Source: Oscillospiraceae bacterium (GTDB taxonomy: Bacteria; Bacillota; Clostridia; UBA1212). Taken from it: 64,000 nucleotides of DNA. Shown piece by piece: positions 1 through 64,000 of the stretch. Both the position numbers and the translations under genes were made by a program. The notes below the pieces were generated by a model. That model saw only the letters and a program-made list of their open reading frames with translations, did no database searches and was not told the origin of the DNA. Numbering within the stretch: the first letter of the stretch is position 1; each line of letters starts with the position of its first letter. Location: positions 14,148-78,147 of the forward strand of contig SVJA01000001.1 in the NCBI GenBank assembly GCA_015069195.1. Direction: 5' to 3'.

Positions 1-633
1 CGGCTCCGGAAGTGAATAATCTTTATTAACACCGTTTACATCAATTGTAAACGCAGGGCTCAGTACAGACGGCTCGTCATCCGCCATCACGGAATTACGG
101 ATTTCGCAGTAATATACATAGCCTTCATAATCTTTAGTCACCTTATCTATTGTAACGGTTGTAAAAAAAGGATCTTCAATCTTTATAATGTCACTTCCGT
201 CATTTTTATTTAAAAACCATGTTATCTCTTCGGCAAAATCTACATCAATTGAAAACTTCAAAGGCTTTCCTAAATCAGCCGTAACGGTAATATCTTTATC
301 CGGACTTTTTATGGTAGGCTTCTCCATCTTTGTCCAATGTGCAAATACTGTGGTATTCTCATCAAAAACGTACGTATCATTAACCCAACTCGGCTCTTCC
401 GGATCAATGTGCCAACCGCCGAAAATATATCCCGGACGCGTAGCAGCAGGCAATGTATCAATGGTACCATCATCCTTTGTCATAAGACTTTCCGTTACAC
501 AAAGACCGCCGTTTCCGTCAAATATAACCTTAAAACTGCCTTCTGCGGACACTGTAAACGGACACATAAAAGTCGCAAGCATTGCAATCAAAACAAGCAT
601 TGCGCACAATCTTTTTGACACAAATTTTTTCAT
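1..633 (-). CDS. Secreted protein with a Listeria/Bacteroides-type (Flg_new) repeat and an Ig-like region; partial, C-terminus lies beyond the window start
   Basis: Not in the ORF track because it runs off the window edge. Minus-strand ATG at 631-633 is preceded by GGAGTG. Translation starts MKKFVSKRLCAMLVLIAMLATFMCPFTVSAEG (signal peptide) and includes GYIFGGWHIDPE...TTVFAHW, matching the Flg_new repeat. The frame stays open to position 1. Confidence 0.6.
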   Translation of the reverse strand, partial: MKKFVSKRLCAMLVLIAMLATFMCPFTVSAEGSFKVIFDGNGGLCVTESLMTKDDGTIDTLPAATRPGYIFGGWHIDPEEPSWVNDTYVFDENTTVFAHWTKMEKPTIKSPDKDITVTADLGKPLKFSIDVDFAEEITWFLNKNDGSDIIKIEDPFFTTVTIDKVTKDYEGYVYYCEIRNSVMADDEPSVLSPAFTIDVNGVNKDYSLPEP

Positions 634-776
634 ATATAAAATCACTCCGTATGATTTTTCTGTTAACTGATTTACTCCGACAATGATACATTATTATTAA
701 AAATCGAGCAATTATTTTTTCACTTGATAAAGGCGTATAAAATTTTTATACTAAATAGAAAAGGAGACACCGGCGT

Positions 777-896
777 ATGACTGAAAAAGAATTGACAGTA
801 GAAGAAAAAATTGAAATTGCTTATTCACTTTTCGGAATTATCCCGAACGATTTCCCGATAGACGAAGCTTTAGAAGAAAGATTAAACTCTATTTAA
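777..896 (+). CDS. Small hypothetical protein (39 aa, MTEKELTVEEKIEIAYSLFGIIPNDFPIDEALEERLNSI)
   Basis: ATG at 777 with AAAGGAG 10 nt upstream. Below the ORF-track size cut-off. Its 3' end converges on and overlaps the stop of the decarboxylase gene by 8 nt. Confidence 0.3.
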   Translation: MTEKELTVEEKIEIAYSLFGIIPNDFPIDEALEERLNSI

Positions 897-2253
897 CCAC
901 CGCAACCGTCTCAATACCGTAATATTCAAAACATTTTACAGCACTTTCATCTATAACCTCTCCGCACACTACTACAGGCACGGCAGGGGGGCAATTTACG
1001 CTCGGAGCAGCCGATATTCTACCGACAGACTCTTTTACCGAAACTATTTCAAAAGGCGCCATAACTGCCTGTTTCAAGCTCATGCAAACCTTTGGCACAC
1101 ACAATCTCGGTATTTGATCACAAATACCGGGCTTTTTGTTAATTTCTGCAAATACATTCGTCAAATAATCAATACTTTCAACGCTGATTTGCGGTGTAAA
1201 CATCATTACAACAAAATCGGGATCCGAAAATTCACAAACAATATTTTTACTTTTTAAAATATCGGCAAAATCATTTCCTCTGTATCCGTAAGGCTTAGTT
1301 TTTAAAGTAAGTTTCAGCGGCTCACACCCGACCGTTTCATACCCTTTTGAATCAAGAAATTCCTTCAAAATTTTAACACGCTCTATTGTTTCCGAAAGTG
1401 CCGAAGAAAATTTATCAGAAAGATATTCATTCATCAAATCAAGAGATTGCAATATAAGATACGAAGGACTTGTAGAAGCAAACATTGACATCGCAAAAGA
1501 AGCATTTTTTACAAAGAATTCATCCGCATTTTTTGAAATATGCAAATATGCAGCTCCCGTAAGCGCCGGCAAAGTCTTATGAGCAGAATCACAACATAAG
1601 TCAGCACCTAAGTCTATAGGATGCAAAGACTTCGGCAAAAATTTAAGATATGCACCGTGTGCATTATCGACAAGAAGCAAAACTCCGCGACTCTTACATA
1701 CACGACTTATTTCTTCTATATCAGCAACATTTCCCAGATAGTCAGGGCTTGTTATATAAAGTGCAACCGGCTTAACTTCTGCAAGAACTCGGTCAAGTTC
1801 GTTCAAATCAAAATCATACGACAGTATATTCCCACCGGTTGAAAATATCCATTTAACATCAATATCAAGGAGCGCCGCGGCTGTGACAAATGTTTTGTGC
1901 GAATTACGCGGCGCGACAATACAATTATTTTTGCCGTGCAATGCGGCGTATTGACTTGTCATAAAAAGCATTGCACGAATACAAAGTGACGACCCTTCCG
2001 TTGAAAAAAGTGTTGCTCCGCTTCCGAACAAATCCGATGTTATTTTTTCGCTACGGCGTATTATCCCGTTTGAAACGTCGCAGCCAGGAACCGCAGTTGT
2101 ATCATAAAGTACATCCGCACCGTCAATTTCAGTTATATCAAAGCTTTCAGGGCCGACAAAAGACACACCCTTGTGACCGGGCATATGAAGTCGAACAGTT
2201 TCACTATCAATGTACTCTTTTACAAAATCACATATCGGTGTCTTTGAATTCAT
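889..2253 (-). CDS. PLP-dependent Orn/Lys/Arg decarboxylase family protein (B. subtilis YaaO-like)
   Basis: HMPGHKG motif and DSAHKTLPALTG (PLP-lysine region) typical of the OKR_DC_1 fold. Its start ATG directly abuts the stop of the upstream rSAM gene (TAAATG), with a GGAGAGG RBS inside that gene's 3' end. Confidence 0.85.
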   Translation of the reverse strand: MNSKTPICDFVKEYIDSETVRLHMPGHKGVSFVGPESFDITEIDGADVLYDTTAVPGCDVSNGIIRRSEKITSDLFGSGATLFSTEGSSLCIRAMLFMTSQYAALHGKNNCIVAPRNSHKTFVTAAALLDIDVKWIFSTGGNILSYDFDLNELDRVLAEVKPVALYITSPDYLGNVADIEEISRVCKSRGVLLLVDNAHGAYLKFLPKSLHPIDLGADLCCDSAHKTLPALTGAAYLHISKNADEFFVKNASFAMSMFASTSPSYLILQSLDLMNEYLSDKFSSALSETIERVKILKEFLDSKGYETVGCEPLKLTLKTKPYGYRGNDFADILKSKNIVCEFSDPDFVVMMFTPQISVESIDYLTNVFAEINKKPGICDQIPRLCVPKVCMSLKQAVMAPFEIVSVKESVGRISAAPSVNCPPAVPVVVCGEVIDESAVKCFEYYGIETVAVVK

Positions 2254-3636
2254 TTAATCCTCTCCGAGAGCCTTTGATACTTCAAGATATATTGCACATT
2301 CCATACGCTTTTTGAACAACTCACAGCCCTGAAAATAAATGCCTTTAACAGAACCTGTGGCGTGATATGAGTTTGCCGCACAACCGCCGGAGCAATAAAG
2401 CTTTGCCCAGCAATCGTTACACTCTTCTCTAGCGTAAACATTGCACGAAGCAAATTCATTTTGAATCTCTTTGTTTGTAACACCCATCCAGATGTCACCC
2501 AAGCGGAACTTTTCATCTCCTACGAATTGGTGACAGGGATAAAGGTCACCCCAAGGGGTAACTGCCATATACTCTGTACCGGAACCGCAACCGGAAAGAC
2601 GCTTATATATACAAGGGCCGCCTGTGAGGTCTATCATATAGTGATAGAAAGTAAAAGGATCGCCTTCGCGATATTTTTTGAGCATAAGTTCCGCAAGCTT
2701 TTCGTACTGCTCTTTTACGATAGCCATATCGTCTTCTGTAAGAGCAGAGGGATCATCCGGAGGGCAAACGACAGGCTCCATACTGAGCTCTTTGAAACCG
2801 AGCTCAAGCATTTTTTCTATATCTTTAAGAAAGTCGGGATTTGCGTGTGTGAATGTACCGCGCATATAGTAATTTTTACCGCCGCGTGCCGATACAAGCT
2901 GTTGGAATTTAGGAACAATACGCTCCCAGCTGCCGTTGCCGGCATAGTCAACACGGAATCTGTCATGAACTTCTTTTCTGCCGTCAAGACTCAAAACAAC
3001 ATTACTCATTTCACGGTTAGCAAAGTCGATAACATCATCATCTATCAAAACACCGTTTGTGGTAAGAGTAAATCTGAAATTCTTTCCTGCCGCCTTTTCA
3101 ACAGAACGCGCATACTCTACGAGTTTCTTTACCACGTCAAAATTCATAAGCGGTTCTCCGCCGAAGAAGTCAACTTCTAAGTTTCTTCTGCTGCCGGAAT
3201 TCTCAATCAAAAAGTCAAGTGCTCTCTTACCGACTTCGAAGCTCATAAGACCTCTTTCACCGGAATATTTTCCCTGACTTGCAAAGCAGTAAGAACAGTT
3301 GAGATTACAGGTATGCGCTATATGAAGGCACAGCGCCTTTACGACATTTGCACTTCTCTCTTTAAGTTCGCCTGCAAGATGTCTGTGTGTGTCTTCTTTA
3401 AATAATTTTCCGCAAGCTTTAAGCTCACCTATCTGATCATAACATTCGGAAAGTTCATCTTGCGTCACACCTTCGGTATCGCCAAACTTTTCGAGCATCG
3501 CAGCGATTATCTCTTCGCGGCTATAATCCTCGTACATTCCGATCATCTCATACGCAATCTCGTCTACTGCATGGACAGAACCCGAATTTATATCAAGTAC
3601 AATATTCTGCCCGCCCATTTTATATCTATGTATCAT
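2254..3636 (-). CDS. Radical SAM/SPASM maturase of the SCIFF peptide (thioether-forming, CteB-like)
   Basis: CNLNCSYC (CxxxCxxC) radical-SAM motif and a C-terminal Cys-rich SPASM region (CGSG...CHQ...CNDCWAKLYCSGGC). N-terminus MIHRYKMGGQNIVLDINSGSVHAVDE is typical of SCIFF maturases. The precursor is encoded immediately upstream. Confidence 0.9.
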   Translation of the reverse strand: MIHRYKMGGQNIVLDINSGSVHAVDEIAYEMIGMYEDYSREEIIAAMLEKFGDTEGVTQDELSECYDQIGELKACGKLFKEDTHRHLAGELKERSANVVKALCLHIAHTCNLNCSYCFASQGKYSGERGLMSFEVGKRALDFLIENSGSRRNLEVDFFGGEPLMNFDVVKKLVEYARSVEKAAGKNFRFTLTTNGVLIDDDVIDFANREMSNVVLSLDGRKEVHDRFRVDYAGNGSWERIVPKFQQLVSARGGKNYYMRGTFTHANPDFLKDIEKMLELGFKELSMEPVVCPPDDPSALTEDDMAIVKEQYEKLAELMLKKYREGDPFTFYHYMIDLTGGPCIYKRLSGCGSGTEYMAVTPWGDLYPCHQFVGDEKFRLGDIWMGVTNKEIQNEFASCNVYAREECNDCWAKLYCSGGCAANSYHATGSVKGIYFQGCELFKKRMECAIYLEVSKALGED

Positions 3637-3673
3637 AATTCTTATTTCCTCAATTCATCGATGTTTATACCGT

Positions 3674-3708
3674 AAAAATGCCGCCTTTTTTCAAAAAGGC
3701 GGCATTTT
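3674..3708 (-). terminator. Palindromic hairpin with a short T-tract between the SCIFF precursor and its maturase (likely partial terminator/attenuator)
   Basis: aaaatgccgcctttttt-c-aaaaaaggcggcatttt is a near-perfect palindrome followed on the minus strand by TTTT. It is then followed by a GAGGAAAT RBS for the maturase. Confidence 0.5.
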
Positions 3709-3727
3709 ATAGCAATATAGTGATTTA

Positions 3728-3877
3728 TTACTTCGCCTTAGCGTTTTCGCAAGCCTGGTTAGCAACACCGCAGCTTGTCTTGCAAGCTGACTGGCAGGAA
3801 GTCTGGCACTCGCCGCATCCGCCGTTTTTTGCACTCTTGCACAAATCACGAGTTTCTAAAGTTTTGATGTGTTTCAT
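3728..3877 (-). CDS. SCIFF (six-cysteines-in-forty-five) ribosomal peptide precursor, 49 aa
   Basis: Hand translation of the minus strand gives MKHIKTLETRDLCKSAKNGGCGECQTSCQSACKTSCGVANQACENAKAK. The GGCGECQTSCQSACKTSC core is the SCIFF signature. GGAGG lies 9 nt upstream of this ATG; an in-frame ATG two codons further up (3883) has poor spacing. Missing from the ORF track because it is under 60 aa. Confidence 0.85.
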   Translation of the reverse strand: MKHIKTLETRDLCKSAKNGGCGECQTSCQSACKTSCGVANQACENAKAK

Positions 3878-4033
3878 ATCCATCAACCTCCAAGATAATT
3901 CAAAATTATGTGATTATACTATCACAACGAGGCTTTTAAGTCAAACAAATAGTAATAAGTTGTCTTTATTATGAATAACTTTTTCTGTGTAAAGGCAATA
4001 CTTTACTATATAAACATTTCACGGGGTGATTTT

Positions 4034-4288
4034 ATGAAGGCAACCGAACTTATTGCAACCGTAAAAAACGGTATCAGTAAAAAATTTTCCAAGCCGCCCG
4101 AATGCGAAGCGGATTATCTGCGCAGGGAAATAAGGGAGACGAAGGAGCAAATTGAACTTGCTAATCTGCACTTTAATGACGCATCTGACAAAGATATGAT
4201 TTCATACTACGCATATATGATCAAGGCTTTTGAAGTCAAATACAACTCGCTTATCAGGAGAGCCAAAGATTTGAATTCCGGAAGCTGA
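4034..4288 (+). CDS. DUF2508 (YaaL-like) small protein
   Basis: ORF-track entry 3971..4288 trimmed to the internal MKATELIA start. The ISYYAYMIKAFEVKYNSLIRRAK tail resembles the YaaL/DUF2508 C-terminus. In B. subtilis, yaaL lies in the same conserved neighbourhood as yaaO. Confidence 0.45.
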   Translation: MKATELIATVKNGISKKFSKPPECEADYLRREIRETKEQIELANLHFNDASDKDMISYYAYMIKAFEVKYNSLIRRAKDLNSGS

Positions 4289-4367
4289 CAATATAAACAA
4301 AAACGGACTTGCCGCCGTTGCATACAACCAAAAGTAAAAGAATACTATTAAACATAGTTCTGACACG

Positions 4368-5096
4368 GTGGTGTTTGTTTTGGGAATTTTCAGAAGATTG
4401 AAATCGGTTATAAACGGTTTCTTTGAATCATTTACAACAAAGACAGAAGAAAAAAATCCGGAGTACCTGATAGCCGACACAGAAAGTCAAATCAAAAAAT
4501 GTAAAAAAGAAGCTCAAAAGCAATTGATTGAAGTTCAGACATGGGCAGAAACAGTAAAAATCGATATGAGGGATGCTGAAAAAAGGCTGTCAGACACAAG
4601 GCGCAAAATTCAGCTTGCAGTAAAAGAAAACAACAAAGAATTACTCGTCGAACTTCTTATGCGCGAGGAAGAATTCGAAAAGCTCTACGATGACAGAAAA
4701 CAGCTTTATGACGCAGCGGTAAATGAAGCCATCAGAATACGCGATGATTTCAAGCAATTTGAAAATGATATGAATACAAAACTTTACGAACTCCAAACAA
4801 TGCGTTCCCAGAGTAAACTTGTCATTCTCCGCGAACAGATACAAAGCATCGGTAATTCTTATGAGACAGCATCTGGCGGTAATATAAAAGACAAAATCGA
4901 TTCACTCAAAAGTTCATTAAACACACGTTGTGCCAGAATAATTGCAACGGAGCAACTTAATTCCGAGGACAACGGCCTTCGATACAAACGACTTGATTAC
5001 GCTGCAAAAAAGGATCGCGCAGCTCTTCGCGCAACAGAAATTCTCAGATTGGAAAATGCTTCCGCAGACAAACCAAAACTTGACATGGCACATTAA
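4368..5096 (+). CDS. pspA: PspA/IM30 family protein (phage shock protein A-like)
   Basis: GIFRRLKSVINGFFES N-terminus followed by a long coiled coil typical of PspA/IM30. The track start is a GTG; the true start may be the nearby TTG. Confidence 0.75.
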   Translation: MVFVLGIFRRLKSVINGFFESFTTKTEEKNPEYLIADTESQIKKCKKEAQKQLIEVQTWAETVKIDMRDAEKRLSDTRRKIQLAVKENNKELLVELLMREEEFEKLYDDRKQLYDAAVNEAIRIRDDFKQFENDMNTKLYELQTMRSQSKLVILREQIQSIGNSYETASGGNIKDKIDSLKSSLNTRCARIIATEQLNSEDNGLRYKRLDYAAKKDRAALRATEILRLENASADKPKLDMAH

Positions 5097-5137
5097 ATAA
5101 TCTAAACTTTTCGTAATAAATATTTTACGAGGTTTTT

Positions 5138-5521
5138 ATGGTTATTCACACAGGCGTTGACATAGTTGAAGTATCAAGAATAAAAAACAGCATTTCCAAT
5201 TCGGGAAAGCACTTTATTGAAAGAGTTTATACAAAATCAGAAGCGGCGTACTGCGTATCAGCAGTCAACAGCTTCGAGAGATTCGCTGCTCGTTTTGCTG
5301 CAAAAGAAGCATTTGTAAAAGCTATCGGCAAAGGTTTTTCCGACGGTATTATGTTTAATATGATAGAAGTCGCAAAGCGCGAAACAGGAGAGCCGTACCT
5401 TGTGCTCCACGACAAAGCTCTTGAAGCAGCAGAAAAGCTCGGTATCGAGTCTATGGACATCAGTCTTTCTCATATAAAGGAAACAGCGATTGCGACGGTC
5501 GTTATCTTAAGCAAAAATTGA
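5138..5521 (+). CDS. acpS: Holo-[acyl-carrier-protein] synthase (4'-phosphopantetheinyl transferase)
   Basis: GVDIVEVSRI N-terminal motif and the size of about 125 aa are typical of AcpS. Confidence 0.9.
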   Translation: MVIHTGVDIVEVSRIKNSISNSGKHFIERVYTKSEAAYCVSAVNSFERFAARFAAKEAFVKAIGKGFSDGIMFNMIEVAKRETGEPYLVLHDKALEAAEKLGIESMDISLSHIKETAIATVVILSKN

Positions 5522-5534
5522 TTTTGTAATTTTT

Positions 5535-5562
5535 CCGGGGGCATCACGCCCCCTTTTATTTT
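5535..5562 (+). terminator. Rho-independent terminator after acpS
   Basis: ccgggggc-atcac-gccccc stem-loop followed by TTTTATTTT. Confidence 0.65.
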
Positions 5563-5563
5563 A

Positions 5564-5595
5564 TTGACAATCGTCTGTGTTAAATGTTTTAATAT
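5564..5595 (+). promoter_or_regulatory. Candidate sigma-A-like promoter for the dockerin gene (TTGACA -35; weak -10)
   Basis: TTGACA at 5564-5569. Only weak -10 candidates (TTTTAA/TAATAT) follow, so the call is tentative. Confidence 0.25.
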
Positions 5596-5648
5596 ATTCA
5601 GTTTGTTTTGGGATATATTCTACATAGATTACACACGAGGAAAATCTT

Positions 5649-8228
5649 ATGAAATTCTGCAAAAAATTCATTGCGCCGTTGGTGTTTATTATATTTGTGA
5701 CAACCTACATATTGACATTGACTGATTTTGCGACAATATCAGACAGATTGCATACATTGAAAAGTTTTGCAACGACCAATAATGTTTCCGTTGCTGATGA
5801 TGTTTATGCCTCTGCTAATGATCACTCACCTATTTCAATTTCGCGCGGAGATTCCGTTGCTATAAGATTTCGTACCAACGAATCTTTTTCATCAATTACA
5901 ATCCACTGTCCGAGCTGGAACGACAACATCGGCAGCCTGTATTTTGCTATGTACGAATGGCAATCAGGCTACACAAAAACCGTACGTTCCACACCTGTTG
6001 CTACACAAACTTTTGAAAATTTCAAAGACAACGATGCTCTTACTTTGTCTTTCGCGGAAGTGCCCGCAGGAAACTACATGTTAGCAATCACTAATCCCAA
6101 CCCCACCGACAATATGGTAGGTGTATGGTACTATCCGTCAGAACATGACAAAATTGATTTTTATCGAAACGGAACTCTCTCGAAAGGAAGTCTGCATGGA
6201 TATATTACAACCTCGTCAAACAATATCGAAAACTTCTTTGCAAACAAAGTTTCAGTTGATGTCAACCCCGGAAACTGGGATGCCGTAGACGGACTCGGCA
6301 GAGAACTTTCAAGTGATGTTTCAAAGCGCCAGGAAAAATTTGTCGGAATGTTTTTCTGGACGTGGCATGACAATTTTATTGCATCAAAACCGCGCATTGC
6401 GTCTAAAATCGTTGAACAATATCCCGAAGCGGTAAATGATTTCAGCCATTTTGCGTGGGAAAACACACCGGCCGGCACTCCGTATTTTTGGGACGAACCG
6501 ATTTTCGGATTTTACAAATCAAGCGACAAGTATGTTCTGCGACGCCAAGCGGAGCTTCTGGCAGATGCGGATATAGATGTGATAATTTTTGATTGCACAA
6601 ACGGCACTTACCTTTGGGAAAGCGCATATACTGTTCTTTTCGAAGTTTTTGAAGAAGCAAAATATGACGGTATTGATGTTCCTCAGATTGCCTTTATGCT
6701 TAACTTTTCCGGAAATTCCAACTCAAAATACCAATTAATACAACTATACGACAATATTTACAGTCAAAACCTTTACAGCGATCTCTGGTTCTATTGGGAA
6801 GGCAAACCGCTCATCATGGCACATCCCGAAGCACTCGATGTAAGCGACTATGCTATAAGCACAGAAAAATACTATGCCATCAAAAATTTCTTCACATTCA
6901 GAAGAAATGTAGGTTCGTACTTTTCAGACGACACCTATGATTCAACTGATTATTGGGGCTGGTGTGCAAACTATCCGCAGACGAAACACGGCATCAGATA
7001 TAACGGAACGGTTGAACAGGTAACGGTTTCGGTTGCACAAAACTCTACTGACACGCAATTGGTTGCGATGAACAGCCCCATAGAAGGTATTCACGGCAGA
7101 AGCTACACAAAAGATTATTACTCCTACTCTTTTAAAAAAGCCGGTGAAATAGTTACGGTAGATTCCGATACTGAAAATTCAATGTTCTACGGTCTTAATT
7201 TCCAGCAACAGTGGGACTATGCAATTTCTGTCGACCCTGACTTCATATTCGTTACAGGCTGGAACGAATGGGTTGCAGGCAGACACGAAGAATGGGGCGG
7301 CACAATCAACGCATTCCCCGACCAATTCTCACCGGAATACAGCCGAGACATTGAACCTTCAAGCGGTGTACTCAAAGACTACTATTATTATCAGCTCGTT
7401 GAAAATGTGCGTCGATTCAAAGGAACGTCTTCCACCAATGAAACAGTCTCAAAAAAATCGATAAAACTTTCATCCGGCGCAGATGCATGGCACAACATTT
7501 CAACATCGTACGACGACTACAACGATAGTGAGGAAGGCCGTAACAGTAACGGCTACGGCGATATGTACTACACAGCCGACGCAGTCCGCAATGACATCGT
7601 TCATTCAAAATTCGCGTACGACTCCGACAACTTGTACTTTATGGTGCAAACAGAAAATGAACTGACACCATACACAGACAATAACTGGATGAACTTGCTG
7701 CTCAGCATAGACGGCGGAGGAAATAATGCTTGGGAAACCTTTGACTTTATAATCAACAGGACAACGCCGACATCCTCTAAAGTGACTATTGAAGCATTCG
7801 TAAACAATAGCTGGACCTTCACAACCGTAGGCACGGCAGATTACATAATTGACGGGGACACGCTCGTAATTTCAATACCGAAGACATTGATCGGCATCAC
7901 CGGCACAAATCTTCCTGTAATAAACTTCAAATGGATAGACGGTGTCGATTTAAACGGTGACTTTATGAACCTCTACGGCTACGGCGAATCTGCACCAAAC
8001 AACAGATTCACATACAGAATAGACACAGCAGAAGGGCTCGAAGTTGTAGAAGACATACTTGGTGATGTAAACGGCAACGCCGAACTCGACATACAGGATG
8101 CCGCAATCATCTACAGCGGTATCTCCGGGAAGAGAAAACTCGATGACTACCAGACAATCATTGCTGACATAAACACCGACGGCAAAATCAATATACTTGA
8201 TGTAATGAGGGTATTACTCTTAATATAA
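5649..8228 (+). CDS. Secreted putative glycoside hydrolase with a C-terminal type-I dockerin (cellulosome/amylosome component)
   Basis: Signal/TM segment MKFCKKFIAPLVFIIFVTTYILT. Central Trp/Tyr-rich region (FWTWHDNF, FIFVTGWNEWVAGRHEEWGG) suggests a carbohydrate-active fold. C-terminal duplicated Ca-binding segments DVNGNAELDIQDAAII and DINTDGKINILDVMRV form a dockerin. Confidence 0.75.
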   Translation: MKFCKKFIAPLVFIIFVTTYILTLTDFATISDRLHTLKSFATTNNVSVADDVYASANDHSPISISRGDSVAIRFRTNESFSSITIHCPSWNDNIGSLYFAMYEWQSGYTKTVRSTPVATQTFENFKDNDALTLSFAEVPAGNYMLAITNPNPTDNMVGVWYYPSEHDKIDFYRNGTLSKGSLHGYITTSSNNIENFFANKVSVDVNPGNWDAVDGLGRELSSDVSKRQEKFVGMFFWTWHDNFIASKPRIASKIVEQYPEAVNDFSHFAWENTPAGTPYFWDEPIFGFYKSSDKYVLRRQAELLADADIDVIIFDCTNGTYLWESAYTVLFEVFEEAKYDGIDVPQIAFMLNFSGNSNSKYQLIQLYDNIYSQNLYSDLWFYWEGKPLIMAHPEALDVSDYAISTEKYYAIKNFFTFRRNVGSYFSDDTYDSTDYWGWCANYPQTKHGIRYNGTVEQVTVSVAQNSTDTQLVAMNSPIEGIHGRSYTKDYYSYSFKKAGEIVTVDSDTENSMFYGLNFQQQWDYAISVDPDFIFVTGWNEWVAGRHEEWGGTINAFPDQFSPEYSRDIEPSSGVLKDYYYYQLVENVRRFKGTSSTNETVSKKSIKLSSGADAWHNISTSYDDYNDSEEGRNSNGYGDMYYTADAVRNDIVHSKFAYDSDNLYFMVQTENELTPYTDNNWMNLLLSIDGGGNNAWETFDFIINRTTPTSSKVTIEAFVNNSWTFTTVGTADYIIDGDTLVISIPKTLIGITGTNLPVINFKWIDGVDLNGDFMNLYGYGESAPNNRFTYRIDTAEGLEVVEDILGDVNGNAELDIQDAAIIYSGISGKRKLDDYQTIIADINTDGKINILDVMRVLLLI

Positions 8229-8232
8229 TAAT

Positions 8233-8288
8233 AAAAAAAGAGAGAATTCCGGTTTAGCTCCGCTAAAATGAATTCTCTCTTTTTTTAT
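8233..8288. terminator. Bidirectional intrinsic terminator
   Basis: aaaaaaagagagaattc...gaattctctctttttttat: an 11-bp stem flanked by an A-run and a T-run. Confidence 0.55.
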
Positions 8289-8449
8289 TAGCACAATAAG
8301 GAACATAGCAATTTTATCGAATTTTTCAACGAAGCAGTTCCCTCTTTACAGAAGCATAATTGCAACTTTTTATAGCAACAAATCAACATTTCGAACCGCC
8401 ATTCCATTCGTACAAAACCACTTTGCTCGAAATAAAATTCTCCGTAAAA

Positions 8450-9829
8450 TTATTTAAAAAGATTTATACTCATAAGATTAGTTGCAGAGGTGTCAAGAAT
8501 TTCTTCGCATACTACTCTGCCGCCCTCAGGAGAATGAATAACATAATATGAACCATCATTTTTACCTAAATAAAGCATCACATGTCCGGGTTTGTATACA
8601 GCCGCAGGAACATTTATTCCGTCCAGAACTTTTTCTACATTCTCACGACCTGTACCCTCAACTTGTATAATCTCACCGACTATATTTCTCTGCTGGCTCA
8701 CGTTTCTCGGAAGTTCAAATCCGAACACTCTCATAACCGCACTGACAAAACCGGAGCAATCGACACTGTCATAAGAACCTCCCCAGCCGTACATGAATCC
8801 TTCATATTTGAATGCCTGTTTGCAGAAATTATTCATTGTATATGGCAAATATCCTTCGCAAGCAATATCTCTACCCAGTGTTATGTAATCGTAATAAAGA
8901 GTACCGTCAGGATTTCTTCCCGGAAGTTTTACTTTATAACCGTCGTAACTCACATCTGCAATCGGTAACTTCACACCCATATCAAGTTTTGTGTAAGACT
9001 CTTTCGTTGTATATAAAGAATCTTTTACCACAGCAAACCTCTCAGGGGAAGCAAAAGCTTTCCATTCAGCATAGGATGCAGCAATCGCTATATGCTTAGA
9101 TGCTACCCAACCTGAGTAGTTAAACGTCTGCACAAAGCAGTATTCACCGTTTTCACTTTCGTGGAGCACCCACACACCGCTTCCGACAACAACCTCGGTT
9201 TCCTGTATTCTGTCATAATACTGTTTACCCGGATCGGAAAAGAAAGGAGTTTCCGTAGGCAAACTGCGAAGTGCAGTACGCTGGACAATTATTCCGAGTT
9301 TTACATTTATTTCTTTATCAACAAGCGCAGAAAGATTTCTGTTTTCGAGAATTCCTTCAAGTGTCGTTTCGGTTATCTCATTATTATTCTTGTCATATTT
9401 AGGAAGTGATACAACACCCATTTTTTCTATCATTGTGCGTACATCACTGCCATTTAATGAATTCGGCACATTCATAATATCGGTTATCGCATCAGAACGT
9501 GTTGCCGTATCCGAATTAAATTTTTTAATATCATCCGAAGACATCAAAACTTTGTCTCCGTCATTTCCCTCATCTTTGTATCGATCTATCCACTTGAGAG
9601 CATCTTCACTTGTTTTTTCAGTTTGTATCGGAGTAGCCTCCGGCACTTCTGTTTTCTCAGTTTCTCCCGTCGGCAAAATATCGTTGTTATCAGTCATAGT
9701 CACACTATCCTCCGTTTTTTCTGTACTGCCCGGAAATACAAAACGGCAACCGCTTAAAACAGAACAAAAAAGAGAAACAACTGTTATGAATAAAATAGTT
9801 TTATAAATATTGCAAAGACTTCTTTTCAT
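8450..9829 (-). CDS. NlpC/P60 (C40) family cell-wall peptidase with a signal peptide and SH3-like spacer domains
   Basis: C-terminal DCSGFVSAVMRVFG...GHVMLYLG (Cys/His catalytic pair of NlpC/P60). N-terminal hydrophobic signal ending LSGC. Confidence 0.8.
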   Translation of the reverse strand: MKRSLCNIYKTILFITVVSLFCSVLSGCRFVFPGSTEKTEDSVTMTDNNDILPTGETEKTEVPEATPIQTEKTSEDALKWIDRYKDEGNDGDKVLMSSDDIKKFNSDTATRSDAITDIMNVPNSLNGSDVRTMIEKMGVVSLPKYDKNNNEITETTLEGILENRNLSALVDKEINVKLGIIVQRTALRSLPTETPFFSDPGKQYYDRIQETEVVVGSGVWVLHESENGEYCFVQTFNYSGWVASKHIAIAASYAEWKAFASPERFAVVKDSLYTTKESYTKLDMGVKLPIADVSYDGYKVKLPGRNPDGTLYYDYITLGRDIACEGYLPYTMNNFCKQAFKYEGFMYGWGGSYDSVDCSGFVSAVMRVFGFELPRNVSQQRNIVGEIIQVEGTGRENVEKVLDGINVPAAVYKPGHVMLYLGKNDGSYYVIHSPEGGRVVCEEILDTSATNLMSINLFK

Positions 9830-9830
9830 A

Positions 9831-10868
9831 TTACTTACCCACAGCCTTCAGTTCTATAACTGCAAGTTCGGGACTTATACCCATGCGAAATCCTGATTTC
9901 ACGCCAAGACCGGAAGTGATATATCTATATCTGCCACCCGAATCTTTACTCAGACCGTAAACCTGGCTTTCCTGAGGAAAAATACCGTAATCACCTGTAT
10001 ACACGGTGCCGAGTATCGGAATTTTATACTGTCCGCCGAGCGTATGTCCTGCTATATTCAGATCATAATCAATCTCGGTAATAATTCTTGTGTTAACATC
10101 CTTAAGTCGTGCATCAACATTATAGTCAACAGGCTTATGTGTCACGCATATACTGAACTCACTCTCTGCTTCAAAATCAAAGCCTTTCAAAGTGCCGCTG
10201 TTCTTTATTCCGGTAAGGTATATATATTCACCGGCTTCCGATTCAATTCTCTGTGCAGGATAAACAGGAAGAACGCCTCTGGATTCAAGTTCGGTAACAA
10301 TCTGTAAATCTTCATCAGGTGATATACACATCATCCAGTCATCGTCAGCAGACTTTCGCGGCGGAACATCCTCTTCACCTAAAACATAATAAACAGGCTT
10401 ATCGGTTTTAAGACCGTCAAGCAAGTCCAGCACGGCCCACGGATCATCTTTGTCATCACCGTGATAATCGCCTGTCAGAAGTATCATATCGTAGTCTATA
10501 CCTTTTATCAAAGATATAAGTTCGGACTGTCTGTCACCATACTCTTTACCATTCAGATCACTTATCTGTAAAATCCTGTAACCGGAGAAAGACGCGGGAA
10601 TATCTTCGTGTTGTACAACAACATTTGTAATCTTTATGATGCTGTTACACCGGGCAATACTTACAATCCAAGCAATAATACATATAATAAGCAACACCGC
10701 AACAACGACGATTATCCACTTCCTGGTTTTCTTTTTATCATCAAAAATGGACGCAGACGGAGAAAACGGTTTTGAATCTTTCAGATTGCCGTAATCACTA
10801 TATTTGTTTTTTTCTGTAAAATCTATATCAGCCAATTCGGTTAAACCTCTTAAAACATTCTGTAACAC
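9831..10868 (-). CDS. Membrane-anchored metallophosphoesterase (YkuE-like calcineurin-fold phosphoesterase)
   Basis: N-terminal TM helix, then ISDLNG...LTGDYHGDD...GHTLGGQ motifs typical of MPP-family enzymes. Confidence 0.75.
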   Translation of the reverse strand: MLQNVLRGLTELADIDFTEKNKYSDYGNLKDSKPFSPSASIFDDKKKTRKWIIVVVAVLLIICIIAWIVSIARCNSIIKITNVVVQHEDIPASFSGYRILQISDLNGKEYGDRQSELISLIKGIDYDMILLTGDYHGDDKDDPWAVLDLLDGLKTDKPVYYVLGEEDVPPRKSADDDWMMCISPDEDLQIVTELESRGVLPVYPAQRIESEAGEYIYLTGIKNSGTLKGFDFEAESEFSICVTHKPVDYNVDARLKDVNTRIITEIDYDLNIAGHTLGGQYKIPILGTVYTGDYGIFPQESQVYGLSKDSGGRYRYITSGLGVKSGFRMGISPELAVIELKAVGK

Positions 10869-10909
10869 TTGAATTATACGCTATACCGGGTTTCTTTTTC
10901 AATAACAAC

Positions 10910-10938
10910 TTGCTTTAAAATCAAATTTGATGTATATT
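10910..10938 (+). promoter_or_regulatory. Candidate promoter of coaX (TTGCTT -17- TATATT)
   Basis: -35-like TTGCTT at 10910-10915, a 17-nt spacer, then TATATT at 10933-10938 preceded by TG. Confidence 0.3.
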
Positions 10939-10990
10939 GCACTTGCGCTGTATTCTATATGATTAAGAAACGGCAGCAGGAGGTATTTAT

Positions 10991-11767
10991 ATGATTTTCA
11001 CTATCGACGTCGGTAACAGTAATATTGTTCTCGGCGGCTACAAAGAGGATGCTTTGCAGTTCGTTGCCAGAGTATCTACCAACACAAAGCGTACGGCAGA
11101 CGAGTACGCAGTCAGCATCAGAGAGATACTTGATATCCGTGGTTTCTCAGTTCAGGATATCGAAGGTGTCATCATTTCATCGGTTGTTCCGCATATCACA
11201 ACAATTTTAAACGAATCGGTCAAAATTCTCACGGGCATTGCACCTATGATTGTCGGTCCCGGAATGAAAACGGGTATAAATATTAAAATCGATGATCCGG
11301 CACAGCTCGGAAGCGACCTTTTGGTTGACAGCGTTGCAGCGGCAGCTCTTTACGAAAAGCCCTGCATAGTAATCGATATGGGAACGGCTACAACGATTTC
11401 AGCAGTTACCGAAAACAACGAAATGATTGGCGGAGCTATCATTCCCGGCGTCAAAATCTCTATCGACGCCTTGGCAGACAAAACGGCACAGCTTCCGCAC
11501 ATTGCACTTATTCCGCCTAAAAAAGTCATCGGAACAAACACAATCAGTTGTATGCAGTCAGGTCTTATTTACGGCAATGCAGGTATGATTGACGGCATTG
11601 TTGACCGTATGGAAGAAGAACTCGGACAGAAATGCACCATAGTCGCAACCGGCGGTCTTGCAAAAGAAATCTGCAACGTATGCAAACACGACATCGTTTA
11701 TGACGAGTATCTTATGCTCAAAGGTCTTTATATTCTTTATAAGAAAAACACAAAGACAACAAAATAA
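10991..11767 (+). CDS. coaX: Type III pantothenate kinase
   Basis: MIFTIDVGNSNIVLG N-terminus and overall acetate/sugar-kinase fold motifs are typical of CoaX. Confidence 0.9.
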   Translation: MIFTIDVGNSNIVLGGYKEDALQFVARVSTNTKRTADEYAVSIREILDIRGFSVQDIEGVIISSVVPHITTILNESVKILTGIAPMIVGPGMKTGINIKIDDPAQLGSDLLVDSVAAAALYEKPCIVIDMGTATTISAVTENNEMIGGAIIPGVKISIDALADKTAQLPHIALIPPKKVIGTNTISCMQSGLIYGNAGMIDGIVDRMEEELGQKCTIVATGGLAKEICNVCKHDIVYDEYLMLKGLYILYKKNTKTTK

Positions 11768-11827
11768 AGTATTTTTCAAAGTTTCAAATTAAAGGAAGCC
11801 ATTCTAAAGGCAAACAGGAGGTTTACC

Positions 11828-12427
11828 ATGAATAAAAAACAAATTCACGATTTAACATTAAAACTTACAATCACGGCTGTACTTACAGCCCTCGTTATTG
11901 TTCTTCAGCTCTTCGGTTCTGTATTCCGCGTTGGTACAGTAAACTTAAGCTTCGTACTCATTCCGATAGTACTCGGCGGTATTTTCGTAGGAAAGTCCGG
12001 GGGCGCCTTCTTAGGTGCACTTTTCGGATTGATAACACTCATTGCTGGTATCACCGGAACAGACCCGTTCACACATATACTCTTCACAAACAGTCCTGTT
12101 ATCACAGCACTCATATGCCTCGGCAAAGGCACTCTCGCCGGACTCGGTTCAGCCTGGCTTTATCAATTAGTATCTAAGAAAAACTCTTACGTCGCTACCT
12201 TTGTTGCCAGTGCAGCAGCACCTGTAATAAATACAGGTCTTTTTATCTTCGGTGCGCTCTTCTTAAAAGATGTAATCAGCACTAATTTTGTCGCAGAAGG
12301 TACAACATTCCTCTACTTCCTCATCATCGGTTGTGCGGGAATTAACTTCATATTCGAATTTATAATCAATCTTATTTTCTCACCCGGTATATATTCGATT
12401 GTTAAAGCTATAACAAAGAAAAAATAA
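11828..12427 (+). CDS. ECF-transporter substrate-specific (S) component, possibly a pantothenate/CoA-precursor carrier
   Basis: 199 aa with about 6 TM helices and the Gly-rich small-residue helices typical of ECF S units. Sits immediately downstream of coaX. Confidence 0.55.
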   Translation: MNKKQIHDLTLKLTITAVLTALVIVLQLFGSVFRVGTVNLSFVLIPIVLGGIFVGKSGGAFLGALFGLITLIAGITGTDPFTHILFTNSPVITALICLGKGTLAGLGSAWLYQLVSKKNSYVATFVASAAAPVINTGLFIFGALFLKDVISTNFVAEGTTFLYFLIIGCAGINFIFEFIINLIFSPGIYSIVKAITKKK

Positions 12428-12467
12428 AATTGTTTTTGCGAAAATTATATATACCTTATGCAAACAA

Positions 12468-12509
12468 AGCGGCAGTAACCTACTTTTTGTGGTTGCTGTC
12501 GCTTTTTTA
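12468..12509 (+). terminator. Rho-independent terminator after the ECF S-component gene
   Basis: agcggcagtaacc / ggttgctgtcgct: a 13-bp stem with two G-U pairs, followed by TTTTTT. Confidence 0.6.
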
Positions 12510-12712
12510 TAAAAAATCTATGAATTTATCCATAGACCACACACATATCCGGGAAATAATTACAGACCTGGATGTTTTATTTTTTTTGTGAAAAAGGCTA
12601 TATACAAACGTTTTTCACGTTTATAGCAGCATTTGTCGGGAAATATCCCATCAATCATTTACAATAAAGTCCATATTTGTTAGCATTTTCATGCGGGTTA
12701 TGACCCGTGGGC

Positions 12713-12952
12713 ATACCATAATGGTAGCAGTTACGCTCCTTGTGTGTCATTCTGTTTTTCCCAAAAGCAGTTGACCGAAAGGAGGTGTCGCTTATGGAGA
12801 AATATGAAATACTTCGTATTGTACTTCTATGTATATTCGATATTATTTTCTATTTATTACATAAAAAACACGAAAAGTGACTGTGCTCAAACCCGATAAC
12901 GATCGCAGCTACTTCTTAAAATTTACACACAAGGAGCATACCATTATGGTAT
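12713..12952. repeat. About 27-bp inverted repeats bracketing a mini-ORF in a 600-bp non-coding gap
   Basis: Left arm ataccataatggta(+8 nt)gctccttgtgtgt at 12713-12747. Right arm acacacaaggagc-a-taccattatggtat at 12925-12952, its exact reverse complement apart from the 8-nt insertion. Confidence 0.7.
12794..12880 (+). CDS. Hydrophobic mini-protein (28 aa, MEKYEILRIVLLCIFDIIFYLLHKKHEK), candidate type-I-toxin-like or small membrane peptide
   Basis: ATG with AAAGGAGG 7 nt upstream. One predicted TM helix and a Lys-rich tail. Enclosed by the inverted repeats above. Not in the ORF track. Confidence 0.3.
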   Translation: MEKYEILRIVLLCIFDIIFYLLHKKHEK

Positions 12953-13028
12953 CGCCCTTATGAAAATATATTACACAACACAATAAATAGTGTCAATGGT
13001 AAAGAATTGGAAAATCTCTTTGATAAAT

Positions 13029-13814
13029 CTAAATTCTCTGTAGCGGATTCTTTCCCGCTTTGCTCATAACAATTTCAATTTTATCGCCTATCATATTTTG
13101 CAATCTTTTGCACAGTGCCTCTGCACCCCATAACTCTGTCGGGTAATGGCCTGCCGATATTGTTGCGAAGTTCTCCATTGAAAGGTCTACCGCAGCAGAA
13201 TGTTTTACTTCGCCGGTCACAAGTACATCGATACCGTTTTCGTAAATCCACTCAACTTCTCCGTCATAAGATCCGCACGACACGCCTACCTTGCTGATTT
13301 TCTTTTCGATGTCAAATGCATCCGGAACAACACATTTCACGCCTTCCGCAGAAAGACTTTCATCTGCAAGTGCCGCAAAAGTCTTAAAGGAAACACTTTC
13401 AGGAAGCACTCCGTAACGGTGAAACCCGTCAGGTGTAGCTGTGACATTTATCAAACCGATTTTTTCTGCCAAAGCATCATTTACTCCGCCAGCTGTAAAA
13501 TCAAGATTTGTATGTGCAGAAAAGACATTTAATCCCATACGAACTATTCTGCAAAGAAGCCTTCCGCGCACGTTATCTTCTGTCAGATCCTCAGCCGGAT
13601 GGAATATAAGCGGATGGTGTGTTATCACTATATCGCAACCAAGCTTTTCAGCTTCGGCAAGAACCCTTCCGTCAAGATCGAGGCACACAAGAATCTTGCT
13701 CACATCATTCTTTGCAGAGCCTGTCATAAGTCCTACGTGATCAAATGACAACGCAAGGTCAGGCGGTGCAATGGTATTCATAATTTCAATAATTTCTTTT
13801 ACTTTCATAATCAA
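13029..13814 (-). CDS. Nif3-like dinuclear metal-centre protein (YqfO / GTP cyclohydrolase 1 type 2 homologue)
   Basis: About 260 aa with HH and E metal ligands spread as in the NIF3 family. Conserved pairing with trmK, as in B. subtilis yqfN-yqfO. Confidence 0.85.
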   Translation of the reverse strand: MIMKVKEIIEIMNTIAPPDLALSFDHVGLMTGSAKNDVSKILVCLDLDGRVLAEAEKLGCDIVITHHPLIFHPAEDLTEDNVRGRLLCRIVRMGLNVFSAHTNLDFTAGGVNDALAEKIGLINVTATPDGFHRYGVLPESVSFKTFAALADESLSAEGVKCVVPDAFDIEKKISKVGVSCGSYDGEVEWIYENGIDVLVTGEVKHSAAVDLSMENFATISAGHYPTELWGAEALCKRLQNMIGDKIEIVMSKAGKNPLQRI

Positions 13815-13824
13815 GGAACTCCTT

Positions 13825-14559
13825 TTATTTCATAAGTTCATCAAGTCGCACGGCAAGTCTTTCATATACCTCACGGCGCAATATTCGCTCTTCATTTGTT
13901 TTCTCCGACGAATCAAGGCCTGCCAAAATCCTTTCGGTTTTGGTCTTTAACTTTGCAAAATACAATTTATCTCTGTTATTTCGTCTAACAGGCATTATAT
14001 CGCCTAAAATAAAGCGAATTTGCTTCTCAACGGAATCATCCGGAGAATTTGTTATCTGTTTTGGAAACGGATTATAGTGGCATTTTATCATCAGATAAGT
14101 GTGCCTACCGTCCTGTTGTGCCTGCTCGTCAACAATCTCATAACCATTTTTGAAAAGATACTCACGAAGTTCCGGCTCACAAGTGTTTGGCTGAAGATAC
14201 ATCCTTGGTAAACTCTGTGCAAGTTCTTTGTCGCAATCAATGATTTCGGCAATCAACATTCCGCCCATACCGGCAATAACAACGGCATCAAGTGCATCTC
14301 TCGTCGAAAGCACCGAAAGTCCCGAACCGAGGCGCGTCTCAATCAATCCGGCAAGTCCGTACTCTGAAATATTCTTCCGGGCCACAGATATGGGACCTTT
14401 TCTGATATCACAGGCAATAGCCCTCTCCGAAAAACCATTCGAAACCATATATATCGGAAGCCACGCATGATCCGTACCGATATCGGCAAACTTTTTGCAA
14501 TCCGTCATACTATCGGCAATCATCTGTAATCTTTTGTTTTTGAGTTCTGTTTTTTTCAA
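13825..14559 (-). CDS. trmK: tRNA (adenine22-N1)-methyltransferase
   Basis: FADIGTDHAWLPIYMV and CDIRKGP motifs of the TrmK/YqfN SAM-methyltransferase family. Confidence 0.85.
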   Translation of the reverse strand: MKKTELKNKRLQMIADSMTDCKKFADIGTDHAWLPIYMVSNGFSERAIACDIRKGPISVARKNISEYGLAGLIETRLGSGLSVLSTRDALDAVVIAGMGGMLIAEIIDCDKELAQSLPRMYLQPNTCEPELREYLFKNGYEIVDEQAQQDGRHTYLMIKCHYNPFPKQITNSPDDSVEKQIRFILGDIMPVRRNNRDKLYFAKLKTKTERILAGLDSSEKTNEERILRREVYERLAVRLDELMK

Positions 14560-14643
14560 AATAATACTCCGGATTAGTTCTTAACAGACATTCGATCTGC
14601 ATGGAAAATCATATCACACAGCACCTGACGTTGCAAGAGTTTG

Positions 14644-14685
14644 AAAAGGACCCGCAAGCAAAACACTTGCGGGTCCTTTTGTTTT
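14644..14685 (-). terminator. Intrinsic terminator after the OFOR operon (bidirectional hairpin)
   Basis: aaaaggacccgcaag-caaaacac-cttgcgggtcctttt: a perfect 15-bp stem flanked by A/T runs. Confidence 0.65.
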
Positions 14686-14703
14686 AAACTGTTTCAAAAA
14701 TCA

Positions 14704-15234
14704 TTAATAATCTCTTCCCATTGCAAGAGCTTTCATTTCCTCGGGAATGAGGAAGTGTTTTTTCGGAGGAAGAATCTTTGTGAGAGCCTTTTCGAAGTTC
14801 TCTTCTGATACTACATTTGTTTCACCGAGAAGCTTACCGAGAAGGATAATTCCGGCGAAAGTTGCGTTTCCGAGCTCGTATGCCATTGTTGTGGCAGGGA
14901 TACCGAAAGCCTTTATGTCCTCTCTTGCGGGTTTTACCGGAACGAGACTGCTGTCATAAATTATGATACCGCCATCTTCTACTACACTTTCAAACTTTTC
15001 GAGTGAAGGCTGGTTCATAACGATAAGAACTGAAGCCTTACCGATGATAGGAGAACCTACCTCTTCTTCAGCAACGATAACGTTACAGTTTGCTGTACCG
15101 CCACGCATTTCCGGGCCGTATGAAGGAAGCCATGAAACATTTTTACCCTCTTCAAGACCTGCGTATGCGATGAATTTACCCATTGACAGGATACCCTGTC
15201 CGCCGAAGCCTGCTAAAATAATCTGTTCCATCAT
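14704..15234 (-). CDS. 2-oxoacid:ferredoxin oxidoreductase, gamma subunit
   Basis: MMEQIILAGFGGQGILSMGK...SYGPEMRGG pattern of the POR/KOR/VOR gamma subunit. Confidence 0.85.
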   Translation of the reverse strand: MMEQIILAGFGGQGILSMGKFIAYAGLEEGKNVSWLPSYGPEMRGGTANCNVIVAEEEVGSPIIGKASVLIVMNQPSLEKFESVVEDGGIIIYDSSLVPVKPAREDIKAFGIPATTMAYELGNATFAGIILLGKLLGETNVVSEENFEKALTKILPPKKHFLIPEEMKALAMGRDY

Positions 15235-15235
15235 A

Positions 15236-15982
15236 TTACACCTCCAAGTCCTTTCCTTTGAAGTTTCCGAGAGGATAGTGATCCATCATGTTCTCTTCGA
15301 GCCATTTGAGTGAATTCTGAGGTGTCATACCCCAGTTTGTCGGGCAGATTGAGAGAACTTCTACGATTGAGAATCCGAGTCCCGCCATCTGTACCTGGAA
15401 AGCTTTCTTTATAGCAGCTTTTGCTTTTTTGATATTCTGAACGTTGTTTACCGCAACACGCTCAACATATACAGCACCTTCGAGTGTGGAGAGCATCTCT
15501 GAAACTCTTACGGGGTAACCGTGGAGTTCGGGCTTTCTTCCGAAAGGAGTTGTTGTTGTGACCTGACCTACAAGTGTAGTCGGAGCCATCTGACCTGAAG
15601 TCATACCGTAGATAGCGTTGTTTACAAAGATTGTTGTAATCTTTTCTCCTCTTGTAGCTGCGTGTACGATTTCGGCAGTACCGATAGCAGCGAGGTCACC
15701 GTCACCCTGATATGTGAATACATATTTTCCGGGGAGTGAACGCTTTGCACCTGTTGCAACAGCCGGAGCTCTTCCGTGTGCAGCCTGTATCATATCGCAG
15801 TTAAAGTAATCGTAGCTGTTGTAAGTACAACCGACTGATGCTATACCTACTGTATCGCCCTCGATACCGAGTTCGTCCATAACTTCTGCAACGAGTCTGT
15901 GTACGATACCGTGTGTACAACCCGGGCAGTAGTGAAATGCTTTGTCTGTAAGTCCGTGAGGTCTTTTAAATACTGTTTCCAT
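15236..15982 (-). CDS. 2-oxoacid:ferredoxin oxidoreductase, beta subunit (TPP-binding)
   Basis: CPGCTHG...GDGD TPP-binding motifs. Confidence 0.9.
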   Translation of the reverse strand: METVFKRPHGLTDKAFHYCPGCTHGIVHRLVAEVMDELGIEGDTVGIASVGCTYNSYDYFNCDMIQAAHGRAPAVATGAKRSLPGKYVFTYQGDGDLAAIGTAEIVHAATRGEKITTIFVNNAIYGMTSGQMAPTTLVGQVTTTTPFGRKPELHGYPVRVSEMLSTLEGAVYVERVAVNNVQNIKKAKAAIKKAFQVQMAGLGFSIVEVLSICPTNWGMTPQNSLKWLEENMMDHYPLGNFKGKDLEV

Positions 15983-15999
15983 TCTTCAATACCTCCTAA

Positions 16000-17061
16000 T
16001 TATTTCTTCGCAGCAATCTTGCGAACTTCTTCGAGGATAGCTGCCTGTGTGGGAACGTTACCGCCTGTTCTTCCGTAGAAGTCAACGGTGTTTTTGCCGT
16101 TAACAGCAAGCTTTACGTCCTCTATCATCTGACCTGTACTCATCTCTACGCAAAGGAAACCTTTTACCTTGTCAGCATATTTCTCGTATGATGCCGACGG
16201 GAACGGCCAAAGTGTGATAGGTCTGATAAGACCGACCTTTATGCCTTCTTTTTCAGCTTCCTTTATTACGTTCTTTACGATACGTGCAACTGTACCGTAA
16301 GCAGTTACGATAACATCTGCACCTTCGCAATTGTACTCTTCTACACGAGTCTCGTTTTTCTCAACTTCACGGTATTTTGCCTGAAGCTTGTTGTTGTGAG
16401 CCTCAAGAACATCCGGGTCAATGTAGATAGATGTTGTTGTGTTGTGCGGACGCTCAAGCTTAGAACCGCACGTAGCCCAAGGCTTCTCAACCTTTACGAT
16501 AGGCTCTTCGTCTCTGAACTCTACAGCCTCCATCATCTGACCGAGATAACCGTCACCCATTACTACAACGGGGTTTCTGTATGTATCTGCAATATTGAAC
16601 GCATCAACAACGAGCTCATACATTTCCTGAACACTACAGGGAGCAAGTACGATAAGATTGTAGTCACCGTGTCCGCCGCCCTTAACCATCTGGAAATAGT
16701 CGCACTGCGCCGGAAGAATACCACCGAGTCCGGGGCCGCATCTTACGATGTCGATAATAACCATCGGAAGTTCTGCACCTGCAGAATAGGAAATACCCTC
16801 CTGCTTCAAACTGATTCCGGGGCTCGATGAAGATGTCATAACTCTTGCACCTGTGCTGGCTGAGCCGTAAACCATATTTATAGCCGCAACCTCGCTCTCC
16901 GCCTGTACGAATACGCCGCCTATCTGCTCCATCTTCTTTGCCATATAGTGAGCAACCTCTGTCTGAGGAGTGATAGGATATCCGAAATAATGTCTGCAGC
17001 CTGCTCTGAGTGCTGCCTCGGCAATGACTTCATTGCCTTTCATTAATATTTTTTCACCCAT
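16000..17061 (-). CDS. 2-oxoacid:ferredoxin oxidoreductase, alpha subunit
   Basis: About 350 aa with the typical alpha-subunit N-terminus MGEKILMKGNEVIAEAA. Sits in the delta-alpha-beta-gamma order. Confidence 0.9.
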   Translation of the reverse strand: MGEKILMKGNEVIAEAALRAGCRHYFGYPITPQTEVAHYMAKKMEQIGGVFVQAESEVAAINMVYGSASTGARVMTSSSSPGISLKQEGISYSAGAELPMVIIDIVRCGPGLGGILPAQCDYFQMVKGGGHGDYNLIVLAPCSVQEMYELVVDAFNIADTYRNPVVVMGDGYLGQMMEAVEFRDEEPIVKVEKPWATCGSKLERPHNTTTSIYIDPDVLEAHNNKLQAKYREVEKNETRVEEYNCEGADVIVTAYGTVARIVKNVIKEAEKEGIKVGLIRPITLWPFPSASYEKYADKVKGFLCVEMSTGQMIEDVKLAVNGKNTVDFYGRTGGNVPTQAAILEEVRKIAAKK

Positions 17062-17087
17062 GATCTGATTCCGCCTTTCTGCCTTGA

Positions 17088-17294
17088 TTAACGCTCTACC
17101 GTGATTACACAGTCAGGACACATAGTTGCGCAGAATGCACAGCCTATGCACTTGTCCATCTCATAAACACCGGCAGGATGAAATCCGCTCTGATTAAGCG
17201 TATCTTCTTTGATGGTAACGATTTTTTTCGGGCACACATCAACACAAAGTTTGCAGCCCTTGCAACGTTCTTCTCTGAAAGTAACTTTTGCCAT
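17088..17294 (-). CDS. 2-oxoacid:ferredoxin oxidoreductase, delta subunit (2x[4Fe-4S] ferredoxin)
   Basis: Two CxxCxxCxxxCP motifs in 68 aa; first gene of the four-gene operon. Confidence 0.85.
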   Translation of the reverse strand: MAKVTFREERCKGCKLCVDVCPKKIVTIKEDTLNQSGFHPAGVYEMDKCIGCAFCATMCPDCVITVER

Positions 17295-17534
17295 AAAACT
17301 CTACCTCTTTTATAAAAATTTATATTGCAATCAAAATATTTATCAAATACTGATTTAATATTCTTAAAAGCACACATCATTATATAACAAGCATACGTTT
17401 AAATGCAAGTTTTTTACTGCCGTTTTCACATAAAATGCCATGTTCGATAATTATTTTAATTGTGTATGGTAATATTCCCGAAAACTATATATAATACACC
17501 TAACACTTAACTTACTGCACGGGAGGTTTGACTT

Positions 17535-18845
17535 ATGCAGGAAAACTTGAATGAAATTATGCAGGCAGCACAAGGTCTGGCAGAATTTATTGACCGATCG
17601 CCTACGCCCTATCACGCGGTATCGGAAACAGAGCGCATACTCACAGAAAAAGGCGCAAAAAAACTCTCTTTTACCGAGATGTCGGATGTAAAAGAAAACA
17701 CGCTCTACTATGTTATTCACGGAAATGCACTTTGTGCTTTTTCAGTAAATAAGAAAACTTTGAAAAACGGATTCGCAATTGCTGCGGCACATACCGACTC
17801 ACCTTGCTTTAAAATAAAGCCTTGCGGTTCTAAAATTGACAGCGGGTATGAGAGGATTTCGGTTGAAACTTACGGAGGAATGATTCTCCATACATGGCTT
17901 GACAGACCTTTAGCACTTGCAGGTCGTGTATATGCAGAAGTTAACGGCAAAGAAAAAGCAATTGATATTGATACAAAGAAACCTTGTATGATAATTCCGA
18001 GTGCAGCTATTCATATGGTAAGAGATATAAACGAAAATGCTAAGTTCACCGTTCAGAACGAACTTTCACCGGTGCTCACACAAGGCAAAGAAAAAAGCTT
18101 CACAAAATTTATTGCAACCCTTTGCGGTATAAAAGAACAAGAAATTTTGAGTTTTGACCTTATGCCATATGAAGCACAGCCGGCTTGCTTTACCGGCACG
18201 GATGACGAATTTTTATCGGCAGGCAGACTTGACGACCTTGCAATGGTTTATTCAATTTTTGACAGCATTCCCACGAGTGAAGAATTAAATGAAACATCCG
18301 GATGCTTTGCGGCATTTGCATTTGATAACGAAGAATGCGGTTCCAAAACCGCAAGCGGTGCAGAAAGCAAATTTGCAACGGCAGTTTTGGAAAGAGTTTG
18401 TGAATGTATGGGACTTACCCACGGAGAGTCACGTGCAGCATTGGCAAATTCGGTTATTTTTTCCGCTGATATGGCACATGCAGTTCATCCGGCTTACCCC
18501 GGAAAAAGCGATCCCGATATGCAGATCCGAATGAATGACGGCGTGGTTTTGAAAACATCAGCAAACCAATCGTATTCAAGCACACCCAAAGGCGCTGCAT
18601 ACTTCAAAAGACTTTGCAAAAAAGCCGAAGTACCTTGTCAGGAATTTGCTAACCACAGTGATATGCGTTCAGGACACACCATTGGACCTGTTCTTGCGGC
18701 TGAATTTTCAGCGCTTTCCATTGATATGGGTGCAGCTATGCTTTCAATGCATTCCGTAAGAGAACTTTGCGGAAGCCGTGATATCTTTTATATGAAGAAG
18801 CTCTTTGGTAAATTCTTTATTGCAAGTAATGATATAAAATTGTAA
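17535..18845 (+). CDS. M18 family aminopeptidase (aspartyl aminopeptidase-like)
   Basis: AAAHTDSPCFKIKP and downstream His/Asp/Glu metal-ligand pattern typical of M18. Confidence 0.85.
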   Translation: MQENLNEIMQAAQGLAEFIDRSPTPYHAVSETERILTEKGAKKLSFTEMSDVKENTLYYVIHGNALCAFSVNKKTLKNGFAIAAAHTDSPCFKIKPCGSKIDSGYERISVETYGGMILHTWLDRPLALAGRVYAEVNGKEKAIDIDTKKPCMIIPSAAIHMVRDINENAKFTVQNELSPVLTQGKEKSFTKFIATLCGIKEQEILSFDLMPYEAQPACFTGTDDEFLSAGRLDDLAMVYSIFDSIPTSEELNETSGCFAAFAFDNEECGSKTASGAESKFATAVLERVCECMGLTHGESRAALANSVIFSADMAHAVHPAYPGKSDPDMQIRMNDGVVLKTSANQSYSSTPKGAAYFKRLCKKAEVPCQEFANHSDMRSGHTIGPVLAAEFSALSIDMGAAMLSMHSVRELCGSRDIFYMKKLFGKFFIASNDIKL

Positions 18846-18890
18846 AATAATAAAAATTATGCTTTAAAATCAAATGAGAGGAAAACGATT

Positions 18891-20153
18891 ATGAAAAGTA
18901 AATTTGTTAAAATCCTGTCGGTAATGTTAGTACTGGTTCTCCTTCTTTGCTCTTGCGGGGAGGATAAGCCGAAAAACGATCCTACCGATGCGCCTGTTAT
19001 TACAGAAACTGTACTTCCTACAGAGACAGTCGAAGCTACAGAAGAAGCTACAAAGGCTCCGACAGTTGCTCCCACAGAGACAGCAAAGGCAACAGCTACA
19101 ACAAAGCCCACAGCTACACAGACAGCTAAGCCTACACCTACGGTAGCTCCTACGCCTACGCCCGATCCGTATGCTAAAAACACATACACAATAAAGCCTA
19201 ATCTTTCATCGATAAAGCTTGTCGGTCGTACTACAATGGTAGGTAACTATGTATCTTGTGACTGGTCAGCCAGTGGTATCGAATTCAAAGCAGACTGTAA
19301 AGGCACTGTAAAACTCAAAATAAAAGGTGACGGCGGCCAGCACAACTGCGGATATTTCTCAGTGTATATCGACGGAGTTAAGCAAACTAACAGAGTTCAG
19401 GTATCGACTTCCGGAACAAAAGAAGTAACAATCGCAACAAATCTTAAAGCCGGCGAACATACATTCAGATTCCTTAAGCAGACTTTTGTAAAACATGCTA
19501 AGTTCACTATTCAGTCTATTACTATGAACGGCACATTGGCGAAGGAAGCACCTGCTCAGCAGAAATACTACATGGAAGTTATCGGTGACAGTATCACATC
19601 CGGTCACGGAATTCTTGAAAAAAACGGTAATCCGTCAAGCTTTGATGCTACATCGGCTTATGCATTCCTTGCAGCAGAAACTCTCAAAGCTGACTACTCC
19701 ATCGTATCAGTTGATGGCATCGGTGTTACAAAAGGATACCAGACAGAGACTATGCCTCAGGTTTATCCCTACACTTGCTGGTATCGAAATACTACAAAAA
19801 AATACACTTCTGACAGACAGGCAAATGTAGTCGTTATCAACCTCGGTACAAACGATGCGACACACAAATCAAACACTACAACCTATATAAATGATGTTAA
19901 AACACTTATCGGTCAGGTTCGTGCGATTTACAAAGATGTTCCGATTGTATGGGTATATAACTCTATGAGAGCAGACTACAACGAGCATACTAAAACGGCC
20001 ATAGATGCACTCGGCGGAGAGTCAGCAGGTATCTATATGCTTAAGTTCACAGCTAATACAGCAGGCGGTAACGGGCATCCGTCAGCAGCAGCTCACGTAA
20101 CAGGAGCAAAAGTCTTGTCAGACTTTATTAAATCAAAAGGTTTTATGAAATAA
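18891..20153 (+). CDS. Lipoprotein with a Thr/Pro-rich linker, beta-sandwich domain and C-terminal SGNH/GDSL hydrolase domain (CE2-like carbohydrate esterase)
   Basis: Lipobox LLCSCG. Low-complexity PT linker. VIGDSITSGHG (GDSL block I) and NLGTNDATH (block III), with DxxH near the C-terminus. Confidence 0.75.
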   Translation: MKSKFVKILSVMLVLVLLLCSCGEDKPKNDPTDAPVITETVLPTETVEATEEATKAPTVAPTETAKATATTKPTATQTAKPTPTVAPTPTPDPYAKNTYTIKPNLSSIKLVGRTTMVGNYVSCDWSASGIEFKADCKGTVKLKIKGDGGQHNCGYFSVYIDGVKQTNRVQVSTSGTKEVTIATNLKAGEHTFRFLKQTFVKHAKFTIQSITMNGTLAKEAPAQQKYYMEVIGDSITSGHGILEKNGNPSSFDATSAYAFLAAETLKADYSIVSVDGIGVTKGYQTETMPQVYPYTCWYRNTTKKYTSDRQANVVVINLGTNDATHKSNTTTYINDVKTLIGQVRAIYKDVPIVWVYNSMRADYNEHTKTAIDALGGESAGIYMLKFTANTAGGNGHPSAAAHVTGAKVLSDFIKSKGFMK

Positions 20154-20172
20154 TTTAACGATTATTATTGAG

Positions 20173-20208
20173 TCGCCCGGGACCGTACGGTCCCGGGCGA
20201 CATTTTTT
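20173..20208 (+). terminator. Intrinsic terminator (perfect 14-bp GC-rich palindrome + T6)
   Basis: gtcgcccgggaccg-tac-cggtcccgggcgac followed by ttttttaat. Confidence 0.7.
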
Positions 20209-20221
20209 AATGAATGAATTT

Positions 20222-23200
20222 TCAATTATCTTTGTCAGAATTTTTGCTCCAGAAGTCTTCCGGTGAAACTACTTCGGGGAATCTTACATTTTTCGGATTT
20301 GAAGTATTTATACGACAAACCGATTTGAAATCACAATAACTGCAAGTGCCGACATTACCTCTTTCAGCAAAAGGTTTTGCAGGGAATTCACCCGCTCGCA
20401 TAGAATCCGCTGTTTCAGCAATATTTCTTTTAGCCTCTCCGACAAGTTTTTCAAAACCTCCCGGAGGTACGGCATTTTTGTTTTTTACACTGTTTGAAGT
20501 CACTTTGTAAACGCCACCGTGCAACGCTTCCATTGCATTTTCTTTTGCAAGGAAGAGTCCGGACATATAATGTTCCTTATCCAACGCATCTATTTCGCCC
20601 GTATGGCGCTTTTCGAGTTCGATATTAGACTTTTCAAAGCCGTAATAGAAAGCCGATGCTGGCTCCGTTTTTCGACCGTTAAATGCAGGCAGTTTATCGA
20701 GACCTGCTTCTGCAGCAGCAATATATACTATTAACTGCAATTCTTTTCCGTTTACTATGTCCGACAGGCTTATATCCTTTTGCGAGCTCTTATAATCAAT
20801 TACGCGGAAATACACTTTTGCATCTTCCTCTTCGGAAGTTTTGAGCAAGCCGGCGTCAATTCTGTCAATCTTACCGCCCACCAAAACTTTGAATCCGTCA
20901 TTGCACTCTACTTCGACCGGAGGCATTATACAGTCCTTACCTTCTCCGTAATTTGCTTCGAACAGCACAGGCTTCAGATGATTGTGGGCAAGCTGACCGA
21001 CCAGATTTTTCAACTCTTTTTTAGCAATATCTTTTACACGCGAAGTCAGATAAAGATTTCTTTCGCTTCCGCAGAATGTATCGTTTACTTCGCCGATCTG
21101 CTCCATAACTTTGTCAAACACACTATCTACAACATCGGAACATTCCTCGTAACTCATCGGACCCACCGAAGCATTACCGTCAGTTATTTCACGAAATGCA
21201 TTTTCTATCAATCCGTGTTGCAATGTACCTGTATCGGTCGCCTCAATCTTAAACTCTTTTCGAGGCTTTAATCTGAAACAATACTGCAATAAATACGAGT
21301 ACGGACATCCGTTGTAGGTATTCAATCTGGATACCGAAAGCACCGCTTTGTCAGATTCAAATCCAAGCACTTTTTCGGCAATATCACCTGAGATCGAGGT
21401 ATCGGATTCGAAGAAATCACGACTACCGGTATTTTTTTCTCCGCGGCTCTTTTTAATAAAATCAGTATTGCAAACTTCCACTGAAACATCCGGGAACATA
21501 CTCAATATTTTTCTTACCGCAGAAGACGGTCTCAATGCATCGCCTGATGACGAAGCAATCGCGTATGTCATAATCATTTTTTCGGACGGCGTCGTCAATA
21601 CCGTGTACATCACGAAGTCTGCATACAGCGCGCGTTTTTTGTTATCGTCGGAAAGCTCTACACCGCCGCGCAGAAGCATTTCTCTGTCGGAGTCAGTCAG
21701 CAGACCGTTATCTTTTATCGTTGACGGGAAGACACCCTCGTTCGCGCCTAGCAGTATCATAACTTTAGGATTCAAGCTTTTGGAACGTTCAGGGGTACCG
21801 ACCTGTACACATTCACCCGAATGAGGTATAAATCCTGCTCTGTACTGAGCAAAACCGTTTGCCAGAATATCCGCTATGTATTGAGATTTTATGTTTACTC
21901 CGCGAATCTCTTTGTCTCCCAAAAACATATCCGCCTGATTTAAAACTTCGAGAACTATATTCCATATACGTGAATACTCATCCGCCGAATCCAGACGACC
22001 TTCTTTTCTGAGTTCTGCAGCTTTTTCGGAAACGCTTTCATACACATCATTTTTAACCAAAAAATTTATTATTTCGTCGCAACAATCCGATACCGATTTA
22101 CAAAGTTTTATCTTTTCGCGGAAAGTTTCAATATCATTGAAAAGCTTTACTGCAAGCACATCAGCAGCTATATTATCCCTGTATGAATGTCCTTTTGCGG
22201 ATGCCTCTGCAATTTCAGCTTTACACTTTTCGACAAATTTCGACCAGCCTTTTACACCGGATCGGCCTTTTATACCCTTTGCCAGAACAATATTTTCGAG
22301 AATATCCACAACGGACATATTCTTTTCGTACAAGCCGGTCTTTAAAAAATTAAATACGGAAATATAGCTCCAATTTGACGAAATAAGTTCCATCAAACCC
22401 ACCGTATATCTTACAAGCGGATGCGACGAAATCTGTCGCTTTTCGTCGATAAAATAAGGAATCCCTTTCGATGTAAGAGCCGCACCGATGATGTTTTTAT
22501 ATATATCGTTGCTACCCGCAACCACAACAATGTCTCCGTAAGAATACCCTTCCGAAACAAGTTTTTTTATGCGCAAAGCAACTTCTTCAGCCTCATAGTA
22601 CCTGTTCTGACACTCGCACACCGTAATGCGTGTGTCACTGCCATACAATTTTACGAGAGGATATTTACCGTAATTTTTTTCCAGGTGAGCCAAATATTTA
22701 TTATTTTTAAAACGCGGCGGAATAACATCACCGTCACAAAGAATCATTGTCTCCGGTTTGACACCGATATTTTCGGCAAGCATTTTCAGTTTTCTGTACG
22801 TGCCGTTTGAGTTATCAAAAAGATTTCTGTCTTCCTGGTCTGCACATAAGCTTATGCACATCGCTTCACAGACAGTCAGAAGAACTGCTATTATCTCAAA
22901 CTCCTGTGCCGTAAAGCCATTGAACCCGTCTATCCAGACGTGAGAATTTTTGAACATCACATCGCCCGGTAATTCTTTTATAAAATCTCTGTAAAGTGTC
23001 TCGCTGTCGTAGAATTTACCCTCGGTAAGTTTTCTGTACTCGCTGTAAATTTTCGAAATGTCGGAAAGTTTTATTTTAAGTAAATTATCAGTATCTTCTT
23101 TTCCGGCAATCTCTGTAAGCTTTTCAGACGTAGCACCATATCTGCCAAACTCGTCTATCAAAGACAGCAGTGATTCCATTCCTCTCGGCTTTGTAGCATA

Positions 23201-23548
23201 GCCACCGTAAAACTCAAGCTCCGAAGATAAATTTCTAACAGCCTGCGTCAATATCATTATCTTCCCGGACGGTGAAAGCAATTCGTACTTCAGACCGCCC
23301 AGGCGACCTAGAACACGACAAGCCGCTCTTTTGAAACTTAACACCTCATCTATCATAAGACCGGGCAAACAAGCTTCAGTCATAAGTCTTTTTTCGGAAT
23401 TTACGGCAAACTGTTCGGGCACGATAAGATACGCAGGGGCGCCTCCGATGTCACCGCTGCGATTCTTTATGTATTCTGCCATTTGCTCTATGCAATAGCT
23501 GCTTTTTCCCGTTCCGGCCCTGCCGGTTACAATCTTTAATGTTGCCAA
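20222..23548 (-). CDS. addB: ATP-dependent helicase/nuclease subunit B
   Basis: N-terminal Walker A GRAGTGKSS. 1108 aa. C-terminal nuclease domain with the Fe-S Cys cluster (...GTCSYCDFKSVC). Confidence 0.85.
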   Translation of the reverse strand: MATLKIVTGRAGTGKSSYCIEQMAEYIKNRSGDIGGAPAYLIVPEQFAVNSEKRLMTEACLPGLMIDEVLSFKRAACRVLGRLGGLKYELLSPSGKIMILTQAVRNLSSELEFYGGYATKPRGMESLLSLIDEFGRYGATSEKLTEIAGKEDTDNLLKIKLSDISKIYSEYRKLTEGKFYDSETLYRDFIKELPGDVMFKNSHVWIDGFNGFTAQEFEIIAVLLTVCEAMCISLCADQEDRNLFDNSNGTYRKLKMLAENIGVKPETMILCDGDVIPPRFKNNKYLAHLEKNYGKYPLVKLYGSDTRITVCECQNRYYEAEEVALRIKKLVSEGYSYGDIVVVAGSNDIYKNIIGAALTSKGIPYFIDEKRQISSHPLVRYTVGLMELISSNWSYISVFNFLKTGLYEKNMSVVDILENIVLAKGIKGRSGVKGWSKFVEKCKAEIAEASAKGHSYRDNIAADVLAVKLFNDIETFREKIKLCKSVSDCCDEIINFLVKNDVYESVSEKAAELRKEGRLDSADEYSRIWNIVLEVLNQADMFLGDKEIRGVNIKSQYIADILANGFAQYRAGFIPHSGECVQVGTPERSKSLNPKVMILLGANEGVFPSTIKDNGLLTDSDREMLLRGGVELSDDNKKRALYADFVMYTVLTTPSEKMIMTYAIASSSGDALRPSSAVRKILSMFPDVSVEVCNTDFIKKSRGEKNTGSRDFFESDTSISGDIAEKVLGFESDKAVLSVSRLNTYNGCPYSYLLQYCFRLKPRKEFKIEATDTGTLQHGLIENAFREITDGNASVGPMSYEECSDVVDSVFDKVMEQIGEVNDTFCGSERNLYLTSRVKDIAKKELKNLVGQLAHNHLKPVLFEANYGEGKDCIMPPVEVECNDGFKVLVGGKIDRIDAGLLKTSEEEDAKVYFRVIDYKSSQKDISLSDIVNGKELQLIVYIAAAEAGLDKLPAFNGRKTEPASAFYYGFEKSNIELEKRHTGEIDALDKEHYMSGLFLAKENAMEALHGGVYKVTSNSVKNKNAVPPGGFEKLVGEAKRNIAETADSMRAGEFPAKPFAERGNVGTCSYCDFKSVCRINTSNPKNVRFPEVVSPEDFWSKNSDKDN

Positions 23549-23583
23549 AACAAATCACCTGAAAAGATTTTTATAATCAATTA

Positions 23584-24573
23584 TTACTCAGCAAAATCCT
23601 CGCCGTTCTCATACAAAGGTTTGTAAATAGCTCTGTTATCAAGCGAACGTTGTCTTTCACTGAAAGTACCCGGTTCCAATCCCTGCACTATTTTCTTCAT
23701 ATCGTACATTCTTGCATCAAGTATATCGAGGTAATGCAAAAGCTCAGCCTCGGGGAAATGCGGATATTTCGGGCTTCCGTATTCCGGTAAATAGTGGTGA
23801 GAAAGTATCATATGCTGGAGCATAAGTGCCTTTTCTTTGTTTATGTTAAGCATTTCAGCATATTTACCTATGATCATCATTCCCTGTGAAATATGTCCGA
23901 GAAGCGTACCTGCAACAGAATATTCCTCTACAAGACCAGAATCTCCTGTAGTCATTTCCTCTATTTTCCCGATATCGTGCAAAATTACACCTGCATAAAG
24001 CAAATCTTTATTCAAGAAATCATTGTATACGCTTATAAGCGCTTCTGCAGCCTTGAGCATAGTAGATACGTGGTACAAAAGACCTCCTCTGACGGCATGG
24101 TGGTTGCTCTTTGCCGCAGGGAAAAATAAAAGCTTTTCTCTGTACACATCTATCAACGTCAGAACGATAGCCTGGTAATCAACATCTTCTATATTTGAAG
24201 CAACGTTCTCGACGTATGAAAGCATCGATTCAGCGCTCACGGGAGCAGACGGCACAAAGTCCTCTATCGAAACATTATCATCGGAAATAGTCTTTCTTAT
24301 TCTTTCAATCTTAAACTGGATCTGACCCTGCCACTCCACTATGTGACCCTGAGCCTTTACTATGATGCCTGCAGGATATCTTTTTGCATTATCCTCGTCT
24401 CCGTCCCACAGTTTAGCATTTATATCGCCCGTTTTATCGGACAGTGTAAAATTCATATATCGGCTGTTTGTCGCAGTCTGCTTCATTTCAGAAATTCTGA
24501 TATAAAAATAACCTACAACAAAATCGTTTGCTTTGAAATCCTTTACACATTTATTTATCGGTTGCTCTGCCAT
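23584..24573 (-). CDS. yhaM: OB-fold + HD-domain 3'-5' exoribonuclease (YhaM-like)
   Basis: N-terminal OB-fold, then an HD domain (ILHDIGK...HH). Confidence 0.7.
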   Translation of the reverse strand: MAEQPINKCVKDFKANDFVVGYFYIRISEMKQTATNSRYMNFTLSDKTGDINAKLWDGDEDNAKRYPAGIIVKAQGHIVEWQGQIQFKIERIRKTISDDNVSIEDFVPSAPVSAESMLSYVENVASNIEDVDYQAIVLTLIDVYREKLLFFPAAKSNHHAVRGGLLYHVSTMLKAAEALISVYNDFLNKDLLYAGVILHDIGKIEEMTTGDSGLVEEYSVAGTLLGHISQGMMIIGKYAEMLNINKEKALMLQHMILSHHYLPEYGSPKYPHFPEAELLHYLDILDARMYDMKKIVQGLEPGTFSERQRSLDNRAIYKPLYENGEDFAE

Positions 24574-24589
24574 AAAATCTACCTCCGAA

Positions 24590-25432
24590 TTATTTCTTTA
24601 AATTATTATATCCGTTCTCTCTTATGTATGTTTCAAAATCCGCAAAACATAAGTCCATATCACAATCACCCTCTACGCCGGGCACATTTCCGGTTGCGGA
24701 ATACTGCCACACGAGATACGGAAAAACGCATGCGTTATTATCGCTCCATCTTGCAACCCAAAAAGGATATTTTGTAAGTTGTACCGGAAAAAGTTCCGTT
24801 CTGGCAAATTTGAGATTGCAGTAATAACCAGAGTAGTAACCGTTTTCGATCAACGTATCACAGAAAGTTTTTACCATATCGGTAAGGAGCTGGTTATCAA
24901 GCATCGTTATATTTCCCGGTTCGGAGCCGTGTTCGTCCTCTACATCATAAAACACAGGAAGTTCGAGCTCATATTTTTTCTCGTCAAGGAGTCTTATGAC
25001 CTTTTGCGCTTCCTCATATGACTCCTCGATACTCTGCGCACCCATAAAGTAATAACAACCGACCAGAAGACCGTTTTGTTTTGCTTTGGTGTAGTTTATA
25101 TCAAAGTATCCATCCTTCTCCATATTGTAACGGGCAAGCCTCAGGATTACACCTTTTACACCGCTCTCTTTTACCGCCTTAAAATCAACATCCTCTTGCC
25201 ATGCAGAGACGTCTATCACGCGAAAAGGCTCTATAAGTTTCGGTAAAACATCTGACGAATTTTCATTTCTTACACCTGTAAATGCAGTGTATTTTTCTGC
25301 GGCATCTACATTTACTTCTGAGTTATATTCCCACGATTTACTTTTACCGAAATCACAAGCCGTGAAAAAACTCATCAGAACAAGTGCTAATACAAATATC
25401 AATATTTTAATAATACATTTTCTAAACGACAT
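24590..25432 (-). CDS. GH25 family muramidase (lysozyme), lipoprotein
   Basis: VIDVSAWQEDVDF...GCYYF motifs of GH25. Lipobox FFTAC. Confidence 0.8.
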   Translation of the reverse strand: MSFRKCIIKILIFVLALVLMSFFTACDFGKSKSWEYNSEVNVDAAEKYTAFTGVRNENSSDVLPKLIEPFRVIDVSAWQEDVDFKAVKESGVKGVILRLARYNMEKDGYFDINYTKAKQNGLLVGCYYFMGAQSIEESYEEAQKVIRLLDEKKYELELPVFYDVEDEHGSEPGNITMLDNQLLTDMVKTFCDTLIENGYYSGYYCNLKFARTELFPVQLTKYPFWVARWSDNNACVFPYLVWQYSATGNVPGVEGDCDMDLCFADFETYIRENGYNNLKK

Positions 25433-26041
25433 TTATACTCCCTCTGTCATTTCGGCAATTAATTTCTCACAAACACTGTCAAGTTCTTTCACTACATCAT
25501 CCGACACAGAAAAAGCAAAAAGTTTTTCGAGCGGCACCTCGCATATATGTTCTACAGCCTGCTCGGTTCCGATGAATTTGTAAGTAACGTTCGGAAAATA
25601 ACCCTGTATAGATACAAGTCGCATACGGTAAATACAATAAATAAGTTCTTCGGACATCAAACCTTTGCTCAGATAAAACAGAGAATTAAGCAAAAGCCTG
25701 AGACTCTCTTCGTCTTCGAGATTTTCCTGTGTTACTCTTGCCGCAAGTTTTAATATTTTTCCCGCTATAGTAAGTCTGTCCAAATCTTCTCGGAGTCCGT
25801 AGAATGACTCTATAAGCTGTGCATCTTTTAATGTATATATGTCGCCCTTTCCTCTATAAAGCTCCATATCGCTGTAGCAAAAAACCTGTGCAACAGCGGT
25901 GAATCTACCACCTATTTTTTTAGCACCACGCACAGATACAGAAATTTTACCGAGCTTATCGGAAAAGCATGTCAGCATTTTATCATTTTCACGAAATTGT
26001 GCTTCTCTGAGCACAATCGCTTTTACATGTACAATTTCCAT
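25433..26041 (-). CDS. recO: DNA repair protein RecO
   Basis: N-terminal OB-fold pattern (VKAIVLREAQFRENDKMLTCFS...GKISVSVRGAKK). Conserved recO-era linkage. Confidence 0.8.
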   Translation of the reverse strand: MEIVHVKAIVLREAQFRENDKMLTCFSDKLGKISVSVRGAKKIGGRFTAVAQVFCYSDMELYRGKGDIYTLKDAQLIESFYGLREDLDRLTIAGKILKLAARVTQENLEDEESLRLLLNSLFYLSKGLMSEELIYCIYRMRLVSIQGYFPNVTYKFIGTEQAVEHICEVPLEKLFAFSVSDDVVKELDSVCEKLIAEMTEGV

Positions 26042-26046
26042 ATCAT

Positions 26047-26979
26047 TTAATCATTTTTGAAACCTAGTTCTTTGAGCATCGACGGACTGTTTCTCCAATC
26101 GGGCTTTACTTTTATCCAAAGCTGCAGATTCACCTTACCACCGATAAGTTTCTCTATATCATGTCTTGCGGCAGTACCTATTTTCTTCAACATCGCACCC
26201 TGCTTACCGATAAGTATCGTTTTGTGAGTACTCTTTTCGCAATAAATATTTGCCTCTATGGTGCAAGCCTTTCCTGTAAATTTAGCTTCTTTAAACGAAA
26301 CAATCTCTATACCAACTCCATGAGGAACTTCGTCATTTGTGAAAAGAAGTATTTTCTCACGAATAATTTCTCTGGTAATTTCACGCACATTTGTATCGGT
26401 CAATATATCCTCTGAAAAATATGCAGGACCTTCGGGAAGTGCATCTACCAAAGTTTTAAGTATTATATCCGTGCCGTCTTTCTTTACTGCAGAAATAGGA
26501 ATTATCTCGTCAAACTCCATAAGTTCGGACATCTTGGCAATAATTTCAAGAGCCTGTTCTTTTGCAACCAAATCCATTTTTGTGATAACAAGGAAAACCT
26601 TTGTCTTACTGTTACGTGTGGCCTTTATCTCTTCTATAATTTTCAAATCACTCTGCGGAATTTCTTTGTTTGTAACATCATAAAGATACATAACAACATC
26701 CACTTCACTGAAAGTCGATGTTGCAGCCTGTACCATAAAATCACCGAGTTTATTTTTCGGTTTGTGTATGCCGGGAGTATCAATAAAAATTATCTGATAA
26801 TCCTTCTCGGTTATAATCGCACGCATATTATTTCTGGTAGTCTGCGGTTTCGGAGAAGTAATCGCAATTTTTTCTCCCAACAGATGATTTATCAAAGTCG
26901 ACTTTCCGACATTAGGTCTTCCGACTACCGTTACAAAACCCGATTTGTGATTTGCCATAGTTTTTTGCAATCCTTTCAA
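26047..26979 (-). CDS. era: GTPase Era
   Basis: GRPNVGKST (G1), DTPG (G3) and NKMD (G4), plus a C-terminal KH domain. Confidence 0.9.
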   Translation of the reverse strand: MKGLQKTMANHKSGFVTVVGRPNVGKSTLINHLLGEKIAITSPKPQTTRNNMRAIITEKDYQIIFIDTPGIHKPKNKLGDFMVQAATSTFSEVDVVMYLYDVTNKEIPQSDLKIIEEIKATRNSKTKVFLVITKMDLVAKEQALEIIAKMSELMEFDEIIPISAVKKDGTDIILKTLVDALPEGPAYFSEDILTDTNVREITREIIREKILLFTNDEVPHGVGIEIVSFKEAKFTGKACTIEANIYCEKSTHKTILIGKQGAMLKKIGTAARHDIEKLIGGKVNLQLWIKVKPDWRNSPSMLKELGFKND

Positions 26980-27033
26980 AAGAACAGTTTTTATTATCTT
27001 TTATTATATCATAAACGTTTAAAATTATAAAGC

Positions 27034-27063
27034 AAAACCCGACGATTGAAATCAACCGTCGGG
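27034..27063 (-). terminator. Intrinsic terminator after lipoprotein paralogue A
   Basis: cccgacg-attgaaatcaac-cgtcggg hairpin with an A-run on the plus strand (T-run on minus). A near-identical copy follows paralogue B. Confidence 0.55.
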
Positions 27064-27093
27064 TCAAGTAATACAATTTTTTTATTCTATATA

Positions 27094-27990
27094 TTATTTG
27101 TAAGCCTTAGCTTCATCAAGTGATGTAAAGAATCCCATATACTGGATATCAAATGATCCATCTACATCAGGAAGGTCAAATCTGACAGCAGAGAAATCTC
27201 TGTCCAATTTTGTTGACGGTGTTACTTGTAAAGTATTTGAAGCGCCTTTTGCTCTAAGGTCAATATAGTAAGTCTTGAATTCAGTATCATTTGAAGAAAT
27301 ACCTCTTATATCGACTGTATCACTACCGGTAACGTGACCACCCTGTTCAAACAAGAACAACTGGAACATAGAATCCGCAGTATTGTTTTTCATAACAATC
27401 TTAAAGATAGGATAATCCTGAAGAGCTGCAGAATAAGGACCTGCACCATTTTCTTCTCCACCTAAATCATACAAATACACAAACGGATCGCTGCCTGTAA
27501 TATCGAAAGTGGCATATCCCGGTTTTGAACCATCCGGATCAATAACAGTAATTTCAGTATTGCTTCTGTCATTCCAACCGGCCTGTATATGGAAATAACC
27601 CTCAGAATACAATTCACCTTCTACGTAAGAAATAGAACCGTTTCTGAAATCTATATCAAGGCAATCTATATCAGAGTTATCCGGCATCTCCCAATCACCT
27701 GCAGGCTCTTCGGGGGTCTCCGGCTCATCGGGCGTCTCGGATTCTTCGGGAGTAGCTGACTCTTCGGGAGTAGCTGACTCTTCAGGAAGTTCTGATTCCT
27801 CAGGAAGCTCTGACTCCTCGGGGAGCTCTGACTCTACAGGAAGCTCTGACCCTGCAGGAGCTGTGGTAGCTGGAGCTGATGTAGTAGTTGTAGGTTTCTT
27901 TGTAGCTTTATTATTTTTCTTGCCACCGCAACCGGCAAAACAGCCGAGTGCAAGACATATAACCAAAATCAAAGCTAAAATCTTTTTCAT
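27094..27990 (-). CDS. Lipoprotein paralogue A: PT-linker, (ESELPE)n acidic repeats, conserved about 170-aa C-terminal domain of unknown function
   Basis: MKKILALILVICLALGCFAGCG lipobox. Tandem ESELPEESELPEESELPEESATPEESATPE. C-terminal domain shared with the downstream paralogue (GDWEMPDNS.IDC...YPIFKIVMKN...SNDTEFKTYYIDLR...IQYMGFF...AYK). Confidence 0.7.
   Translation of the reverse strand: MKKILALILVICLALGCFAGCGGKKNNKATKKPTTTTSAPATTAPAGSELPVESELPEESELPEESELPEESATPEESATPEESETPDEPETPEEPAGDWEMPDNSDIDCLDIDFRNGSISYVEGELYSEGYFHIQAGWNDRSNTEITVIDPDGSKPGYATFDITGSDPFVYLYDLGGEENGAGPYSAALQDYPIFKIVMKNNTADSMFQLFLFEQGGHVTGSDTVDIRGISSNDTEFKTYYIDLRAKGASNTLQVTPSTKLDRDFSAVRFDLPDVDGSFDIQYMGFFTSLDEAKAYK
27705..27850. 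repeat. Tandem 18-bp coding repeats (ESELPE/ESATPE units)
   Basis: ctcttcgggagtagctga and ttcctcaggaagctctga style units repeated about 7 times in frame. Confidence 0.7.
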
Positions 27991-28106
27991 AGTATAATCC
28001 TCCTAGTGATTTATGTACTAAGATTATACAACATTACAATGACAAAAAGCAACAGATATTAAAAAGTCAATACAGATCCAATATTATATTCACGATTTAT
28101 TAACAT

Positions 28107-28137
28107 AAAACCCGACGGTTGAAAATCAACCGTCGGG
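28107..28137 (-). terminator. Intrinsic terminator after lipoprotein paralogue B
   Basis: cccgacggttga-aaa-tcaaccgtcggg: a perfect 12-bp stem preceded by AAAA on the plus strand. Confidence 0.55.
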
Positions 28138-28173
28138 CAATCTGTAAATCAAAAGATTTGTAATGCTTATATA

Positions 28174-29052
28174 TTATTTGTAAGCCTGTGCATCAGCAGC
28201 AGTCTTGAAGAAACCGATGTACTGAATCTCAACGCTAGGCTCAGAATCGTCAGCAGCAGCAGGACCGTCAAAACGGAAAGCACCTACAAAACGATCAAGA
28301 TCGCTAGCAGGAGTAACTGTCAAATTACCGTTAGAAGCACCGCTCTTTCTCAAATCATAGCAATAAGTCTTGAACTCTTTGTCATTGGAAGAAATACCAC
28401 CGAATGTGATAACATCGGAAGCATCCAGTCCGTTAGGACTTGCATCCCAAACAAACAACTCGAAACCACCGTCAGAAGTTTTGTTCTTCATAACAATCTT
28501 CATGAAAGGATAGTCCTGCAAATCAAAATCAATGTTCTCACCTGTATCAGCATTTGAATAGAAATAGAAATATGAGTCTGTTCCCAAAATATCCATAGCC
28601 AAATAACCGGGATTTGCACCGTCAGGATCTACACCGTAAAATTCTGCTTCATTTATTGAACCGGAACCAGTCAACAAATAAGAATATCCCTCTGCCCACT
28701 CAGACATAGCAATATCACCGTTTCTGAAATCGAAAGCATAGCAATCAATACCGGAGTTATCAGGCATTTCCCAATCACCTGCGGGAGCAGGCTCTTCTGT
28801 CGGATCAACAGTAGTATCGCCTTCACCATCTGTAGGAGCAGGCTCTTCTGTCGGATCAGCTGAAGGTTCTTCTGTCGGATCAACAGCAGGATCTTCACTG
28901 GGAGTAACGTCCTCAGCAGGTGCTGTAGTAGCAGGAGCTGATGTAGTAGTTGTAGGTTTCTTTGTCGCCTTTGTATCTTTGTCTTTCTTACAGCCAACAA
29001 AACAGCCGAGTGCAAGGCAAACAACCAAAACCAAAGCTAAAATCTTTTTCAT
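28174..29052 (-). CDS. Lipoprotein paralogue B: PT-linker, (DPTEEP)n repeats, same C-terminal domain as paralogue A
   Basis: MKKILALVLVVCLALGCFVGC lipobox. Same KATKKPTTTTSAPATTAP linker. C-terminal domain collinear with paralogue A and ending ...IQYIGFFKTAADAQAYK. Confidence 0.7.
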   Translation of the reverse strand: MKKILALVLVVCLALGCFVGCKKDKDTKATKKPTTTTSAPATTAPAEDVTPSEDPAVDPTEEPSADPTEEPAPTDGEGDTTVDPTEEPAPAGDWEMPDNSGIDCYAFDFRNGDIAMSEWAEGYSYLLTGSGSINEAEFYGVDPDGANPGYLAMDILGTDSYFYFYSNADTGENIDFDLQDYPFMKIVMKNKTSDGGFELFVWDASPNGLDASDVITFGGISSNDKEFKTYCYDLRKSGASNGNLTVTPASDLDRFVGAFRFDGPAAADDSEPSVEIQYIGFFKTAADAQAYK

Positions 29053-29125
29053 TTTGTAGTCCTCCTAAAATATTATTGGATATTAGAAGTATACACTAAA
29101 AGTGTAAAAAATCAACCATTTTTTA

Positions 29126-31510
29126 TTATTTAAGTTCTGCGACCGTAACGCCCGCATCACCCTCGCCGAACTCACCTATTCTGAATGATTTTACTCGTTT
29201 ATCACGTTTTAGAAATTCATGGACACCTTTACGTAACACACCGGTACCCTTTCCGTGTATGATACTTATTCTTTTCATATGAGCAAGCACGGCATCATCA
29301 ATATATTTATCCAAAACAAGTTCCGCCTCATCTATATTGTGTCCGCGGATATCGATTTCTGTTTTGACCTCAGCACCTTTCATCAGACGACTTCCGGCAA
29401 CCTTCGGTCTTTCGGCAAACACGTCTTTTCCGTTGTCCTTCATAATCCGCAAATCGGAAAGCGGTACATAAATCTTCATAATACCTGCCTGCACATAGAC
29501 GCTTCCGTTTTTGTCAGGAGCTTTCAGAACAACACCTTCACCGTTTATACTTACTATCTTTACCGATTGACCCTCCTCAACCGTCTTCGGCGGTTTTGTA
29601 GGATCTTGATTTTTACCGTAAGAACTGTACAATAAACCGTCTGTATCGCTTTGAAGTTTTGATATAGCCCTGCCCGACGCCTCTGCGCTTTTTAATGCAT
29701 CATGAGTACCGGAAAGCACATCTTTTCGCATTTGTATCAAAATCTTATCCGACTCATCTTTGGCTTTTTTGAGAATATCACGGGCTTCTTCACGAGCCTT
29801 TGTTATAATTTTGTTTTTCTGCTCAGTAAAAGACTCCTGTTGTTTTTTTACTTCGTCACGAAGTCTTGCCGCCTCTGCATGCAATGCTTCTATTTCTGCC
29901 TTTTGTGCATCAATTTCAGAACGGCTCTTTTCTATACCGACAAGCATATCCTCAAAACGCAAATCTTCCTGTGACAAAAACTCCTTTGCCCTGTCAACAA
30001 TAACCTTATCAAGACCGAGTTTCTCCGAGATAGCAAACGCATTACTCTTTCCCGGAATACCCGTAAGAAGTTTATATGTCGGTTGCAATGATTCCACATC
30101 AAACTCACAACACGCATTTTCAAATCCGGGTGTAGTCGCGGTGAATACTTTCAATTCACTATAGTGGGTTGTCGCAACAGTTGTAGCACCCATCTGGTGT
30201 ACACATTCGAGTATCGCCATAGCAAGTGCCGCACCCTCCGCAGGATCCGTACCTGCACCGAGCTCATCAAACAGCACCAGAACTCTGCCGCGATAAGAAT
30301 TCAATATATCGACAATTGTTTTCATATGCGATGAAAACGTACTGAGGCTCTGCGCAATGCTCTGCTCGTCACCTATATCAGCGTATATTTCATCATATAC
30401 CGATAGTTCAGTACCGAACTCGGCAGGCACCAAAAGACCCGACTGCATCATTGCAGTAAAAAGTCCCACGGTTTTGAGCGATACCGTTTTGCCGCCCGTG
30501 TTCGGACCTGTTATAACAAGCGTTGTATAGTCCTCTCCGATGCTTACATCGATCGGAACAACCTTGTGTTTGTCAATAAGCGGATGTCTGCCCTTTATAA
30601 TTCTTATGATACCCGTTGTATTTACGATCGGTTTCTGAGCTTTCATATCAAGCGCAAGACGTGCTTTCGCAAAAGTGAAATCTACTTTTGTTATAATTTT
30701 CAGATTTTCTTCCAATGTGAATCGTCTGCTACCTATTCCTTCGGAAAGTTCAAGTGTTATTCGCTCTATCTCTTTTTTTTCTTCCGCCTGAAGTTCACGA
30801 ATTTTATTATTTAACTCGACAACAAAAGCAGGCTCTACAAAAACAGTCTGTCCCGATGACGACATATCGTGTACCAAACCCGGAAACTCCGACTTATACT
30901 CAACTTTTATCGGAATACAATATCTGCCGCCACGCATAGTAACAAGACTTTCCTGCATCGCTTTGGAATATTTTTGAGAATGGAGAACGTCATTTAATTT
31001 TGCTTTTATCGCGGTCTGTCTGTCAACAATCTGCCTTCTTATGCTACGAAGAGCCGGACTCGCATCATCCGACATTTCCTCTTCGGAAAGAACAGAACGG
31101 AAAATTCTGTTTTCAAAAGCATAGTCATCCGTAAGTTCATTTATCATTTTTATAACAACATCGCGTTGTGCCTCCGGCTCTTCCGTTTCAGAAACATAGT
31201 CAAGCGTCCTGCGGCAAGCCTTTAAAAGACCTCCTACCGCAAGAATTTCAGCAAAGCTGAGCATGCCGCCTGCCGATGCACGCAAAAGGCTGTGTCTGAC
31301 ATCCTTTACACCACCGAGAGGTGCCTGCCCTTTTCTGAGTATCAGATTTACGGCAGCATCGGTCTCATCTAGAGCTGTCTGCACCTGAATGAAATCAGAA
31401 CTCGGAGAAAGCTCTCTGATAGTCTTTTTGGAAAGCTCACACGATGCGTGTTCTTCAAGTTTTTTCTTAATAACATCAAATTCAAGTATTTTTTCGAATT
31501 TTGTATTCAT
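29126..31510 (-). CDS. mutS2: Endonuclease MutS2 (MutS domain + C-terminal Smr)
   Basis: 794 aa. Walker A GPNTGGKT and the MutS ATPase core. C-terminal Smr domain (...LHGKGTGVLRKGV). Confidence 0.9.
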   Translation of the reverse strand: MNTKFEKILEFDVIKKKLEEHASCELSKKTIRELSPSSDFIQVQTALDETDAAVNLILRKGQAPLGGVKDVRHSLLRASAGGMLSFAEILAVGGLLKACRRTLDYVSETEEPEAQRDVVIKMINELTDDYAFENRIFRSVLSEEEMSDDASPALRSIRRQIVDRQTAIKAKLNDVLHSQKYSKAMQESLVTMRGGRYCIPIKVEYKSEFPGLVHDMSSSGQTVFVEPAFVVELNNKIRELQAEEKKEIERITLELSEGIGSRRFTLEENLKIITKVDFTFAKARLALDMKAQKPIVNTTGIIRIIKGRHPLIDKHKVVPIDVSIGEDYTTLVITGPNTGGKTVSLKTVGLFTAMMQSGLLVPAEFGTELSVYDEIYADIGDEQSIAQSLSTFSSHMKTIVDILNSYRGRVLVLFDELGAGTDPAEGAALAMAILECVHQMGATTVATTHYSELKVFTATTPGFENACCEFDVESLQPTYKLLTGIPGKSNAFAISEKLGLDKVIVDRAKEFLSQEDLRFEDMLVGIEKSRSEIDAQKAEIEALHAEAARLRDEVKKQQESFTEQKNKIITKAREEARDILKKAKDESDKILIQMRKDVLSGTHDALKSAEASGRAISKLQSDTDGLLYSSYGKNQDPTKPPKTVEEGQSVKIVSINGEGVVLKAPDKNGSVYVQAGIMKIYVPLSDLRIMKDNGKDVFAERPKVAGSRLMKGAEVKTEIDIRGHNIDEAELVLDKYIDDAVLAHMKRISIIHGKGTGVLRKGVHEFLKRDKRVKSFRIGEFGEGDAGVTVAELK

Positions 31511-31528
31511 ATAGGTTCAATCCCGATT

Positions 31529-31559
31529 TTAAACAAAATACCGCCGCAGGCTTTTAGTC
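31529..31559 (-). terminator. Intrinsic terminator after pfkA
   Basis: taccgccgcag-gcttttagt-ctgcggcggta hairpin followed by a U-rich tract on the minus strand. Confidence 0.5.
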
Positions 31560-31576
31560 TGCGGCGGTTAAAACAA

Positions 31577-32575
31577 TCAAAGTGAAAGAATCTTGTTTGC
31601 ACGAATCATATCTTCGTCAAGATGCTTCTTAGTATTTATAGCTTCGTCAATATCAAGTGCCACATAGTCCATACCGCGCAAAGCAATAACTTTATTTATA
31701 TCACCTGCGTGAAGTGTCTCAATTGCTTTAAGTCCCATAAGGCTCGCTGTCACACGGTCTCTTGATGAAGGACTTCCGCCTCTCTGGATATGTCCGAGGA
31801 TTGTCGCTGTTGTAACAATACCTGTGATGTTCTTAATCTGCTCTGCGATGTGCATTGTACCGCCCACGCCCTCTGCAATGATTACCACAAAGTGTCTCTT
31901 ACCTTTGTTACGGCAAGCGATAACAGGCTTTATAATATCCTCATTTATATCAAATGACTTTTCCGGAAGTATGCAAACTTCTGCGCCGTCAGAAATAGCA
32001 CTGTTTATAGCGATGTATCCGGCATCACGGCCCATAACTTCGATAACGCTGCAACGCTCATGTGAACAAGCAGTATCTTTTATTTTATCGATAGCGTCGA
32101 TAACAGTATTAAGTGCTGTATCATAACCGATTGTATAGTCTGTACAACCGATATCATTATCGATAGTTCCGGGAATACCTACTACCGGAATACCTGCCTT
32201 GGCAAGTTCTCTCGCACCTTTAAACGATCCGTCACCGCCGATTACAACAATCGCATCAAGTTTGAAAACTTTAGCAATTGTAACCGCTCTCTGTACTCCC
32301 TCGGGAGTTTCAAACTCTTTACATCTGGCAGTCTGGAGAATAGTACCGCCTCTGTTCATGATGAAAGATACGTCATGTCTGTCCATCTCATAAATCTCAC
32401 CAGCCAAAAGACCTTCGTAACCTTTCTTTATACCGAACATCTGGTATCCGTAGTGAAGTCCCGCTCTTACAACCGCACGAAGAGCTGTATTCATACCCGG
32501 AGCATCTCCGCCTGATGTCATAACGCCGATACGCTTTATGTTGCCCGGCTCTATTTTTGTATCATATAATGCCAT
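31577..32575 (-). CDS. pfkA: ATP-dependent 6-phosphofructokinase
   Basis: IGVMTSGGDAPGMN, GGDGS and MGR motifs. Confidence 0.9.
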   Translation of the reverse strand: MALYDTKIEPGNIKRIGVMTSGGDAPGMNTALRAVVRAGLHYGYQMFGIKKGYEGLLAGEIYEMDRHDVSFIMNRGGTILQTARCKEFETPEGVQRAVTIAKVFKLDAIVVIGGDGSFKGARELAKAGIPVVGIPGTIDNDIGCTDYTIGYDTALNTVIDAIDKIKDTACSHERCSVIEVMGRDAGYIAINSAISDGAEVCILPEKSFDINEDIIKPVIACRNKGKRHFVVIIAEGVGGTMHIAEQIKNITGIVTTATILGHIQRGGSPSSRDRVTASLMGLKAIETLHAGDINKVIALRGMDYVALDIDEAINTKKHLDEDMIRANKILSL

Positions 32576-32633
32576 AATAATCCCTCACATTAAAAAAATT
32601 ATCAATGCATATAATATCATTATTGTTTCGGTT

Positions 32634-33605
32634 TTACAATACCGATAATCGCTTTAAAAAGCCGGAAATTCCTCTTTTAAACCATTCTTTTTTCACTGTC
32701 ATCTCAGAAAGTAATTCTTCATATACCGGAGTGTTCGCTGCATATTCCCACCAGATTTTCGCGTTTTCATTTATTTCCCTGCGAACAGAAAACAAAACTT
32801 GGTATTCCGCATTACCTGCTGTAAGTTCATATTTTTCAATTTCATCATCCGTAAAGCATAAATCCCATGGTTTATACGGAGTAATTTCTCCGGAATAATG
32901 AATTAGTTTTACATCGTCCATTCTTATATTTCCAAGCACATCGGGACAATTTTTTAGATAATATCCTAACCGGAAATTGTAAACCGAAGACGTTATCAGT
33001 ATTGAATTTTTTGCATAAATGTAATTCAGTAAACCTTGATCAAAAAGATAATCTATTCCGGCAGACTGTATAAACTTTTGCAAACACTCCGTATCCGGGA
33101 AAATTGCACGCATCTTTTTGCAGTTCAAAAGCAAAACACCGCTGTTAAAGTATTTTCCTCGCAAAGCATCCTTTTTATCCCAATTTTCTCTTAAAAAATC
33201 AGCATTGCAAAAGGCATCGTCTCTTGCACACGCGAGCAAAGAATACTCTTTCAAATCAGTATCATAAAAGTCTTTCAGACTGCCGTTACAAATAATATCG
33301 GTATCAAGATATAAAATTTTTTCAACATCTTCCGGAAGATATAAATGAGCAAATAAACGCAGATAGACTTCACACGAAAAAGGCTCCGCTGTTCTCAATC
33401 CCGATAAAATATCTTTTTCGGCTTTCAAAAAAGTAATCTCGGTACCTTCTGCCATGCAAAAATCTTTAAGCAACAAAATTTCATTTTCTTTAAGGTCACA
33501 ATATAAAACATATATACGGACATCCGGATTGTGACATAATATTGATTTTATCAAGACTACCGACTGCCTTGCAAAAGCAGAATTTACGGTTATCAGAATA
33601 TTCAA
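32634..33605 (-). CDS. Glycosyltransferase family 8 protein
   Basis: YLDTDIIC (DxD) and YFNSGVLLLN motifs of GT8 (LgtC/GspA-like). Confidence 0.75.
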   Translation of the reverse strand: MNILITVNSAFARQSVVLIKSILCHNPDVRIYVLYCDLKENEILLLKDFCMAEGTEITFLKAEKDILSGLRTAEPFSCEVYLRLFAHLYLPEDVEKILYLDTDIICNGSLKDFYDTDLKEYSLLACARDDAFCNADFLRENWDKKDALRGKYFNSGVLLLNCKKMRAIFPDTECLQKFIQSAGIDYLFDQGLLNYIYAKNSILITSSVYNFRLGYYLKNCPDVLGNIRMDDVKLIHYSGEITPYKPWDLCFTDDEIEKYELTAGNAEYQVLFSVRREINENAKIWWEYAANTPVYEELLSEMTVKKEWFKRGISGFLKRLSVL

Positions 33606-34168
33606 ACTCTGTTTTCCTCTCTTATTTTTATCAATTCATCAAGTGTTCTGGGGGTAAAATCTATACCCTTTAACATACAACCGACATTGAACATATTTGA
33701 TGTAATACCTTCACAGTAAAGTTCATCAGACCACTTCAATATATGATGATACTCGTGTGATTTGTGCACATGTCCGTAAACCATATACCCTCCACGATGT
33801 TGATGAGGATAAAACATAATAGGATAATGTGACACAAAAACAGGTTTTCCGTTATCAATAATATCATAGAAACCTTCTATAGAAATAAAACATGTTTTAA
33901 ATTCATCGGAAGTCATTTTATCATGATTCCCGACAGCAAGATGTTTCCTGCCGTTTAACTGCTTTACGATTTCAAATGCCTTATCCTGAGTCGCAGTCTC
34001 CCACATAATATCTCCGGCTATATACACATCGTCATCATCCTTAACTACACTGTTCCATCGTGCAACAACCAGCTTATTTCTTTTTTCGACACTTTCAACA
34101 TCAAGTTTGTCTATCACTAAAACTCTTTCGAAGCCAAAATGTAAGTCTGCTATGTAATAGTTCATCAA
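33602..34168 (-). CDS. Metallophosphoesterase (calcineurin-like)
   Basis: YYIADLHFG...AGDIMW...GNHD...GHVH motif series. Confidence 0.7.
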   Translation of the reverse strand: MMNYYIADLHFGFERVLVIDKLDVESVEKRNKLVVARWNSVVKDDDDVYIAGDIMWETATQDKAFEIVKQLNGRKHLAVGNHDKMTSDEFKTCFISIEGFYDIIDNGKPVFVSHYPIMFYPHQHRGGYMVYGHVHKSHEYHHILKWSDELYCEGITSNMFNVGCMLKGIDFTPRTLDELIKIREENRV

Positions 34169-34995
34169 ATACCACTTTCTTTCATATCAAAAACTGCAAA
34201 AGCTCTGCCGTTCTCATCAAATTTTACCGTCATTGAATAATTGTATATTTCTTCCGTTTTTGTAAGCAACTCATCCGATACCGCAGCAAACCGATGAAGT
34301 TTGTGATTTGTATCAATAAGGGCAGCTTCGGCATCCTGTAATGCAAACAAGTGATTAGGATTATGTGTTGTAAATATCACTGTTTTACCATTTTCCGAAA
34401 GCCATTTTATCAATCGCAAAAATTCTGTCTGATACTCAGGGTCAAGTGCCGCCATCGGCTCATCAAACACATATAGTTTTGCATTTTTCACTATAGATTG
34501 CGCAATAAACACTCGCTGGACTTCTCCGCCGGAAAGACACTCGAGTGTTTTCTCGGCAAGATGCTTTATACCCATCTGTTCGAGAGCATCATACGCGACG
34601 ATATAATCATCCGGAGAAAACTTTGAAAATAATTTCTTTTTATAAGGAGTTCTACCCATTACAACCGTCTGTATAACAGAAACATTGACCGGAACAATCT
34701 GTTGCGGCACATATCCGATTGATTTAGAAACATCACTGTACGGTATATCACAAACTTTTTCTCCGAATAATTCTATTTTCGAAGCATTCTTTTTCCCCGG
34801 ATACAATATCTCATGTATCAATGTTGTTTTTCCGCTACCGTTAGGACCAAGTATGCAAAGAATTCTTCCCTCTTCGAGTTCGAATGAAATATTATCGAGA
34901 AGCGATTCTTTTTTGTTGTATGAAAAACTGAGTTTATCTACCGAAAGTGCTTTCATTTTGCTTTTTCCGCCTTTCCCGAGATAATACACACGCAA
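34165..34995 (-). CDS. ABC transporter ATP-binding protein (FecE/BtuD type)
   Basis: Walker A GPNGSGKTT, signature LSGGEVQR, Walker B LYVFDEP. The start is probably the internal MKALSVDKLSF. Confidence 0.85.
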   Translation of the reverse strand: MRVYYLGKGGKSKMKALSVDKLSFSYNKKESLLDNISFELEEGRILCILGPNGSGKTTLIHEILYPGKKNASKIELFGEKVCDIPYSDVSKSIGYVPQQIVPVNVSVIQTVVMGRTPYKKKLFSKFSPDDYIVAYDALEQMGIKHLAEKTLECLSGGEVQRVFIAQSIVKNAKLYVFDEPMAALDPEYQTEFLRLIKWLSENGKTVIFTTHNPNHLFALQDAEAALIDTNHKLHRFAAVSDELLTKTEEIYNYSMTVKFDENGRAFAVFDMKESGI

Positions 34996-35963
34996 AAAAC
35001 TATCAATCCCGCTGCACCCGTCATAATAGATATGGGAATCTCCGATGTTGTGGCTGCTCTTGCTATATCATCAGACACAAGTAAAAACAATGCTCCGAGC
35101 ATAGCGGATATGCTAAGATTATCAACTATGCTTCCGCTCTTTGTAAGTTCTGATGACGCAAGCGGAATTATCAAACTAATCCAGCTTATCACGCCGCAAA
35201 CAGCAGTAGTCAAAGCAACAAGCAACGACGAAAGCACAACTGCCGTCATTTTCTCAACTTTCACCCTGACACCAAGAAGATTTGCCTGCTCACCGAAAAC
35301 AAGAGCACCTATGTGCCAACGCATAACATACAAACCTGCAATAATTACAATTATAAACGGAACAATTATATAGATATCTTCCCACGAAACCTTTGCAAGC
35401 GAACCAAGCTCCCAGTATACAATACTTTCAAGCTGACCGTTTTCAGAATCCGCAAGATATTTTAAAAGTCCCAGACCGCTTCTTGCAAATCCTGCAACTA
35501 TGATTCCCGAAAGAAGTAAACTGTCGCGGCGTTTCAGAATTTTTGACACAATTCCCGTGAGCGCAAACGCACCTATACTGAACAAAAAAGCAACAACAAA
35601 ATTCATACGCGCAGAAAGTCCCAAGACAATGGCAACAGATGCACCGCATGCTGCGGAACTGCTTACACCGAGCAAATCAGGAGAAACCATATTGTTTGAA
35701 AACACGGTTTGATAAACAGCACCCGACACGGCAAGTGCCGCACCGCACACCATTGCCGCAACAACTCTGACCAACCTTATATTCAGCAAAACTGCTTCTG
35801 TACTTGAATCATATTCGCTTCCTGAAATCTTGGCTGACACGTATTGAAACAAATCACTAGGAGTTATTTTGAAGTTACCTATACACAGAGAAATCGCAGC
35901 AGTCAATATTATTAAAATTATTAAAGAAACAAAAACTATATTTTTTCGTTTGTTAAAAAGCAT
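34953..35963 (-). CDS. ABC transporter permease, FecCD/BtuC family
   Basis: About 9-10 TM helices and the Gly-rich FecCD signature region. Confidence 0.85.
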   Translation of the reverse strand: MLFNKRKNIVFVSLIILIILTAAISLCIGNFKITPSDLFQYVSAKISGSEYDSSTEAVLLNIRLVRVVAAMVCGAALAVSGAVYQTVFSNNMVSPDLLGVSSSAACGASVAIVLGLSARMNFVVAFLFSIGAFALTGIVSKILKRRDSLLLSGIIVAGFARSGLGLLKYLADSENGQLESIVYWELGSLAKVSWEDIYIIVPFIIVIIAGLYVMRWHIGALVFGEQANLLGVRVKVEKMTAVVLSSLLVALTTAVCGVISWISLIIPLASSELTKSGSIVDNLSISAMLGALFLLVSDDIARAATTSEIPISIMTGAAGLIVFCVCIISGKAEKAK

Positions 35964-35965
35964 AT

Positions 35966-37015
35966 TTAATCCTTAATAAAAAGCATTTTCTTAACTTCGG
36001 TTTCACTTATCTCCCAACCGAATATATCCTTGTACAAATCAATTGAATAATTAACAATGTCAATATCTTGAGTTGCATTCTGCGCAAACATTTCCGAAAG
36101 CCACAAAATACCTATAGATGTCTCAGCACCGGGTCTTAAACAAGGACGAAGTATGCCTATGGGAGAATAAATAATCTTATTCTCTTTTACAGCAGTAAGA
36201 TTTTTGAGAACAGGATCATTTACAAGCTCTGTGTAAGCCTGCTCTGCAAGATATCCGTCGATAACAATATAATCAGGATTACTTTGCATCAATAATTCCG
36301 CATTTACGTTTACATACATTCCCTTGCCGGAAGTAATCTGTTTTGCGCCGCACATTGCAAAAAGTTTATTTGCAAAAGTTTCTTCTCCTTGCGTCTGATA
36401 CGGCGTTGTCTGTGTCGTAGCTGCAATGCAGTAAACGGTCGGAGTACTCGTATTCTTTTCAGCATTTGCTTTCGCTGTCTTTTCAGCATTTATGATGCTA
36501 TCAGAGATTTTCCGACCTCTTACAAGGGCCTCTCCGCCGAAAATTTCACCGATAAGCACAAAACTTCTGGCAAGATTTTCTGTGGTGTCATAGTTCATAA
36601 CAATGCTTACAAGACCTGCATTTGTATAAGTATCAGCCTCCGCCTGATTGGACGCAAAAAAAACATTTACGCCGGCAGCAAGCATTTCTTCTGCCGAAAC
36701 TTTATCACCGTCGGTAAGTTTTATATCATCCGTTCCCGTAAAAAGTTCCGCAAATCTGTCTGTATGTCCGCTTTCAAAAGAAGCAGGAGCAATTTTTATA
36801 CGTTCTGCACCGGCAAGCATTACTACCTGGCTTGTAATCCAACCGGAATTTGCGGTCGCATAGATTTCTCCCAAAGGAATATCTACAGTATTTCCGCCAA
36901 GGTCCGTTACAGTTTTTTTTTCTTCTTGCTTCTCTTTTACAACGGTGCAACCAAACATTGAAGCAAAAACCAGCACAGAAAGCAATACACAAAAGATTGT
37001 CTTAAAACTCTTCAT
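35966..37015 (-). CDS. ABC transporter substrate-binding lipoprotein (cluster A, FecB/BtuF-like)
   Basis: Lipobox FGCTVV. Two-lobe periplasmic-binding fold typical of iron-chelate/cobalamin-type binding proteins. Confidence 0.75.
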   Translation of the reverse strand: MKSFKTIFCVLLSVLVFASMFGCTVVKEKQEEKKTVTDLGGNTVDIPLGEIYATANSGWITSQVVMLAGAERIKIAPASFESGHTDRFAELFTGTDDIKLTDGDKVSAEEMLAAGVNVFFASNQAEADTYTNAGLVSIVMNYDTTENLARSFVLIGEIFGGEALVRGRKISDSIINAEKTAKANAEKNTSTPTVYCIAATTQTTPYQTQGEETFANKLFAMCGAKQITSGKGMYVNVNAELLMQSNPDYIVIDGYLAEQAYTELVNDPVLKNLTAVKENKIIYSPIGILRPCLRPGAETSIGILWLSEMFAQNATQDIDIVNYSIDLYKDIFGWEISETEVKKMLFIKD

Positions 37016-37017
37016 TT

Positions 37018-37977
37018 TTAAGTACCTTTCTTCATTTTATAATAAGTTTCTTTTATACTATCTATTTCTTTTTCACTGTAATCAAGTCTTTTAAAATCAT
37101 TCTCATCAAAAGTCAAAAAAGGATCTCCGAATCCGACATACTTTTTCGCATAAACTTTTTCCCCGCATATAAGTGCCGCCGCAATCCTGTGGGTGCCGTT
37201 TATAATTCCTCCCGACTCTGAAAGCGGTACAAAGTGTCTCTTATCAAAACCATTTTCTTTCATCGAAAGAAGTAATTTTCTGAAGCTGCCAATGAATTCT
37301 TCTTCCCCTTTTTTACCGCCATAATCCGAAAAATAAGAACATGTCGTATACGGTCTTACATGCTCGGAAAAATCATTCATCGATGCCGAAAGCTTTATAT
37401 ACATATCAACACCTATGTCACGCGCTCCGCTTAATATCTCCATTCCTGCCATGTAACGAATAACTATATCGAAACGACTCTCACTTAAAAACTCGTGAGG
37501 ATCATACAGCAAAAGTTCCTCGTCACAAATAACCTCATCCGTGTATTTTATGTTGTTCCAAGGCACGCAATTGGTGACACTATCTGCGCCTATATCATTG
37601 TAAAGCATATATGTATCAATGCCGGCAATATTGTAAGATTCTGCAAGTCTTTTGTAATAACCGATATTTCTTTTTCCGGATACTACCACAGCATCAAAAT
37701 TATATTCAGGCACTTTTTCACACGACGCTATCGGAAAACCGCAAAGACTGAAAAAATTATATTTTTTCTCAACCCAAAGGGTAAGCTTATCGCCGATACC
37801 TTTCTGTACCATTAAGGAATATGCTGTGCGGCTTTCTTCGGTGACACCTACAAGCAAAAACTTTGTTCCTATTTCAGAAAGCCGAACAAATTCCGACACA
37901 CTTATATTTTTTTTGTCATTCGATATAGAATCTGTTCCGGGCAACATTATCAGAAAGCTCCTTTCTGATTTTTTCAA
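37018..37977 (-). CDS. Hypothetical protein (319 aa), glycan-cluster associated
   Basis: No confident family. The C-terminal GGIINGTHRIAAAL motif is reminiscent of GxHRxxA in ParB/sulfiredoxin-fold proteins (weak). Overlaps the acetyltransferase gene by about 60 nt. Confidence 0.45.
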   Translation of the reverse strand: MKKSERSFLIMLPGTDSISNDKKNISVSEFVRLSEIGTKFLLVGVTEESRTAYSLMVQKGIGDKLTLWVEKKYNFFSLCGFPIASCEKVPEYNFDAVVVSGKRNIGYYKRLAESYNIAGIDTYMLYNDIGADSVTNCVPWNNIKYTDEVICDEELLLYDPHEFLSESRFDIVIRYMAGMEILSGARDIGVDMYIKLSASMNDFSEHVRPYTTCSYFSDYGGKKGEEEFIGSFRKLLLSMKENGFDKRHFVPLSESGGIINGTHRIAAALICGEKVYAKKYVGFGDPFLTFDENDFKRLDYSEKEIDSIKETYYKMKKGT

Positions 37978-38728
37978 GTTTGATTATAGAAGATTCCGTT
38001 CCGTCAAACAGTTCATCAACAAAGTTTTCCGCAAGAACGGTACAATCTTTTTTATACATATACTTTTCATTCAATCCTTTTCTGTCTTCAACGAAACGCT
38101 CTTCTCGCGCCGCATCAAAATTATGTGCGGCAAGATCGTAAAAATATATATCAGACTTTACCCTACGTACAGGATTTCCGGCATATACACAGTTTGATTT
38201 TACTTTCTTACCCGGAACCACGCTGCCTCCGCCTATAACACTTCCCGAACCTATATGACTGCCTTTAAGTATCAAAGAATTCTGCCCTATCCACACATGT
38301 TCTCCCACAACTATACTTTTAGCAGAATTTACACGCTTTCTGTTAAGATCATATATAAGATGAGGATCGGAAGTATATAAATACACATCGAAGGAAAAAA
38401 GACACTCATCACCGATAACTATATGTTTTCTTTCCGTTGCATAGAGAGTAAGCCTCTCTTTAGGATTCACATAGTTGTTTTTTCCGAAGTATATTACCGA
38501 ATCATATCCGGTTCGCGCATCTATCGAAATCGGACTATTATTTTCATCAAAATACATAACCGAATTATCGCCCGTAAATCTTATACGCGAATTCAAAAAA
38601 TGCACGCCTTCGCAAAACAAAACATTATCTTTCCCGCTGAATGTAACAGTCGTATTTTCGGAAACATACTTACCGATAACCGTATTATTATTTTCATCCT
38701 TATAAACGTTATAATTATCGTGCATCAA
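37916..38728 (-). CDS. Left-handed beta-helix (hexapeptide-repeat) acyl/acetyltransferase
   Basis: VGEHVWIGQNSLILKGSHIGSGSVIGGGSVV hexapeptide repeats. Confidence 0.75.
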   Translation of the reverse strand: MMHDNYNVYKDENNNTVIGKYVSENTTVTFSGKDNVLFCEGVHFLNSRIRFTGDNSVMYFDENNSPISIDARTGYDSVIYFGKNNYVNPKERLTLYATERKHIVIGDECLFSFDVYLYTSDPHLIYDLNRKRVNSAKSIVVGEHVWIGQNSLILKGSHIGSGSVIGGGSVVPGKKVKSNCVYAGNPVRRVKSDIYFYDLAAHNFDAAREERFVEDRKGLNEKYMYKKDCTVLAENFVDELFDGTESSIIKLEKIRKELSDNVARNRFYIE

Positions 38729-38738
38729 TTCTCCACCG

Positions 38739-39599
38739 TTACCTTTCAGAATTGTTCAAAGTTTTCTTGTTCGGTTTAAATCTGTATAATTCTCCGGCAA
38801 TTGCAGTAAATAACGCATTGAACGGATAACTCTTCACCATTGCTTTCAGATATATATATTTTATTTTTCCGTCAAAATATATCTGCCATGGTTTTATATG
38901 TCTTACGTAGTGTATAACCGCAACATTTTTCTTTATATCGCGGTATTTTTCCCAATCAATTTTTTGTTCTGACATAACAATATAATTGTATTTTCTGTCA
39001 TCAATTCTTTTTATCTTTCCTGCAAAAGCAATGTTCATAACATCCTGATCGGAAAACCAAATTTTATCTTCATTCTTTTCATAAGTATCGAAAAGAAAAT
39101 TTTTTTCAAAGTCATTACGTATTTTCTTAAGATTAAACAAAATCACACCGGCATTAAAATAACATCCGCCGGTATCAAGCCCGAGTCTCTCTAAATGTTT
39201 CTTCTCGTTATTGCCCGGACAAGCAATTACATAGTTATCAGCGAAATCCATCTCATAGAACGGTTTCAAAGAATCCATTACGACTGTATCTATATCCATC
39301 CATACAGCCCTATCCTCATCGGGAAATATGTCCAAAAACATAAATCTGTAATATGTTTCTTCTGTAATCTGATGAATAAGCTTATATCCCTTAAGTCTTG
39401 AATTATCCGCCTTTATGAATCTGCATTCAAAATTATTCTTTTTCGCAAACTGCTCATATTTTTTTATATTTTCGTCACTTAATGACGAGTAAAGAACAGT
39501 AATACTAAAGTCTCCCCGATTTTTTTTCAGCAAAGAATCGGTAAAAACCTTAAGTCGCGGATAATACTTGTCATTTGATGCCGTAAAAATGTTTATCAT
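38739..39599 (-). CDS. Glycosyltransferase family 8 protein
   Basis: WMDIDTVV (DxD) and YFNAGVILFNLKK, the same GT8 signatures as in 32634..33605. Confidence 0.7.
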   Translation of the reverse strand: MINIFTASNDKYYPRLKVFTDSLLKKNRGDFSITVLYSSLSDENIKKYEQFAKKNNFECRFIKADNSRLKGYKLIHQITEETYYRFMFLDIFPDEDRAVWMDIDTVVMDSLKPFYEMDFADNYVIACPGNNEKKHLERLGLDTGGCYFNAGVILFNLKKIRNDFEKNFLFDTYEKNEDKIWFSDQDVMNIAFAGKIKRIDDRKYNYIVMSEQKIDWEKYRDIKKNVAVIHYVRHIKPWQIYFDGKIKYIYLKAMVKSYPFNALFTAIAGELYRFKPNKKTLNNSER

Positions 39600-39632
39600 T
39601 AATTGCCACCATCCAGTGTAACCTAAATTTCC

Positions 39633-40136
39633 TTAGTCTATATAAACAAATGAGATATGTTCACCGTTTTCATCCACATAATTACCGTCTTGCAGGTAGA
39701 CCGGTTTGTTGGTTCGCCAATCCACCATACTTGTTTTAAACGGAGGATTCGGTATATATTCATGGTACGTGGTACCATCACTACTAGGTTTAGGCACATT
39801 TTTCAGACGTTCAGATTCCAACTCCATATATACATCAGCCCATCTGGACGGAAACTTATCAATAAAAACCGCTTCAACTTCTTCAAAAATATCCTGTATC
39901 TCCGGATACTGAAACTTACGATACACATTATGACATTTTCTGTATAACGCTTCAGTCTTCGATGGATAATATTTAAAATAATCCTCTCCGTGTAGTCGTA
40001 TCCATTCTGTTTCATCCTGGTCAATATAGTAATTATTTGCCCATATCAACTCATAAAACAGCGACACCACAGGAAAATATGTTTCGTCATTCTGATGTCG
40101 GTCTACAAAATTCTGCAACCATCCCAAGTCTATCAT
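39633..40136 (-). CDS. Hypothetical protein (167 aa), first gene of the glycan operon
   Basis: Clean ORF with no recognisable motif, Trp/Tyr-rich. Confidence 0.45.
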   Translation of the reverse strand: MIDLGWLQNFVDRHQNDETYFPVVSLFYELIWANNYYIDQDETEWIRLHGEDYFKYYPSKTEALYRKCHNVYRKFQYPEIQDIFEEVEAVFIDKFPSRWADVYMELESERLKNVPKPSSDGTTYHEYIPNPPFKTSMVDWRTNKPVYLQDGNYVDENGEHISFVYID

Positions 40137-40166
40137 GTTATGCCCTCTGCTATCCGTTTATCATTA

Positions 40167-40196
40167 AAAGAAAAACCACGTTTTCAGGCGTGGTTT
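40167..40196 (-). terminator. Intrinsic terminator after clpP
   Basis: aaaccacg-ttttcagg-cgtggttt stem with a plus-strand A-run (minus-strand T-run) 9 nt after the clpP stop. Confidence 0.6.
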
Positions 40197-40204
40197 CAGA
40201 ATCA

Positions 40205-40807
40205 TTATTTTCTATCATTAATAACATTATCAATGAGTCCGTACTCTTTCGCTTCTTCAGCAAACATCCAGTTATTTCTCTCTGTATCCTGGGTAACTGT
40301 CTCAACATCTTTACCTGTATTCTGTGCAAGAATAGTATTAAGACGATCTTTTATACGGAGCATATGACGAGCCTCAATCTCCATATCAGATGCCTGACCT
40401 TCTACACCGCCGAGAACCTGATGTATCATAATCTGGCTGTTCTCAAGTGCAGAGCGCTTACCCTTTGTACCTGCGGCAAGCAAAAATGCACCCATACTGG
40501 CTGCCATACCGACGCAGACTGTATTAACGTCACACTTAAGGTGCTTTATCGTGTCATAAATACCAAAACCTGCTGACACAGAACCGCCCGGAGAATTTAT
40601 ATAAATGGTAATATCCTTATCCGGATCAACGGCCTCCAAGTAAAGCAACTGTGAAATGACAGTACATGCAAGGTCATCATTTATCTCATTAAACAATAAT
40701 ATAATTCTGTCTTTTAACAATCTTGAGAAAAGATCGTAGCCTTTTTCGCCGTTTCCTTCTCTCTCGTAGAAACTCGGATTTATAATCATAGCGATAACTT
40801 CCTCCAA
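40205..40807 (-). CDS. clpP: ATP-dependent Clp protease proteolytic subunit
   Basis: Canonical ClpP: GMAASMGAF (Ser), IMIHQ (His), with a conserved Asp. clpX is not adjacent. Confidence 0.9.
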
Positions 40808-40881
40808 TATTTTTATTTTTTAGAGTATACCGCAATCGCATTTAAAAATCAAACAATATTACCGATATTTCCCAAGAGTTT

Positions 40882-41973
40882 TCAATCGTTTTTGTACAGT
40901 TTTTCTATTAAAGATAGGTTTTCCTTCAACCTTATATCGCCTGGTTCTTTTTCATACGCCTTCCGGGCATTTTCAAGAGATTTTTCATAATTTTTTGTTT
41001 GATAGTAAGCTATCGCAAGCAAATCATATACCCTGCTTCCCCAAGCAAACGGTTCGCATATGTATGAAAGGTTCTTCTCTGTAACTTTTAACGCTTGTTC
41101 ACAGAAAAATATTACTCCGTACCAATTTTTTTGTTTGTACATTAAGTTTGCCGCCTCCATATAAGGTTCGCGCAAATGAGGCGCCTCTGCTATTGCTTTC
41201 AAAAGCCAATTAAAAGCTTCTTTTTCGTCACCCTTTGCCATCAACGCCCGGCTTATAAACCGCATCGAAGCACACCGTTCATCCTTCCACACGGCTCTCG
41301 GCATATTTAAATGTCGCTCCAATGTTTCAATGCATTTGTCCCACTGCCTGTAAAACATATATTCCCTTCCGAGGTAATGCATATTTCTGTCATCATCAGG
41401 AGCCTCTCTAACCGACATTTCAAGGAGCGGTAAATACTGACTTCTCGGTTTCGTTTCATCGGCATAATGATTAAGTTGCACACCGGGAACAACTCTTTTA
41501 ATCAAAGGTTCGCTACCGGTATAAGAAAGGACTTCATGAACCGGATGCGTCCAGCAAAACTCCCCGTAACTGTGAGCCTTCTCAGAGTAAAACACATGTC
41601 CTTCTGAGCCGTCAGGATTAAAATTCCAAGTGTAACGATAAGACGCCTGTTTTGTATTGTCCGTCCAATACATATCAAAAAGTTTGCGCCACCCGGGTTC
41701 AAAGAGTTCATCAAGATCAGTACATATACAAATACCGGTATCAGTAGGAATAAGTTTCATTGATTCATTCCGCGCGACATCAAATCTCCACGGTTTTATT
41801 ATTTTTTGCTTGGTTATTATCCCGGATTCTTTCAATCGTTCGTAAGTTCCGTCTGTAGAACCTGTATCAAGAACACAAATATAATCAGCCTCCGACATAG
41901 ATTCAATCCATCGGTCAACAAATTTAATTTCATCTTTACATATCGCATAAACGCATATTTTATATTTACCCAT
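40882..41973 (-). CDS. GT2-family glycosyltransferase with C-terminal TPR repeats
   Basis: N-terminal YAICKDE...VLDTGSTDGT...DLDE (GT-A fold, DxD). C-terminal TPR-like helices. Lies immediately downstream of the collagen-like gene. Confidence 0.75.
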   Translation of the reverse strand: MGKYKICVYAICKDEIKFVDRWIESMSEADYICVLDTGSTDGTYERLKESGIITKQKIIKPWRFDVARNESMKLIPTDTGICICTDLDELFEPGWRKLFDMYWTDNTKQASYRYTWNFNPDGSEGHVFYSEKAHSYGEFCWTHPVHEVLSYTGSEPLIKRVVPGVQLNHYADETKPRSQYLPLLEMSVREAPDDDRNMHYLGREYMFYRQWDKCIETLERHLNMPRAVWKDERCASMRFISRALMAKGDEKEAFNWLLKAIAEAPHLREPYMEAANLMYKQKNWYGVIFFCEQALKVTEKNLSYICEPFAWGSRVYDLLAIAYYQTKNYEKSLENARKAYEKEPGDIRLKENLSLIEKLYKND

Positions 41974-41985
41974 AACCCTCCTCCG

Positions 41986-42023
41986 AAAAAGCCGCCTTAA
42001 CGAATTGCTTCAACTAAGGCGGC
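41986..42023 (-). terminator. Intrinsic terminator after the collagen-like gene, immediately followed by the GT2-TPR RBS (probably partial)
   Basis: gccgcctta...taaggcggc: a 9-bp stem with a plus-strand A5 (minus-strand U-run), then GGAGGAGGG and the ATG of the GT2 gene. Confidence 0.55.
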
Positions 42024-42058
42024 AAAGTTTAAATATTTAATTTTTCAAATAAAACCGA

Positions 42059-43165
<1,107 letters not shown>

Positions 43166-43257
43166 TTATTATTTTTAACAAAAATTGTTTACAAAACATT
43201 TTAGTTGTGATATACTCCGCTTTGTTGTGATTTCCTAAAAGCACGACTTATGTAAAT

Positions 43258-43332
43258 CGGGGTGTAGCTCAGTTTGGCTAGAGTACTTGCTTGGGGTGCA
43301 AGGGGTCGTCGGTTCAAGTCCGGTCACTCCGA
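43258..43332 (+). tRNA. tRNA-Pro (anticodon GGG)
   Basis: Manual fold: acceptor CGGGGTG/CACTCCG; D-arm GCTC..GAGT; anticodon stem CTTGC/GCAAG with loop TTGGGGT (GGG at 43293-43295, G37); T-arm GTCGG-TTCAAGT-CCGGT; discriminator A; CCA not encoded. Confidence 0.85.
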
Positions 43333-43339
43333 TAAAAAA

Positions 43340-43377
43340 GAAACCGAAGAGTTTAAAGCTCTTCGGTTTCTTTTTTT
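43340..43377 (+). terminator. Intrinsic terminator after tRNA-Pro
   Basis: gaaaccgaagag-tttaaag-ctcttcggtttc followed by T7. Confidence 0.7.
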
Positions 43378-43471
43378 AATCAGATCAATTTAACTTACTA
43401 AAACTAAAGGCTGTGCCTTATTGAATTTCTTTTATCTAAATGTTAGATAAGTAGGAATTTGTCTCTCTGGA

Positions 43472-43927
43472 TTAGGCCTCCGTCATTATTCTCCAAAACA
43501 TCTTTTCAGCAATTACATAAGTACTGTATTTTCCGTTAGTTGAAATCGGTTTTTCTTCCGTATAATTTATGGGATTATACCCAGCCCAATCCGCCCATAC
43601 TATCAGCTTGTCATCACGAGTTTTACCAAGTAGGTTGCTATGAAAATTCAAATATGCACCAAAAATGTCGCAGAAATAATTATCCTCCCAGCCAACAATA
43701 TTACATTTTCTTACTCCTGTAAACCACAGTTCAATAGGTTTATTACACTGACTATGTAATATCATTTCAATACTATGCTCAAGCAATCCGCCATTTGCCA
43801 TTGCACCCTTATCATTAACAGATGCTCCGCTATGATAGTTTATTGATACTATACAGCTATCGTGAAAGTCGCTATATTCTTTCATCAAATTTTCGATATC
43901 ATTTTCATTTTTTATTTCATTCCACAT
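43472..43927 (-). CDS. Hypothetical protein (151 aa), orphan gene next to the tRNA
   Basis: AAGGAG RBS. No recognisable motif. Size and composition are compatible with immunity-protein-like orphan genes (speculative). Confidence 0.45.
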   Translation of the reverse strand: MWNEIKNENDIENLMKEYSDFHDSCIVSINYHSGASVNDKGAMANGGLLEHSIEMILHSQCNKPIELWFTGVRKCNIVGWEDNYFCDIFGAYLNFHSNLLGKTRDDKLIVWADWAGYNPINYTEEKPISTNGKYSTYVIAEKMFWRIMTEA

Positions 43928-43972
43928 ATAGTACCAAAACTCCTTCTGTTATTCTTACGATAGTTATCCGTC

Positions 43973-44092
43973 AAATTCCTTTTTAGCGTAGCTAAACCAG
44001 GATTTATCCTTTTATTACGTTTAACACTTCGCAACCTGAAAAAAGATAACTGTTAAAATCCTTTTCAGCGAAACGCTGAACCAGGATTTAAA
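43973..44092 (-). terminator. Two tandem, related terminator-like hairpins downstream of the FtsW/RodA-type gene
   Basis: Minus strand: aaatcc-tggtt-cagcg-ttt-cgctg-aaaa-ggattt then a U-run (44055-44090). A degenerate second copy aaatcctggtttagctacgctaaaaaggaattt lies at about 43975-44010. Confidence 0.45.
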
Positions 44093-44105
44093 CATTACTC
44101 TTTTT

Positions 44106-45257
44106 TCAGGTATCAAACAACCCACTCTCTCGTCGCATTGAAACACTCAGCACAAATCCGATCGCAACATAATTCGTCAACATCGCGGAACCGCCCTGAC
44201 TCACGAACGGAAGCGGAAGTCCCGTAATGGGCATTATTCCTATATTCATTCCTATGTTTTCAAAAATTGTAAATGCAAACATTGCAAGAATTCCGGCAAC
44301 GATGCAACGACCGAACAAATCTCTGGACTTTGAAGAAATTCGCACCATTCGCAAAAGCATAAATGCAAAAATAGCTATAACAAGTGCCGCACCGATAAAC
44401 CCGGCCTCTTCGCATATTACCGTAAATATCATATCAGTCAACTTCACGATAATTCTGTTTGACGTATTCATCTCGCCTTCTCCGACGCCTTGACCGAACA
44501 ATCCGCCTGAACTTATCGCATCAAGCGAACGACGGAGCTGAAGTGTATAATCAAAATACAATTCATTTTCAGGGTCTAAGAATCCCATAAATCTGTAACG
44601 GCGCACACCATTTAAATAAAATTTCCACACAAACGGAACGGCCAGCAATCCCATACATACAAATCCAAGAATATAACGGACTTTTATTTTCCCGACAAAA
44701 AGCATCGTCAAGAATATTACCACGTACACAAGTGCCATTCCGAGATCTTTTTGCATAAAAACTATACCGAGAGGAATAGCAAAACCACCAAGTATTATCA
44801 ATGAGTTTTTTAAAGTCATACCTTCATTGTTTGCCTTTTCGATATAGTAAGCAAGAAAAACTATCATCGCAAGTTTCATCAGCTCCGAAGGCTGGTATGT
44901 CGTAAAACCAAGATTCAGCCAACTTCGGCTGCCGCCCGACTCCGTACCTATGCCCGGCAGAAAAACAACCAGCATCAGTAACAAATTTACGGCATAAAAC
45001 GGAATGCAGATTTTCTTGAAACTGTCATAGTCAAAAAACGAAATTACAAGTGCTGAAATAATACCGAGCAAAAGTCCCACAACCTGTACAGTCATAGCCT
45101 TAGAACCGTGGTCGAGATATTTGTCGTACTGTGCACTGTTAAGAAATACAAGACCGATGGCAGAAATGGCAAGCACGGCTATCATAAGAACGTAATCAAA
45201 CTTTCTTATGTAGTCAAACCGTCTGCTCCTTTGTATTTCAACATGCTCAAATCTCAT
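44106..45257 (-). CDS. FtsW/RodA/SpoVE (SEDS) family peptidoglycan polymerase
   Basis: 10-TM SEDS topology. 383 aa. Confidence 0.85.
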   Translation of the reverse strand: MRFEHVEIQRSRRFDYIRKFDYVLMIAVLAISAIGLVFLNSAQYDKYLDHGSKAMTVQVVGLLLGIISALVISFFDYDSFKKICIPFYAVNLLLMLVVFLPGIGTESGGSRSWLNLGFTTYQPSELMKLAMIVFLAYYIEKANNEGMTLKNSLIILGGFAIPLGIVFMQKDLGMALVYVVIFLTMLFVGKIKVRYILGFVCMGLLAVPFVWKFYLNGVRRYRFMGFLDPENELYFDYTLQLRRSLDAISSGGLFGQGVGEGEMNTSNRIIVKLTDMIFTVICEEAGFIGAALVIAIFAFMLLRMVRISSKSRDLFGRCIVAGILAMFAFTIFENIGMNIGIMPITGLPLPFVSQGGSAMLTNYVAIGFVLSVSMRRESGLFDT

Positions 45258-45273
45258 TTAAGAATCCTCTGTA

Positions 45274-46305
45274 TTATTCTTTGACATTGTCTGCCGAATC
45301 ATTATTATCTTCAATATTTTCACACTCTTCGTCAGAAAACTCTGCACTCTCACATTCAGTATCAGTTTCGGACTCAGATTCACCATTTTCCTCTGCTCGT
45401 ATCTCATCTGCCAGATCGCTGAGATTTGTACGAACTTCATCGGGAGAAACATTTAAAACCGACTTTTTATTATATCTTTTTCTGCAATCAATAAAAAACG
45501 GAACACTTATTATAACCAAAGCAATCGACAAAAGTTGCGAAACCCTAATGCCGCCCAGATAGAGACTATCCGTACGCAACCCTTCCACAAACGCTCTTTC
45601 AATACCGTATATAAAGAAATACAGTGCGAGAACTTCGCCTTTTCCCTTACGGAATTTCATCATATATGTATACAAAACGGCAAAACCGATGAAACACCAC
45701 AGCGACTCATACAAAAAAGTAGGATGAACCGGCATACTTCCGATCTCACTGCCTGTCATTCCCCAAGGCAAATCGGTAGTCGAGCCAAATGCCTCCTGGT
45801 TTATAAAATTGCCCCATCTGCCTATCGCCTGTCCTAAAAATATATGCGGCATCGCAAAATCAAGCAAGTCCAGAACAGCATGTTTTCTTATCTTAGCCAT
45901 AATTATTATAGCTATTGCCGCGCCTATAATACCGCCGTATATGGCAAGGCCGCCGCTACGTATATCAAAAGCGCTTAAAAGGTTGTCCTTGTAATTTTTC
46001 CACTCGAAAATCACATAATAAAATCTTGCACCCACTATCGCTGACGGAATCGCCGCCAAAAGATAGTCAGTGAGATGGTCGCGTGAAAGATCAATGCACT
46101 TGCAATTAATCATACCGAGAATCATACATATCAGCATTCCGAAACAAATTATAATTCCGTACCAGGCAATATCAAACCCGCCTATACTGATCGATTCTTC
46201 CACACCTTCAAAAGTTATGCCTAACTTCGGGAAACTTATCCAAGGTTCCTTATAATTGTCCGCAGCACCCAACACAGAAAATGCCGCAGTATATAAATCT
46301 GTCAC
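45274..46305 (-). CDS. lgt: Prolipoprotein diacylglyceryl transferase with an acidic C-terminal tail
   Basis: Lgt signature region (GARFYYV...GQAIGRWGNFINQE). Extra C-terminal tail of about 60 aa rich in Glu/Asp/Ser. Confidence 0.85.
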   Translation of the reverse strand: MTDLYTAAFSVLGAADNYKEPWISFPKLGITFEGVEESISIGGFDIAWYGIIICFGMLICMILGMINCKCIDLSRDHLTDYLLAAIPSAIVGARFYYVIFEWKNYKDNLLSAFDIRSGGLAIYGGIIGAAIAIIIMAKIRKHAVLDLLDFAMPHIFLGQAIGRWGNFINQEAFGSTTDLPWGMTGSEIGSMPVHPTFLYESLWCFIGFAVLYTYMMKFRKGKGEVLALYFFIYGIERAFVEGLRTDSLYLGGIRVSQLLSIALVIISVPFFIDCRKRYNKKSVLNVSPDEVRTNLSDLADEIRAEENGESESETDTECESAEFSDEECENIEDNNDSADNVKE

Positions 46306-46320
46306 AAAAACACCTCTCTT

Positions 46321-47604
46321 TTACAAAGGTTTTACAACCGACATCGCCGGTTCTTTCATATAAACGTTCTTAAGAACATTGTAGATGTCACTTTCGGTTA
46401 TTTTACCATACACATTGAAATAGTCAAATCCGTGAACTCCCTGTAGATACATCGAAGAAAACAGTTTTCCGACGCTTTCGGGAAATGTCAACATTCTTAT
46501 ATCACTGCCGAGCAACGATCTTTTTATACGAGTAAACGAAACTTTATCAATTCCTTTTGAGGCAGTTTCCGAAATATATTCGTTCACATATTTTAAAAGT
46601 TCCTCGGGATCGTCAGATTCGCCGCTCAAGGAAGCGCAGGCATAATTTCTGTCAAGTTCAAAATCACTTGCAAAACTGTAATCTATAAGACCTTTTTCGT
46701 ACATTTTTTCAAAGAAATCAGAACTTTTGTCAAAAAGCATATTGCACAATATATTGCCGGCAAGTCCGTGAATGAGATATTCGTCACCCTTTAAAACAGA
46801 CGGATCATTTTTATAACCGATAGCAAACATGGGCCTTGATACATCCATTTTCTGCTCCGATCGATATCCGACAACCGAATCAGGTTCGCATTCAAAATAT
46901 TTCTGCGGAATTTCTTTCAACGGAATACTGTCAAAGTTTTTACACACTGCATCATATATACGGTTAACATCGAGGTCGCCGACTACCGTGAGAACCATAT
47001 TTGACGGAACATAAAAATTCTCGTAGCAAAGCATAAGATCTGACGGTGTCGTATCCGTAACGCTCTTTACCGAACCTGCTATTTCTTTTTTCACGGGGTT
47101 ATTGTGATAGATAAGTTTAAAGAGGTTCATCGAAGAAACATATTCCGGATTGTCCTCATACATTTTTATTTCACGGCAGATGATGCCTTTTTCTTTTTCG
47201 ACATTCTCCGGTGTGATATACGGATGTGTCACGAAATGAAGAAGCATATCAAAACTTTTATCAAAATTATCCGTACAATTTATATAATAATATGTCTTTG
47301 AAAATCCCGTAGCAGCATTCGTCCTTGCACCTGCAGCATTGAATTTTTCAAGCATGTTTCCTTCAGGCTGTTCAAAAAGTTTATGTTCCAGAAAGTGCGC
47401 TACGCCATCGGGAACAGTCGTAATCTGCAATTTCCCGGGCAAAATGAACTTCGTATTTACCGATCCGAAACCGACCGACAATATGGCAAATTTTTTGTAT
47501 GTGCCCGCTTTAGGAATAAATTGAACTTTGAGCCCCGAAGAATGTGTGAACTCGTAAAGTTTTTCTCCGAGCTTTAAATTTTCCGTAAGTTTAATATTAC
47601 TCAT
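46321..47604 (-). CDS. M16 family zinc peptidase (active, HxxEH)
   Basis: GVAHFLEHKLFE inverted zinc-binding motif. Confidence 0.8.
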   Translation of the reverse strand: MSNIKLTENLKLGEKLYEFTHSSGLKVQFIPKAGTYKKFAILSVGFGSVNTKFILPGKLQITTVPDGVAHFLEHKLFEQPEGNMLEKFNAAGARTNAATGFSKTYYYINCTDNFDKSFDMLLHFVTHPYITPENVEKEKGIICREIKMYEDNPEYVSSMNLFKLIYHNNPVKKEIAGSVKSVTDTTPSDLMLCYENFYVPSNMVLTVVGDLDVNRIYDAVCKNFDSIPLKEIPQKYFECEPDSVVGYRSEQKMDVSRPMFAIGYKNDPSVLKGDEYLIHGLAGNILCNMLFDKSSDFFEKMYEKGLIDYSFASDFELDRNYACASLSGESDDPEELLKYVNEYISETASKGIDKVSFTRIKRSLLGSDIRMLTFPESVGKLFSSMYLQGVHGFDYFNVYGKITESDIYNVLKNVYMKEPAMSVVKPL

Positions 47605-48919
47605 CGTTATCCTCCTTTGTACCTTTCAGGAAGAATACCGTATCAAGCTGTATTCGCTTCGCAACTTCCGGAAGCTGCTCTTTTTTTACTTTCTCGATAT
47701 TTGCTATATACTCATCCAGTGTATAACTTCTGTTGAGGAAAGACTGGTCAAGATAATAATCAAGCAAAGCATACTGATCTTCTGCCATATTCTTAAGATT
47801 ATTTATAATATTTTTCTTTGCCGCCTCAAACTCTTCATCGGTGATATTACCTTTCTTTATCTCGTCAAGTTGCTCAAGTATTATGGCCTTGGCCGTATCA
47901 AATTTATCAGGGGAAATACCTGCCGACACAAACATAACACCTTTAACTGCAGAAACCCGCGAACCGGCATAATATGCAAGACTGTTTTTCTCTCTGACGT
48001 TTGTGAAAAGTTTTGACGATGTACCTCCGCCGTAAACTGTATTCATCAGCACAAGAGGAAAGAATCCATCTGAATCCTGCGGAGTATTTGTTCGGAATCC
48101 CATAACAAGTTTTCCGTCTGATATTTCACATTCTTCCGTAACAAATTTAACTTCGCTATCCGGGATATAATGCTTTTCGACATAATCTATATATGCGCCA
48201 CCTCGCACGCCGTCACCGAAAATACCTGTCTCGGCGGCTTCTTTAAACATTTCCACGAGCGCATCAGGGCGTTTCTTTCCGCAGTAAAAGATTCTGCACG
48301 GAACCTTCTTTAAAAAGTAATTTTTATAATAGGAATAAAGATCCTCCGCAGTCAATTTTTCACTGTCTCCCAAATAACCCAGCTCCGAAACGGCAAAAGC
48401 CTCGCCTTCAAACATAATCTCACGAGCGCGGGTCATCGCATAGTGGCGTTTATCATTCTTTTCCGCCGCTATATCGTTATTTAAATTTGTACATTCCTGT
48501 TCGAAATAACTTGACATAAATCCGTTATTCTCCGTAACAGGCTCCGTAAGCACTTTCAATATAAGCTTAAAAGATTCTTCTGAAAGAAAATCTTCCGAAA
48601 TATCCTCTCCGCCCTCAAAAGATGAAACGTATTCATCCTTCAAAAAATCCGCCATAAAAAGCATATGGTGAATTTCGCTTCGTTTGCCCACATCAGTCAA
48701 AAAGACCGTTCCGAAGAGTTCCTGACACTTTACCGTCAAATCCTTTGATGTAGGGAAATCCGAGCATCCTCGCCACAAAAGTGCCGGAAGCACCGCATTT
48801 TTGTATGCACGTTCCCTGTCCAGCCTGTCGCAAAAATTCACTGCAACAGTATCCGACTTAAACGAATTATTTTCTACATAATAAAATTCAATTCCGCAAA
48901 TCTCGGCAATTCTTTCCAT
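47597..48919 (-). CDS. M16 family peptidase partner subunit (no HxxEH, probably non-catalytic)
   Basis: M16-like length and fold cues. Lacks the zinc motif. Overlaps the active partner by 8 nt (B. subtilis ymfF/ymfH-like pair). Confidence 0.65.
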   Translation of the reverse strand: MERIAEICGIEFYYVENNSFKSDTVAVNFCDRLDRERAYKNAVLPALLWRGCSDFPTSKDLTVKCQELFGTVFLTDVGKRSEIHHMLFMADFLKDEYVSSFEGGEDISEDFLSEESFKLILKVLTEPVTENNGFMSSYFEQECTNLNNDIAAEKNDKRHYAMTRAREIMFEGEAFAVSELGYLGDSEKLTAEDLYSYYKNYFLKKVPCRIFYCGKKRPDALVEMFKEAAETGIFGDGVRGGAYIDYVEKHYIPDSEVKFVTEECEISDGKLVMGFRTNTPQDSDGFFPLVLMNTVYGGGTSSKLFTNVREKNSLAYYAGSRVSAVKGVMFVSAGISPDKFDTAKAIILEQLDEIKKGNITDEEFEAAKKNIINNLKNMAEDQYALLDYYLDQSFLNRSYTLDEYIANIEKVKKEQLPEVAKRIQLDTVFFLKGTKEDNDE

Positions 48920-48943
48920 TAACTATCAATCTCCGAATTGTTC

Positions 48944-49927
48944 TTACATGTTTTTCTGTGAAAGTATTCTCTGCGCAGTCCTTATATCGCAGTTTATCTG
49001 CTGGATAAGTTCGCCGGCATTTTTAAAACGGCACTCACCTCTTATCATATCAACAAAGAATACCTCTATATTTTTCCCGTATAATCCGCAATTATAATCA
49101 AAAATATGAGTTTCAACGGTAATATCTTTTATACCCTCAAAAGTGGGATTATTTCCAATGTTTGTAACGCTGTTGTACATTTTTCCGTCTATCAACGTTT
49201 TTGAAGCATACACACCCGAAAGAGGCAATGCAAAACCCTCTTTCGGCAATATATTTGCAGTAGGAAAACCTATCTCGTGACCCACACCTCTGCCGATAGC
49301 AACCTCTCCCGGAATTGAATAATACCTGCCGGTAAACTTTCTGTACTTTTTCATTCTGCCATCTCTTATAAATGAGCGAAGGAGCGTACTTGATATAACA
49401 TTTTCATCCTCCATGACAGGCGGAACGACTATTACATCAAAACCGTATCTGTTCCCGTATTCTTTTAAAAGTTCAGGGGTTCCGAAACCCTTTTCTCCGA
49501 AAGAATAGTTATGCCCTACCACAATGAGTTTTGCATTAAACTTTTTAACAAGGTATTCCTCTATAAATGCCTCAGCAGGCATATTTGCATATTCTTCATC
49601 AAAATATTCAAAGTAAGATGCAGCAATTCCCTTTTCTTCAAAAATCTCCGACTTCTGTGCAACCGTCATTATCACAGGAGTTTTTCTCTTCTTGAATAAC
49701 ACTTTGTTCGGATGATTTGAAAATGTATATATAACCGAAAGCAATTTTCTTTCGGAGCATTCTTTTGCAAGCGTGTCAATCAATGACGCATGTCCTCTGT
49801 GAACACCGTCAAAGTTTCCGAGTCCTATTCCGCATCCGTTTGATAAATCATTTTTAAAAAATTCATCGCAAATCAGCGCATCTTCAGGTACCCCGTATTC
49901 ATTTTTAAAGTTTCCGTATATTTTCAT
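48944..49927 (-). CDS. ribF: Bifunctional riboflavin kinase / FMN adenylyltransferase
   Basis: GNFDGVHRGHASLI motif. ORF-track entry trimmed to the internal MKIYGNF start (ATG at 49925-49927), 2 nt after the truB stop. Confidence 0.85.
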   Translation of the reverse strand: MKIYGNFKNEYGVPEDALICDEFFKNDLSNGCGIGLGNFDGVHRGHASLIDTLAKECSERKLLSVIYTFSNHPNKVLFKKRKTPVIMTVAQKSEIFEEKGIAASYFEYFDEEYANMPAEAFIEEYLVKKFNAKLIVVGHNYSFGEKGFGTPELLKEYGNRYGFDVIVVPPVMEDENVISSTLLRSFIRDGRMKKYRKFTGRYYSIPGEVAIGRGVGHEIGFPTANILPKEGFALPLSGVYASKTLIDGKMYNSVTNIGNNPTFEGIKDITVETHIFDYNCGLYGKNIEVFFVDMIRGECRFKNAGELIQQINCDIRTAQRILSQKNM

Positions 49928-49929
49928 AA

Positions 49930-50859
49930 TCAATCTCCGAAAAATCTGAAAGGCTTCAGCCACACTTTTCCGCCGAGTTCTACGCGCTCTGCAATCGCAA
50001 ACAATTCGCCCTGCGAATACACACATATATCATCATACTCAGACTCACCGACTATGCGTTCTTTTGAAACCTTTACCTGTTTGCCGTGAATGTAGTCCTG
50101 TTTTTCTTTTTCAGTAATCTCCACAGAGCAATACCCTTTGAAAATCCTGTCCATAGATATTATATAACCATCGCCGAGACCTTCGCTGAAAGCATTTTCG
50201 AGTTTTTCCAAAGTCACTGAATTATCAAGAGAAAGCTCTCCGTACGAAGTTCTGACCAGCTTGGACATAGCTCCGCCGCAACCGAGTTTTTCACCTATAT
50301 CATTACATATAGAGCGTATGTATGTACCCTTGGAACAATGCACATCTATTACAGCCCTGTTATGACCTTCATCATCTTTAAAAAAGTCAGTCAGAACAAG
50401 CTCGTATATAGTTACTTTTCGGCTTTCTACCTCCACCGAGACACCTTGTCTTGCAAGTTTATAAAGCGGTACTCCGTCTTTTTTTATAGCGGAAAACGCA
50501 GGCGGCACCTGTGTAATCTCTCCTCTGAAATCACCAAGGACTCCTGAAAGTTGTTCTTTTGTAATACCGTCACCAACTTCATAATTTTCAGATACAATCT
50601 CGCCCCACATATCCATAGTATCGGTCGTTACTCCGAGTATAAATTCCGCACGGTAAGATTTGCCCATTCGCAAAAAGTAATCGGAACACTTTGTAGCCTT
50701 GCCTATGCACACCGGGAGCACACCTGTAGCCTCAGGATCAAGCGTACCGGCATGACCTGTTTTTTTTATGCCTGTAAGTCTTCTGATTATGCTCACACAT
50801 TTAAACGATGTCATGCCTGCCGGCTTATTCAAATTTATAAAACCGTTTTCTTTATGCAT
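49930..50859 (-). CDS. truB: tRNA pseudouridine(55) synthase
   Basis: GFINLNKPAGMTS...GHAGTLDPEATGVL catalytic Asp motif, with a C-terminal PUA domain. Confidence 0.9.
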   Translation of the reverse strand: MHKENGFINLNKPAGMTSFKCVSIIRRLTGIKKTGHAGTLDPEATGVLPVCIGKATKCSDYFLRMGKSYRAEFILGVTTDTMDMWGEIVSENYEVGDGITKEQLSGVLGDFRGEITQVPPAFSAIKKDGVPLYKLARQGVSVEVESRKVTIYELVLTDFFKDDEGHNRAVIDVHCSKGTYIRSICNDIGEKLGCGGAMSKLVRTSYGELSLDNSVTLEKLENAFSEGLGDGYIISMDRIFKGYCSVEITEKEKQDYIHGKQVKVSKERIVGESEYDDICVYSQGELFAIAERVELGGKVWLKPFRFFGD

Positions 50860-51913
50860 TAAGCTGTTTCCTCACTTCCGCAAGAAGTTTTTCTTTTAAA
50901 GCAGACTCTTCTCCTGCAAACGAAAGACCTGCGGCTCTCAAATGACCGCCGCCTCCGAAAACAGAAGCGATTCTCGCAACGTCACAACTCTCGTTTGAAC
51001 GCATACTCGCCTTTAATGCAGGCAATGACCTGTCGTCTTCGGCAAGTGCACCGTGTTTTCCGTCACGAACGAATATGCTTACCTCTACACCCTCTATATC
51101 ACGCATGAGCGAAGATATTGCATTCGAATCTTCTAACAGTGCACCGGCATCTTTAAACATTTGGTCAGGGGCATACACGTACGCCACTCTACCGTTTTCA
51201 AAGTATTCTATATTTGAATAAACAAGCGAAAGAAACATTATCATTCGCGGCGGTTTCACATCATAAACCTGACGCGCTATCCAAGTGACATCACTGCCGG
51301 TTACCTTTATAAGCTCCGAAGCTATAGTAAAAGTCAAGGGAGTTACATTGCTGTAAATAAATCTTCCTGTATCGGTCAGAAGTGCAGTATAAAGTCTTAT
51401 TGCAATCTCTTTGTCAATCTCAAAGTCCATTGCACGAAGCAAAAGCCATATACCTTCGCCTGTCGCAGCCCATTTATGATTGACGAACGAACAGTCTCCG
51501 AATCTGTCACACTCATTTTCTACATGGTGATCAATTTTTATTTTATTAGGAGATGCCGCATACACAGCATAACAATCATCCATTCTCGCAGGAGTTGCAC
51601 AATCTACACCGACAGCAAGGTCACTTGGACTTTCTATGTAACTTTTAATATCCTCGGAGTTTACACTATCGGAAATGATTATTTCCACTCCCAAGTCCTT
51701 ATCGGGAACCAAGAATTCAAGAGACTGCTCCGGCTTGTCGCAGAGGAAAACCTTTACACTTTTATTCATTCTGCGGAGAGCAACAGCCAGCGCAAAAACC
51801 GAACCAAGCGCATCCCCGTCCGCATGGATATGCGGAAACAGAGATACGCTTGTAGCGTTACTTATCTGTGTTATACATTCATTCCAATATTTAACATCAA
51901 AATTCTCAATCAT
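50852..51913 (-). CDS. nrnA: DHH/DHHA1 phosphoesterase (NrnA-like nanoRNase/pAp phosphatase)
   Basis: HIHADGDALGS (DHH) and GGGH (DHHA1) motifs. Confidence 0.8.
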   Translation of the reverse strand: MIENFDVKYWNECITQISNATSVSLFPHIHADGDALGSVFALAVALRRMNKSVKVFLCDKPEQSLEFLVPDKDLGVEIIISDSVNSEDIKSYIESPSDLAVGVDCATPARMDDCYAVYAASPNKIKIDHHVENECDRFGDCSFVNHKWAATGEGIWLLLRAMDFEIDKEIAIRLYTALLTDTGRFIYSNVTPLTFTIASELIKVTGSDVTWIARQVYDVKPPRMIMFLSLVYSNIEYFENGRVAYVYAPDQMFKDAGALLEDSNAISSLMRDIEGVEVSIFVRDGKHGALAEDDRSLPALKASMRSNESCDVARIASVFGGGGHLRAAGLSFAGEESALKEKLLAEVRKQLNA

Positions 51914-52286
51914 TTTCGTTACCTTTGGCAGCGTCAGACTTTTTATCTTCGCTCACAATTTTTGTAATAAGCTCCGACATATAAGCGCCGTGTTCGATAG
52001 ATTCATCAATAACAAAGTTAAGTTCGGGAATAGCGCGGATAATCATTCTTCTTCCGATTTCGCGGCGAATGAATCCCGCAGAATTCCTAAGAGCCTGTAT
52101 GGCAGAGGCTTTTTCAGCCTCCGTACCATACACACTCACATAAATTTTAGCAAATTTCAGATCCTTAGCAAGTTTTATATCAAGCACGCTGGTCATAACC
52201 GGTATACGCGGATCTTTTAAATCTTCACGTATAATGTCGCTTATGACACGCTTCATTTCACCTGCAATTCTAACGGTTCTATCCAT
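51906..52286 (-). CDS. rbfA: Ribosome-binding factor A
   Basis: [16 protein letters not shown]...KIYVSV pattern. Lies between infB and nrnA/truB. Confidence 0.9.
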
Positions 52287-55254
52287 TTTTCTTAATCTCC
52301 TCCATCAAGAAGCACTCAACCATATCGCCCTCTTTGATGTCATCATAACGTTCAAAAGAAATACCGCACTCAAATCCCTGTGCAACTTCTTTTGCATCGT
52401 CTTTGAATCTCTTAAGAGAAGCAAGCTTACCCTCGTAGATTATTATGCCCTCTCTTACAATTCTTACGCCGCTGTTACGAACAATTTTACCGCTTGTAAC
52501 ATAAGCACCTGCGATAGTTCCGACACCTGAAACTTTGAATGTCTTTCTGATTTCACACATACCCTGAACAACTTCTTTGAACTCAGGTTCGAGCATACCG
52601 TTCATAGCATCCTGAATATCGTTTATAGCATCATAAATGACTCTGTAAAGCCTTACGTCAACACCCTTGGATGCTGCAAGCTCACCTACGTTACCTATGG
52701 GACGTACGTTAAATCCGATGATAATAGCGTTCGAAGCCTCAGCGAGCAATACGTCAGACTCAGTTACACCGCCGGCACCTCCGTGGATTGTTTTAACACG
52801 AACTTCGTCATTGCTAAGTTTTTCAAGAGACTGTTTAACGGCCTCTACGCTACCCTTAACGTCTGCTTTAACGATAATATTGAGGTCTTTAACTTTTCCG
52901 TCCTGAATCTGACTGAAGAGATCTTCGAGAGATACTTTGGAGCTGCTTCCGATAGCGGCTGCACGCTCTGCATTTCTTCTTGTCTCCGCAACTTTCTTAG
53001 CACGCTTTTCGTCGTTATTTACAACGTAAAATACTTTACCTGCCTCGGGAACTTCCGGAAGACCGGTAATCTCAACAGGAGTTGAGGGACCTGCTTCTTT
53101 TATGGAATTACCCTTATCATCTGTCATAGTTCTGATGTGACCGAATGTCGCATCGGATATAATAGCATCACCTGCACGAAGCATACCGCGCTGTACCAGA
53201 AGTGTTGCAACAGGACCTCTGTTCTTATCAAGTTTTGCCTCGATGATAGTACCCTTTGCCTGTTTCTTAGGATTTGCCTTAAGCTCAAGGATATCGGCTG
53301 AAAGCAATACTGTTTCGAGCAACAATTCGATATTCTCGCCCTTCTTTGCAGATACGGGGATAAACGGAACATCTCCGCCCCATTCCTCGGGAACGATACC
53401 GTGCTCAGTCATTTCCTGCTTAACACGCTCGGGGTTTGCACCTTCACGGTCAATCTTGTTTACAGCAACAACGATAGATACTTCAGCAGCTTTTGCGTGG
53501 TTTATAGCTTCTATTGTCTGGGGCATTACACCGTCATCAGCAGCTACAACGATGATAGCAACGTCTGTAACCTGTGCACCGCGGGCACGCATTGCAGTAA
53601 ACGCTTCATGTCCGGGAGTGTCGAGGAATGTAATTTTTCTACCTTTTACACGTACCATATAAGCACCAATGTGCTGAGTGATACCGCCTGCCTCACCTGC
53701 TGTAACGCTGGTAGAACGAATAGCATCGAGAAGTGATGTTTTACCATGGTCAACGTGACCCATTACTACAACAACAGGAGGTCTTTCCTGCATATCCTCT
53801 TCTTTGTCCTCTTCTTCGTCATCGTGGAAGAGAATTTCCTCGTCTGTTACGATAATCTCAGGCTCTGCAGTGATACCGAATTCTCCTGCAATAAGCGCTG
53901 CAGTATCGTAGTCAATCTCTTGATTAAGAGTGGCCATAACACCCATAAGCATAAGTTTTTTGATAACTTCTGCGGAAGTTTTCTTTATCATCTCGGCAAA
54001 TTCTTTTACAGTCATAACAGGCGGAAGTTTTATGTTTGTAAGAACTGCGATAACTGCAGGAGCACTGTTTGTTCTGCCTTTATCCTTTTTGTCCTTCTTA
54101 CCTTTGCCCTTCTTTCCGAAACCGTCTACATCGTAGCCGTCATCACCGTACTCGCCGCCCATAAATTTCTTAGCTGCTTTGTATTTGTCCTTCTGCGGCT
54201 GGTTGTTTGAAGGTCTCTGGGTAGCAGATTCTTTGCGTTCTTTCTTTACTCTGTCGGCAGTCTTATCGTTACGTCTGCTCTCCTGATGCTGAGCCACTGC
54301 AGGATCAACAGCAGGAATAGCTACGGGACGATTCGGGCGCTGACCTCTGTCACCTGGTCTTTGCTGAGCGTCGCGATCACGGCCCTGGAACTTTCCGCCC
54401 TGTCTGTCGTTCTGGCGTTCACCTCGGTCTTTATTAAAGGGAGGACGCTGACCGTCTCTCTGACCGTCACGGAAATTACCTCTGTCGCCTTGCTTTCTTT
54501 CTCTGACAAAAGGCTTCTGTTCCGAATCGTTTCTGTGCGTTTTTTCATCAGGTTTTGCCTCGCCGCCTACATCTATCTCGACAGTTTCGTTCGAAGTGTT
54601 TTTTCTTACCGAAGAAGTCTTCTTTTCTGCAACTTCTTCTTTCTGTTCAGTTTTCTCAACTTCAGCAGCCGTAACCTCAGTCTCTTTTTCAACAGTTTCT
54701 GCAGGTTGAACTTCTTTAACCGGGTCATTAACTTTTTCTTCAACCGCATCTTCAGTCTTCGGAGCAACTTTCTTTACTCGTGTAATTTTAGGAGCATCCT
54801 GTGCAGGAACCTCCTCAACCTTTGCAGGGGCTGCTCTTCTGACAACTTTAGGAGCAACGGTCTGTTCGTCCGCCTGAGACTTAGTCACATAGCCGGCTCT
54901 GAGTCCCGATGATGCCTCACTACTCTTTGTTACTTTTGAAACTACAGGAGTCTCTTCCTCACCAACTTTAACTCTTCTTCTGACTACTACAGCAGAAGAT
55001 TTAGCAGACTGCGCCTGCGATTTAGCAGTTTTTTCTTTTTTTACAGCAGACTGCGTAGCAGGAGTCTGCTTGCGGCTAAATTCTTTTTCTATTGCTGCCA
55101 CGTCCTCATCACTGAGCATTGACGCAGAACTGACAACTCTTATATGCATTTTACGCAATTTTTCCATAAATGTCGCCAAATCACAATTAAGACGCTTTGC
55201 GACATCACTTACTCTGTTGCTTTTTTTATCCAATAGTGCCACCTCCGTTTTCAT
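52279..55254 (-). CDS. infB: Translation initiation factor IF-2
   Basis: G-domain [17 protein letters not shown] and NKID. Long low-complexity N-terminal region. Start set at [11 protein letters not shown]; the exact start is uncertain (the track gives 55281). Confidence 0.88.
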
Positions 55255-55519
55255 TAAGGTAAGTCGCAAGTCTGTCAGCAAGCTGAGAATATACTTCGTC
55301 GCTTACTTCTGTTTCGAATATTTTTCCGAGACGCTTGCTATTACACATTTTTGTCATACAATCATCGGAAGGACATATATATGCACCTCTTCCGTTAAGT
55401 CTACCCGTCAAATCAAGAGATATTTCACCATCAACACCCCTGACAATTCTGACAAGCTCTTTTTTAGGTTTTGAAGTATGACAAATCACACACATTCGCA
55501 TAGGAATTTTTTTAGTTTT
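55226..55519 (-). CDS. ylxR: YlxR/RnpM family RNA-binding protein (DUF448)
   Basis: MRMCVICH...GRGAYIC motif. Probable TTG start 10 nt after the nusA stop, using the GGAGAAGAGGAG run in the last nusA codons as RBS (alternative ATG at 55501). Confidence 0.65.
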
Positions 55520-55529
55520 CAAACTAAAA

Positions 55530-56660
55530 TCACTCCTCTTCTCCGCCGAAAATAGCATTTTCAGCATCCTGGCGAACTTCTGCATCACTCTTTATATCTA
55601 TTCTCCAACCCGTGAGTTTAGCAGCAAGTCTTACATTCTGACCTTTGTTTCCGCCGATAGCAAGTGAAAGCTGATCTTCGGGAACAACAACCAATGCACT
55701 GTGTGCCTCTTCATCGATGTATGTTCTAAGAACTCTTGCAGGACTGAGACTGCTTGCAATAAGTTCTTCGGGATCTGCGCTCCACTTTATGATATCTATT
55801 CTCTCACCGCGAAGCTCATCCACAACATTTTGGATACGAGTACCTTTAGGACCGATACATGCACCTACAGGCTCAACATTCTCGTTGTTTGAAAACACCG
55901 CGATTTTAGAACGTGAACCGGCTTCTCTTGCGATACTCTTTATTTCTACAGTACCGTTCTGGATTTCCGGAACCTCCATCTCCAAAAGGCGTCTTACGAG
56001 ATTCGGATGGCTTCTTGAAAGAATTACGCAAGGCTCCTGACTCTTCTTTTTGCCCTTATCTTTAACTTCTACAACATAAGCTTTAATTCTGTCATATACC
56101 TTATATGCTTCGCCCTCAACCTGCTCCTTCTGACGCAGAATACCATCGATTCTGCCAAGTTCCATATGGATAACTCTTTCTTCACCATCTCTGCCGTTTT
56201 TATATTCGATTCTCTGAATTGTACCTGTAACTATATCATCCTTTTTCTCTGAATATGTCTCATAAAGCATCGAACGCTCATAGTCTTTCAACTTCTGGAG
56301 AATAATCTGCTTAGCTTTCTGTGCAGCAATTCTGCCGAAGTTTGAAGGAGTGATTTCCTCTTCTGCGATCTCGCCTACTTCAAATGTAGGGTCATAGCTT
56401 CTGGCTTTTGCCAAAGAAATCTCACAACTCTCATCGGTAACTTCTTCTACAACAACCTTTTTAGCAATAACAGATACACGACCTGTCTCATAATCAATAC
56501 GAACCTCTGTGTCGGCATCCTTTCCTGCAACGGTCATCTCTGCCATAGGCTTGCAATAAGAAGCGTTAAGAGCTTCCTCTATCGCACGCAAAATAACTTC
56601 TTTCTGTATACCCTTTTCCTTCTCTAATTCAAGAAGCGCTTCAATAAGTTCTTCTCCCAT
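55530..56660 (-). CDS. nusA: Transcription termination/antitermination factor NusA
   Basis: N-terminal domain, S1 and two KH domains. Conserved rimP-nusA order. Confidence 0.9.
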   Translation of the reverse strand: MGEELIEALLELEKEKGIQKEVILRAIEEALNASYCKPMAEMTVAGKDADTEVRIDYETGRVSVIAKKVVVEEVTDESCEISLAKARSYDPTFEVGEIAEEEITPSNFGRIAAQKAKQIILQKLKDYERSMLYETYSEKKDDIVTGTIQRIEYKNGRDGEERVIHMELGRIDGILRQKEQVEGEAYKVYDRIKAYVVEVKDKGKKKSQEPCVILSRSHPNLVRRLLEMEVPEIQNGTVEIKSIAREAGSRSKIAVFSNNENVEPVGACIGPKGTRIQNVVDELRGERIDIIKWSADPEELIASSLSPARVLRTYIDEEAHSALVVVPEDQLSLAIGGNKGQNVRLAAKLTGWRIDIKSDAEVRQDAENAIFGGEEE

Positions 56661-56716
56661 TTCAGTAAAAACCTCCGTTCAATTAATAAATAAAATCAAT
56701 AAATATACTATATTTT

Positions 56717-57190
56717 TCAGAATCTCACCGCACGCTTAACACAAGCAGTTTCACTCTTTGTAAACTCAATAATTTCGCCCTTTTCGGACTTTATACGAAT
56801 AATGTCGCAGTCCTTGCCCTCAAGGTAACCCTCGAACAAATCACAACCGTCTCTTTGTGCATAAAGCTTAACTTCGACAAGTTCTCCCTGATATCTTTCG
56901 AAATCTTTATCAGTCTTAAGCGGTCTGTCAAGTCCGGGAGATGACACTTCAAAAACATAAGCGCCTGAAATCGGATCCGCCTCATCAATGATATCGGTAA
57001 CAGCATCATTTACCGCTTGACAATCCTCAAGCGAAACGCCGCCCCTTTTGTCAATATAAAGTCTGAGATACCAATTCGGTCCCTCTTTCACATACTCGGT
57101 TTCGATAAGATCAATGTCTAAGCTCTCTATAATCGGTCTGACCAAAGCGTCTACCGCAGTAACAACCTTTCCTCCTGCCAAAAGAATCAC
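56717..57190 (-). CDS. rimP: Ribosome maturation factor RimP
   Basis: IIESLDIDLIETEYVKEG...LRLYIDKRGG pattern. Confidence 0.85.
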   Translation of the reverse strand: MILLAGGKVVTAVDALVRPIIESLDIDLIETEYVKEGPNWYLRLYIDKRGGVSLEDCQAVNDAVTDIIDEADPISGAYVFEVSSPGLDRPLKTDKDFERYQGELVEVKLYAQRDGCDLFEGYLEGKDCDIIRIKSEKGEIIEFTKSETACVKRAVRF

Positions 57191-57328
57191 CCCTTATAAA
57201 ACAAATGAGCGGGACTTGCGACCCACTCATAAAACAGGACTACATTAAATTTTATATGAGCATTGTACAACAAAAGATATGTATAAGTCAATAGTTGATA
57301 AAGTTTTTTTATTATTTAATCATATATA

Positions 57329-57344
57329 TGTGGAAATTTCCACA
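57329..57344. promoter_or_regulatory. Perfect 16-bp palindrome TGTGGAAATTTCCACA upstream of the ParA-like gene (candidate operator, CRP/FNR-like half-sites TGTGg-N6-cCACA)
   Basis: Exact inverted repeat about 58 bp upstream of the ATG at 57402, in an AT-rich promoter region. Confidence 0.3.
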
Positions 57345-57401
57345 ATTTTATGTTATCCTTGCAATGTTGAAACACAATATATTGTAAAGGACGGCTGTCG
57401 T

Positions 57402-58196
57402 ATGGCAAAAAAAACAACGGTTATCTGTTTTTCTAACAACAAAGGCGGAAGCGGTAAATCAACCACTTGCGCAAATGTAGGTTACGCACTCACACTTTTA
57501 GGAAAAAAAGTTCTTATGATTGACGGAGACATGCAGCTCAATCTCTCACTTTCCGTATTCTCCGACGAAGAAGTTTTAGAAATGGCAAAGAGTGAAAAAA
57601 ATCTCTACTATGCCATAAAGAATCAAAAAGACTTAAGTGACTACATCGTAAACACTCCATACGAAAACCTTGACCTCGTACCGTCGTCTACTCTCATGAG
57701 TTCTGTCGAGTATGAGCTTTTCACAAAGTGGCAACGCGAATACATCCTCAAAAAATGCTTATCCAAAGTAAAAGAGTCCGGCGAGTACGACTACATCCTG
57801 ATCGACTCTCCCCCGACACTCGGCGGTTGGGCACTTAACATCTTCTGTGCATCGGACAAACTCATAATACCCGTCGAAGCAAGCCCTTGGGGTCTCTTCG
57901 GAATCCAGAATCTCTTTGAATTTATCGGCGAAGCAAAAGAAATTGCAAACGACCTTGATGTTATGGGTATCGTAATCACAAAGGTAAACGAGAGAAAGAA
58001 CTATTTCAGACAGACAGTCGAAACCCTCAAAGAAATCGAAAGTGTTTACCTCTTTGACTCATATGTACGAATCGACGCAAACATCGAATGGGCTCAGGAC
58101 AACAGTATGCCTGTCATCGCATACAAAAAAAGCAGCCGCAGTGCAAACGAATTTATCGAACTCGCCAAAGAACTTGACGCTCGCGCGGCAGAATAA
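57402..58196 (+). CDS. ParA/Soj/MinD-superfamily ATPase (orphan; no parB adjacent)
   Basis: Deviant Walker A KGGSGKST; ILIDSPP Walker B. ORF-track N-terminal extension rejected; start at MAKKTTVICFSN, with AAAGGA RBS. Confidence 0.8.
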   Translation: MAKKTTVICFSNNKGGSGKSTTCANVGYALTLLGKKVLMIDGDMQLNLSLSVFSDEEVLEMAKSEKNLYYAIKNQKDLSDYIVNTPYENLDLVPSSTLMSSVEYELFTKWQREYILKKCLSKVKESGEYDYILIDSPPTLGGWALNIFCASDKLIIPVEASPWGLFGIQNLFEFIGEAKEIANDLDVMGIVITKVNERKNYFRQTVETLKEIESVYLFDSYVRIDANIEWAQDNSMPVIAYKKSSRSANEFIELAKELDARAAE

Positions 58197-58216
58197 AGTC
58201 GGGAATAATAAAAGCT

Positions 58217-58259
58217 ACGGCGTGGAGAAAACTTACTTTCTCCACGCCGTTATTATTTT
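58217..58259. terminator. Bidirectional intrinsic terminator
   Basis: acggcgtggagaaa-acttac-tttctccacgccgt: a perfect 14-bp stem flanked by an A-rich and a T-rich tract. Confidence 0.7.
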
Positions 58260-58269
58260 GTAAAAAACT

Positions 58270-58494
58270 TCAATCAGAAAAATCCGACAATAAATTTTGA
58301 ATCTCTGCCTCGCCGTACATTTCACCGAAACTGATAAACTTTTCGATTTCCACATGAGAATCATCAAAAAATTCAACTTCCCACCTTTGTCCGGGAACAG
58401 CAACCTCGACCATTATCGAATCACGCACTTTGTTAATGCGATAGTATATCTTTCTCTTTTCAAGTTCATTCAAAAATTCAATAAGTTTCTTCAT
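58270..58494 (-). CDS. Small hypothetical protein (74 aa), last gene of a three-gene operon
   Basis: Start overlaps the stop region of the upstream 478-aa gene (coupled). No known motif. Confidence 0.45.
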   Translation of the reverse strand: MKKLIEFLNELEKRKIYYRINKVRDSIMVEVAVPGQRWEVEFFDDSHVEIEKFISFGEMYGEAEIQNLLSDFSD

Positions 58495-58496
58495 TT

Positions 58497-59933
58497 TTAC
58501 TTTGATTCCTCAGTATGAAGCTCCCAATCTGTTATGTACCAGACATCACCCTTCTTCACATAGTAGAATGTAACGTCAGTAGGATAACTTTCGGTGGCAT
58601 CCGGCTTACCGGCGAAACCTTTTATCCAATATACGAAACTTACGCGGCAAGAAATTGTATCCTTATCGTAGAATGAAATATCCTTTACCTTTATGTCCTC
58701 GTACCAAAACGAATTGTGATCAGCAAGTACCGACCAGAAACTGTCGAATGTTTCATAGATAGCAGAATCTTTCATCACATACGGCATTATTGTACCCCAA
58801 CGGTCATTGTCATTCGCTACAAATTCCGCATAGTATTTAGCGTATCTTGTCAAACGGTCTTCAGTTAAACCGTATTCTGAAAGCAATTTGTCCCGATCTG
58901 CTTTTTCTAACATACAGTTATAGACTCTGTAATATCCGTTCTCAGTATCGTAATACACCGGAGTCTGGAGACCTTCGTAATTCGTCGAAACAATGTTTAC
59001 GTTATTTGTATCTACGCCTGTAACGGTATATTTCACAAGATTAATGTTCTTCGACATATACTTTTTAGCCACGGACAACTCTTTGAATTCAACAATCTTT
59101 TCAGAAACAAATTTGTCCTGGCCGGTAATATCAATACCGTTTACACTTACTTTGAAATTATCCGGCGCAATGATATGTACAAGATCCTGTATCGTGCAAA
59201 ATGCCTTTATTTCGTTGTTATATGTGACAGACAACGAATTTCCTGCCGCATCGAGTACCATCAGATTCGGCTCATTAAGCAATCCTTTTACGGAATACTT
59301 TGTATAAGTCACTTTCGAAGCTTCGGTGTTTGTGTCACCGTAAAGATTTGCAGATGCATCATAAATTTGTTTTATATTCTTTTCCGCAATCCAATTTTCG
59401 CCTACTGTGACACCGTTTAAAGTCGCAATGGAATTGTCTGGCACTATGAAATTTATCTCATAGTCACCTTTTATACGTGAGTACACATGGTCAAAATCAT
59501 ACACAGCAAAACCGAATGTACTTTTGTTTTTCTTGAGCTTATATGCTACATCCGCAATAGCTTCGCCGTCGGCTTTTATCGTATATATCGGTCTTGAATA
59601 TCGGTCCGATGAAAAACCTTTTTCGCAGGTTATAACACTGCCGGCTATTTTATCATTTATAATCTCTGAGTACTTTTCATTTTCAAATACACTTGCAGCA
59701 TTCAAATCATCATTGCAAATAAGTCCGTATGAGCCTTGAGTTAGGGTTTTAGCGTAGTTATTTGCATTCATACGAGGGAAACTCTGTGTCTCGTGATAAT
59801 CCATCATCAAGCCGTATCCGACTGCGAGTAAACCGGTAAGAAGTACGAATAATACACCAAACACGATTAAATATACTTTCCAGAAAGTAGTTAATTTTTT
59901 CTTAGATGCCATATCACTCAGCTCCTTCCACAC
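58497..59933 (-). CDS. Membrane-anchored extracytoplasmic protein of unknown function (478 aa)
   Basis: N-terminal signal-anchor TM (VYLIVFGVLFVLLTGLLAVGYGLM), then a large Tyr/Asn-rich extracellular region. Overlaps the upstream gene by 20 nt. Confidence 0.55.
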   Translation of the reverse strand: MWKELSDMASKKKLTTFWKVYLIVFGVLFVLLTGLLAVGYGLMMDYHETQSFPRMNANNYAKTLTQGSYGLICNDDLNAASVFENEKYSEIINDKIAGSVITCEKGFSSDRYSRPIYTIKADGEAIADVAYKLKKNKSTFGFAVYDFDHVYSRIKGDYEINFIVPDNSIATLNGVTVGENWIAEKNIKQIYDASANLYGDTNTEASKVTYTKYSVKGLLNEPNLMVLDAAGNSLSVTYNNEIKAFCTIQDLVHIIAPDNFKVSVNGIDITGQDKFVSEKIVEFKELSVAKKYMSKNINLVKYTVTGVDTNNVNIVSTNYEGLQTPVYYDTENGYYRVYNCMLEKADRDKLLSEYGLTEDRLTRYAKYYAEFVANDNDRWGTIMPYVMKDSAIYETFDSFWSVLADHNSFWYEDIKVKDISFYDKDTISCRVSFVYWIKGFAGKPDATESYPTDVTFYYVKKGDVWYITDWELHTEESK

Positions 59934-61227
59934 GGCTTACAAGCCAGCTTGTAGCAACATTTCTCGGTTCGTAAAGTAAATACGGTTCAGTTATTATTTT
60001 ATTTTCGTAAACCATATATGATGACATACCGCCGTCAAGGTTCGCGGCATTTATCGCTCCGTAATTTACCATAATTTCAATGAGATCATCATATGATGCA
60101 CCAAGGCTGTTTGACTGGCGTCCGTCTATTACAAGAAGCAATATAGCGCCGTCTTTGCGCTGACCGATAGCAGAACGCGGATGGAAACCTACATTTGAAC
60201 CATTTGCCTGCACAACACAAGGTTCACCGTTTTTAACAAGTATCGGTCCCCAATTCACTGCGTCGCGAATACCCTTATCAAGAGCTTCTTTCGCAGTCAT
60301 ATTATCAACGTGTAATATACCGTTCTTATCAAGACCTATTATCTCGTATGTGGTATTCGGACTTCCGTACTTAAGCTCTCCGCCTGCAATAACTACGCCG
60401 GACTCATCTCTGCCGAGAGGAATGCCGCCGGTTTTGTTGCTCGCCTTGTCCTCGTAACCGCCTCCGTTTATGGCCGCGATAGAATTATTTTTTTCTGCCA
60501 TATAAAGAGTTGTATAACCTACACAATTTTCACCGTACGCGGCAGCCGTACCGACTGTCACACGTGACGGATCGTTTACTATCATAAGCTTTCCTTTGTA
60601 GGTTTTGCCCTGTATATCTATAATCTCAAGGGCATTTATATCAAACTTACTCTCGCCTTTTTCGTCTTCGCTCTCAGTATTTCCACCTATCTGTATAAGA
60701 GAAGTATCCGTATCACCCTCGGGAACTTTTATATCATTGGCCTTCATTATAGCATCAACTTCTTCGTCTGAAAGGAATATGTATGCAAGAAAGTCCATCT
60801 GACCGGTCTGCACCATATTTGTTACGAACATATCACGAACAATATCAGACGGTCCGCGACAAATAATACCTATTGCCGCAAGAAGTGTGACCAAAATCAT
60901 AACAAGGGCCGTAACGGTACATATAACCACTCGTATCGCGATTTTACCGGGAGTGAGTTTTTTCTTCTCGCTTTTAGCCGTTGCGATTTCACTCACCTTT
61001 GTATAATGTCTCTCCGATGTGTAAACAGGGTCACCGTTGCGTTCCATTTTAGCTCTTCTTTTTGCAAGAAATCTTACAATATCCTCGTCATCCGGCTCGG
61101 TTTCCGGAACAATTTCAGCATTAACAGCAATTTCTGAATTTTCGCACGCATCCGTATCTTCCGGAACGTTTTCCGTAACCATATCAATTTCTTCGTCAAA
61201 ATCATCAAAAAGACTTGTTCTATCCAT
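59914..61227 (-). CDS. Phosphodiester glycosidase family protein (DUF2233 / NAGPA uncovering-enzyme-like), membrane-anchored
   Basis: TM anchor, then AAINGGGYEDK...GGELKYG...RSAIGQRKDGAILLLVIDGRQ...NLDGGMSS motifs typical of the family. Confidence 0.65.
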   Translation of the reverse strand: MDRTSLFDDFDEEIDMVTENVPEDTDACENSEIAVNAEIVPETEPDDEDIVRFLAKRRAKMERNGDPVYTSERHYTKVSEIATAKSEKKKLTPGKIAIRVVICTVTALVMILVTLLAAIGIICRGPSDIVRDMFVTNMVQTGQMDFLAYIFLSDEEVDAIMKANDIKVPEGDTDTSLIQIGGNTESEDEKGESKFDINALEIIDIQGKTYKGKLMIVNDPSRVTVGTAAAYGENCVGYTTLYMAEKNNSIAAINGGGYEDKASNKTGGIPLGRDESGVVIAGGELKYGSPNTTYEIIGLDKNGILHVDNMTAKEALDKGIRDAVNWGPILVKNGEPCVVQANGSNVGFHPRSAIGQRKDGAILLLVIDGRQSNSLGASYDDLIEIMVNYGAINAANLDGGMSSYMVYENKIITEPYLLYEPRNVATSWLVSRVEGAE

Positions 61228-61235
61228 TTTAATCC

Positions 61236-62027
61236 TTAATCCCCAATTTCGTATCTTATAGCTGCAACCGTTGCCATTCCGGCAGTTTCTGTTCTCAATA
61301 TTCTTTTACCTAAAGTAACAGTAGTAAAACCCTTGGATACCGCATATTCGGTTTCCTTTTTTGAAAATCCTCCCTCAGGTCCGATAAATACGCAAATTCT
61401 CTTTATTGAACCGCCCTCATTCAAGAAATCTTTATTTTCATAAAGAACCGTTTTCAGTGTTCTGTCGGTTTCATTTTCGTAAGGCATTATGTAAAGAGTG
61501 GTCGATGTATCATCATCCGATGTTATTCGATCAATAACATTTTTATAACTATCAGGCATTCCTACAATAGGAACTACGCCTCTTCCGCACTGCTTGGCAG
61601 CCTCTTCTGAAATCCTTTGCCACCTGATTTGTTTCTTTTCGGCATCTTTTGCATTTGCAAACTTTACAACGGTGTGCTCAGTAAGAACCGGTATGATTTC
61701 ATTCAAACCCAATTCAACATTTTTCTGAATTATAAAATCCATTTTTTCGCCTTTAGCTATACCTTGGCAAAGCACAATAGCAATGCGCGGCTCGCTGCCG
61801 CAGCGAGCCGCACTTATAACTGATGTCGTTATAAAATCATTGCAGATATCAGATATACTGCATACATACTCATTCCCGCAGCTGTCACACAGTGTAACCG
61901 TGTCACCTACGCTCATTCTGAGTACATCTTTTATGTGTCGCACATCCGTACCTTTTATCAGTACGTTTTTTGCGCATCCGGCATCATCGTATTCTATATG
62001 ATCTGATGATACAAAGAATCGTGCCAT
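61236..62027 (-). CDS. rsmE: 16S rRNA (uracil1498-N3)-methyltransferase
   Basis: MARFFV N-terminus, a PUA-like N-domain and an SPOUT C-domain (ICVFIGPEGGFSKKE). Confidence 0.85.
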   Translation of the reverse strand: MARFFVSSDHIEYDDAGCAKNVLIKGTDVRHIKDVLRMSVGDTVTLCDSCGNEYVCSISDICNDFITTSVISAARCGSEPRIAIVLCQGIAKGEKMDFIIQKNVELGLNEIIPVLTEHTVVKFANAKDAEKKQIRWQRISEEAAKQCGRGVVPIVGMPDSYKNVIDRITSDDDTSTTLYIMPYENETDRTLKTVLYENKDFLNEGGSIKRICVFIGPEGGFSKKETEYAVSKGFTTVTLGKRILRTETAGMATVAAIRYEIGD

Positions 62028-62033
62028 ATTTTA

Positions 62034-62615
62034 TTATTTGAACTGCTTTCTGCAAGCCTGAATCTCGCTTACATATTCCATAAGTGTATGTTCAACATCA
62101 CCGAGCATATCGTCAACATAGCTTCTTGCACCCATCTTAGCGTCATAAGCCTGACGTTTTGCATCGTCAACAGTCTCTCTTGCCTGTTCTGTAGCAAGCT
62201 GTGTGATCTGGTGAGCAGCTACCATCTCTGCGCTTCTCTTTTCAGCATCTTTTATGATAGCGTCAGCCTCAGCCTCTGCGCGTGCAACAAGGCTGTCAGC
62301 CTTATCCTGTGCAGTTTTCATCTGTCTGTCAGCATCAGTCTGTGCAGACTTTACAATCTCGTCAGCTTCTGCGTCTGCTTCCTCTATACAACGCTGTGCC
62401 TCATCCTTAGCATTGTTTACAATGGTTTTTGCCTCTGCCGTGATGGAACGAGCTCTTTTTATCTCATCCGGCAATGCTTCCATGAGGTCATTTATAATTC
62501 CGAGAACCTCTGCCTTGTCAATAGAGCATCTATTTCCGATAAGAGACTGCTTTGCGTCTTTTATAATCTGCTCCAACTCTTCGAGAAGTTCCAAATATTC
62601 AACATCGTTTCTCAT
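62034..62615 (-). CDS. Ala/Glu/Asp-rich coiled-coil protein of unknown function
   Basis: Heptad-like repeats (AEAKTIVNNAKDEAQRCIEEADAEADEIVKSAQTDADRQMKTAQDKADSLVARAEAEADAII). No enzymatic motif. Confidence 0.5.
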   Translation of the reverse strand: MRNDVEYLELLEELEQIIKDAKQSLIGNRCSIDKAEVLGIINDLMEALPDEIKRARSITAEAKTIVNNAKDEAQRCIEEADAEADEIVKSAQTDADRQMKTAQDKADSLVARAEAEADAIIKDAEKRSAEMVAAHQITQLATEQARETVDDAKRQAYDAKMGARSYVDDMLGDVEHTLMEYVSEIQACRKQFK

Positions 62616-62671
62616 AAAAATTTCTTCCTTCCGCTTTTATATTTTAATTATCAGTATCTATATAATAAAAG

Positions 62672-63160
62672 TCATTCAGACATTTTATTTCGTATATCTT
62701 CGACGATAACCTCAGGCACAAGTCCTAAAATGCTTCCGCCGTTTTTAGCCACATCCTTTATGATACTCGAACTTAAGAATGAGTTCTTTATATCTGTCAT
62801 AAAGAATATCGTGTCTATGTCTTCGCACATATGTTTGTTAAGCATAGCCATCTGAAGCTCATATTCATAATCGGATACGGCTCTGAGACCTCTCACAATA
62901 GTAGATGCTCCGCTGTTTTTTACGAAATCCACGAGCAATCCCTCAAACATTATAACTTCCACATTGTGAAGTTCCGGATCCACTGACAGCGTTTTGTTTA
63001 TCAACGCTACACGTTCCTCCATAGTGAATATGGAATTTTTTGCACTGTTACGAAGAACTCCGACTATCAGTTTGTCAAACAACTTCGATGCTCTTTTTAT
63101 AATATCAAGATGTCCGTTTGTCAGTGGGTCAAAGCTGCCCGGATAAACGCCTATCCTCAT
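62672..63160 (-). CDS. coaD: Phosphopantetheine adenylyltransferase
   Basis: MRIGVYPGSFDPLTNGHLDII motif. ORF-track N-terminal extension trimmed. Confidence 0.85.
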   Translation of the reverse strand: MRIGVYPGSFDPLTNGHLDIIKRASKLFDKLIVGVLRNSAKNSIFTMEERVALINKTLSVDPELHNVEVIMFEGLLVDFVKNSGASTIVRGLRAVSDYEYELQMAMLNKHMCEDIDTIFFMTDIKNSFLSSSIIKDVAKNGGSILGLVPEVIVEDIRNKMSE

Positions 63161-63182
63161 ATTCTCTTCTTTCAACCGACAA

Positions 63183-63791
63183 TCACTCCTTGTCTTGATT
63201 GTACTCAAATACCGAAACGAACACCGTGCCGTATTTTTTACACTTTGACCGTTCGAATCTGCCGTAACAGTCTTTTATGTCTTCCCCAGCCGAATGTTCC
63301 GCAACCACAACACAACCGCCGCGATTTCCGTCATCATCAGGTATTCCGCAAATATCCGCCTTATCCAAAAGCAACAATGTATCGCCTATGAAACCCTTAT
63401 TATAAGGCGGGTCAAGCAATACAAGATCAAAATATTTGCCGTCTCTTTTCATTAGCGAGATAAGCTCTGAAAAATCCTTGTTGTAAACATCGGCTCGGCT
63501 TTCAAATCCCGTGTGTGAAACATTATCTTTTATAACAGAGCAACAATTCTTACTCTTGTCGTTCAGAACCGCATGTCCGGCACCTCTGCTGAGAGCCTCT
63601 ATACCGAGGCTTCCGTTGCCGGAAAACACATCAAGCACGCTTTCGCAAGGGAACCATCTGTATATCATACTGAACATGGCTTCTTTTACTCTGTCGAGAG
63701 TAGGTTTCGTACTGTCTGAATCAATAGTTTTCAGTTTCATACCACCGGCAGTACCGGATACAACTCTAACCAAACAAAACTTCCCCCTCAT
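63183..63791 (-). CDS. rsmD: 16S rRNA (guanine966-N2)-methyltransferase
   Basis: VLDVFSGNGSLGIEALSRGA SAM-binding motif, DPPY motif, and KPTLDRVKEAMF. Confidence 0.85.
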   Translation of the reverse strand: MRGKFCLVRVVSGTAGGMKLKTIDSDSTKPTLDRVKEAMFSMIYRWFPCESVLDVFSGNGSLGIEALSRGAGHAVLNDKSKNCCSVIKDNVSHTGFESRADVYNKDFSELISLMKRDGKYFDLVLLDPPYNKGFIGDTLLLLDKADICGIPDDDGNRGGCVVVAEHSAGEDIKDCYGRFERSKCKKYGTVFVSVFEYNQDKE

Positions 63792-63831
63792 TTGTTATAA
63801 TACTAATATAACAAGTCTTTGTCAATCAAAC

Positions 63832-64000
63832 TTAAATAACACTTGTAAGTTTTTTGGATAATTTTATAGTTTCTTCTCTTGCAGCTTCCGCATAAGTCTC
63901 TTCGTTGTACTCATCAGAGTAGTCAGAGCCTTCAAAAGCATGCATAACTCTCTTTGAAACACATATCAGCGCACCCTGTCCGTCGTCGGAATTGAAGTAC
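63832..64000 (-). CDS. 3' end of an unidentified gene (partial; start beyond window end)
   Basis: Minus-strand frame open from position 64000 to a TAA at 63832-63834 (...MHAFEGSDYSDEYNEETYAEAAREETIKLSKKLTSVI*). Not in the ORF track. Confidence 0.35.
   Translation of the reverse strand, partial: YFNSDDGQGALICVSKRVMHAFEGSDYSDEYNEETYAEAAREETIKLSKKLTSVI

What the first reader, a model, noticed from the sequence alone, without database searches (positions are those of the whole stretch)
2254..3883. SCIFF ribosomal peptide precursor (missed by the ORF track) with its radical-SAM/SPASM maturase, translationally coupled to a PLP decarboxylase
Hand translation of 3877..3728 (minus) gives MKHIKTLETRDLCKSAKNGGCGECQTSCQSACKTSCGVANQACENAKAK. 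This is the SCIFF signature and lies directly upstream of a CxxxCxxC/SPASM enzyme. A palindromic hairpin (3674-3708) between precursor and enzyme looks like a stoichiometry-setting attenuator. The maturase stop and the decarboxylase start form TAAATG, implying co-translation. SCIFF is a described family but the function of the mature peptide is still unknown. This copy has 7 Cys and a distinct C-terminal tail (GVANQACENAKAK).
Basis: partly seen in the sequence, partly recalled or inferred. Interest (0 to 1): 0.55.

Follow-up and report, generated by a model that had tools for sequence, protein, structure and literature searches.

The report
SCIFF peptide operon with PLP-enzyme partner
This is an ordinary, already catalogued SCIFF ribosomal-peptide gene with its radical-SAM maturase, but in this gut-Clostridia lineage the pair nearly always sits beside an uncharacterised PLP enzyme, which may be a lead to the peptide's poorly understood function.

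Summary
The ORF 3877..3728(-) encodes a 49-aa SCIFF precursor (TIGR03973 83 bits, cut-off 50). The ORF 3636..2254(-) is its maturase ScfB (TIGR03974 746 bits, cut-off 425; 53% identical to CteB). All ten CteB Fe-S cysteine ligands are kept. The 3675-3708 hairpin has the shape of an intrinsic terminator. It recurs at the same place in 73 of 80 related loci, with compensatory changes, which supports a precursor/enzyme attenuator. The TAAATG junction with the downstream PLP-enzyme gene (2253..889) is real. In relatives, 73 of 79 such junctions overlap or lie within 10 nt.

Two claims of distinctness fail. The seventh (leader) Cys and the GVANQxCEN tail are typical of this lineage. A quorum-sensing/sporulation role for SCIFF has already been reported. 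The real difference from the biochemically studied SCIFFs is Gly37 in place of the reported acceptor Thr37, and hundreds of relatives share it.

The most interesting result lies outside the original claim. Flanking genes are not conserved among relatives, yet a PLP gene of the Orn/Lys/Arg-decarboxylase family (OKR_DC_1) abuts scfAB in 42 of 43 fully flanked metagenome loci, upstream or downstream. It is absent from three Acetivibrio-type loci. I found no report of this link. Its function is untested.

The parts
3916..3944 (-). Promoter-like site: TTGACT, 17-nt spacer, TG-n-TAGTAT (extended -10), about 40 nt upstream of the scfA start
   Evidence: This is a consensus scan only, read against the sequence. 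The number of promoter-like sites in the region does not exceed the shuffled expectation, so it is a candidate and not a demonstrated promoter.
3887..3891 (-). Shine-Dalgarno GGAGG, 9 nt before the scfA ATG
   Evidence: Read directly from the sequence.
3728..3877 (-). scfA: 49-aa SCIFF ranthipeptide precursor (leader about residues 1-20 ending in GG; Cys-rich core 21-49), followed by tandem TAA TAA stops
   Evidence: TIGR03973 83 bits (cut-off 50) and PF13165 84.8 bits (cut-off 27). There are 5800 database homologues. The gene is called and carries a Pfam SCIFF hit on identical public contigs.
3675..3708 (-). Conserved intrinsic-terminator-like hairpin (15-bp stem, 4-nt loop, U5 at 3678-3674). 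It starts 19 nt after the scfA stop and ends 38 nt before the scfB start. Proposed partial terminator.
   Evidence: Fold z-score -4.3. Its core is unique in the window. A terminator-like hairpin sits at the same place in 73 of 80 genome loci and 53 of 75 metagenome loci. In the alignment, 96.4% of cells pair, 7 of 9 pairs show compensatory changes, and 0 of 500 shuffles reach the observed values. No Rfam family matches.
3647..3651 (-). Shine-Dalgarno GAGGA, 10 nt before the scfB ATG
   Evidence: Read directly from the sequence.
2254..3636 (-). scfB: 460-aa radical SAM/SPASM thioether-forming SCIFF maturase. Radical-SAM cluster ligands C110/C114/C117; auxiliary cluster 1 C350/C368/C419; auxiliary cluster 2 C406/C409/C415/C438; N-terminal leader-binding (RRE-like) region.
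   Evidence: TIGR03974 746.5 bits (cut-off 425); not_ScfB 566 bits, below its 855 cut-off. CteB structure 5WGG matches at E = 3e-165 over the full length. The protein is 53% identical to CteB and all 10 cluster ligands align (ligand list from PMC10177961). The PqqD hit is weak, 18.6 bits against a 23.4 cut-off.
2259..2265 (-). Shine-Dalgarno-like GGAGAGG inside the last codons of scfB, 5 nt before the ATG of the PLP gene. The stop and start codons abut (TAA 2256-2254, ATG 2253-2251).
   Evidence: Read directly from the sequence. Junctions overlap in 55 of 79 related loci and lie 0-10 nt apart in 18 of 79.
889..2253 (-). 454-aa fold-type I PLP enzyme of the Orn/Lys/Arg-decarboxylase family (short 'ancestral' form). 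The putative PLP lysine is K226, in the motif S-A-H-K. The substrate is unknown.
   Evidence: PF01276 109.6 bits (cut-off 27) and PF03711 25.4 bits; no NCBIfam model reaches its cut-off. The closest solved structure is 2X3L, SAR0482 (E = 2.6e-28). D196, H199, S223, H225 and K226 are invariant in 72 homologues. An identical protein in NCBI is named only 'aminotransferase class V-fold PLP-dependent enzyme [Ruminococcaceae bacterium]'.

Best explanation
This is a chromosomal SCIFF (six-cysteine ranthipeptide) operon of an uncultured Ruminococcaceae/Oscillospirales bacterium. Some steps below are shown and some are inferred.

Shown by sequence and homology: scfA encodes the precursor, and scfB encodes a CteB-type radical SAM/SPASM enzyme with a complete set of ligands for three [4Fe-4S] clusters.

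Inferred from the characterised homologues CteB and Tte1186: ScfB binds the leader. It cleaves SAM to give a 5'-deoxyadenosyl radical, abstracts a side-chain hydrogen from an acceptor residue, and joins it to a cysteine sulfur as a non-alpha thioether. Residue 37 is Gly here, so the acceptor cannot be the Thr37 reported in vitro. Thr34, the partner of Cys32 found by co-expression in E. coli, is the most likely acceptor.

Inferred from anatomy and conservation: one promoter upstream of scfA drives the operon. The conserved terminator hairpin stops most transcripts after scfA, which gives a large excess of precursor message. A read-through fraction carries scfB and the PLP gene. The PLP gene is translated by ribosomes that terminate on scfB and restart at the abutting ATG.

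Inferred from gene neighbourhood only: the PLP enzyme works in the same pathway or programme as the peptide. Its reaction is unknown.
For: Family membership of both core genes is well above the curated cut-offs. ScfB matches the CteB structure over its full length and all ten cluster ligands align.

The hairpin is conserved in position in 73 of 80 genome loci and 53 of 75 metagenome loci. It shows compensatory changes in 7 of 9 pairs, and 0 of 500 shuffles reach the observed values. Only about 30 nt (median) separate the hairpin from the scfB start, and 38 nt here. The scan finds no promoter match in that interval. Three Acetivibrio-type loci also carry a terminator-like hairpin between scfA and scfB, but with a different stem, so the architecture is wider than this lineage.

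The scfB/PLP junction overlaps or lies within 10 nt in 73 of 79 loci.

Across 80 species-level genomes, the only recurrent protein clusters around the locus are scfB and the PLP gene. No flanking family recurs in more than 10 loci, and the few that recur at all (7-10 loci) appear to be spurious ORFs overlapping scfA or scfB. In an independent metagenome sample, 42 of 43 loci with both flanks present have an OKR_DC_1 gene directly beside scfAB: 27 downstream, 14 upstream and 1 on both sides. Three look-ups that started from the PLP protein all landed next to scfAB, each with different flanks.

Gly37 occurs in 242 of 243 near relatives, while Thr34 and Thr26 are invariant.
Against: There are no expression, termination or mass-spectrometry data for this or any related locus. 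The hairpin could be a full terminator, with scfB transcribed from a weak promoter the scan cannot see. It could also mainly stabilise the 3' end of the scfA message.

Four of the five U residues can pair with the upstream A run, and the tool's own terminator scan did not list the site.

The PLP link is not family-wide. It is absent from three Acetivibrio/Ruminiclostridium/Pseudoclostridium loci and from L087/L088. The adjacent PLP genes fall into two paralogous groups that are only 27-32% identical.

A PLP decarboxylase needs a free alpha-amino acid, and a peptide does not obviously offer one. No terminator was found after the PLP gene, so the 3' end of the operon is undefined.
Confidence: 0.85

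Rival explanations
1. The PLP gene is an ordinary amino-acid decarboxylase (polyamine or cadaverine/agmatine synthesis) that merely shares a transcript with scfAB. The adjacency reflects co-regulation or inherited gene order, not a shared pathway.
For: The protein belongs to the Orn/Lys/Arg decarboxylase family and has intact PLP-binding residues. Short 'ancestral' members of this fold include genuine Arg, Orn and Lys decarboxylases (PMC8503589). The link is missing in Acetivibrio-type loci and in L087/L088. Decarboxylation of a residue inside a peptide is chemically awkward for a PLP enzyme.
Against: The flanks are scrambled while the PLP gene stays attached in 78 of 80 genome loci and 42 of 43 metagenome loci, in two different arrangements and with two paralogues. 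No polyamine genes (speB, speD, speE) appear beside it in the loci whose neighbours carry Pfam labels. It scores no more than 35 bits against any NCBIfam decarboxylase model. The downstream-type proteins have an invariant Cys where 2X3L and the L089 upstream-type paralogue have Tyr in the YPPGIP motif.
Confidence: 0.4
2. The hairpin is a complete terminator that ends a monocistronic scfA transcript. On this view scfB and the PLP gene are expressed from their own promoter, so there is no attenuation.
For: The stem is strong (about -21 kcal/mol) and is followed by U5. Some relatives have long scfA-scfB spacers of 140-1037 nt that could hold a promoter.
Against: Here only 38 nt lie between the hairpin and the scfB ATG, and the median in relatives is about 30 nt. 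That leaves room for a ribosome-binding site but not for a promoter plus leader. No promoter-like match falls there.
Confidence: 0.2
3. The radical SAM enzyme is not a SCIFF maturase but another SPASM enzyme (anaerobic sulfatase maturase, sactisynthase, PapB/QhpD-type or the 'not_ScfB' orphan), and the small ORF is a chance Cys-rich reading frame.
For: All of these families give significant partial hits, because they share the radical SAM/SPASM architecture.
Against: Only TIGR03974 exceeds its cut-off. The others fall short: not_ScfB 566 against 855, PapB 280 against 340, QhpD 264 against 453, anSME 116 against 349, RumMC 120 against 720. The peptide scores 83 bits against a cut-off of 50 and is conserved upstream of scfB in 78 of 80 genome loci.
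Confidence: 0.01

Closest known systems
CteA/CteB (thermocellin) of Acetivibrio thermocellus, and Tte1186a/Tte1186 of Caldanaerobacter subterraneus: the biochemically and structurally characterised SCIFF systems
   Same: The precursor family and Cys spacing are the same (C-x2-C-x3-C-x3-C-x3-C-x6-C). The maturase is 53% identical to CteB over its full length, with identical cluster ligands. A terminator-like hairpin lies between precursor and enzyme in both.
   Different: Residue 37 is Gly here, not the Thr reported as acceptor in vitro. There is an extra leader Cys13 and a longer Lys/Glu-rich tail. The genomic setting differs. Two of the three Acetivibrio-type loci (Ruminiclostridium, Pseudoclostridium) lie between queA-tgt-yajC-DUF3792 and secDF. 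The A. thermocellus locus also has secDF downstream but different upstream genes (SBP_bac_5, Peptidase_A8, a pseudouridine synthase). In all three the gene after scfB is an HD-domain or gamma-carbonic-anhydrase-like protein, not a PLP enzyme. The hairpin stem sequence also differs.
PapA/PapB (freyrasin) and QhpD: the related ranthipeptide and protein thioether-forming radical SAM enzymes
   Same: They share the radical SAM/SPASM architecture and non-alpha thioether chemistry. The enzyme here gives strong partial hits to both (280 and 264 bits).
   Different: Both scores are below the family cut-offs. PapB acts on Cys-x3-Asp motifs, which the core peptide here lacks (its only Asp is D11 in the leader); the core is the SCIFF type.
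YaaO of Bacillus subtilis and SAR0482 of Staphylococcus aureus (PDB 2X3L): short AAT-fold decarboxylase homologues not involved in polyamine synthesis
   Same: 2X3L is the closest solved structure to the PLP enzyme, with the same size class and the same S-x-H-K lysine motif. YaaO influences a protein modification, the 5-aminopentanol on EF-P Lys32, in a pathway that also involves the gene yfkA (PMC5885033, PMC8503589). From my own knowledge, not checked here, YfkA is a radical SAM protein. This is a precedent for such enzymes serving post-translational chemistry.
   Different: The match is only 102 bits. The paralogue found upstream of scfA in other lineages is closer, at 158-166 bits. yaaO orthologues are recognised by lying immediately upstream of tmk, and there is no tmk here. 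Orthology is not established.
Precursor-proximal partial terminators in other ribosomal-peptide operons, for example after nisA and sboA (recalled from my own knowledge, not checked here)
   Same: A stem-loop sits directly after a short precursor gene and before the modification genes, and is thought to set a high ratio of precursor to enzyme.
   Different: Read-through has not been measured for any SCIFF locus. Here the evidence is conservation and covariation only.

Membership tests
SCIFF precursor (TIGR03973 / PF13165) | Score above the curated model cut-off | tested here: met
   TIGR03973 83 bits against 50; PF13165 84.8 bits against 27. The full model length is matched.
SCIFF precursor (TIGR03973 / PF13165) | Peptide of about 45 aa with six Cys in the spacing C-x2-C-x3-C-x3-C-x3-C-x6-C after a GG-ended leader | tested here: met
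   C21, C24, C28, C32, C36 and C43 follow G19-G20. The extra C13 lies in the leader.
SCIFF precursor (TIGR03973 / PF13165) | Encoded directly upstream of a ScfB-type radical SAM enzyme, in Clostridia | tested here: met
   The gap to scfB is 91 nt. The same pairing occurs in 78 of 80 related genome loci, all titled Clostridia, Oscillospiraceae, Ruminococcus or similar.
SCIFF precursor (TIGR03973 / PF13165) | Carries Thr37, the acceptor of the Cys32 thioether reported in vitro for CteA and Tte1186a (a property of the characterised members, not of the family model) | tested here: not met
   Residue 37 is Gly here and in 242 of 243 near relatives. Thr34, the acceptor found by co-expression, is present (PMC8326336 and PMC8172795).
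SCIFF precursor (TIGR03973 / PF13165) | The mature peptide contains a non-alpha thioether | not testable with these tools
   Needs mass spectrometry or NMR.
ScfB maturase (TIGR03974) | Score above the equivalog cut-off and below the 'not_ScfB' exception cut-off | tested here: met
   746.5 bits against 425; NF040492 566.5 bits against 855.
ScfB maturase (TIGR03974) | CxxxCxxC radical SAM motif plus seven Cys ligands for two auxiliary [4Fe-4S] clusters | tested here: met
   C110/114/117, C350/368/419 and C406/409/415/438 align with CteB C104/108/111, C344/362/413 and C400/403/409/432 (ligand list from PMC10177961).
ScfB maturase (TIGR03974) | N-terminal leader-recognition (RRE, PqqD-like) domain | tested here: inconclusive
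   The PqqD hit scores 18.6 bits, below the 23.4 cut-off. The N-terminus does align from residue 1 with CteB.
ScfB maturase (TIGR03974) | Thioether-forming activity on its SCIFF peptide | not testable with these tools
   Needs an enzyme assay or co-expression.
Orn/Lys/Arg decarboxylase family (PF01276 OKR_DC_1) | Pfam score above the gathering cut-off, with the PLP lysine in the S-x-H-K motif | tested here: met
   109.6 bits against 27. S223-A-H225-K226 aligns with the S-F-H-K motif of 2X3L and is invariant in 72 homologues.
Orn/Lys/Arg decarboxylase family (PF01276 OKR_DC_1) | Decarboxylase activity on a basic amino acid | not testable with these tools
   No NCBIfam decarboxylase model scores above 35 bits, against cut-offs of 299-1310 bits.
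YaaO orthologue group | Lies immediately upstream of tmk (the criterion used in PMC8503589) | tested here: not met
   The next gene is a secreted protein with Flg_new repeats, and there is no tmk.
Intrinsic (factor-independent) terminator | G+C-rich stem-loop followed by a U run | tested here: met
   15-bp stem with 6 G-C pairs, then U5. The simple scan did not list it, probably because four of the U residues can extend the stem.
Intrinsic (factor-independent) terminator | Causes termination, here partial, in vivo | not testable with these tools
   Needs 3'-end mapping or RNA-seq.

The most novel reading that the evidence does not exclude
In Oscillospirales-type Clostridia the SCIFF system has three components. 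On this reading, a dedicated PLP enzyme of the YaaO/SpeA-like short AAT-fold group is a functional partner of ScfA/ScfB. It would either tailor the peptide or an amino-acid moiety attached to it, or make or consume a small amine in the same signalling pathway. This would parallel YaaO's genetic role in building the EF-P lysine modification. The lineage-wide Gly37 would then mark a SCIFF subtype with its own cross-link pattern and chemistry.
Probability: 0.35. Interest if true: 0.6.

Novelty: new member of a known kind. Interest (0 to 1): 0.35.

Why it matters
SCIFF/ScfB is described as widespread across Clostridia (PMC8326336; bioRxiv 10.1101/2025.02.12.637840), including abundant gut and rumen species. 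Its product structure is still disputed: Cys32-Thr37 in vitro against Cys32-Thr34 in E. coli. Its physiological role rests on a single genetic study. This copy adds nothing to the family as such. The comparison it prompted gives three testable leads:
- Thr37 is naturally absent from a large SCIFF lineage, while Thr34 is invariant in the near relatives examined. This argues against Thr37 being a conserved acceptor.
- A sequence-conserved terminator between precursor and enzyme is a recurring feature of the locus.
- An uncharacterised PLP enzyme stays attached to scfAB through extensive genome rearrangement.

If the PLP enzyme is a true partner, it offers a new experimental handle on what SCIFF peptides do.

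Tried and rejected
- Other radical SAM families were considered and rejected because they score below their cut-offs: anSME, sactisynthases, PapB, QhpD, CcpM and the 'not_ScfB' orphan.
- Rfam gave nothing above threshold for 3500-4100. The only hits were sub-threshold matches of the hairpin to the terminator ends of sRNA models.
- The built-in terminator scan did not list the 3675-3708 hairpin. I therefore relied on folding and my own scans.
- I looked for an internal promoter between the hairpin and scfB. There is no match, and only 38 nt are available.
- I looked for a terminator after the PLP gene (690-895). The fold is no better than shuffled sequence, z = -0.09.
- I checked for a mobile-element or prophage context. 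The window carries AddB, MutS2, IF-2, an M18 aminopeptidase and M16 peptidases, so it is ordinary chromosome.
- A cysteine-desulfurase reading of the PLP enzyme was considered, because NCBI names it 'class V-fold'. Aminotran_5 scores only 29.5 bits against 109.6 for OKR_DC_1. This reading is not pursued, but it is not excluded.
- The representative-library search returned mostly over-extended ORF calls close to the query. It could not give a family-wide frequency of Gly37 against Thr37.
- The founding SCIFF paper (Haft & Basu 2011) is not held. Chen 2020 and Hudson 2019 were read only through reviews.
- Literature searches for SCIFF with 'decarboxylase' or 'pyridoxal' found no report of the PLP association. 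The library is incomplete, so this is weak evidence of novelty.
Full report
**What is there.** A GGAGG lies 9 nt before the ATG, and the ORF ends in two stop codons. The peptide scores 83 bits against TIGR03973 (cut-off 50) and 84.8 bits against Pfam SCIFF (cut-off 27), matching the full model length. A database search finds 5800 homologues, many named 'six-cysteine ranthipeptide SCIFF' by NCBI. The 460-aa ORF 3636..2254 starts 91 nt downstream. It scores 746.5 bits against the ScfB equivalog TIGR03974 (cut-off 425). It stays below the cut-offs of every other radical SAM/SPASM model, including the 'not_ScfB' exception model. It aligns end to end with the crystallised maturase CteB (5WGG, E = 3e-165) at 53% identity. 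All ten cysteines that bind the three [4Fe-4S] clusters in CteB are present.

**Where it comes from.** The third ORF's product is 100% identical to an NCBI protein from a 'Ruminococcaceae bacterium' MAG. The same locus occurs on many public metagenome contigs, and there the 49-aa gene is called and carries a SCIFF Pfam hit. The closest species-level genomes are Oscillospiraceae, Acutalibacteraceae and Ruminococcus MAGs from ruminant and human guts, with ScfB 75-80% identical. The rest of the window is ordinary chromosome: AddB, MutS2, IF-2 and peptidases.

The seventh Cys (C13, in the leader) is present in all 78 SCIFF peptides found upstream of scfB in the 80 related genome loci, and in 187 of 243 near database relatives. 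The motif G(I/V)ANQxCEN followed by a short Lys/Glu-rich tail is the norm. So neither feature is distinctive. What does separate this lineage from the characterised SCIFFs is residue 37. CteA and Tte1186a have Thr37, which in vitro work identified as the partner of Cys32. Co-expression in E. coli instead gave a Cys32-Thr34 S-C-gamma link, and the discrepancy is unresolved (PMC8326336, PMC8172795). Here, and in 242 of 243 near relatives, residue 37 is Gly, while Thr34 and Thr26 are invariant. The three Acetivibrio-type loci I fetched keep Thr37. A large natural SCIFF lineage therefore cannot use Thr37, which favours Thr34 or another residue as the conserved acceptor. This is an inference from sequence only. 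The statement that the function is unknown also needs updating. Disruption of the system in Clostridium beijerinckii altered sporulation and agr quorum-sensing genes (Chen 2020, as summarised in PMC8102284 and PMC8326336).

**The hairpin.** The segment 3708-3675 folds into a 15-bp stem with a 4-nt loop, followed by U5. The z-score is -4.3 against shuffles. Its GCCGCC..GGCGGC core occurs only once in the 64 kb window, and no Rfam family covers it. By strict criteria, a terminator-like hairpin lies between scfA and scfB in 73 of 80 related genome loci (counting the window) and in 53 of 75 more diverse metagenome loci. It usually starts about 10 nt after the stop codon and ends about 30 nt before the scfB start. 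Fifty-seven of the genome-locus hairpins and 35 of the metagenome-locus hairpins share the same stem core. In an alignment of 59 sequences, 96.4% of cells pair and 7 of 9 pairs show compensatory changes. The loop varies freely in length and sequence. No shuffle out of 500, and no slid register, reaches the observed values. The Acetivibrio-type loci also have a terminator-like hairpin in this spacer, with a different conserved stem (GTGAAAAG..CTTTTCAC-T6). The space after the hairpin holds a ribosome-binding site but no promoter match. Partial termination is therefore the most economical reading. It would give a large excess of precursor message and a read-through fraction that expresses the enzymes. 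It remains an inference, and a full terminator combined with an unrecognised promoter is not excluded.

**The PLP gene.** The ORF 2253..889 starts at the base after the scfB stop (TAAATG), with GGAGAGG 5 nt upstream inside scfB. It is a fold-type I PLP protein of the Orn/Lys/Arg-decarboxylase family (PF01276, 109.6 bits). The aspartate, histidine and S-x-H-K lysine expected at the PLP site are invariant in 72 homologues. No NCBIfam model classifies it, and NCBI gives it only a generic name. Its closest solved relative is SAR0482 (2X3L, 102 bits), the S. aureus homologue of B. subtilis YaaO. YaaO is a paralogue of arginine decarboxylase that does not contribute to polyamines. It influences the 5-aminopentanol modification of EF-P Lys32, in a pathway that also involves the gene yfkA (PMC8503589, PMC5885033). 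From my own knowledge, not checked here, YfkA is a radical SAM protein. Orthology to YaaO is not shown, because the tmk linkage used to recognise yaaO is absent.

**Is the coupling meaningful?**
- A homologue about 50% identical follows scfB in 78 of 80 genome loci. The junction overlaps (ATGA, TAATG or TGATG) in 55 of 79 loci and lies 0-10 nt apart in 18 of 79.
- The flanks are not conserved. Clustering all ORFs of the 80 loci gives only two recurrent families, scfB and the PLP gene. Nothing else recurs in more than 10 loci, and the few clusters at 7-10 loci appear to be spurious ORFs overlapping scfA or scfB.
- Three look-ups that started from the PLP protein all landed beside scfAB, each with different neighbours.
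- In lineages whose ScfB is 60-70% identical to this one, a different paralogue often lies immediately upstream of scfA instead. It is 461-512 aa, 27-32% identical to this protein, and scores 158-166 bits against 2X3L. A few loci have both paralogues.
- In an independent metagenome sample, 42 of 43 loci with both flanks available have such a gene directly beside scfAB: 27 downstream, 14 upstream and 1 on both sides.
- The link is absent from three Acetivibrio, Ruminiclostridium and Pseudoclostridium loci. Two of these sit between queA-tgt-yajC and secDF, and all three have secDF downstream. In each, scfB is followed by an HD-domain or gamma-carbonic-anhydrase-like gene. The link is also absent from L087/L088.

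Adjacency that survives rearrangement, in two arrangements, is good neighbourhood evidence for a functional or regulatory tie within this lineage. It says nothing about the reaction. A PLP decarboxylase needs a free alpha-amino acid, so direct action on the peptide backbone is unlikely. Action on a tethered or free amino acid, or simple co-regulation, are the alternatives. I found no mention of this association in the held literature. A 2026 preprint on clostridial ranthipeptide clusters reports only the precursor and the maturase as conserved.

**Verdict.** The finding is correct and its interpretation holds, but the core object is a routine member of a well-populated, automatically annotated family. 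The claimed distinctive features are typical of the lineage. The value added here is comparative: the conserved terminator, Gly37, and above all the persistent PLP-enzyme neighbour. I put the chance that the PLP enzyme is a genuine third component at about one in three.

Noticed in passing
L089:3455-4921, L093:3559-4944, L094:427-1965; also L095-L103, L115-L120 and others: In lineages with ScfB 60-70% identical to the window's, a second OKR_DC_1 paralogue lies immediately upstream of scfA on the same strand. It is 461-512 aa, only 27-32% identical to the window's PLP enzyme, and closer to 2X3L. L094 and L107 carry both the upstream and the downstream paralogue. In L105 and L110 the upstream-type gene sits downstream.
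   Followed up: partly
window 889-2253 (residue C421); 72 homologues from L001-L080: The downstream-type PLP enzymes have an invariant Cys-Pro-Pro where 2X3L and the L089 upstream-type paralogue have Tyr-Pro-Pro in the YPPGIP motif. A second Cys, C186, is also invariant. This may mean the active site has changed.
   Followed up: no
L081:5850-6000, L082:5862-6000, L083:5661-6000: The Acetivibrio, Ruminiclostridium and Pseudoclostridium SCIFF loci also have a terminator-like hairpin between scfA and scfB. Its conserved stem is different (GTGAAAAG..CTTTTCAC followed by T6), and the spacers are longer (139-340 nt).
   Followed up: partly
database proteins P0001, P0002, P0007, P0361, P0362 (P0007 = L093:5001-5201): Some SCIFF ORFs contain two leader or core units fused in one reading frame. 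They could be real tandem fusions or assembly/ORF-calling artefacts.
   Followed up: no
window 3725-3730: scfA ends in two consecutive in-frame stop codons (TAA TAA).
   Followed up: no
window 690-895 and 777-896(+): No terminator-like structure follows the PLP gene (fold z = -0.09), so the 3' end of the operon is undefined. A 39-aa plus-strand ORF overlaps the end of the PLP gene and is called as a gene on public contigs. It has no Pfam hit and looks spurious.
   Followed up: partly
window 3971-4288(+) and 4368-5096(+): A DUF2508 protein (28.5 bits) and a weak PspA/IM30-like protein (22.5 bits, below the cut-off) are transcribed divergently from scfA. Neither is conserved next to scfAB in the 80 related loci.
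   Followed up: partly
window 5649-8228(+) and 1-633(-): An 859-aa secreted protein with a C-terminal dockerin-type repeat, and a secreted protein with Flg_new repeats, flank the operon. This suggests a cellulosome-like surface system in this Ruminococcaceae bacterium.
   Followed up: no
window 46321-48919(-): A pair of M16-family peptidase genes lies about 42 kb from scfA. From my own knowledge, such pairs sometimes act as peptide-processing proteases. I have no evidence linking them to SCIFF.
   Followed up: no

Follow-up and report, generated by a model that had tools for sequence, protein, structure and literature searches.

Results

A split inverted repeat in an intergenic gap

The feature described here lies in a 64-kb stretch of DNA, the whole of which is referred to as the window, in a gap between two convergent genes: an ECF S-component gene on the plus strand, which ends at 12427, and nif3 on the minus strand, which ends at 13029 and whose true start is the ATG at 13808. 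The neighbours comprise coaX, the ECF S-component gene, nif3, trmK and POR subunit genes, with coaX adjoining the ECF S-component gene. A sequence-only reading of this DNA had described the gap as free of open reading frames longer than 60 aa, and indeed none longer than 53 aa occurs within 12428-13028. The inverted repeat of about 27 bp that this reading had placed around a mini-ORF is likewise real. In the window sequence, 14+13 perfect base pairs between a left arm (12713-12747) and a right arm (12925-12952) bracket a 28-codon ORF, with 8 nt bulged on the left side and 1 nt on the right.

Read in order, the left arm consists of ATACCATAATGGTA (12713-12726), GCAGTTAC and GCTCCTTGTGTGT (12735-12747), and the right arm of ACACACAAGGAGC (12925-12937), A and TACCATTATGGTAT (12939-12952). 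The sub-motifs of the repeat have two sites each in the 64-kb window, a level of two or more matches that was reached in 0 of 100 shuffles. Folding of both strands, a check suggested alongside the first reading, came out far better for 12690-12965 than for shuffled sequences, with z = -6.3 for the plus strand and z = -8.1 for the minus strand. The internal palindrome that had been remarked upon in each arm turns out to be just a local hairpin, which corresponds to stem-loop 1 of the small RNA described below. The features of the locus are collected in Table 1.

Table 1. Features of the locus between the ECF S-component gene and nif3, with sequence identity of relatives to the window.
Feature	Position	Strand	Description	Identity to window
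Entire conserved module	12637-13016	both	~380 bp, between the ECF S-component gene and nif3	
Plus-strand promoter region	12637-12692			86-89% (L038 and L048)
Predicted mRNA promoter	12658-12686	+	-35 TTTACA (12658-12663), 17-nt spacer, extended -10 TGtTAGCAT (12678-12686); consensus scan	
5'-terminal mRNA hairpin	12693-12708	+	GCGGGU-UAUG-ACCCGU; in MFE folds of four species	
Left arm	12713-12749	+	Hairpin 12715-12727, 8-nt insert GCAGUUAC, anti-SD GCUCCUU (12735-12741), then UGUGUGUCA	98-100% (98% in L038; identical in L048, L049 and L050)
Small UTR hairpin	12752-12770	+	Nested within the anti-SD/SD helix; predicted folds	
SD	12778-12785	+	AAAGGAGG, 8 nt before ATG	89-100% (SD to AUG)
28-codon ORF	12794-12880	+	ATG at 12794, stop TGA at 12878-12880; encodes MEKYEILRIVLLCIFDIIFYLLHKKHEK	83-86% (remainder of ORF)
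3' UTR				78-84%
Right arm	12925-12952	+	In the mRNA, putative decoy SD AAGGAGC and hairpin capturing the left arm; on the minus strand, small RNA stem-loop 1	87-100%
Predicted antisense small RNA	12961 to ~12859	-	~100 nt; fold covariation, promoter, terminator	
Small RNA stem-loop 1	12961-12929	-	Complement of right arm and flank	
Small RNA terminator hairpin	12915-12874	-	After the A/U spacer; followed by a U-tract at ~12873-12862	
Predicted small RNA promoter	12968-12996	-	-35 TTGACA (12996-12991), 17-nt spacer, -10 TAATAT (12973-12968); consensus 10/12	
Small RNA promoter block	12953-13016			92-95% (L038 and L048)
Spacers either side of module				25-56%

The repeat belongs to a larger conserved module

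Relatives were reached through nif3 and ECF S-component homologues and the contigs that carry them. Many metagenome contigs from rumen and gut encode proteins identical to the flanking ones, and eight of these contigs are identical to the window between the two genes, seven across the full 601 nt and one (L004) up to its end after 179 nt. The full gap was available from L038 (nif3 81% identical) and L048 (ECF S component 84% identical), its left part from L049 and L050, and its right part from L042, L044, L045, L046 and L047. Among the three full-length species the module is 81-100% identical, in genomes whose nif3 third-codon positions differ at 34-44% of sites. The conserved block reaches 55-75 nt past both arms and includes two predicted promoters, both of which are kept in four to seven relatives; L050 also keeps the plus-strand promoter, and the small RNA promoter block is near-identical in L042, L044, L045 and L046.

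The window species has the module, as do lineages whose nif3 is 81-88% identical. Altogether it occurs in at least five related lineages of uncultured rumen Oscillospiraceae and is absent from a sixth. In this sixth lineage (L039-L041, nif3 76% identical) a 123-nt gap holds one bidirectional terminator and represents the empty site, relative to which the additional DNA spans ~12511-13028. The module is single-copy in every sequence checked. At the level of strains, L044 carries the standard allele and L045 a divergent one with identical nif3 protein in both, indicating that the module varies between strains. A scan of a metagenome contig collection, among which the source species was not represented, with the arm pattern gave one chance match, inside a fabI-like gene.

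These data bear on the idea, raised as an alternative in the sequence-only reading, that the repeat is a MITE, and on the related idea of an invertible DNA switch with the 27-bp inverted repeats as recombination sites. Both would draw on the 27-bp inverted repeat itself, with its arms 177 nt apart, on the presence of the module in some lineages and absence from another, and on the several short metagenome contigs that end between the arms. However, the inverted repeats do not lie at the ends of the conserved and inserted unit, which runs from 12637 to 13016 as against outer arm ends at 12713 and 12952, and the conserved promoter-like extensions argue against a MITE ending at the arms. No target-site duplication is visible, neither a pattern search nor a covariance model found a second copy within the 64-kb window, and no match to the module emerged from viral contigs (pattern scan) or from plasmids and phages (blastn/tblastn). 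The element has the same orientation in 18 of the 18 assembled contigs that bear it in full or in part, no recombinase or transposase gene lies within ~5 kb, and the contig breaks are better explained by allelic variation within the module. We consider a mobile or invertible element very improbable here.

A predicted structured antisense RNA on the minus strand

The near-consensus promoter on the minus strand would start a small RNA at the A at 12961, convergent with the mRNA of the peptide. This predicted antisense small RNA gene had been missed in the first reading. Taken from the putative start, six small RNA sequences share one common fold layout, in which a 5' stem-loop (AUAAGGGC-G-AUACCAUAAUGGUAU-GC-U-CCUUGU) is followed by an A/U-rich spacer, a longer second stem-loop and a U-tract. 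RNAalifold analysis of these six sequences yields 28 pairs in two helices, six of them with compensatory changes on both sides. Paired cells amount to 97%, versus 31-55% in slid controls, and the covariation score was reached by none of 500 shuffles. Canonical pairing is found in 163 of 168 cells on the minus strand, 23 of them G.U, whereas the plus-strand reading of the same positions gives 143 of 168 with 3 G.U and 25 non-pairs; it is thus the RNA of the minus strand whose structure has been selected. A covariance model derived from this alignment locates 12859-12961 at 107.9 bits and no other site in the window.

Divergence of the L045 allele is informative in this respect, as the upper part of stem-loop 1 is there replaced by the unrelated CACCGCCUAUAGCGGCGUG and the hairpin is nonetheless preserved. 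This bears directly on whether the two 15-bp palindromes (ATACCATnATGGTAT) might instead be operators for a dimeric repressor that shuts both promoters. Their symmetry, their location ~20-35 nt downstream of each predicted promoter and their high conservation at the DNA level would all suit such a role, but in L045 the right palindrome is swapped while the RNA hairpin is kept, the G.U pairs of the hairpin are imperfect at the DNA level, the adjoining 13-bp half of the repeat is not palindromic and no regulator gene lies nearby. We give the operator reading very little credence.

Full complementarity of the small RNA to the plus strand extends over the last ~6 codons of the ORF and its stop, the 3' UTR hairpin and the right arm, and the U-tract lies opposite the AAA AAA codons of the peptide tail. 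The predicted gene at 12859-12961 would thereby provide what type I systems generically have, an antisense RNA that pairs with the toxin mRNA. Since the window sequence shows no separate nif3 terminator ahead of the small RNA, the terminator of the latter probably also ends nif3 transcription. An Rfam 15 scan of 12300-13200 on both strands gave no family at the gathering threshold. The best match was BsrG (RF01412) with 16.3 bits against a gathering threshold of 55 (E = 0.22). A riboswitch reading was rejected on the lack of any Rfam match.

A predicted, conserved hydrophobic peptide on the plus strand

From the position of its predicted promoter, the mRNA of the peptide would start near 12693. 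Of the hairpin at the predicted 5' terminus, the stem is invariant and the loop varies (UAUG, UGUA, UACA, UGCG), with G.U as the closing pair in the window and A-U in its place in relatives. The residues SRATARG of the database protein P0156 would imply a stem CGNGC/GCNCG and hence a compensatory U-A to C-G change, as judged from the protein sequence. The small UTR hairpin is kept in relatives through one-sided changes (U.G to U-A) and a loop indel. Inspection of the sequence 3' of the right arm revealed no convincing intrinsic terminator on the plus strand.

The mini-ORF and the strong SD of the sequence-only reading both stand, although the distance from SD to ATG is 8 nt rather than the 7 nt given there. 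The ORF is in frame in L038, L048, L050, L044, L045 and P0156, making seven variants with that of the window, and in L046 a 1-nt insertion alters the C-terminal tail, which becomes 4 residues longer. Beside the window peptide (MEKYEILRIVLLCIFDIIFYLLHKKHEK), the variants read MDKYEIIRFILVCIIDIINYLLHNEHEK in L038, MDKYEILRIVLVCIIDIIIYLLHNEHTK in L048 and MDKYEILRIVLLCIIDIVIYLLHSRQKK in P0156, where the peptide is embedded in a spurious 145-aa read-through ORF; partial variants read ..IILLCIVDIIIYFLHKKQKK in L044, ..LLYSIHKE in L045 and MDKYEILRI.. in L050. Conservation of the peptide in relatives, which the first reading had named among its tests, was looked for and found, and it extends to the SD and the start codon. 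Among the variants there is no change in SD, 8-nt spacer or start codon, and the minimum numbers of changes at the three codon positions of the ORF are 13/4/10, concentrated at positions 1 and 3, with position 3 diverging less than the neutral expectation. In the peptide core (residues 6-22), 66 of 67 observed cells are I, L, V or F, the exception being N19 in L038. Invariant in the variants that cover them are M-[DE]-KYEI-x-R, C13, D16, Y20 and H23, except for Y23 in the partial L045.

At 28 aa with a predicted TM helix, the peptide falls within the generic type I toxin description of a hydrophobic peptide of <60 aa. Its net charge of ~0 to -2 makes it not cationic, and the invariant Asp16 sits inside the helix. 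The Lys/His tail, on which the toxin-like architecture had partly been argued, is not conserved (HKKHEK, HNEHEK, HNEHTK, HSRQKK, YSIHKE). The AAA codons of this tail fall at the same positions as the U-tract in the terminator of the antisense RNA, and Lys-rich tails are found only in alleles with a strong U-tract. Given these reservations of a variable tail, charge and buried Asp, the in-frame, core-preserving ORF still supports a translated peptide.

Database searches placed the peptide in no known family. Profiles from Pfam, NCBIfam and PADLOC gave none at E up to 10, PHROGs gave chance-level matches only, and a word-indexed protein search with the 46-aa extended ORF as query found no homologue. 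The sole match of an exhaustive HMMER protein search was P0156 (145 aa), the read-through ORF that spans this element in a relative.

Together, the two strands allow us to weigh a reading in which the minus-strand RNA alone is functional, whether derived from the nif3 3' UTR and terminator or independent, and in which the ORF is untranslated, the left arm a duplicate or mimic, and the plus transcript a non-coding antisense regulator or sponge. The strongest structural evidence does sit on the minus strand, the lack of a nif3 terminator before the small RNA fits this picture, and the low divergence at codon position 3 could reflect constraint at the nucleotide level. Such a reading leaves unaccounted for the invariance of SD, 8-nt spacer and ATG, an ORF that stays open in seven variants, the conservation of codon position 2 and the hydrophobic nature of all but one of the observed core residues. 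Moreover, the 8-nt insert of the left arm matches the spacer between SD and AUG, which is sensible only if translation is controlled. We therefore regard a function confined to the minus strand as improbable.

Predicted competing folds of the mRNA

Folding assigns two competing partners to the left arm, namely the right arm (-39.7 kcal/mol) and the SD-to-AUG region at 12771-12793 (-17.4 kcal/mol). In nascent, 3'-truncated or 3'-constrained RNA, the left arm pairs in these folds with the translation initiation region, GUCA with UGAC, GCUCCUU with AAGGAG, and the 8-nt insert with the SD-AUG spacer. In three species the predicted unpaired fraction of the SD is 43-58% in full-length RNA, versus 2-15% when the 3' part is blocked or missing, and the anti-SD partners are the same in each of the three. 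The anti-SD/SD helix of the nascent UTR is the same in four species, including the 5' UTR of L050, so that sequestration of the SD by an anti-SD within the mRNA, a further generic trait of type I systems, is seen in silico in four species.

These folds run counter to the earlier proposal that long-range pairing sequesters the RBS. Instead, it is the anti-SD GCUCCUU of the left arm that they predict to be sequestered, and it is otherwise paired with the true SD. The similarity of the right arm and its flank (AAGGAGC..GGUAUCGCCCUUAUG) to the initiation region proper (AAGGAGGUGUCGCUUAUG) makes the arm behave as a decoy in the predicted folds. Because the repeat is inverted, the 5' stem-loop of the small RNA has the sequence of the left arm.

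The L038 right arm carries a single change, with which the long-range helix of the plus strand has a U.G pair but the hairpin of the small RNA a C.A mismatch; this lends slight backing to the long-range helix. No compensatory double change in this helix was found among the alleles, where the left arm is invariant and the L045 sequence lacks the left half. The partial ECF S-component protein P0045, followed as a route to that half, led to a contig with unrelated downstream DNA. An L045-type left arm reading ACCGCCTATAGCGGCGT would prove the long-range helix, whereas ATACCATAATGGTA would mean that only the inner 9-13 bp anti-SD/decoy-SD helix matters.

Discussion

Using a combination of comparative genomics, covariation analysis and RNA folding, our work leads us to hold, with moderate confidence, that the inverted repeat belongs to a pair of chromosomal genes arranged like a type I toxin-antitoxin module of an uncatalogued family. 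A plus-strand mRNA from near 12693 would encode a 28-residue single-helix membrane peptide, putatively toxic, and a near-consensus minus-strand promoter would drive a convergent antisense RNA of ~100 nt (12961 to ~12859). The toxin-like interpretation of the sequence-only reading thus gains from the conserved peptide, SD and start codon and from the predicted antisense RNA at the 3' end of the ORF, while three details of that reading (the role of the long-range pairing, the Lys/His tail and the palindromes) were wrong.

We suggest that the two RNAs may be coupled as follows. In the nascent mRNA the left arm (AGUUAC-GCUCCUU-GUGUGUCA) would pair with UGACC...AAGGAGGUGUCGCU and so occlude the SD up to the AUG, blocking co-transcriptional translation. 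Once transcribed, the right arm, as 14+13 bp complement and decoy SD, would capture the left arm, whereupon the ends of the mRNA would be closed and the true SD freed. The antisense RNA, whose 5' stem-loop copies the left arm, would compete with it for the right arm and, by binding right arm and 3' UTR, would return the anti-SD to the true SD. The resulting mRNA/antisense duplex of ~100 bp would be a likely substrate for RNase III. Such a three-state RNA switch, in which a 5' anti-SD closes, a 3' decoy SD opens and an antisense mimic re-closes, is undescribed for type I systems, and we put it forward tentatively, as a model that we think has a lesser chance of being correct than of being wrong. 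If it holds, the inverted repeat would be what an 'anti-anti-SD' and its mimic leave as a footprint in the DNA.

Most type I toxins are cationic and have no Asp in the helix, and most chromosomal type I families are multi-copy; our peptide and its single-copy module differ on both counts. The same anatomy might instead serve a non-toxic small membrane protein, for example one that modulates the adjacent ECF S component, under ordinary antisense regulation. The near-neutral or negative net charge, the absence of homology to known toxins and a fixed chromosomal position beside a transporter gene in a single copy would be consistent with this, and the invariant Asp16, Cys13, Tyr20 and His23 suggest a specific interaction rather than generic membrane damage. 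Conversely, tight multi-layer occlusion of the SD together with a stronger convergent antisense promoter is typical of type I modules, as is presence/absence variation between close lineages, and the alleles of L044 and L045 differ in spite of their identical nif3 protein. We judge the non-toxic alternative unlikely, if worth keeping in mind, and return to the toxin-antitoxin-like module as our preferred reading.

If confirmed, this module would add a new peptide and small RNA family to those organised like type I toxin-antitoxin systems, as well as a compact natural example of translational control through competition between an anti-SD, a decoy SD on the 3' side and a mimic in the antisense RNA. 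A targeted literature search for type I-like modules in this uncultured cellulolytic rumen Oscillospiraceae clade found none, and to our knowledge no type I module has been described there. More immediately, a gap that is empty to gene callers holds two predicted genes, and the 145-aa database protein P0156 would be a spurious read-through ORF across the module.

No homology to a catalogued toxin or antitoxin RNA was found in Rfam or the profile databases, and comparison with known systems is therefore one of architecture. The fst/RNA II system (par, Enterococcus faecalis pAD1) combines convergent genes and a shared terminator hairpin with repeats close to the 5' end of each RNA, and its peptide has ~30 residues; our module resembles it in convergence, shared hairpin, 5'-end repeats and peptide size. 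The par repeats are direct in the DNA, giving two RNAs that are complementary at their 5' ends. Here, in contrast, the repeats are inverted, so that the two predicted RNA 5' ends are identical rather than complementary, the shared hairpin has a U-tract on the minus strand only, and a Pfam search, which would cover the Fst toxin family, gave no match for the peptide at E up to 10. In the sprA1/SprA1AS pair of Staphylococcus aureus, the antisense RNA overlaps the 3' end of the mRNA and its non-overlapping 5' domain can pair with the toxin translation initiation region. Similarly, nt 1-14 and 27-31 of our small RNA are complementary to 12779-12795, but the trans pairing here is interrupted (~12+5 bp by eye) and would need stem-loop 1 of the small RNA to be opened. 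Duplex folding of the small RNA with the 5' UTR, dominated by unrealistically long loops, was not meaningfully better than for shuffles and gave no statistical support for trans pairing.

Type I toxin mRNAs such as hok and aapA are characterised by anti-SD hairpins and by long-distance interactions between their 5' and 3' ends (PMC6733600). In hok/sok of plasmid R1 and aapA/IsoA of Helicobacter pylori, as predicted here, a 5'-3' interaction closes the ends of the mRNA and local anti-SD hairpins block nascent translation (PMC6733600, PMC5416894). The long-distance interaction of hok and aapA, however, sequesters the SD, such that full-length transcripts are inactive until trimmed at the 3' end (PMC6733600, PMC5416894). 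For our module, folding predicts that the anti-SD is what the long-distance helix conceals, so that the full-length RNA would be open and would be closed by loss or occupation of the 3' arm, and the antisense RNA overlaps the 3' end rather than the 5' end. The direction of the switch, with closure by the antisense RNA, would accordingly be the reverse of that in hok and aapA, as predicted by thermodynamic folding.

Close parallels are also found in Bacillus subtilis, where bsrG/SR4, txpA/RatA, bsrE/SR5 and yonT/SR6 likewise consist of an mRNA for a small hydrophobic peptide and a convergent, 3'-overlapping antisense RNA of ~100-200 nt (PMC3834814, PMC6562991). Binding of SR4 at the 3' end of bsrG mRNA extends the helix that sequesters the SD (PMC3834814), and a similar coupling of antitoxin binding at the 3' end to a stronger 5' SD-sequestering helix is predicted here. 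Our module has no sequence or covariance-model similarity to this group (RF01412, 16.3 bits versus 55) and its peptide is shorter (28 aa) and not cationic. It differs further in that a 27-bp helix between the 5' and 3' parts, with a decoy SD as its 3' strand, would mediate the coupling, and in that the 5' stem-loop of the antisense RNA copies the sequence of the mRNA 5' arm. Nevertheless, the layout of convergent genes, 3' overlap, hydrophobic peptide and predicted SD occlusion is that of the Firmicute type I toxin-antitoxin systems.

Allelic variation and motifs of the module

Two contigs of relatives that carry the right part of the gap (L044 and L045) encode identical nif3 proteins and share an identical small RNA promoter, yet the stem-loops of the small RNA and the tail of the ORF are strongly different alleles. 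This divergence beside an unchanged nif3 suggests, at the level of sequence comparison, that recombination or rapid turnover takes place inside the module. Several short contigs, coming from either side, stop between the arms.

The conserved box CCGGGAAATAATTAC, upstream of the plus-strand promoter, is retained at 82–88% identity in the two relatives whose contigs span the full gap (L038 and L048), with spacers around it that are unalignable. Together with the related motif GGAAATAT, it may represent regulator binding sites or a portion of another promoter. The publicly deposited 145-residue protein P0156 (JGI) comes from a spurious ORF that, in a relative, reads through the conserved box (translated there as REIIT) and the plus-strand promoter, then through the 5′ hairpin, left arm and real 28-aa ORF of that relative. 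Read back from this protein sequence, the residues SRATARG point to a compensatory change in the stem of the 5′ hairpin.

Behind the decoy SD, the tiny ORF is kept in L038 (as MVLPL), L048 and L046, the last covering the right part of the gap, and has been lost in L045; its presence is probably a side effect of the decoy's resemblance to the true initiation region. The covariance model of the small RNA gives a second, weak match (16.9 bits, E ~0.4) close to a dockerin-protein gene, which is probably a mere terminator-like hairpin.

Features in and around the module, in window coordinates
Feature	Position	Strand	Remark
Weak covariance-model match	8223-8346	minus	
coaX and ECF S-component gene	10991-12427		
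CCGGGAAATAATTAC box	12551-12567		~90 nt upstream of plus-strand promoter; conserved in relatives
GGAAATAT motif	12637-12648		immediately upstream of -35 element
Tiny ORF, MVSPL + stop	12946-12963		downstream of decoy SD in right arm
nif3	13029-13814	minus	TTG start at 13814 in mechanical ORF list

Flanking genes and neighbourhood

In the related lineage without the module (L039-L041), an additional RhuM-family gene (PF13310; ~2170-3240 in L039 coordinates) lies between the POR operon and trmK; it is absent from the window species and thus marks a second presence/absence difference for this neighbourhood. A further contig, L051 (region 525-781), carries the end of a gene for an ECF S-component homologue (C-terminal 139 residues, 87% identical) and runs on downstream of it into sequence unrelated to either the module or nif3; the gene order may differ here, or the assembly may be chimeric.

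For nif3 itself, exact-match look-up was positive only for the ATG start at 13808 (259 aa), which is therefore the start used in public gene calls. On the other side of the gap, Pfam backing for the S component is limited to the generic ECF_trnsprt family, and the position of its gene directly behind coaX (type III pantothenate kinase) suggests a pantothenate-specific, PanT-like S component.

Follow-up and report, generated by a model that had tools for sequence, protein, structure and literature searches.

Positions 32641-40162 of the analysed stretch of 64,000 nucleotides (the window, to which all coordinates refer) form, on the minus strand, one replaceable operon-like cassette of nine genes and ~7.5 kb, in the order h167, GT8a, acetyltransferase, X, SBP, permease, ATPase, phosphoesterase, GT8b. 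Comparison with other loci shows that it contains a conserved, co-inherited core: the glycosyltransferase GT8a and a full type II ABC importer dependent on a substrate-binding protein (SBP), usually accompanied by the unannotated protein X. The acetyltransferase, the phosphoesterase and h167 are additions particular to the lineage.

The limits of the cassette were set by nucleotide alignment to the closest reference genome, the sister genome L017. Homology ends at ~40162, just past the clpP terminator hairpin, and restarts at ~32641, at the GT8b stop codon; the cassette thus starts ~10 nt downstream of the hairpin. In place of h167 to GT8b, L017 carries 3.06 kb of unrelated DNA with upp, a prsW-like gene and a transglutaminase-like gene, and its clpP (96% identity) is kept beside them. 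An earlier sequence-only reading of this stretch had drawn the unit wider, with GT2-TPR and clpP inside it; both lie outside, and clpP stays in L017 when the cassette is replaced. The cassette has a GC content of 37.1%, versus 40.9% for the remainder of the window, and its proteins diverge faster than those of the flanks (in L010, 60% identity for X and 63% for GT8b versus 97% for PfkA). No flanking repeats and no integrase were found. The cassette resembles capsule- or O-antigen-type variable loci in being present, absent or replaced between conserved flanks, in its lower GC and fast-diverging interior, and in lacking an integrase and terminal repeats; it differs from them in having an importer and in being without a polymerase, flippase, initiating transferase or exporter.

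The eleven minus-strand genes of the sequence-only reading hold up in coordinates, order and domains. The first cassette gene, h167 (39633-40136), encodes a 167-aa protein of no family, with no match in Pfam, NCBIfam, PHROGs or PADLOC and an orthologue only in L010 (55% identity). It is followed by GT8a (38739-39599) and by a hexapeptide-repeat sugar O-acetyltransferase-like protein (37916-38728; PF00132 at 2.8e-10), whose nearest NCBIfam models are maltose and galactoside O-acetyltransferases and which is found, among the module loci, only in the window and L010. X spans 37018-37947 (309 aa, ATG 37947) or extends to 37977 (319 aa, TTG), and the importer comprises the SBP (35966-37015), the permease (34953-35963) and the ATPase (34165-34956, 263 aa, ATG 34956; longest ORF to 34995). 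The small metallophosphoesterase (33602-34165, ATG 34165; longest ORF to 34168) matches PF12850 weakly and phrog_547 ‘phosphoesterase’ at 4e-32; the motifs DxH, GD, GNHD and GHxH, read from the sequence, are intact. Its only orthologue is in L010, the metallophosphoesterase of L005 being unrelated. GT8b (32634-33605; PF01501 at 9e-31), a second LgtC-like GT8, is the last gene.

The tight packing also stood: from h167 to GT8b, the longest ORFs are separated by gaps or overlaps of 33, 10, -62, 2, 2, -43, -4 and -4 nt. Starts supported by ribosome-binding sites (acetyltransferase ATG 38725, X ATG 37947, ATPase ATG 34956, phosphoesterase ATG 34165) change these values to 33, 13, -32, 2, 2, -4, -1 and -4 nt; they are the starts called on metagenome copies, and that of the ATPase was chosen by its ribosome-binding site and an ATGA overlap. 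All junctions are thus overlapping or ≤33 nt, with ribosome-binding sites, and none from h167 to GT8b has a terminator-like site. As had been proposed, clpP has its own terminator, a hairpin then a U-run (40197-40172, minus strand), which lies in the L017-conserved flank outside the cassette and is kept in L010 and L017; a promoter-like site for clpP is found at 40852-40824. A further hairpin and U-run stand at the end of the collagen-like gene, just before GT2-TPR. Since the collagen-like gene and clpP are each closed by a terminator hairpin, three transcription units are likely. No clear promoter was found upstream of h167 in the window, where the cassette may be expressed by read-through of the clpP terminator; in L003, L005, L007 and L009, canonical promoters of the TTGACA/TATAAT type stand just upstream of GT8a. 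The upstream region has no cobalamin or metal riboswitch and no Fur, MntR, Zur, PerR or DtxR-like operator.

The core, GT8a-(X)-SBP-permease-ATPase, was found in ~ten non-identical loci in ~eight different neighbourhoods, each in an uncultured member of the Clostridia from gut or rumen, with L005 and L009 sharing part of their upstream context. The readable SBP relatives (84, 73, 65, 66, 57, 56, 53, 52, 49 and 45% identity) directly follow GT8a or X in all readable loci except L006, which is too short upstream; the permease follows the SBP wherever the contig reaches, and the ATPase then follows in all longer loci. Wherever the DNA reaches far enough, a GT8a orthologue (44-83% identity) stands immediately before X or the SBP. 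X orthologues are present in L003, L004, L007, L009, L010, L016 and L098; two contexts, L005 and L013, lack X. The core is nearly always followed by another glycosyltransferase gene, either GT8b or a GT2; GT8b orthologues come after the ATPase in L003 (45%), L016 (40%) and L010 (63%). The flanks include clpP and pfkA, larA and ppdK, TIR/Band_7, TraG/Sel1, PGA_cap and Bac_transf, and ADP-ribosylglycohydrolase-GT2 and HipA. Bac_transf, GT2 and LicD genes come after the module in L007; in L003 the module stands alone between housekeeping genes, without glycan-assembly genes, and the flanking larA, the gene of a nickel-pincer-cofactor enzyme, lies outside it and adjoins an opposite-strand Opp/Nik-like ABC system. 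Glycan export or lipid-carrier genes are absent with the module in most loci.

When 5.8 billion proteins were searched through a word index, just 32 relatives of the SBP, 14 of X and 27 close ones of GT8a came back, for the most part on shared contigs; beyond its 27 proteins, the GT8a clade falls to ≤37% identity. Divergence is correlated between GT8a and the permease (r = 0.99), GT8a and the SBP (r = 0.95), and X and the SBP (r = 0.90), and no component other than GT8a and the transporter is strictly invariant. Recurrence of the GT8/ABC core in ~ten loci, with component identities that rise and fall together, shows that the arrangement is not due to chance. Nowhere in the compared genomes did the ABC genes and the glycosyltransferase genes prove to be independent units with variable neighbours. 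The linkage of the SBP to GT8a or X is kept across neighbourhoods, from 84% down to 45% SBP identity, so the module is functionally coherent and undescribed, which supports the sequence-only reading to that extent.

GT8a is an LgtC-like retaining glycosyltransferase (PF01501 at 1.4e-38, full length; best PDB matches 3tzt and LgtC) in which the DxD motif ‘DID’ and ‘H..KPW’ can be read. X, conserved directly upstream of the SBP, has no Pfam or PDB sequence match; its AF2 model (pLDDT 88) has two domains, a Rossmann-like N-domain and an alpha/beta C-domain, and K212, G233, H253 and R254 are invariant. Among its 1217 remote homologues are fusions to GT8, GT25, GT2, FkbM and Capsule_synth domains, the last four joined to the X C-domain and the first forming a Rosetta-stone X+GT8 fusion (P0054), and distant homologues adjoin GT8 genes in large glycan clusters. 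These fusions and neighbours assign GT8a and X to glycan chemistry. Comparison of X with the ParB/Srx fold gave a weak lead (E 0.014-0.05, against approximate sequences).

The permease, ATPase and SBP are all closest to MolBC-A of Haemophilus influenzae (HI1470/HI1471/HI1472), a small-substrate type II importer. The permease matches PF01032 at 9e-62 (positions 1-310 of 311), and its best solved homologue is HI1471/MolB (5.4e-48), ahead of the haem permease BhuU (3.6e-30) and BtuC (8e-25). The ATPase (PF00005 at 8e-26; best PDB match HI1470/MolC, 2.5e-32) has a readable Walker A ‘GPNGSGKT’, signature ‘LSGGE’ and Walker B ‘VFDEP’; motifs are intact in the transporter as in the enzymes. The SBP (PF01497, Peripla_BP_2) is a class III lipoprotein whose lipobox Cys23 is invariant across 25 homologues; its profile matches 4ovk at 1.8e-25, and the nearest folds to its AF2 model (pLDDT 89) are 4ovk, 4hn9, 4pag and MolA 3psa. 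Among characterised proteins, those nearest in fold bind molybdate (3psa), Ni-(His)2 (H. pylori CeuE) or iron (YiuA), and the invariant SBP residues include His84, Glu109, Glu126, Asp248, Asp253 and Glu298. The systems are alike in having a class III SBP, a FecCD-family permease and an ATPase, and MolA ranks high among the fold matches to the SBP (TM 0.71). The SBP here, however, is a Gram-positive lipoprotein only ~16% identical to MolA and nearer the uncharacterised 4ovk and 4hn9; its surroundings show neither genes nor regulation related to molybdenum; and the importer sits between glycosyltransferase genes, an arrangement for which we found no description in the literature for any type II importer, MolBC-A or other. 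The iron-siderophore/B12-type assignment of the sequence-only reading thus stands only at the family level: the PF01497, PF01032 and PF00005 families and the type II fold are shared with FecBCDE, BtuFCD and Fhu-type importers, whereas the similarity of the permease to BtuC, FhuB and haem permeases is far weaker than to MolB, haem, siderophore and B12 SBPs score lower (TM 0.53-0.60), and neither a cobalamin riboswitch nor a Fur-like box accompanies the genes.

Our best reading, with a probability of about 0.45, is import coupled to cytoplasmic glycan synthesis. Outside the cell, the lipoprotein SBP would capture a small solute, probably an anion or a metal complex, which the permease and ATPase would pump into the cytoplasm; there the GT8a/X pathway, with lineage-specific tailoring enzymes, would use it, as acceptor/primer or as decoration precursor, to build or decorate a glycoconjugate. 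Where GT8a comes first, the cassette would be expressed from a housekeeping-type promoter, and it may be spread or exchanged by recombination in its flanks, like surface-glycan loci. Uptake of a compound for glycan synthesis remains the leading idea, in line with the uptake of a glycan-decoration precursor first proposed. Such a system would follow the scheme of import, activation and attachment to a glycan known from the choline (lic) pathway of Streptococcus pneumoniae and Haemophilus, where genes for an importer likewise accompany those for the enzymes linking the imported moiety to a glycoconjugate; the Bac_transf, GT2 and LicD genes of L007 add to the likeness. The transporter class differs (LicB is a secondary carrier), the transferase here is a GT8 rather than LicD, and there is no recognisable kinase or cytidylyltransferase. 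Indeed, no recognisable kinase or nucleotidyltransferase for precursor activation, unless it is X, is present in the cassette, which speaks against the best reading, as do the absence of X from L005 and L013, the scarcity of export and lipid-carrier genes, the small number of loci compared and the lack of a clear promoter before h167 in the window. To our knowledge, characterised class III SBP/FecCD systems carry metals, metal chelates, tetrapyrroles and oxyanions, and none carries a glycan building block.

The main rival, plausible though on the whole unlikely, is that the MolBC-like importer supplies a metal ion, complex or oxyanion (Mn2+, a Ni/Co complex, molybdate/tungstate) to metal-dependent enzymes of the cassette, in the manner of the nickel/cobalt transporters of urease and nitrile-hydratase operons. 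The closeness of all three transporter parts to MolBC-A, the ligands of the nearest SBP folds and the invariant SBP residues all favour it, as does the recurrence of partners from metal-dependent families (DxD GT8, metallophosphoesterase, ADP-ribosylglycohydrolase, HD). Characterised members of the transporter family all carry metal species (PMC4245157), and the related SgtA prefers Mn2+ (PMC7157674). Yet a molybdo-, nickel- or cobalt-enzyme gene lies within the module in none of the loci, larA of L003 being outside it; none of the metal-responsive operators or riboswitches sought is present upstream; and a strict one-to-one pairing with just one GT8 clade would more usually point to a substrate link. 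Moreover, the dedicated transporters inside enzyme operons that we know of serve the scarce metals Ni, Co, Mo and W, and we know of none for the Mn2+/Mg2+ of DxD glycosyltransferases. We consider it highly improbable that there is no functional link at all and that an ordinary metal-uptake operon is carried inside a mobile glycosyltransferase island. The cassette is indeed accessory and in variable regions, some of them defence- or mobile-like with TraG, TIR, CHAT and HipA neighbours, and the evidence is comparative throughout; fixed gene order, overlapping stop and start codons, conservation to 45% identity across ~eight neighbourhoods, and small co-extensive clades with correlated divergence all argue otherwise.

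Two further alternatives seem to us rather improbable. In one, a foreign small molecule (a xenosiderophore, metallophore or other chelate) would be imported and glycosylated in the cytoplasm for trapping, detoxification or re-use. Strict invariance confined to GT8a and the transporter would be expected if the transporter delivers the acceptor, the tailoring genes differ by lineage as in natural-product clusters, the L003 module lacks glycan-assembly genes, and GT8 enzymes acting on small acceptors exist, such as plant galactinol synthase. The salmochelin cluster iroA likewise combines a glycosyltransferase with chelate-transport genes; its IroB, a GT1 C-glycosyltransferase, glucosylates enterobactin before export. 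The iro cluster, however, has an exporter, a receptor and esterases, where the cassette has only an importer, a GT8 enzyme and no iron signals. Genes for handling a chelate (exporter, esterase, reductase) are lacking here, no iron-responsive operator was found, the transporter belongs with the small-substrate MolBC importers and not with siderophore systems, and relatives of X and GT8 occur in bona fide polysaccharide clusters, with X-type domains fused to polysaccharide glycosyltransferases. In the other, the second idea of the sequence-only reading, everything from GT2-TPR to GT8b would be one maturation module for a BclA-type collagen-like spore-surface glycoprotein, with GT8a, GT8b and the acetyltransferase extending an O-GlcNAc added by an SgtA-like enzyme. 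The collagen-like protein (42059-43123, minus strand) has GPT repeats and a BclA_C-like C-terminus, and the adjacent GT2-TPR (40882-41973, minus strand; 363 aa) has the GT-A+TPR architecture of Clostridioides difficile SgtA (358 aa, C-terminal TPR), which O-GlcNAcylates Thr in the BclA3 repeats; the enzymes for the further BclA3 capping sugars are unknown in that species (PMC7157674). The genes are co-directional within 10 kb, an arrangement also seen in L010, and spore-surface glycans are made in the cytoplasm, which fits the lack of flippase and exporter genes. The likeness is nevertheless limited to 40882-43123, with the glycosyltransferase gene downstream here and sgtA upstream of bclA3 in C. 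difficile, and the ABC/GT8 cassette lies outside such a unit in other genomes: the other ~8 contexts have no collagen-like or SgtA-like gene in the DNA on either side (≤10 kb, as the contig allowed), and clpP is in only one of those loci, 4 kb away. Terminator hairpins intervene, L017 swaps the cassette out and keeps clpP, module promoters elsewhere are of the housekeeping rather than the sporulation type, and the importer would be left unexplained. The tie to the collagen-like protein made by the sequence-only reading is therefore lineage-specific; these comparisons show that the collagen-like gene and GT2-TPR form a separate unit of the BclA3/SgtA type, and that the ClpP paralogue (40205-40789/40807, minus strand) is likewise a mere resident neighbour.

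The same pairing of importer and dedicated glycosyltransferase recurs in ~ten unrelated settings, and it is therefore a real and previously undescribed functional unit.

The limits of the importer-bearing unit follow from comparison with locus L017, the closest cassette-free reference, whose PfkA, MutS2, and ClpP are 92%, 89%, and 96% identical to those of the window. Nucleotide homology between the two loci stops just past the clpP terminator hairpin (∼40162) and restarts at the stop codon of GT8b (∼32641). The nine minus-strand genes between these breakpoints, from h167 to GT8b, therefore form exactly one replaceable 7.5-kb cassette; clpP, which L017 has without the cassette, is a neighbour resident at the site. 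Between clpP and pfkA, the L017 site (960–4023 of that locus, versus 32641–40162 of the window) carries upp, then the gene of a membrane protein resembling PrsW, then that of a transglutaminase-like protein; the 64-kb window contains no homologue of any of the three. The 248 nt 5′ of clpP in L017 are likewise unrelated to the GT2-TPR gene, so clpP lies between two variable regions. The sequence-only reading had treated the whole of 32634–41973 (−) as one glycan-modification operon. An ORF map and scans with Pfam and NCBIfam recovered all eleven of its genes, in the minus-strand order GT2-TPR, clpP, h167 (a 167-aa orphan), GT8a, hexapeptide acetyltransferase, X (an orphan of ∼310 aa), Peripla_BP_2 lipoprotein (the substrate-binding protein, SBP), FecCD permease, ABC ATPase, small metallophosphoesterase (MPE), and GT8b; membership of GT2-TPR and clpP in the unit was not borne out, since clpP has its own terminator and stays in L017 when the cassette is missing.

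Scanning species-representative genomes with the flanking PfkA yielded 80 loci, L017 the closest among them, and the cassette is carried by none of the other 79. It does occur at the same site in the near relative L010, where PfkA is 97% identical to that of the window and divergence is much greater in the cassette proteins (X 60%, h167 55%, GT8b 63%, and ATPase 67% identity). Its GC content is 37.1%, compared to 40.9% for the rest of the window; no flanking repeats surround it, and domain scans recognised no integrase or transposase gene within it. Given this replacement between conserved flanks, faster divergence, and lack of repeats or recombinase genes of those kinds, the cassette behaves like a variable surface-glycan locus that is exchanged by recombination in its flanks. 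A tRNA-Pro(GGG) gene at 43257–43333 (+), with the collagen-like gene on one side and a 151-aa orphan (43472–43927; no family in any library) on the other, was considered as an island attachment site and rejected, because it lies beyond the collagen-like gene, outside the breakpoints, and no flanking repeats accompany it. The tRNA is followed by a GC-rich hairpin (43335–43400) that could terminate transcription both ways.

The spacings of the sequence-only reading are reproduced when the longest ORFs are taken. With starts that bear ribosome-binding sites, the intervals from h167 to GT8b are 33, 13, −32, 2, 2, −4, −1, and −4 nt, and the same starts are called on metagenome copies of the window's locus. 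The junctions between h167 and GT8b are free of terminator-like sites, and a hairpin with U-run ends both the collagen-like gene and clpP. We saw no clear promoter before h167 in the window; canonical −35/−10 promoters lie directly 5′ of GT8a in L003, L005, L007, and L009, four of the related loci described below. The gap between GT8b and pfkA (32576–32640) is only 58 nt, lacks a hairpin, and contains two promoter-like sites; being so short and hairpin-free, it could allow some read-through transcription from the cassette into pfkA.

Upstream of the cassette, the collagen-like protein matches PF01391 (2.2e-27), with GPT repeats, and reaches 32.2 bits for BclA_C, below the 38-bit cut-off; its N-terminus is Cys-rich. 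The adjoining GT2-TPR protein, of 363 aa, has an N-terminal GT2 part and C-terminal TPR repeats. This is the layout of Clostridioides difficile BclA3/SgtA, in which the collagen repeats receive O-GlcNAc on Thr from SgtA, a 358-aa GT-A plus TPR enzyme (PMC7157674). The pair at 40882–43123 (−) thus resembles a spore-surface glycoprotein unit of the BclA3/SgtA type, with predicted glycosylation of the collagen-like protein. GT2-TPR also matches phrog_13126 (‘beta-1,4-glycosyltransferase’, moron/AMG) at 2.7e-109, and a scan of viral contigs found no relative. The clpP paralogue (40205–40789 (−)), with no clpX adjacent, encodes a Ser98-His123-Asn172 triad in which Asn replaces the catalytic Asp; the Asn is kept in L010 and L017, and the ClpP near the L009 module has Asp. 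The same impaired triad is found in Listeria monocytogenes ClpP1, a subunit without activity of its own that functions only in hetero-complexes of ClpP1 with ClpP2 (PMC9257651).

A word-indexed search of 5.8 billion proteins retrieved only 32 relatives of the SBP, at 91–45% identity. Genomic context was read for ten non-identical relatives, one of which (L006) is a 1.9-kb fragment with part of the SBP and permease genes only. At all nine others, a GT8a orthologue or X lies directly 5′ of the SBP gene; the permease gene follows wherever the contig reaches, and the ATPase gene is next in all longer loci (L098 and L015 end earlier). The core GT8a-X-SBP-permease-ATPase stands between larA and ppdK, with GT8b at its 3′ end, in L003; in L007 and L008 it follows PGA_cap and precedes Bac_transf, GT2, LicD, and GT2. 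The same core in L004 and L009 is followed by a paralogue of the X C-terminal half, a GT8/GT2 fusion, GT2, GT2-DUF1919, an epimerase, and UDP-glucose dehydrogenase. X is missing in L005 (TraG, Sel1-like, metallophosphoesterase, HAD, GT8a-SBP-permease-ATPase-GT2) and in L013–L015 (ADP-ribosylglycohydrolase, GT2, GT8a-SBP-permease-ATPase, HipA_C). L016 reads X-SBP-permease-ATPase-GT8b from a contig that begins at X, and L098 reads GT8a-X-SBP on a contig that stops inside the SBP gene. Genes for the collagen-like protein, GT2-TPR, acetyltransferase, h167, or an orthologous phosphoesterase occur in no module locus other than L010.

The GT8a clade comprises 27 proteins at 44–100% identity, with the next matches at ≤37%, and the X clade 14; most members of both share contigs with the SBP matches. 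Identity to the window proteins co-varies across loci (r = 0.99 for GT8a and permease, 0.95 for GT8a and SBP, and 0.90 for X and SBP). The loci read nowhere show the ABC and glycosyltransferase genes as independent units with variable neighbours, and the association proposed from the window alone is to that extent upheld. Taken with the conserved order, co-extensive clades, and correlated identities, this makes the GT8a-(X)-SBP-permease-ATPase core a co-inherited module. The window comes from a Ruminococcaceae/Oscillospiraceae MAG. The evidence is all comparative and covers about ten loci, whose hosts are uncultured Clostridia of gut or rumen, with part of the upstream context common to L005 and L009; on this footing it shows an accessory, exchangeable module that couples a predicted MolBC-like importer with GT8a and usually with X and a second glycosyltransferase, and a cassette independent of the collagen/SgtA-like unit and of clpP. 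The SBP family had no match among GTDB species representatives, IMG/VR, or PLSDB plasmids and one short match in JGI metagenomes, so that it is rare and not evidently phage- or plasmid-borne. Literature searches brought up neither a GT8 and FecCD association nor a glycosyltransferase operon with a type II importer inside it; each part is of a known family, and the arrangement is apparently undescribed.

Several modules have surroundings resembling mobile elements or defence islands (L005 4891–7358, L009 3388–7930, L004 1873–5524, and L013 4972–5862). L005 and L009 both encode a TraG/VirD4-type coupling protein and homologous Sel1-like small proteins (39% identity), to which h167 proved to have no similarity when tried as a relative of these genes 5′ of GT8a. 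Further neighbours are ClpP and CHAT-TPR (L009), TIR-TPR with Band_7 (L004), and a HipA_C kinase (L013). A defence system, an idea raised by the TIR, CHAT, HipA, and TraG neighbours, was rejected, as the window proteins have no PADLOC matches.

The permease matches PF01032 at 9.4e-62 over profile positions 1–310 of 311, i.e. as a full-length FecCD protein. The SBP (PF01497) has a signal peptide and a lipobox Cys23 that is invariant in 25 homologues; its AF2 model (pLDDT 89), in which a long helix (residues 161–185) joins two alpha/beta lobes, matches class III SBPs with Foldseek probability 1.0. The ATPase (PF00005, 8e-26) contains GPNGSGKT (Walker A), LSGGE (signature), and VFDEP (Walker B). 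Together these predict an intact type II (BtuCD/FecCD-type) SBP-dependent ABC system transporting inward. The best solved homologue of the permease is HI1471 (MolB, 5.4e-48), ahead of a haem permease (3.6e-30) and BtuC (about 1e-24), and that of the ATPase is HI1470 (MolC, 2.5e-32). The folds nearest the SBP model are the uncharacterised 4ovk, 4hn9, and 4pag, then MolA, TM0189, Helicobacter pylori CeuE (Ni-His2), and YiuA, with TM 0.65–0.74 for the whole set and TMq 0.71–0.74 for the MolA/4ovk group; profile search agrees with this ranking. MolA itself (3psa) is rank 6 by fold (TM 0.71, 16% identity) and 3e-7 by profile, 4ovk and 4hn9 being closer. The haem and siderophore binders FeuA, HmuT, IsdE, ShuT, and BhuT reach TMq 0.53–0.60. 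An ‘iron-chelate/B12-type’ designation for this importer is therefore right at Pfam level but not below it, and ‘iron complex transport’ labels on the cassette genes are probably wrong. Cobamide, F420, or haem cargo, suggested by NCBIfam match lists, is not favoured, the similarity to MolB, MolC, and the MolA group being much stronger.

The prototype of small-substrate type II importers is MolBC-A, whose affinity for molybdate and tungstate is low (PMC4245157, PMC4031551); the module differs in lacking molybdenum genes or regulation. No molybdoenzyme, Moco, or ModE gene occurs in the module loci, and in no locus is a molybdenum, nickel, or cobalamin enzyme part of the module; the larA flanking the L003 module goes with another, Opp/Nik-like transporter. 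The modules are preceded by no riboswitch, cobalamin and Moco types included, and by no other RNA element, the only Rfam element being a tRNA. Fur, MntR, Zur, PerR, and DtxR boxes gave nothing convincing before any module; the best Fur-box matches have 3–7 mismatches of 14 to the consensus, in AT-rich DNA.

GT8a and GT8b (PF01501 at 1.4e-38 and 8.9e-31; PDB matches 3tzt and LgtC) contain the DxD motif (DID/DTD) and the C-terminal His motif H..KPW, and are, as judged by these matches, LgtC-like retaining GT8 glycosyltransferases. MPE (33602–34165 (−)) is barely recognised by Pfam (E 4e-4) and matches phage family phrog_547 ‘phosphoesterase’ at 4e-32; its catalytic motifs are all intact. Sequence searches of Pfam and the PDB gave no match for X. 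In its model (pLDDT 88), an N-domain of Rossmann-like fold, with a weak match to PF22674 (C2185-like_N), precedes an alpha/beta C-domain; Foldseek found nothing in the PDB below E 0.02, and an X profile gave a weak PDB match to the N-domain only. Profile search of 1.8 billion representative proteins returned 1217 relatives at E ≤ 0.001. The C-domain (37018–37560 (−)) is fused in these to GT8 (P0054), GT25, GT2, GT32-like, FkbM methyltransferase, and Capsule_synth domains, and distant free-standing homologues adjoin GT8 genes in large glycan clusters without an ABC importer (L012 and L097). These fusions and importer-free clusters argue that X and GT8 are a glycan-synthesis pair older than the tie to the importer. 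The C-domain is a widespread domain without a Pfam model, with members including proteins P0047–P0191. The paralogue of the C-terminal half alone (276 aa, 36% identity) lies 3′ of the ATPase gene at L004 11226–12056 and L009 12910–13740; the GT8/GT2 fusion, GT2s, epimerase, and UDP-glucose dehydrogenase come after it, and neither a flippase nor an initiating transferase is visible there. Residues K212, G233, H253, and R254 of X are invariant. The ParB/Srx core can be aligned to the motif P-L-x..G-x-I-N-G-x-H-R-x-A-A-A-L only at E 0.014–0.05; a resemblance of the X core to ParB/Srx is thus a lead, not a result. By hhalign, X shows no relation to the GT2+DUF1919 fusion protein of L004 or to HAD_SAK_2 neighbours.

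The reading we prefer, at slightly below even odds (roughly 0.45), is that the importer brings a small solute into the cytoplasm, where the GT8a/X pathway would use it as acceptor or decoration precursor for a glycoconjugate made there. A lic-type import-activate-decorate pathway needs a kinase and a nucleotidyltransferase; the cassette has no recognised domain of either kind for the imported moiety, and X is unannotated. A bolder version, which we hold only tentatively, has a MolBC-type importer recruited to feed a non-classical organic or inorganic anion into the GT8 pathway, so that the anion would end up in, or prime, a glycoconjugate; X would then be the first member of a family of glycan-modifying enzymes that is widespread and unannotated, possibly ParB/Srx-like and NTP-dependent.

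The main competitor, possible though clearly less probable than solute supply, is that the importer feeds a metal to the cassette enzymes as cofactor: every cargo known for transporters of this family is a metal species, and the enzymes that accompany the importer depend on metals. To our knowledge, the established substrates of type II (BtuCD/FecCD) importers are limited to metal chelates, haem, and cobalamin, plus one debated molybdate case. Maturation of the collagen-like glycoprotein, one of two roles suggested by the sequence-only reading, is improbable; it could hold locally but does not describe the module's conserved function, as the collagen/GT2-TPR pair accompanies the cassette only in L010 (homologues are absent from L003, L004, L005, L007, L009, L013, and L016), and L017 keeps clpP with no cassette. 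We give about as little weight to glycosylation of an imported chelate foreign to the cell, and hardly any to mere hitch-hiking of the importer beside glycosyltransferase genes whose divergence keeps step with its own.

Annotators should not read the collagen/SgtA-like pair and clpP as part of the same operon as the cassette. The >1000 unannotated relatives of the X C-domain, fused to many glycosyltransferase families, offer a handle on X. The constant tie of one importer clade to one glycosyltransferase clade suggests either a new class of cargo or the first metal importer dedicated to glycan synthesis. If the bolder version, with its non-classical anion, is true, type II importers would acquire a physiological role and a class of substrate new to them, and gut Clostridia would be the setting of a newly defined mobile ‘import-and-glycosylate’ cassette.
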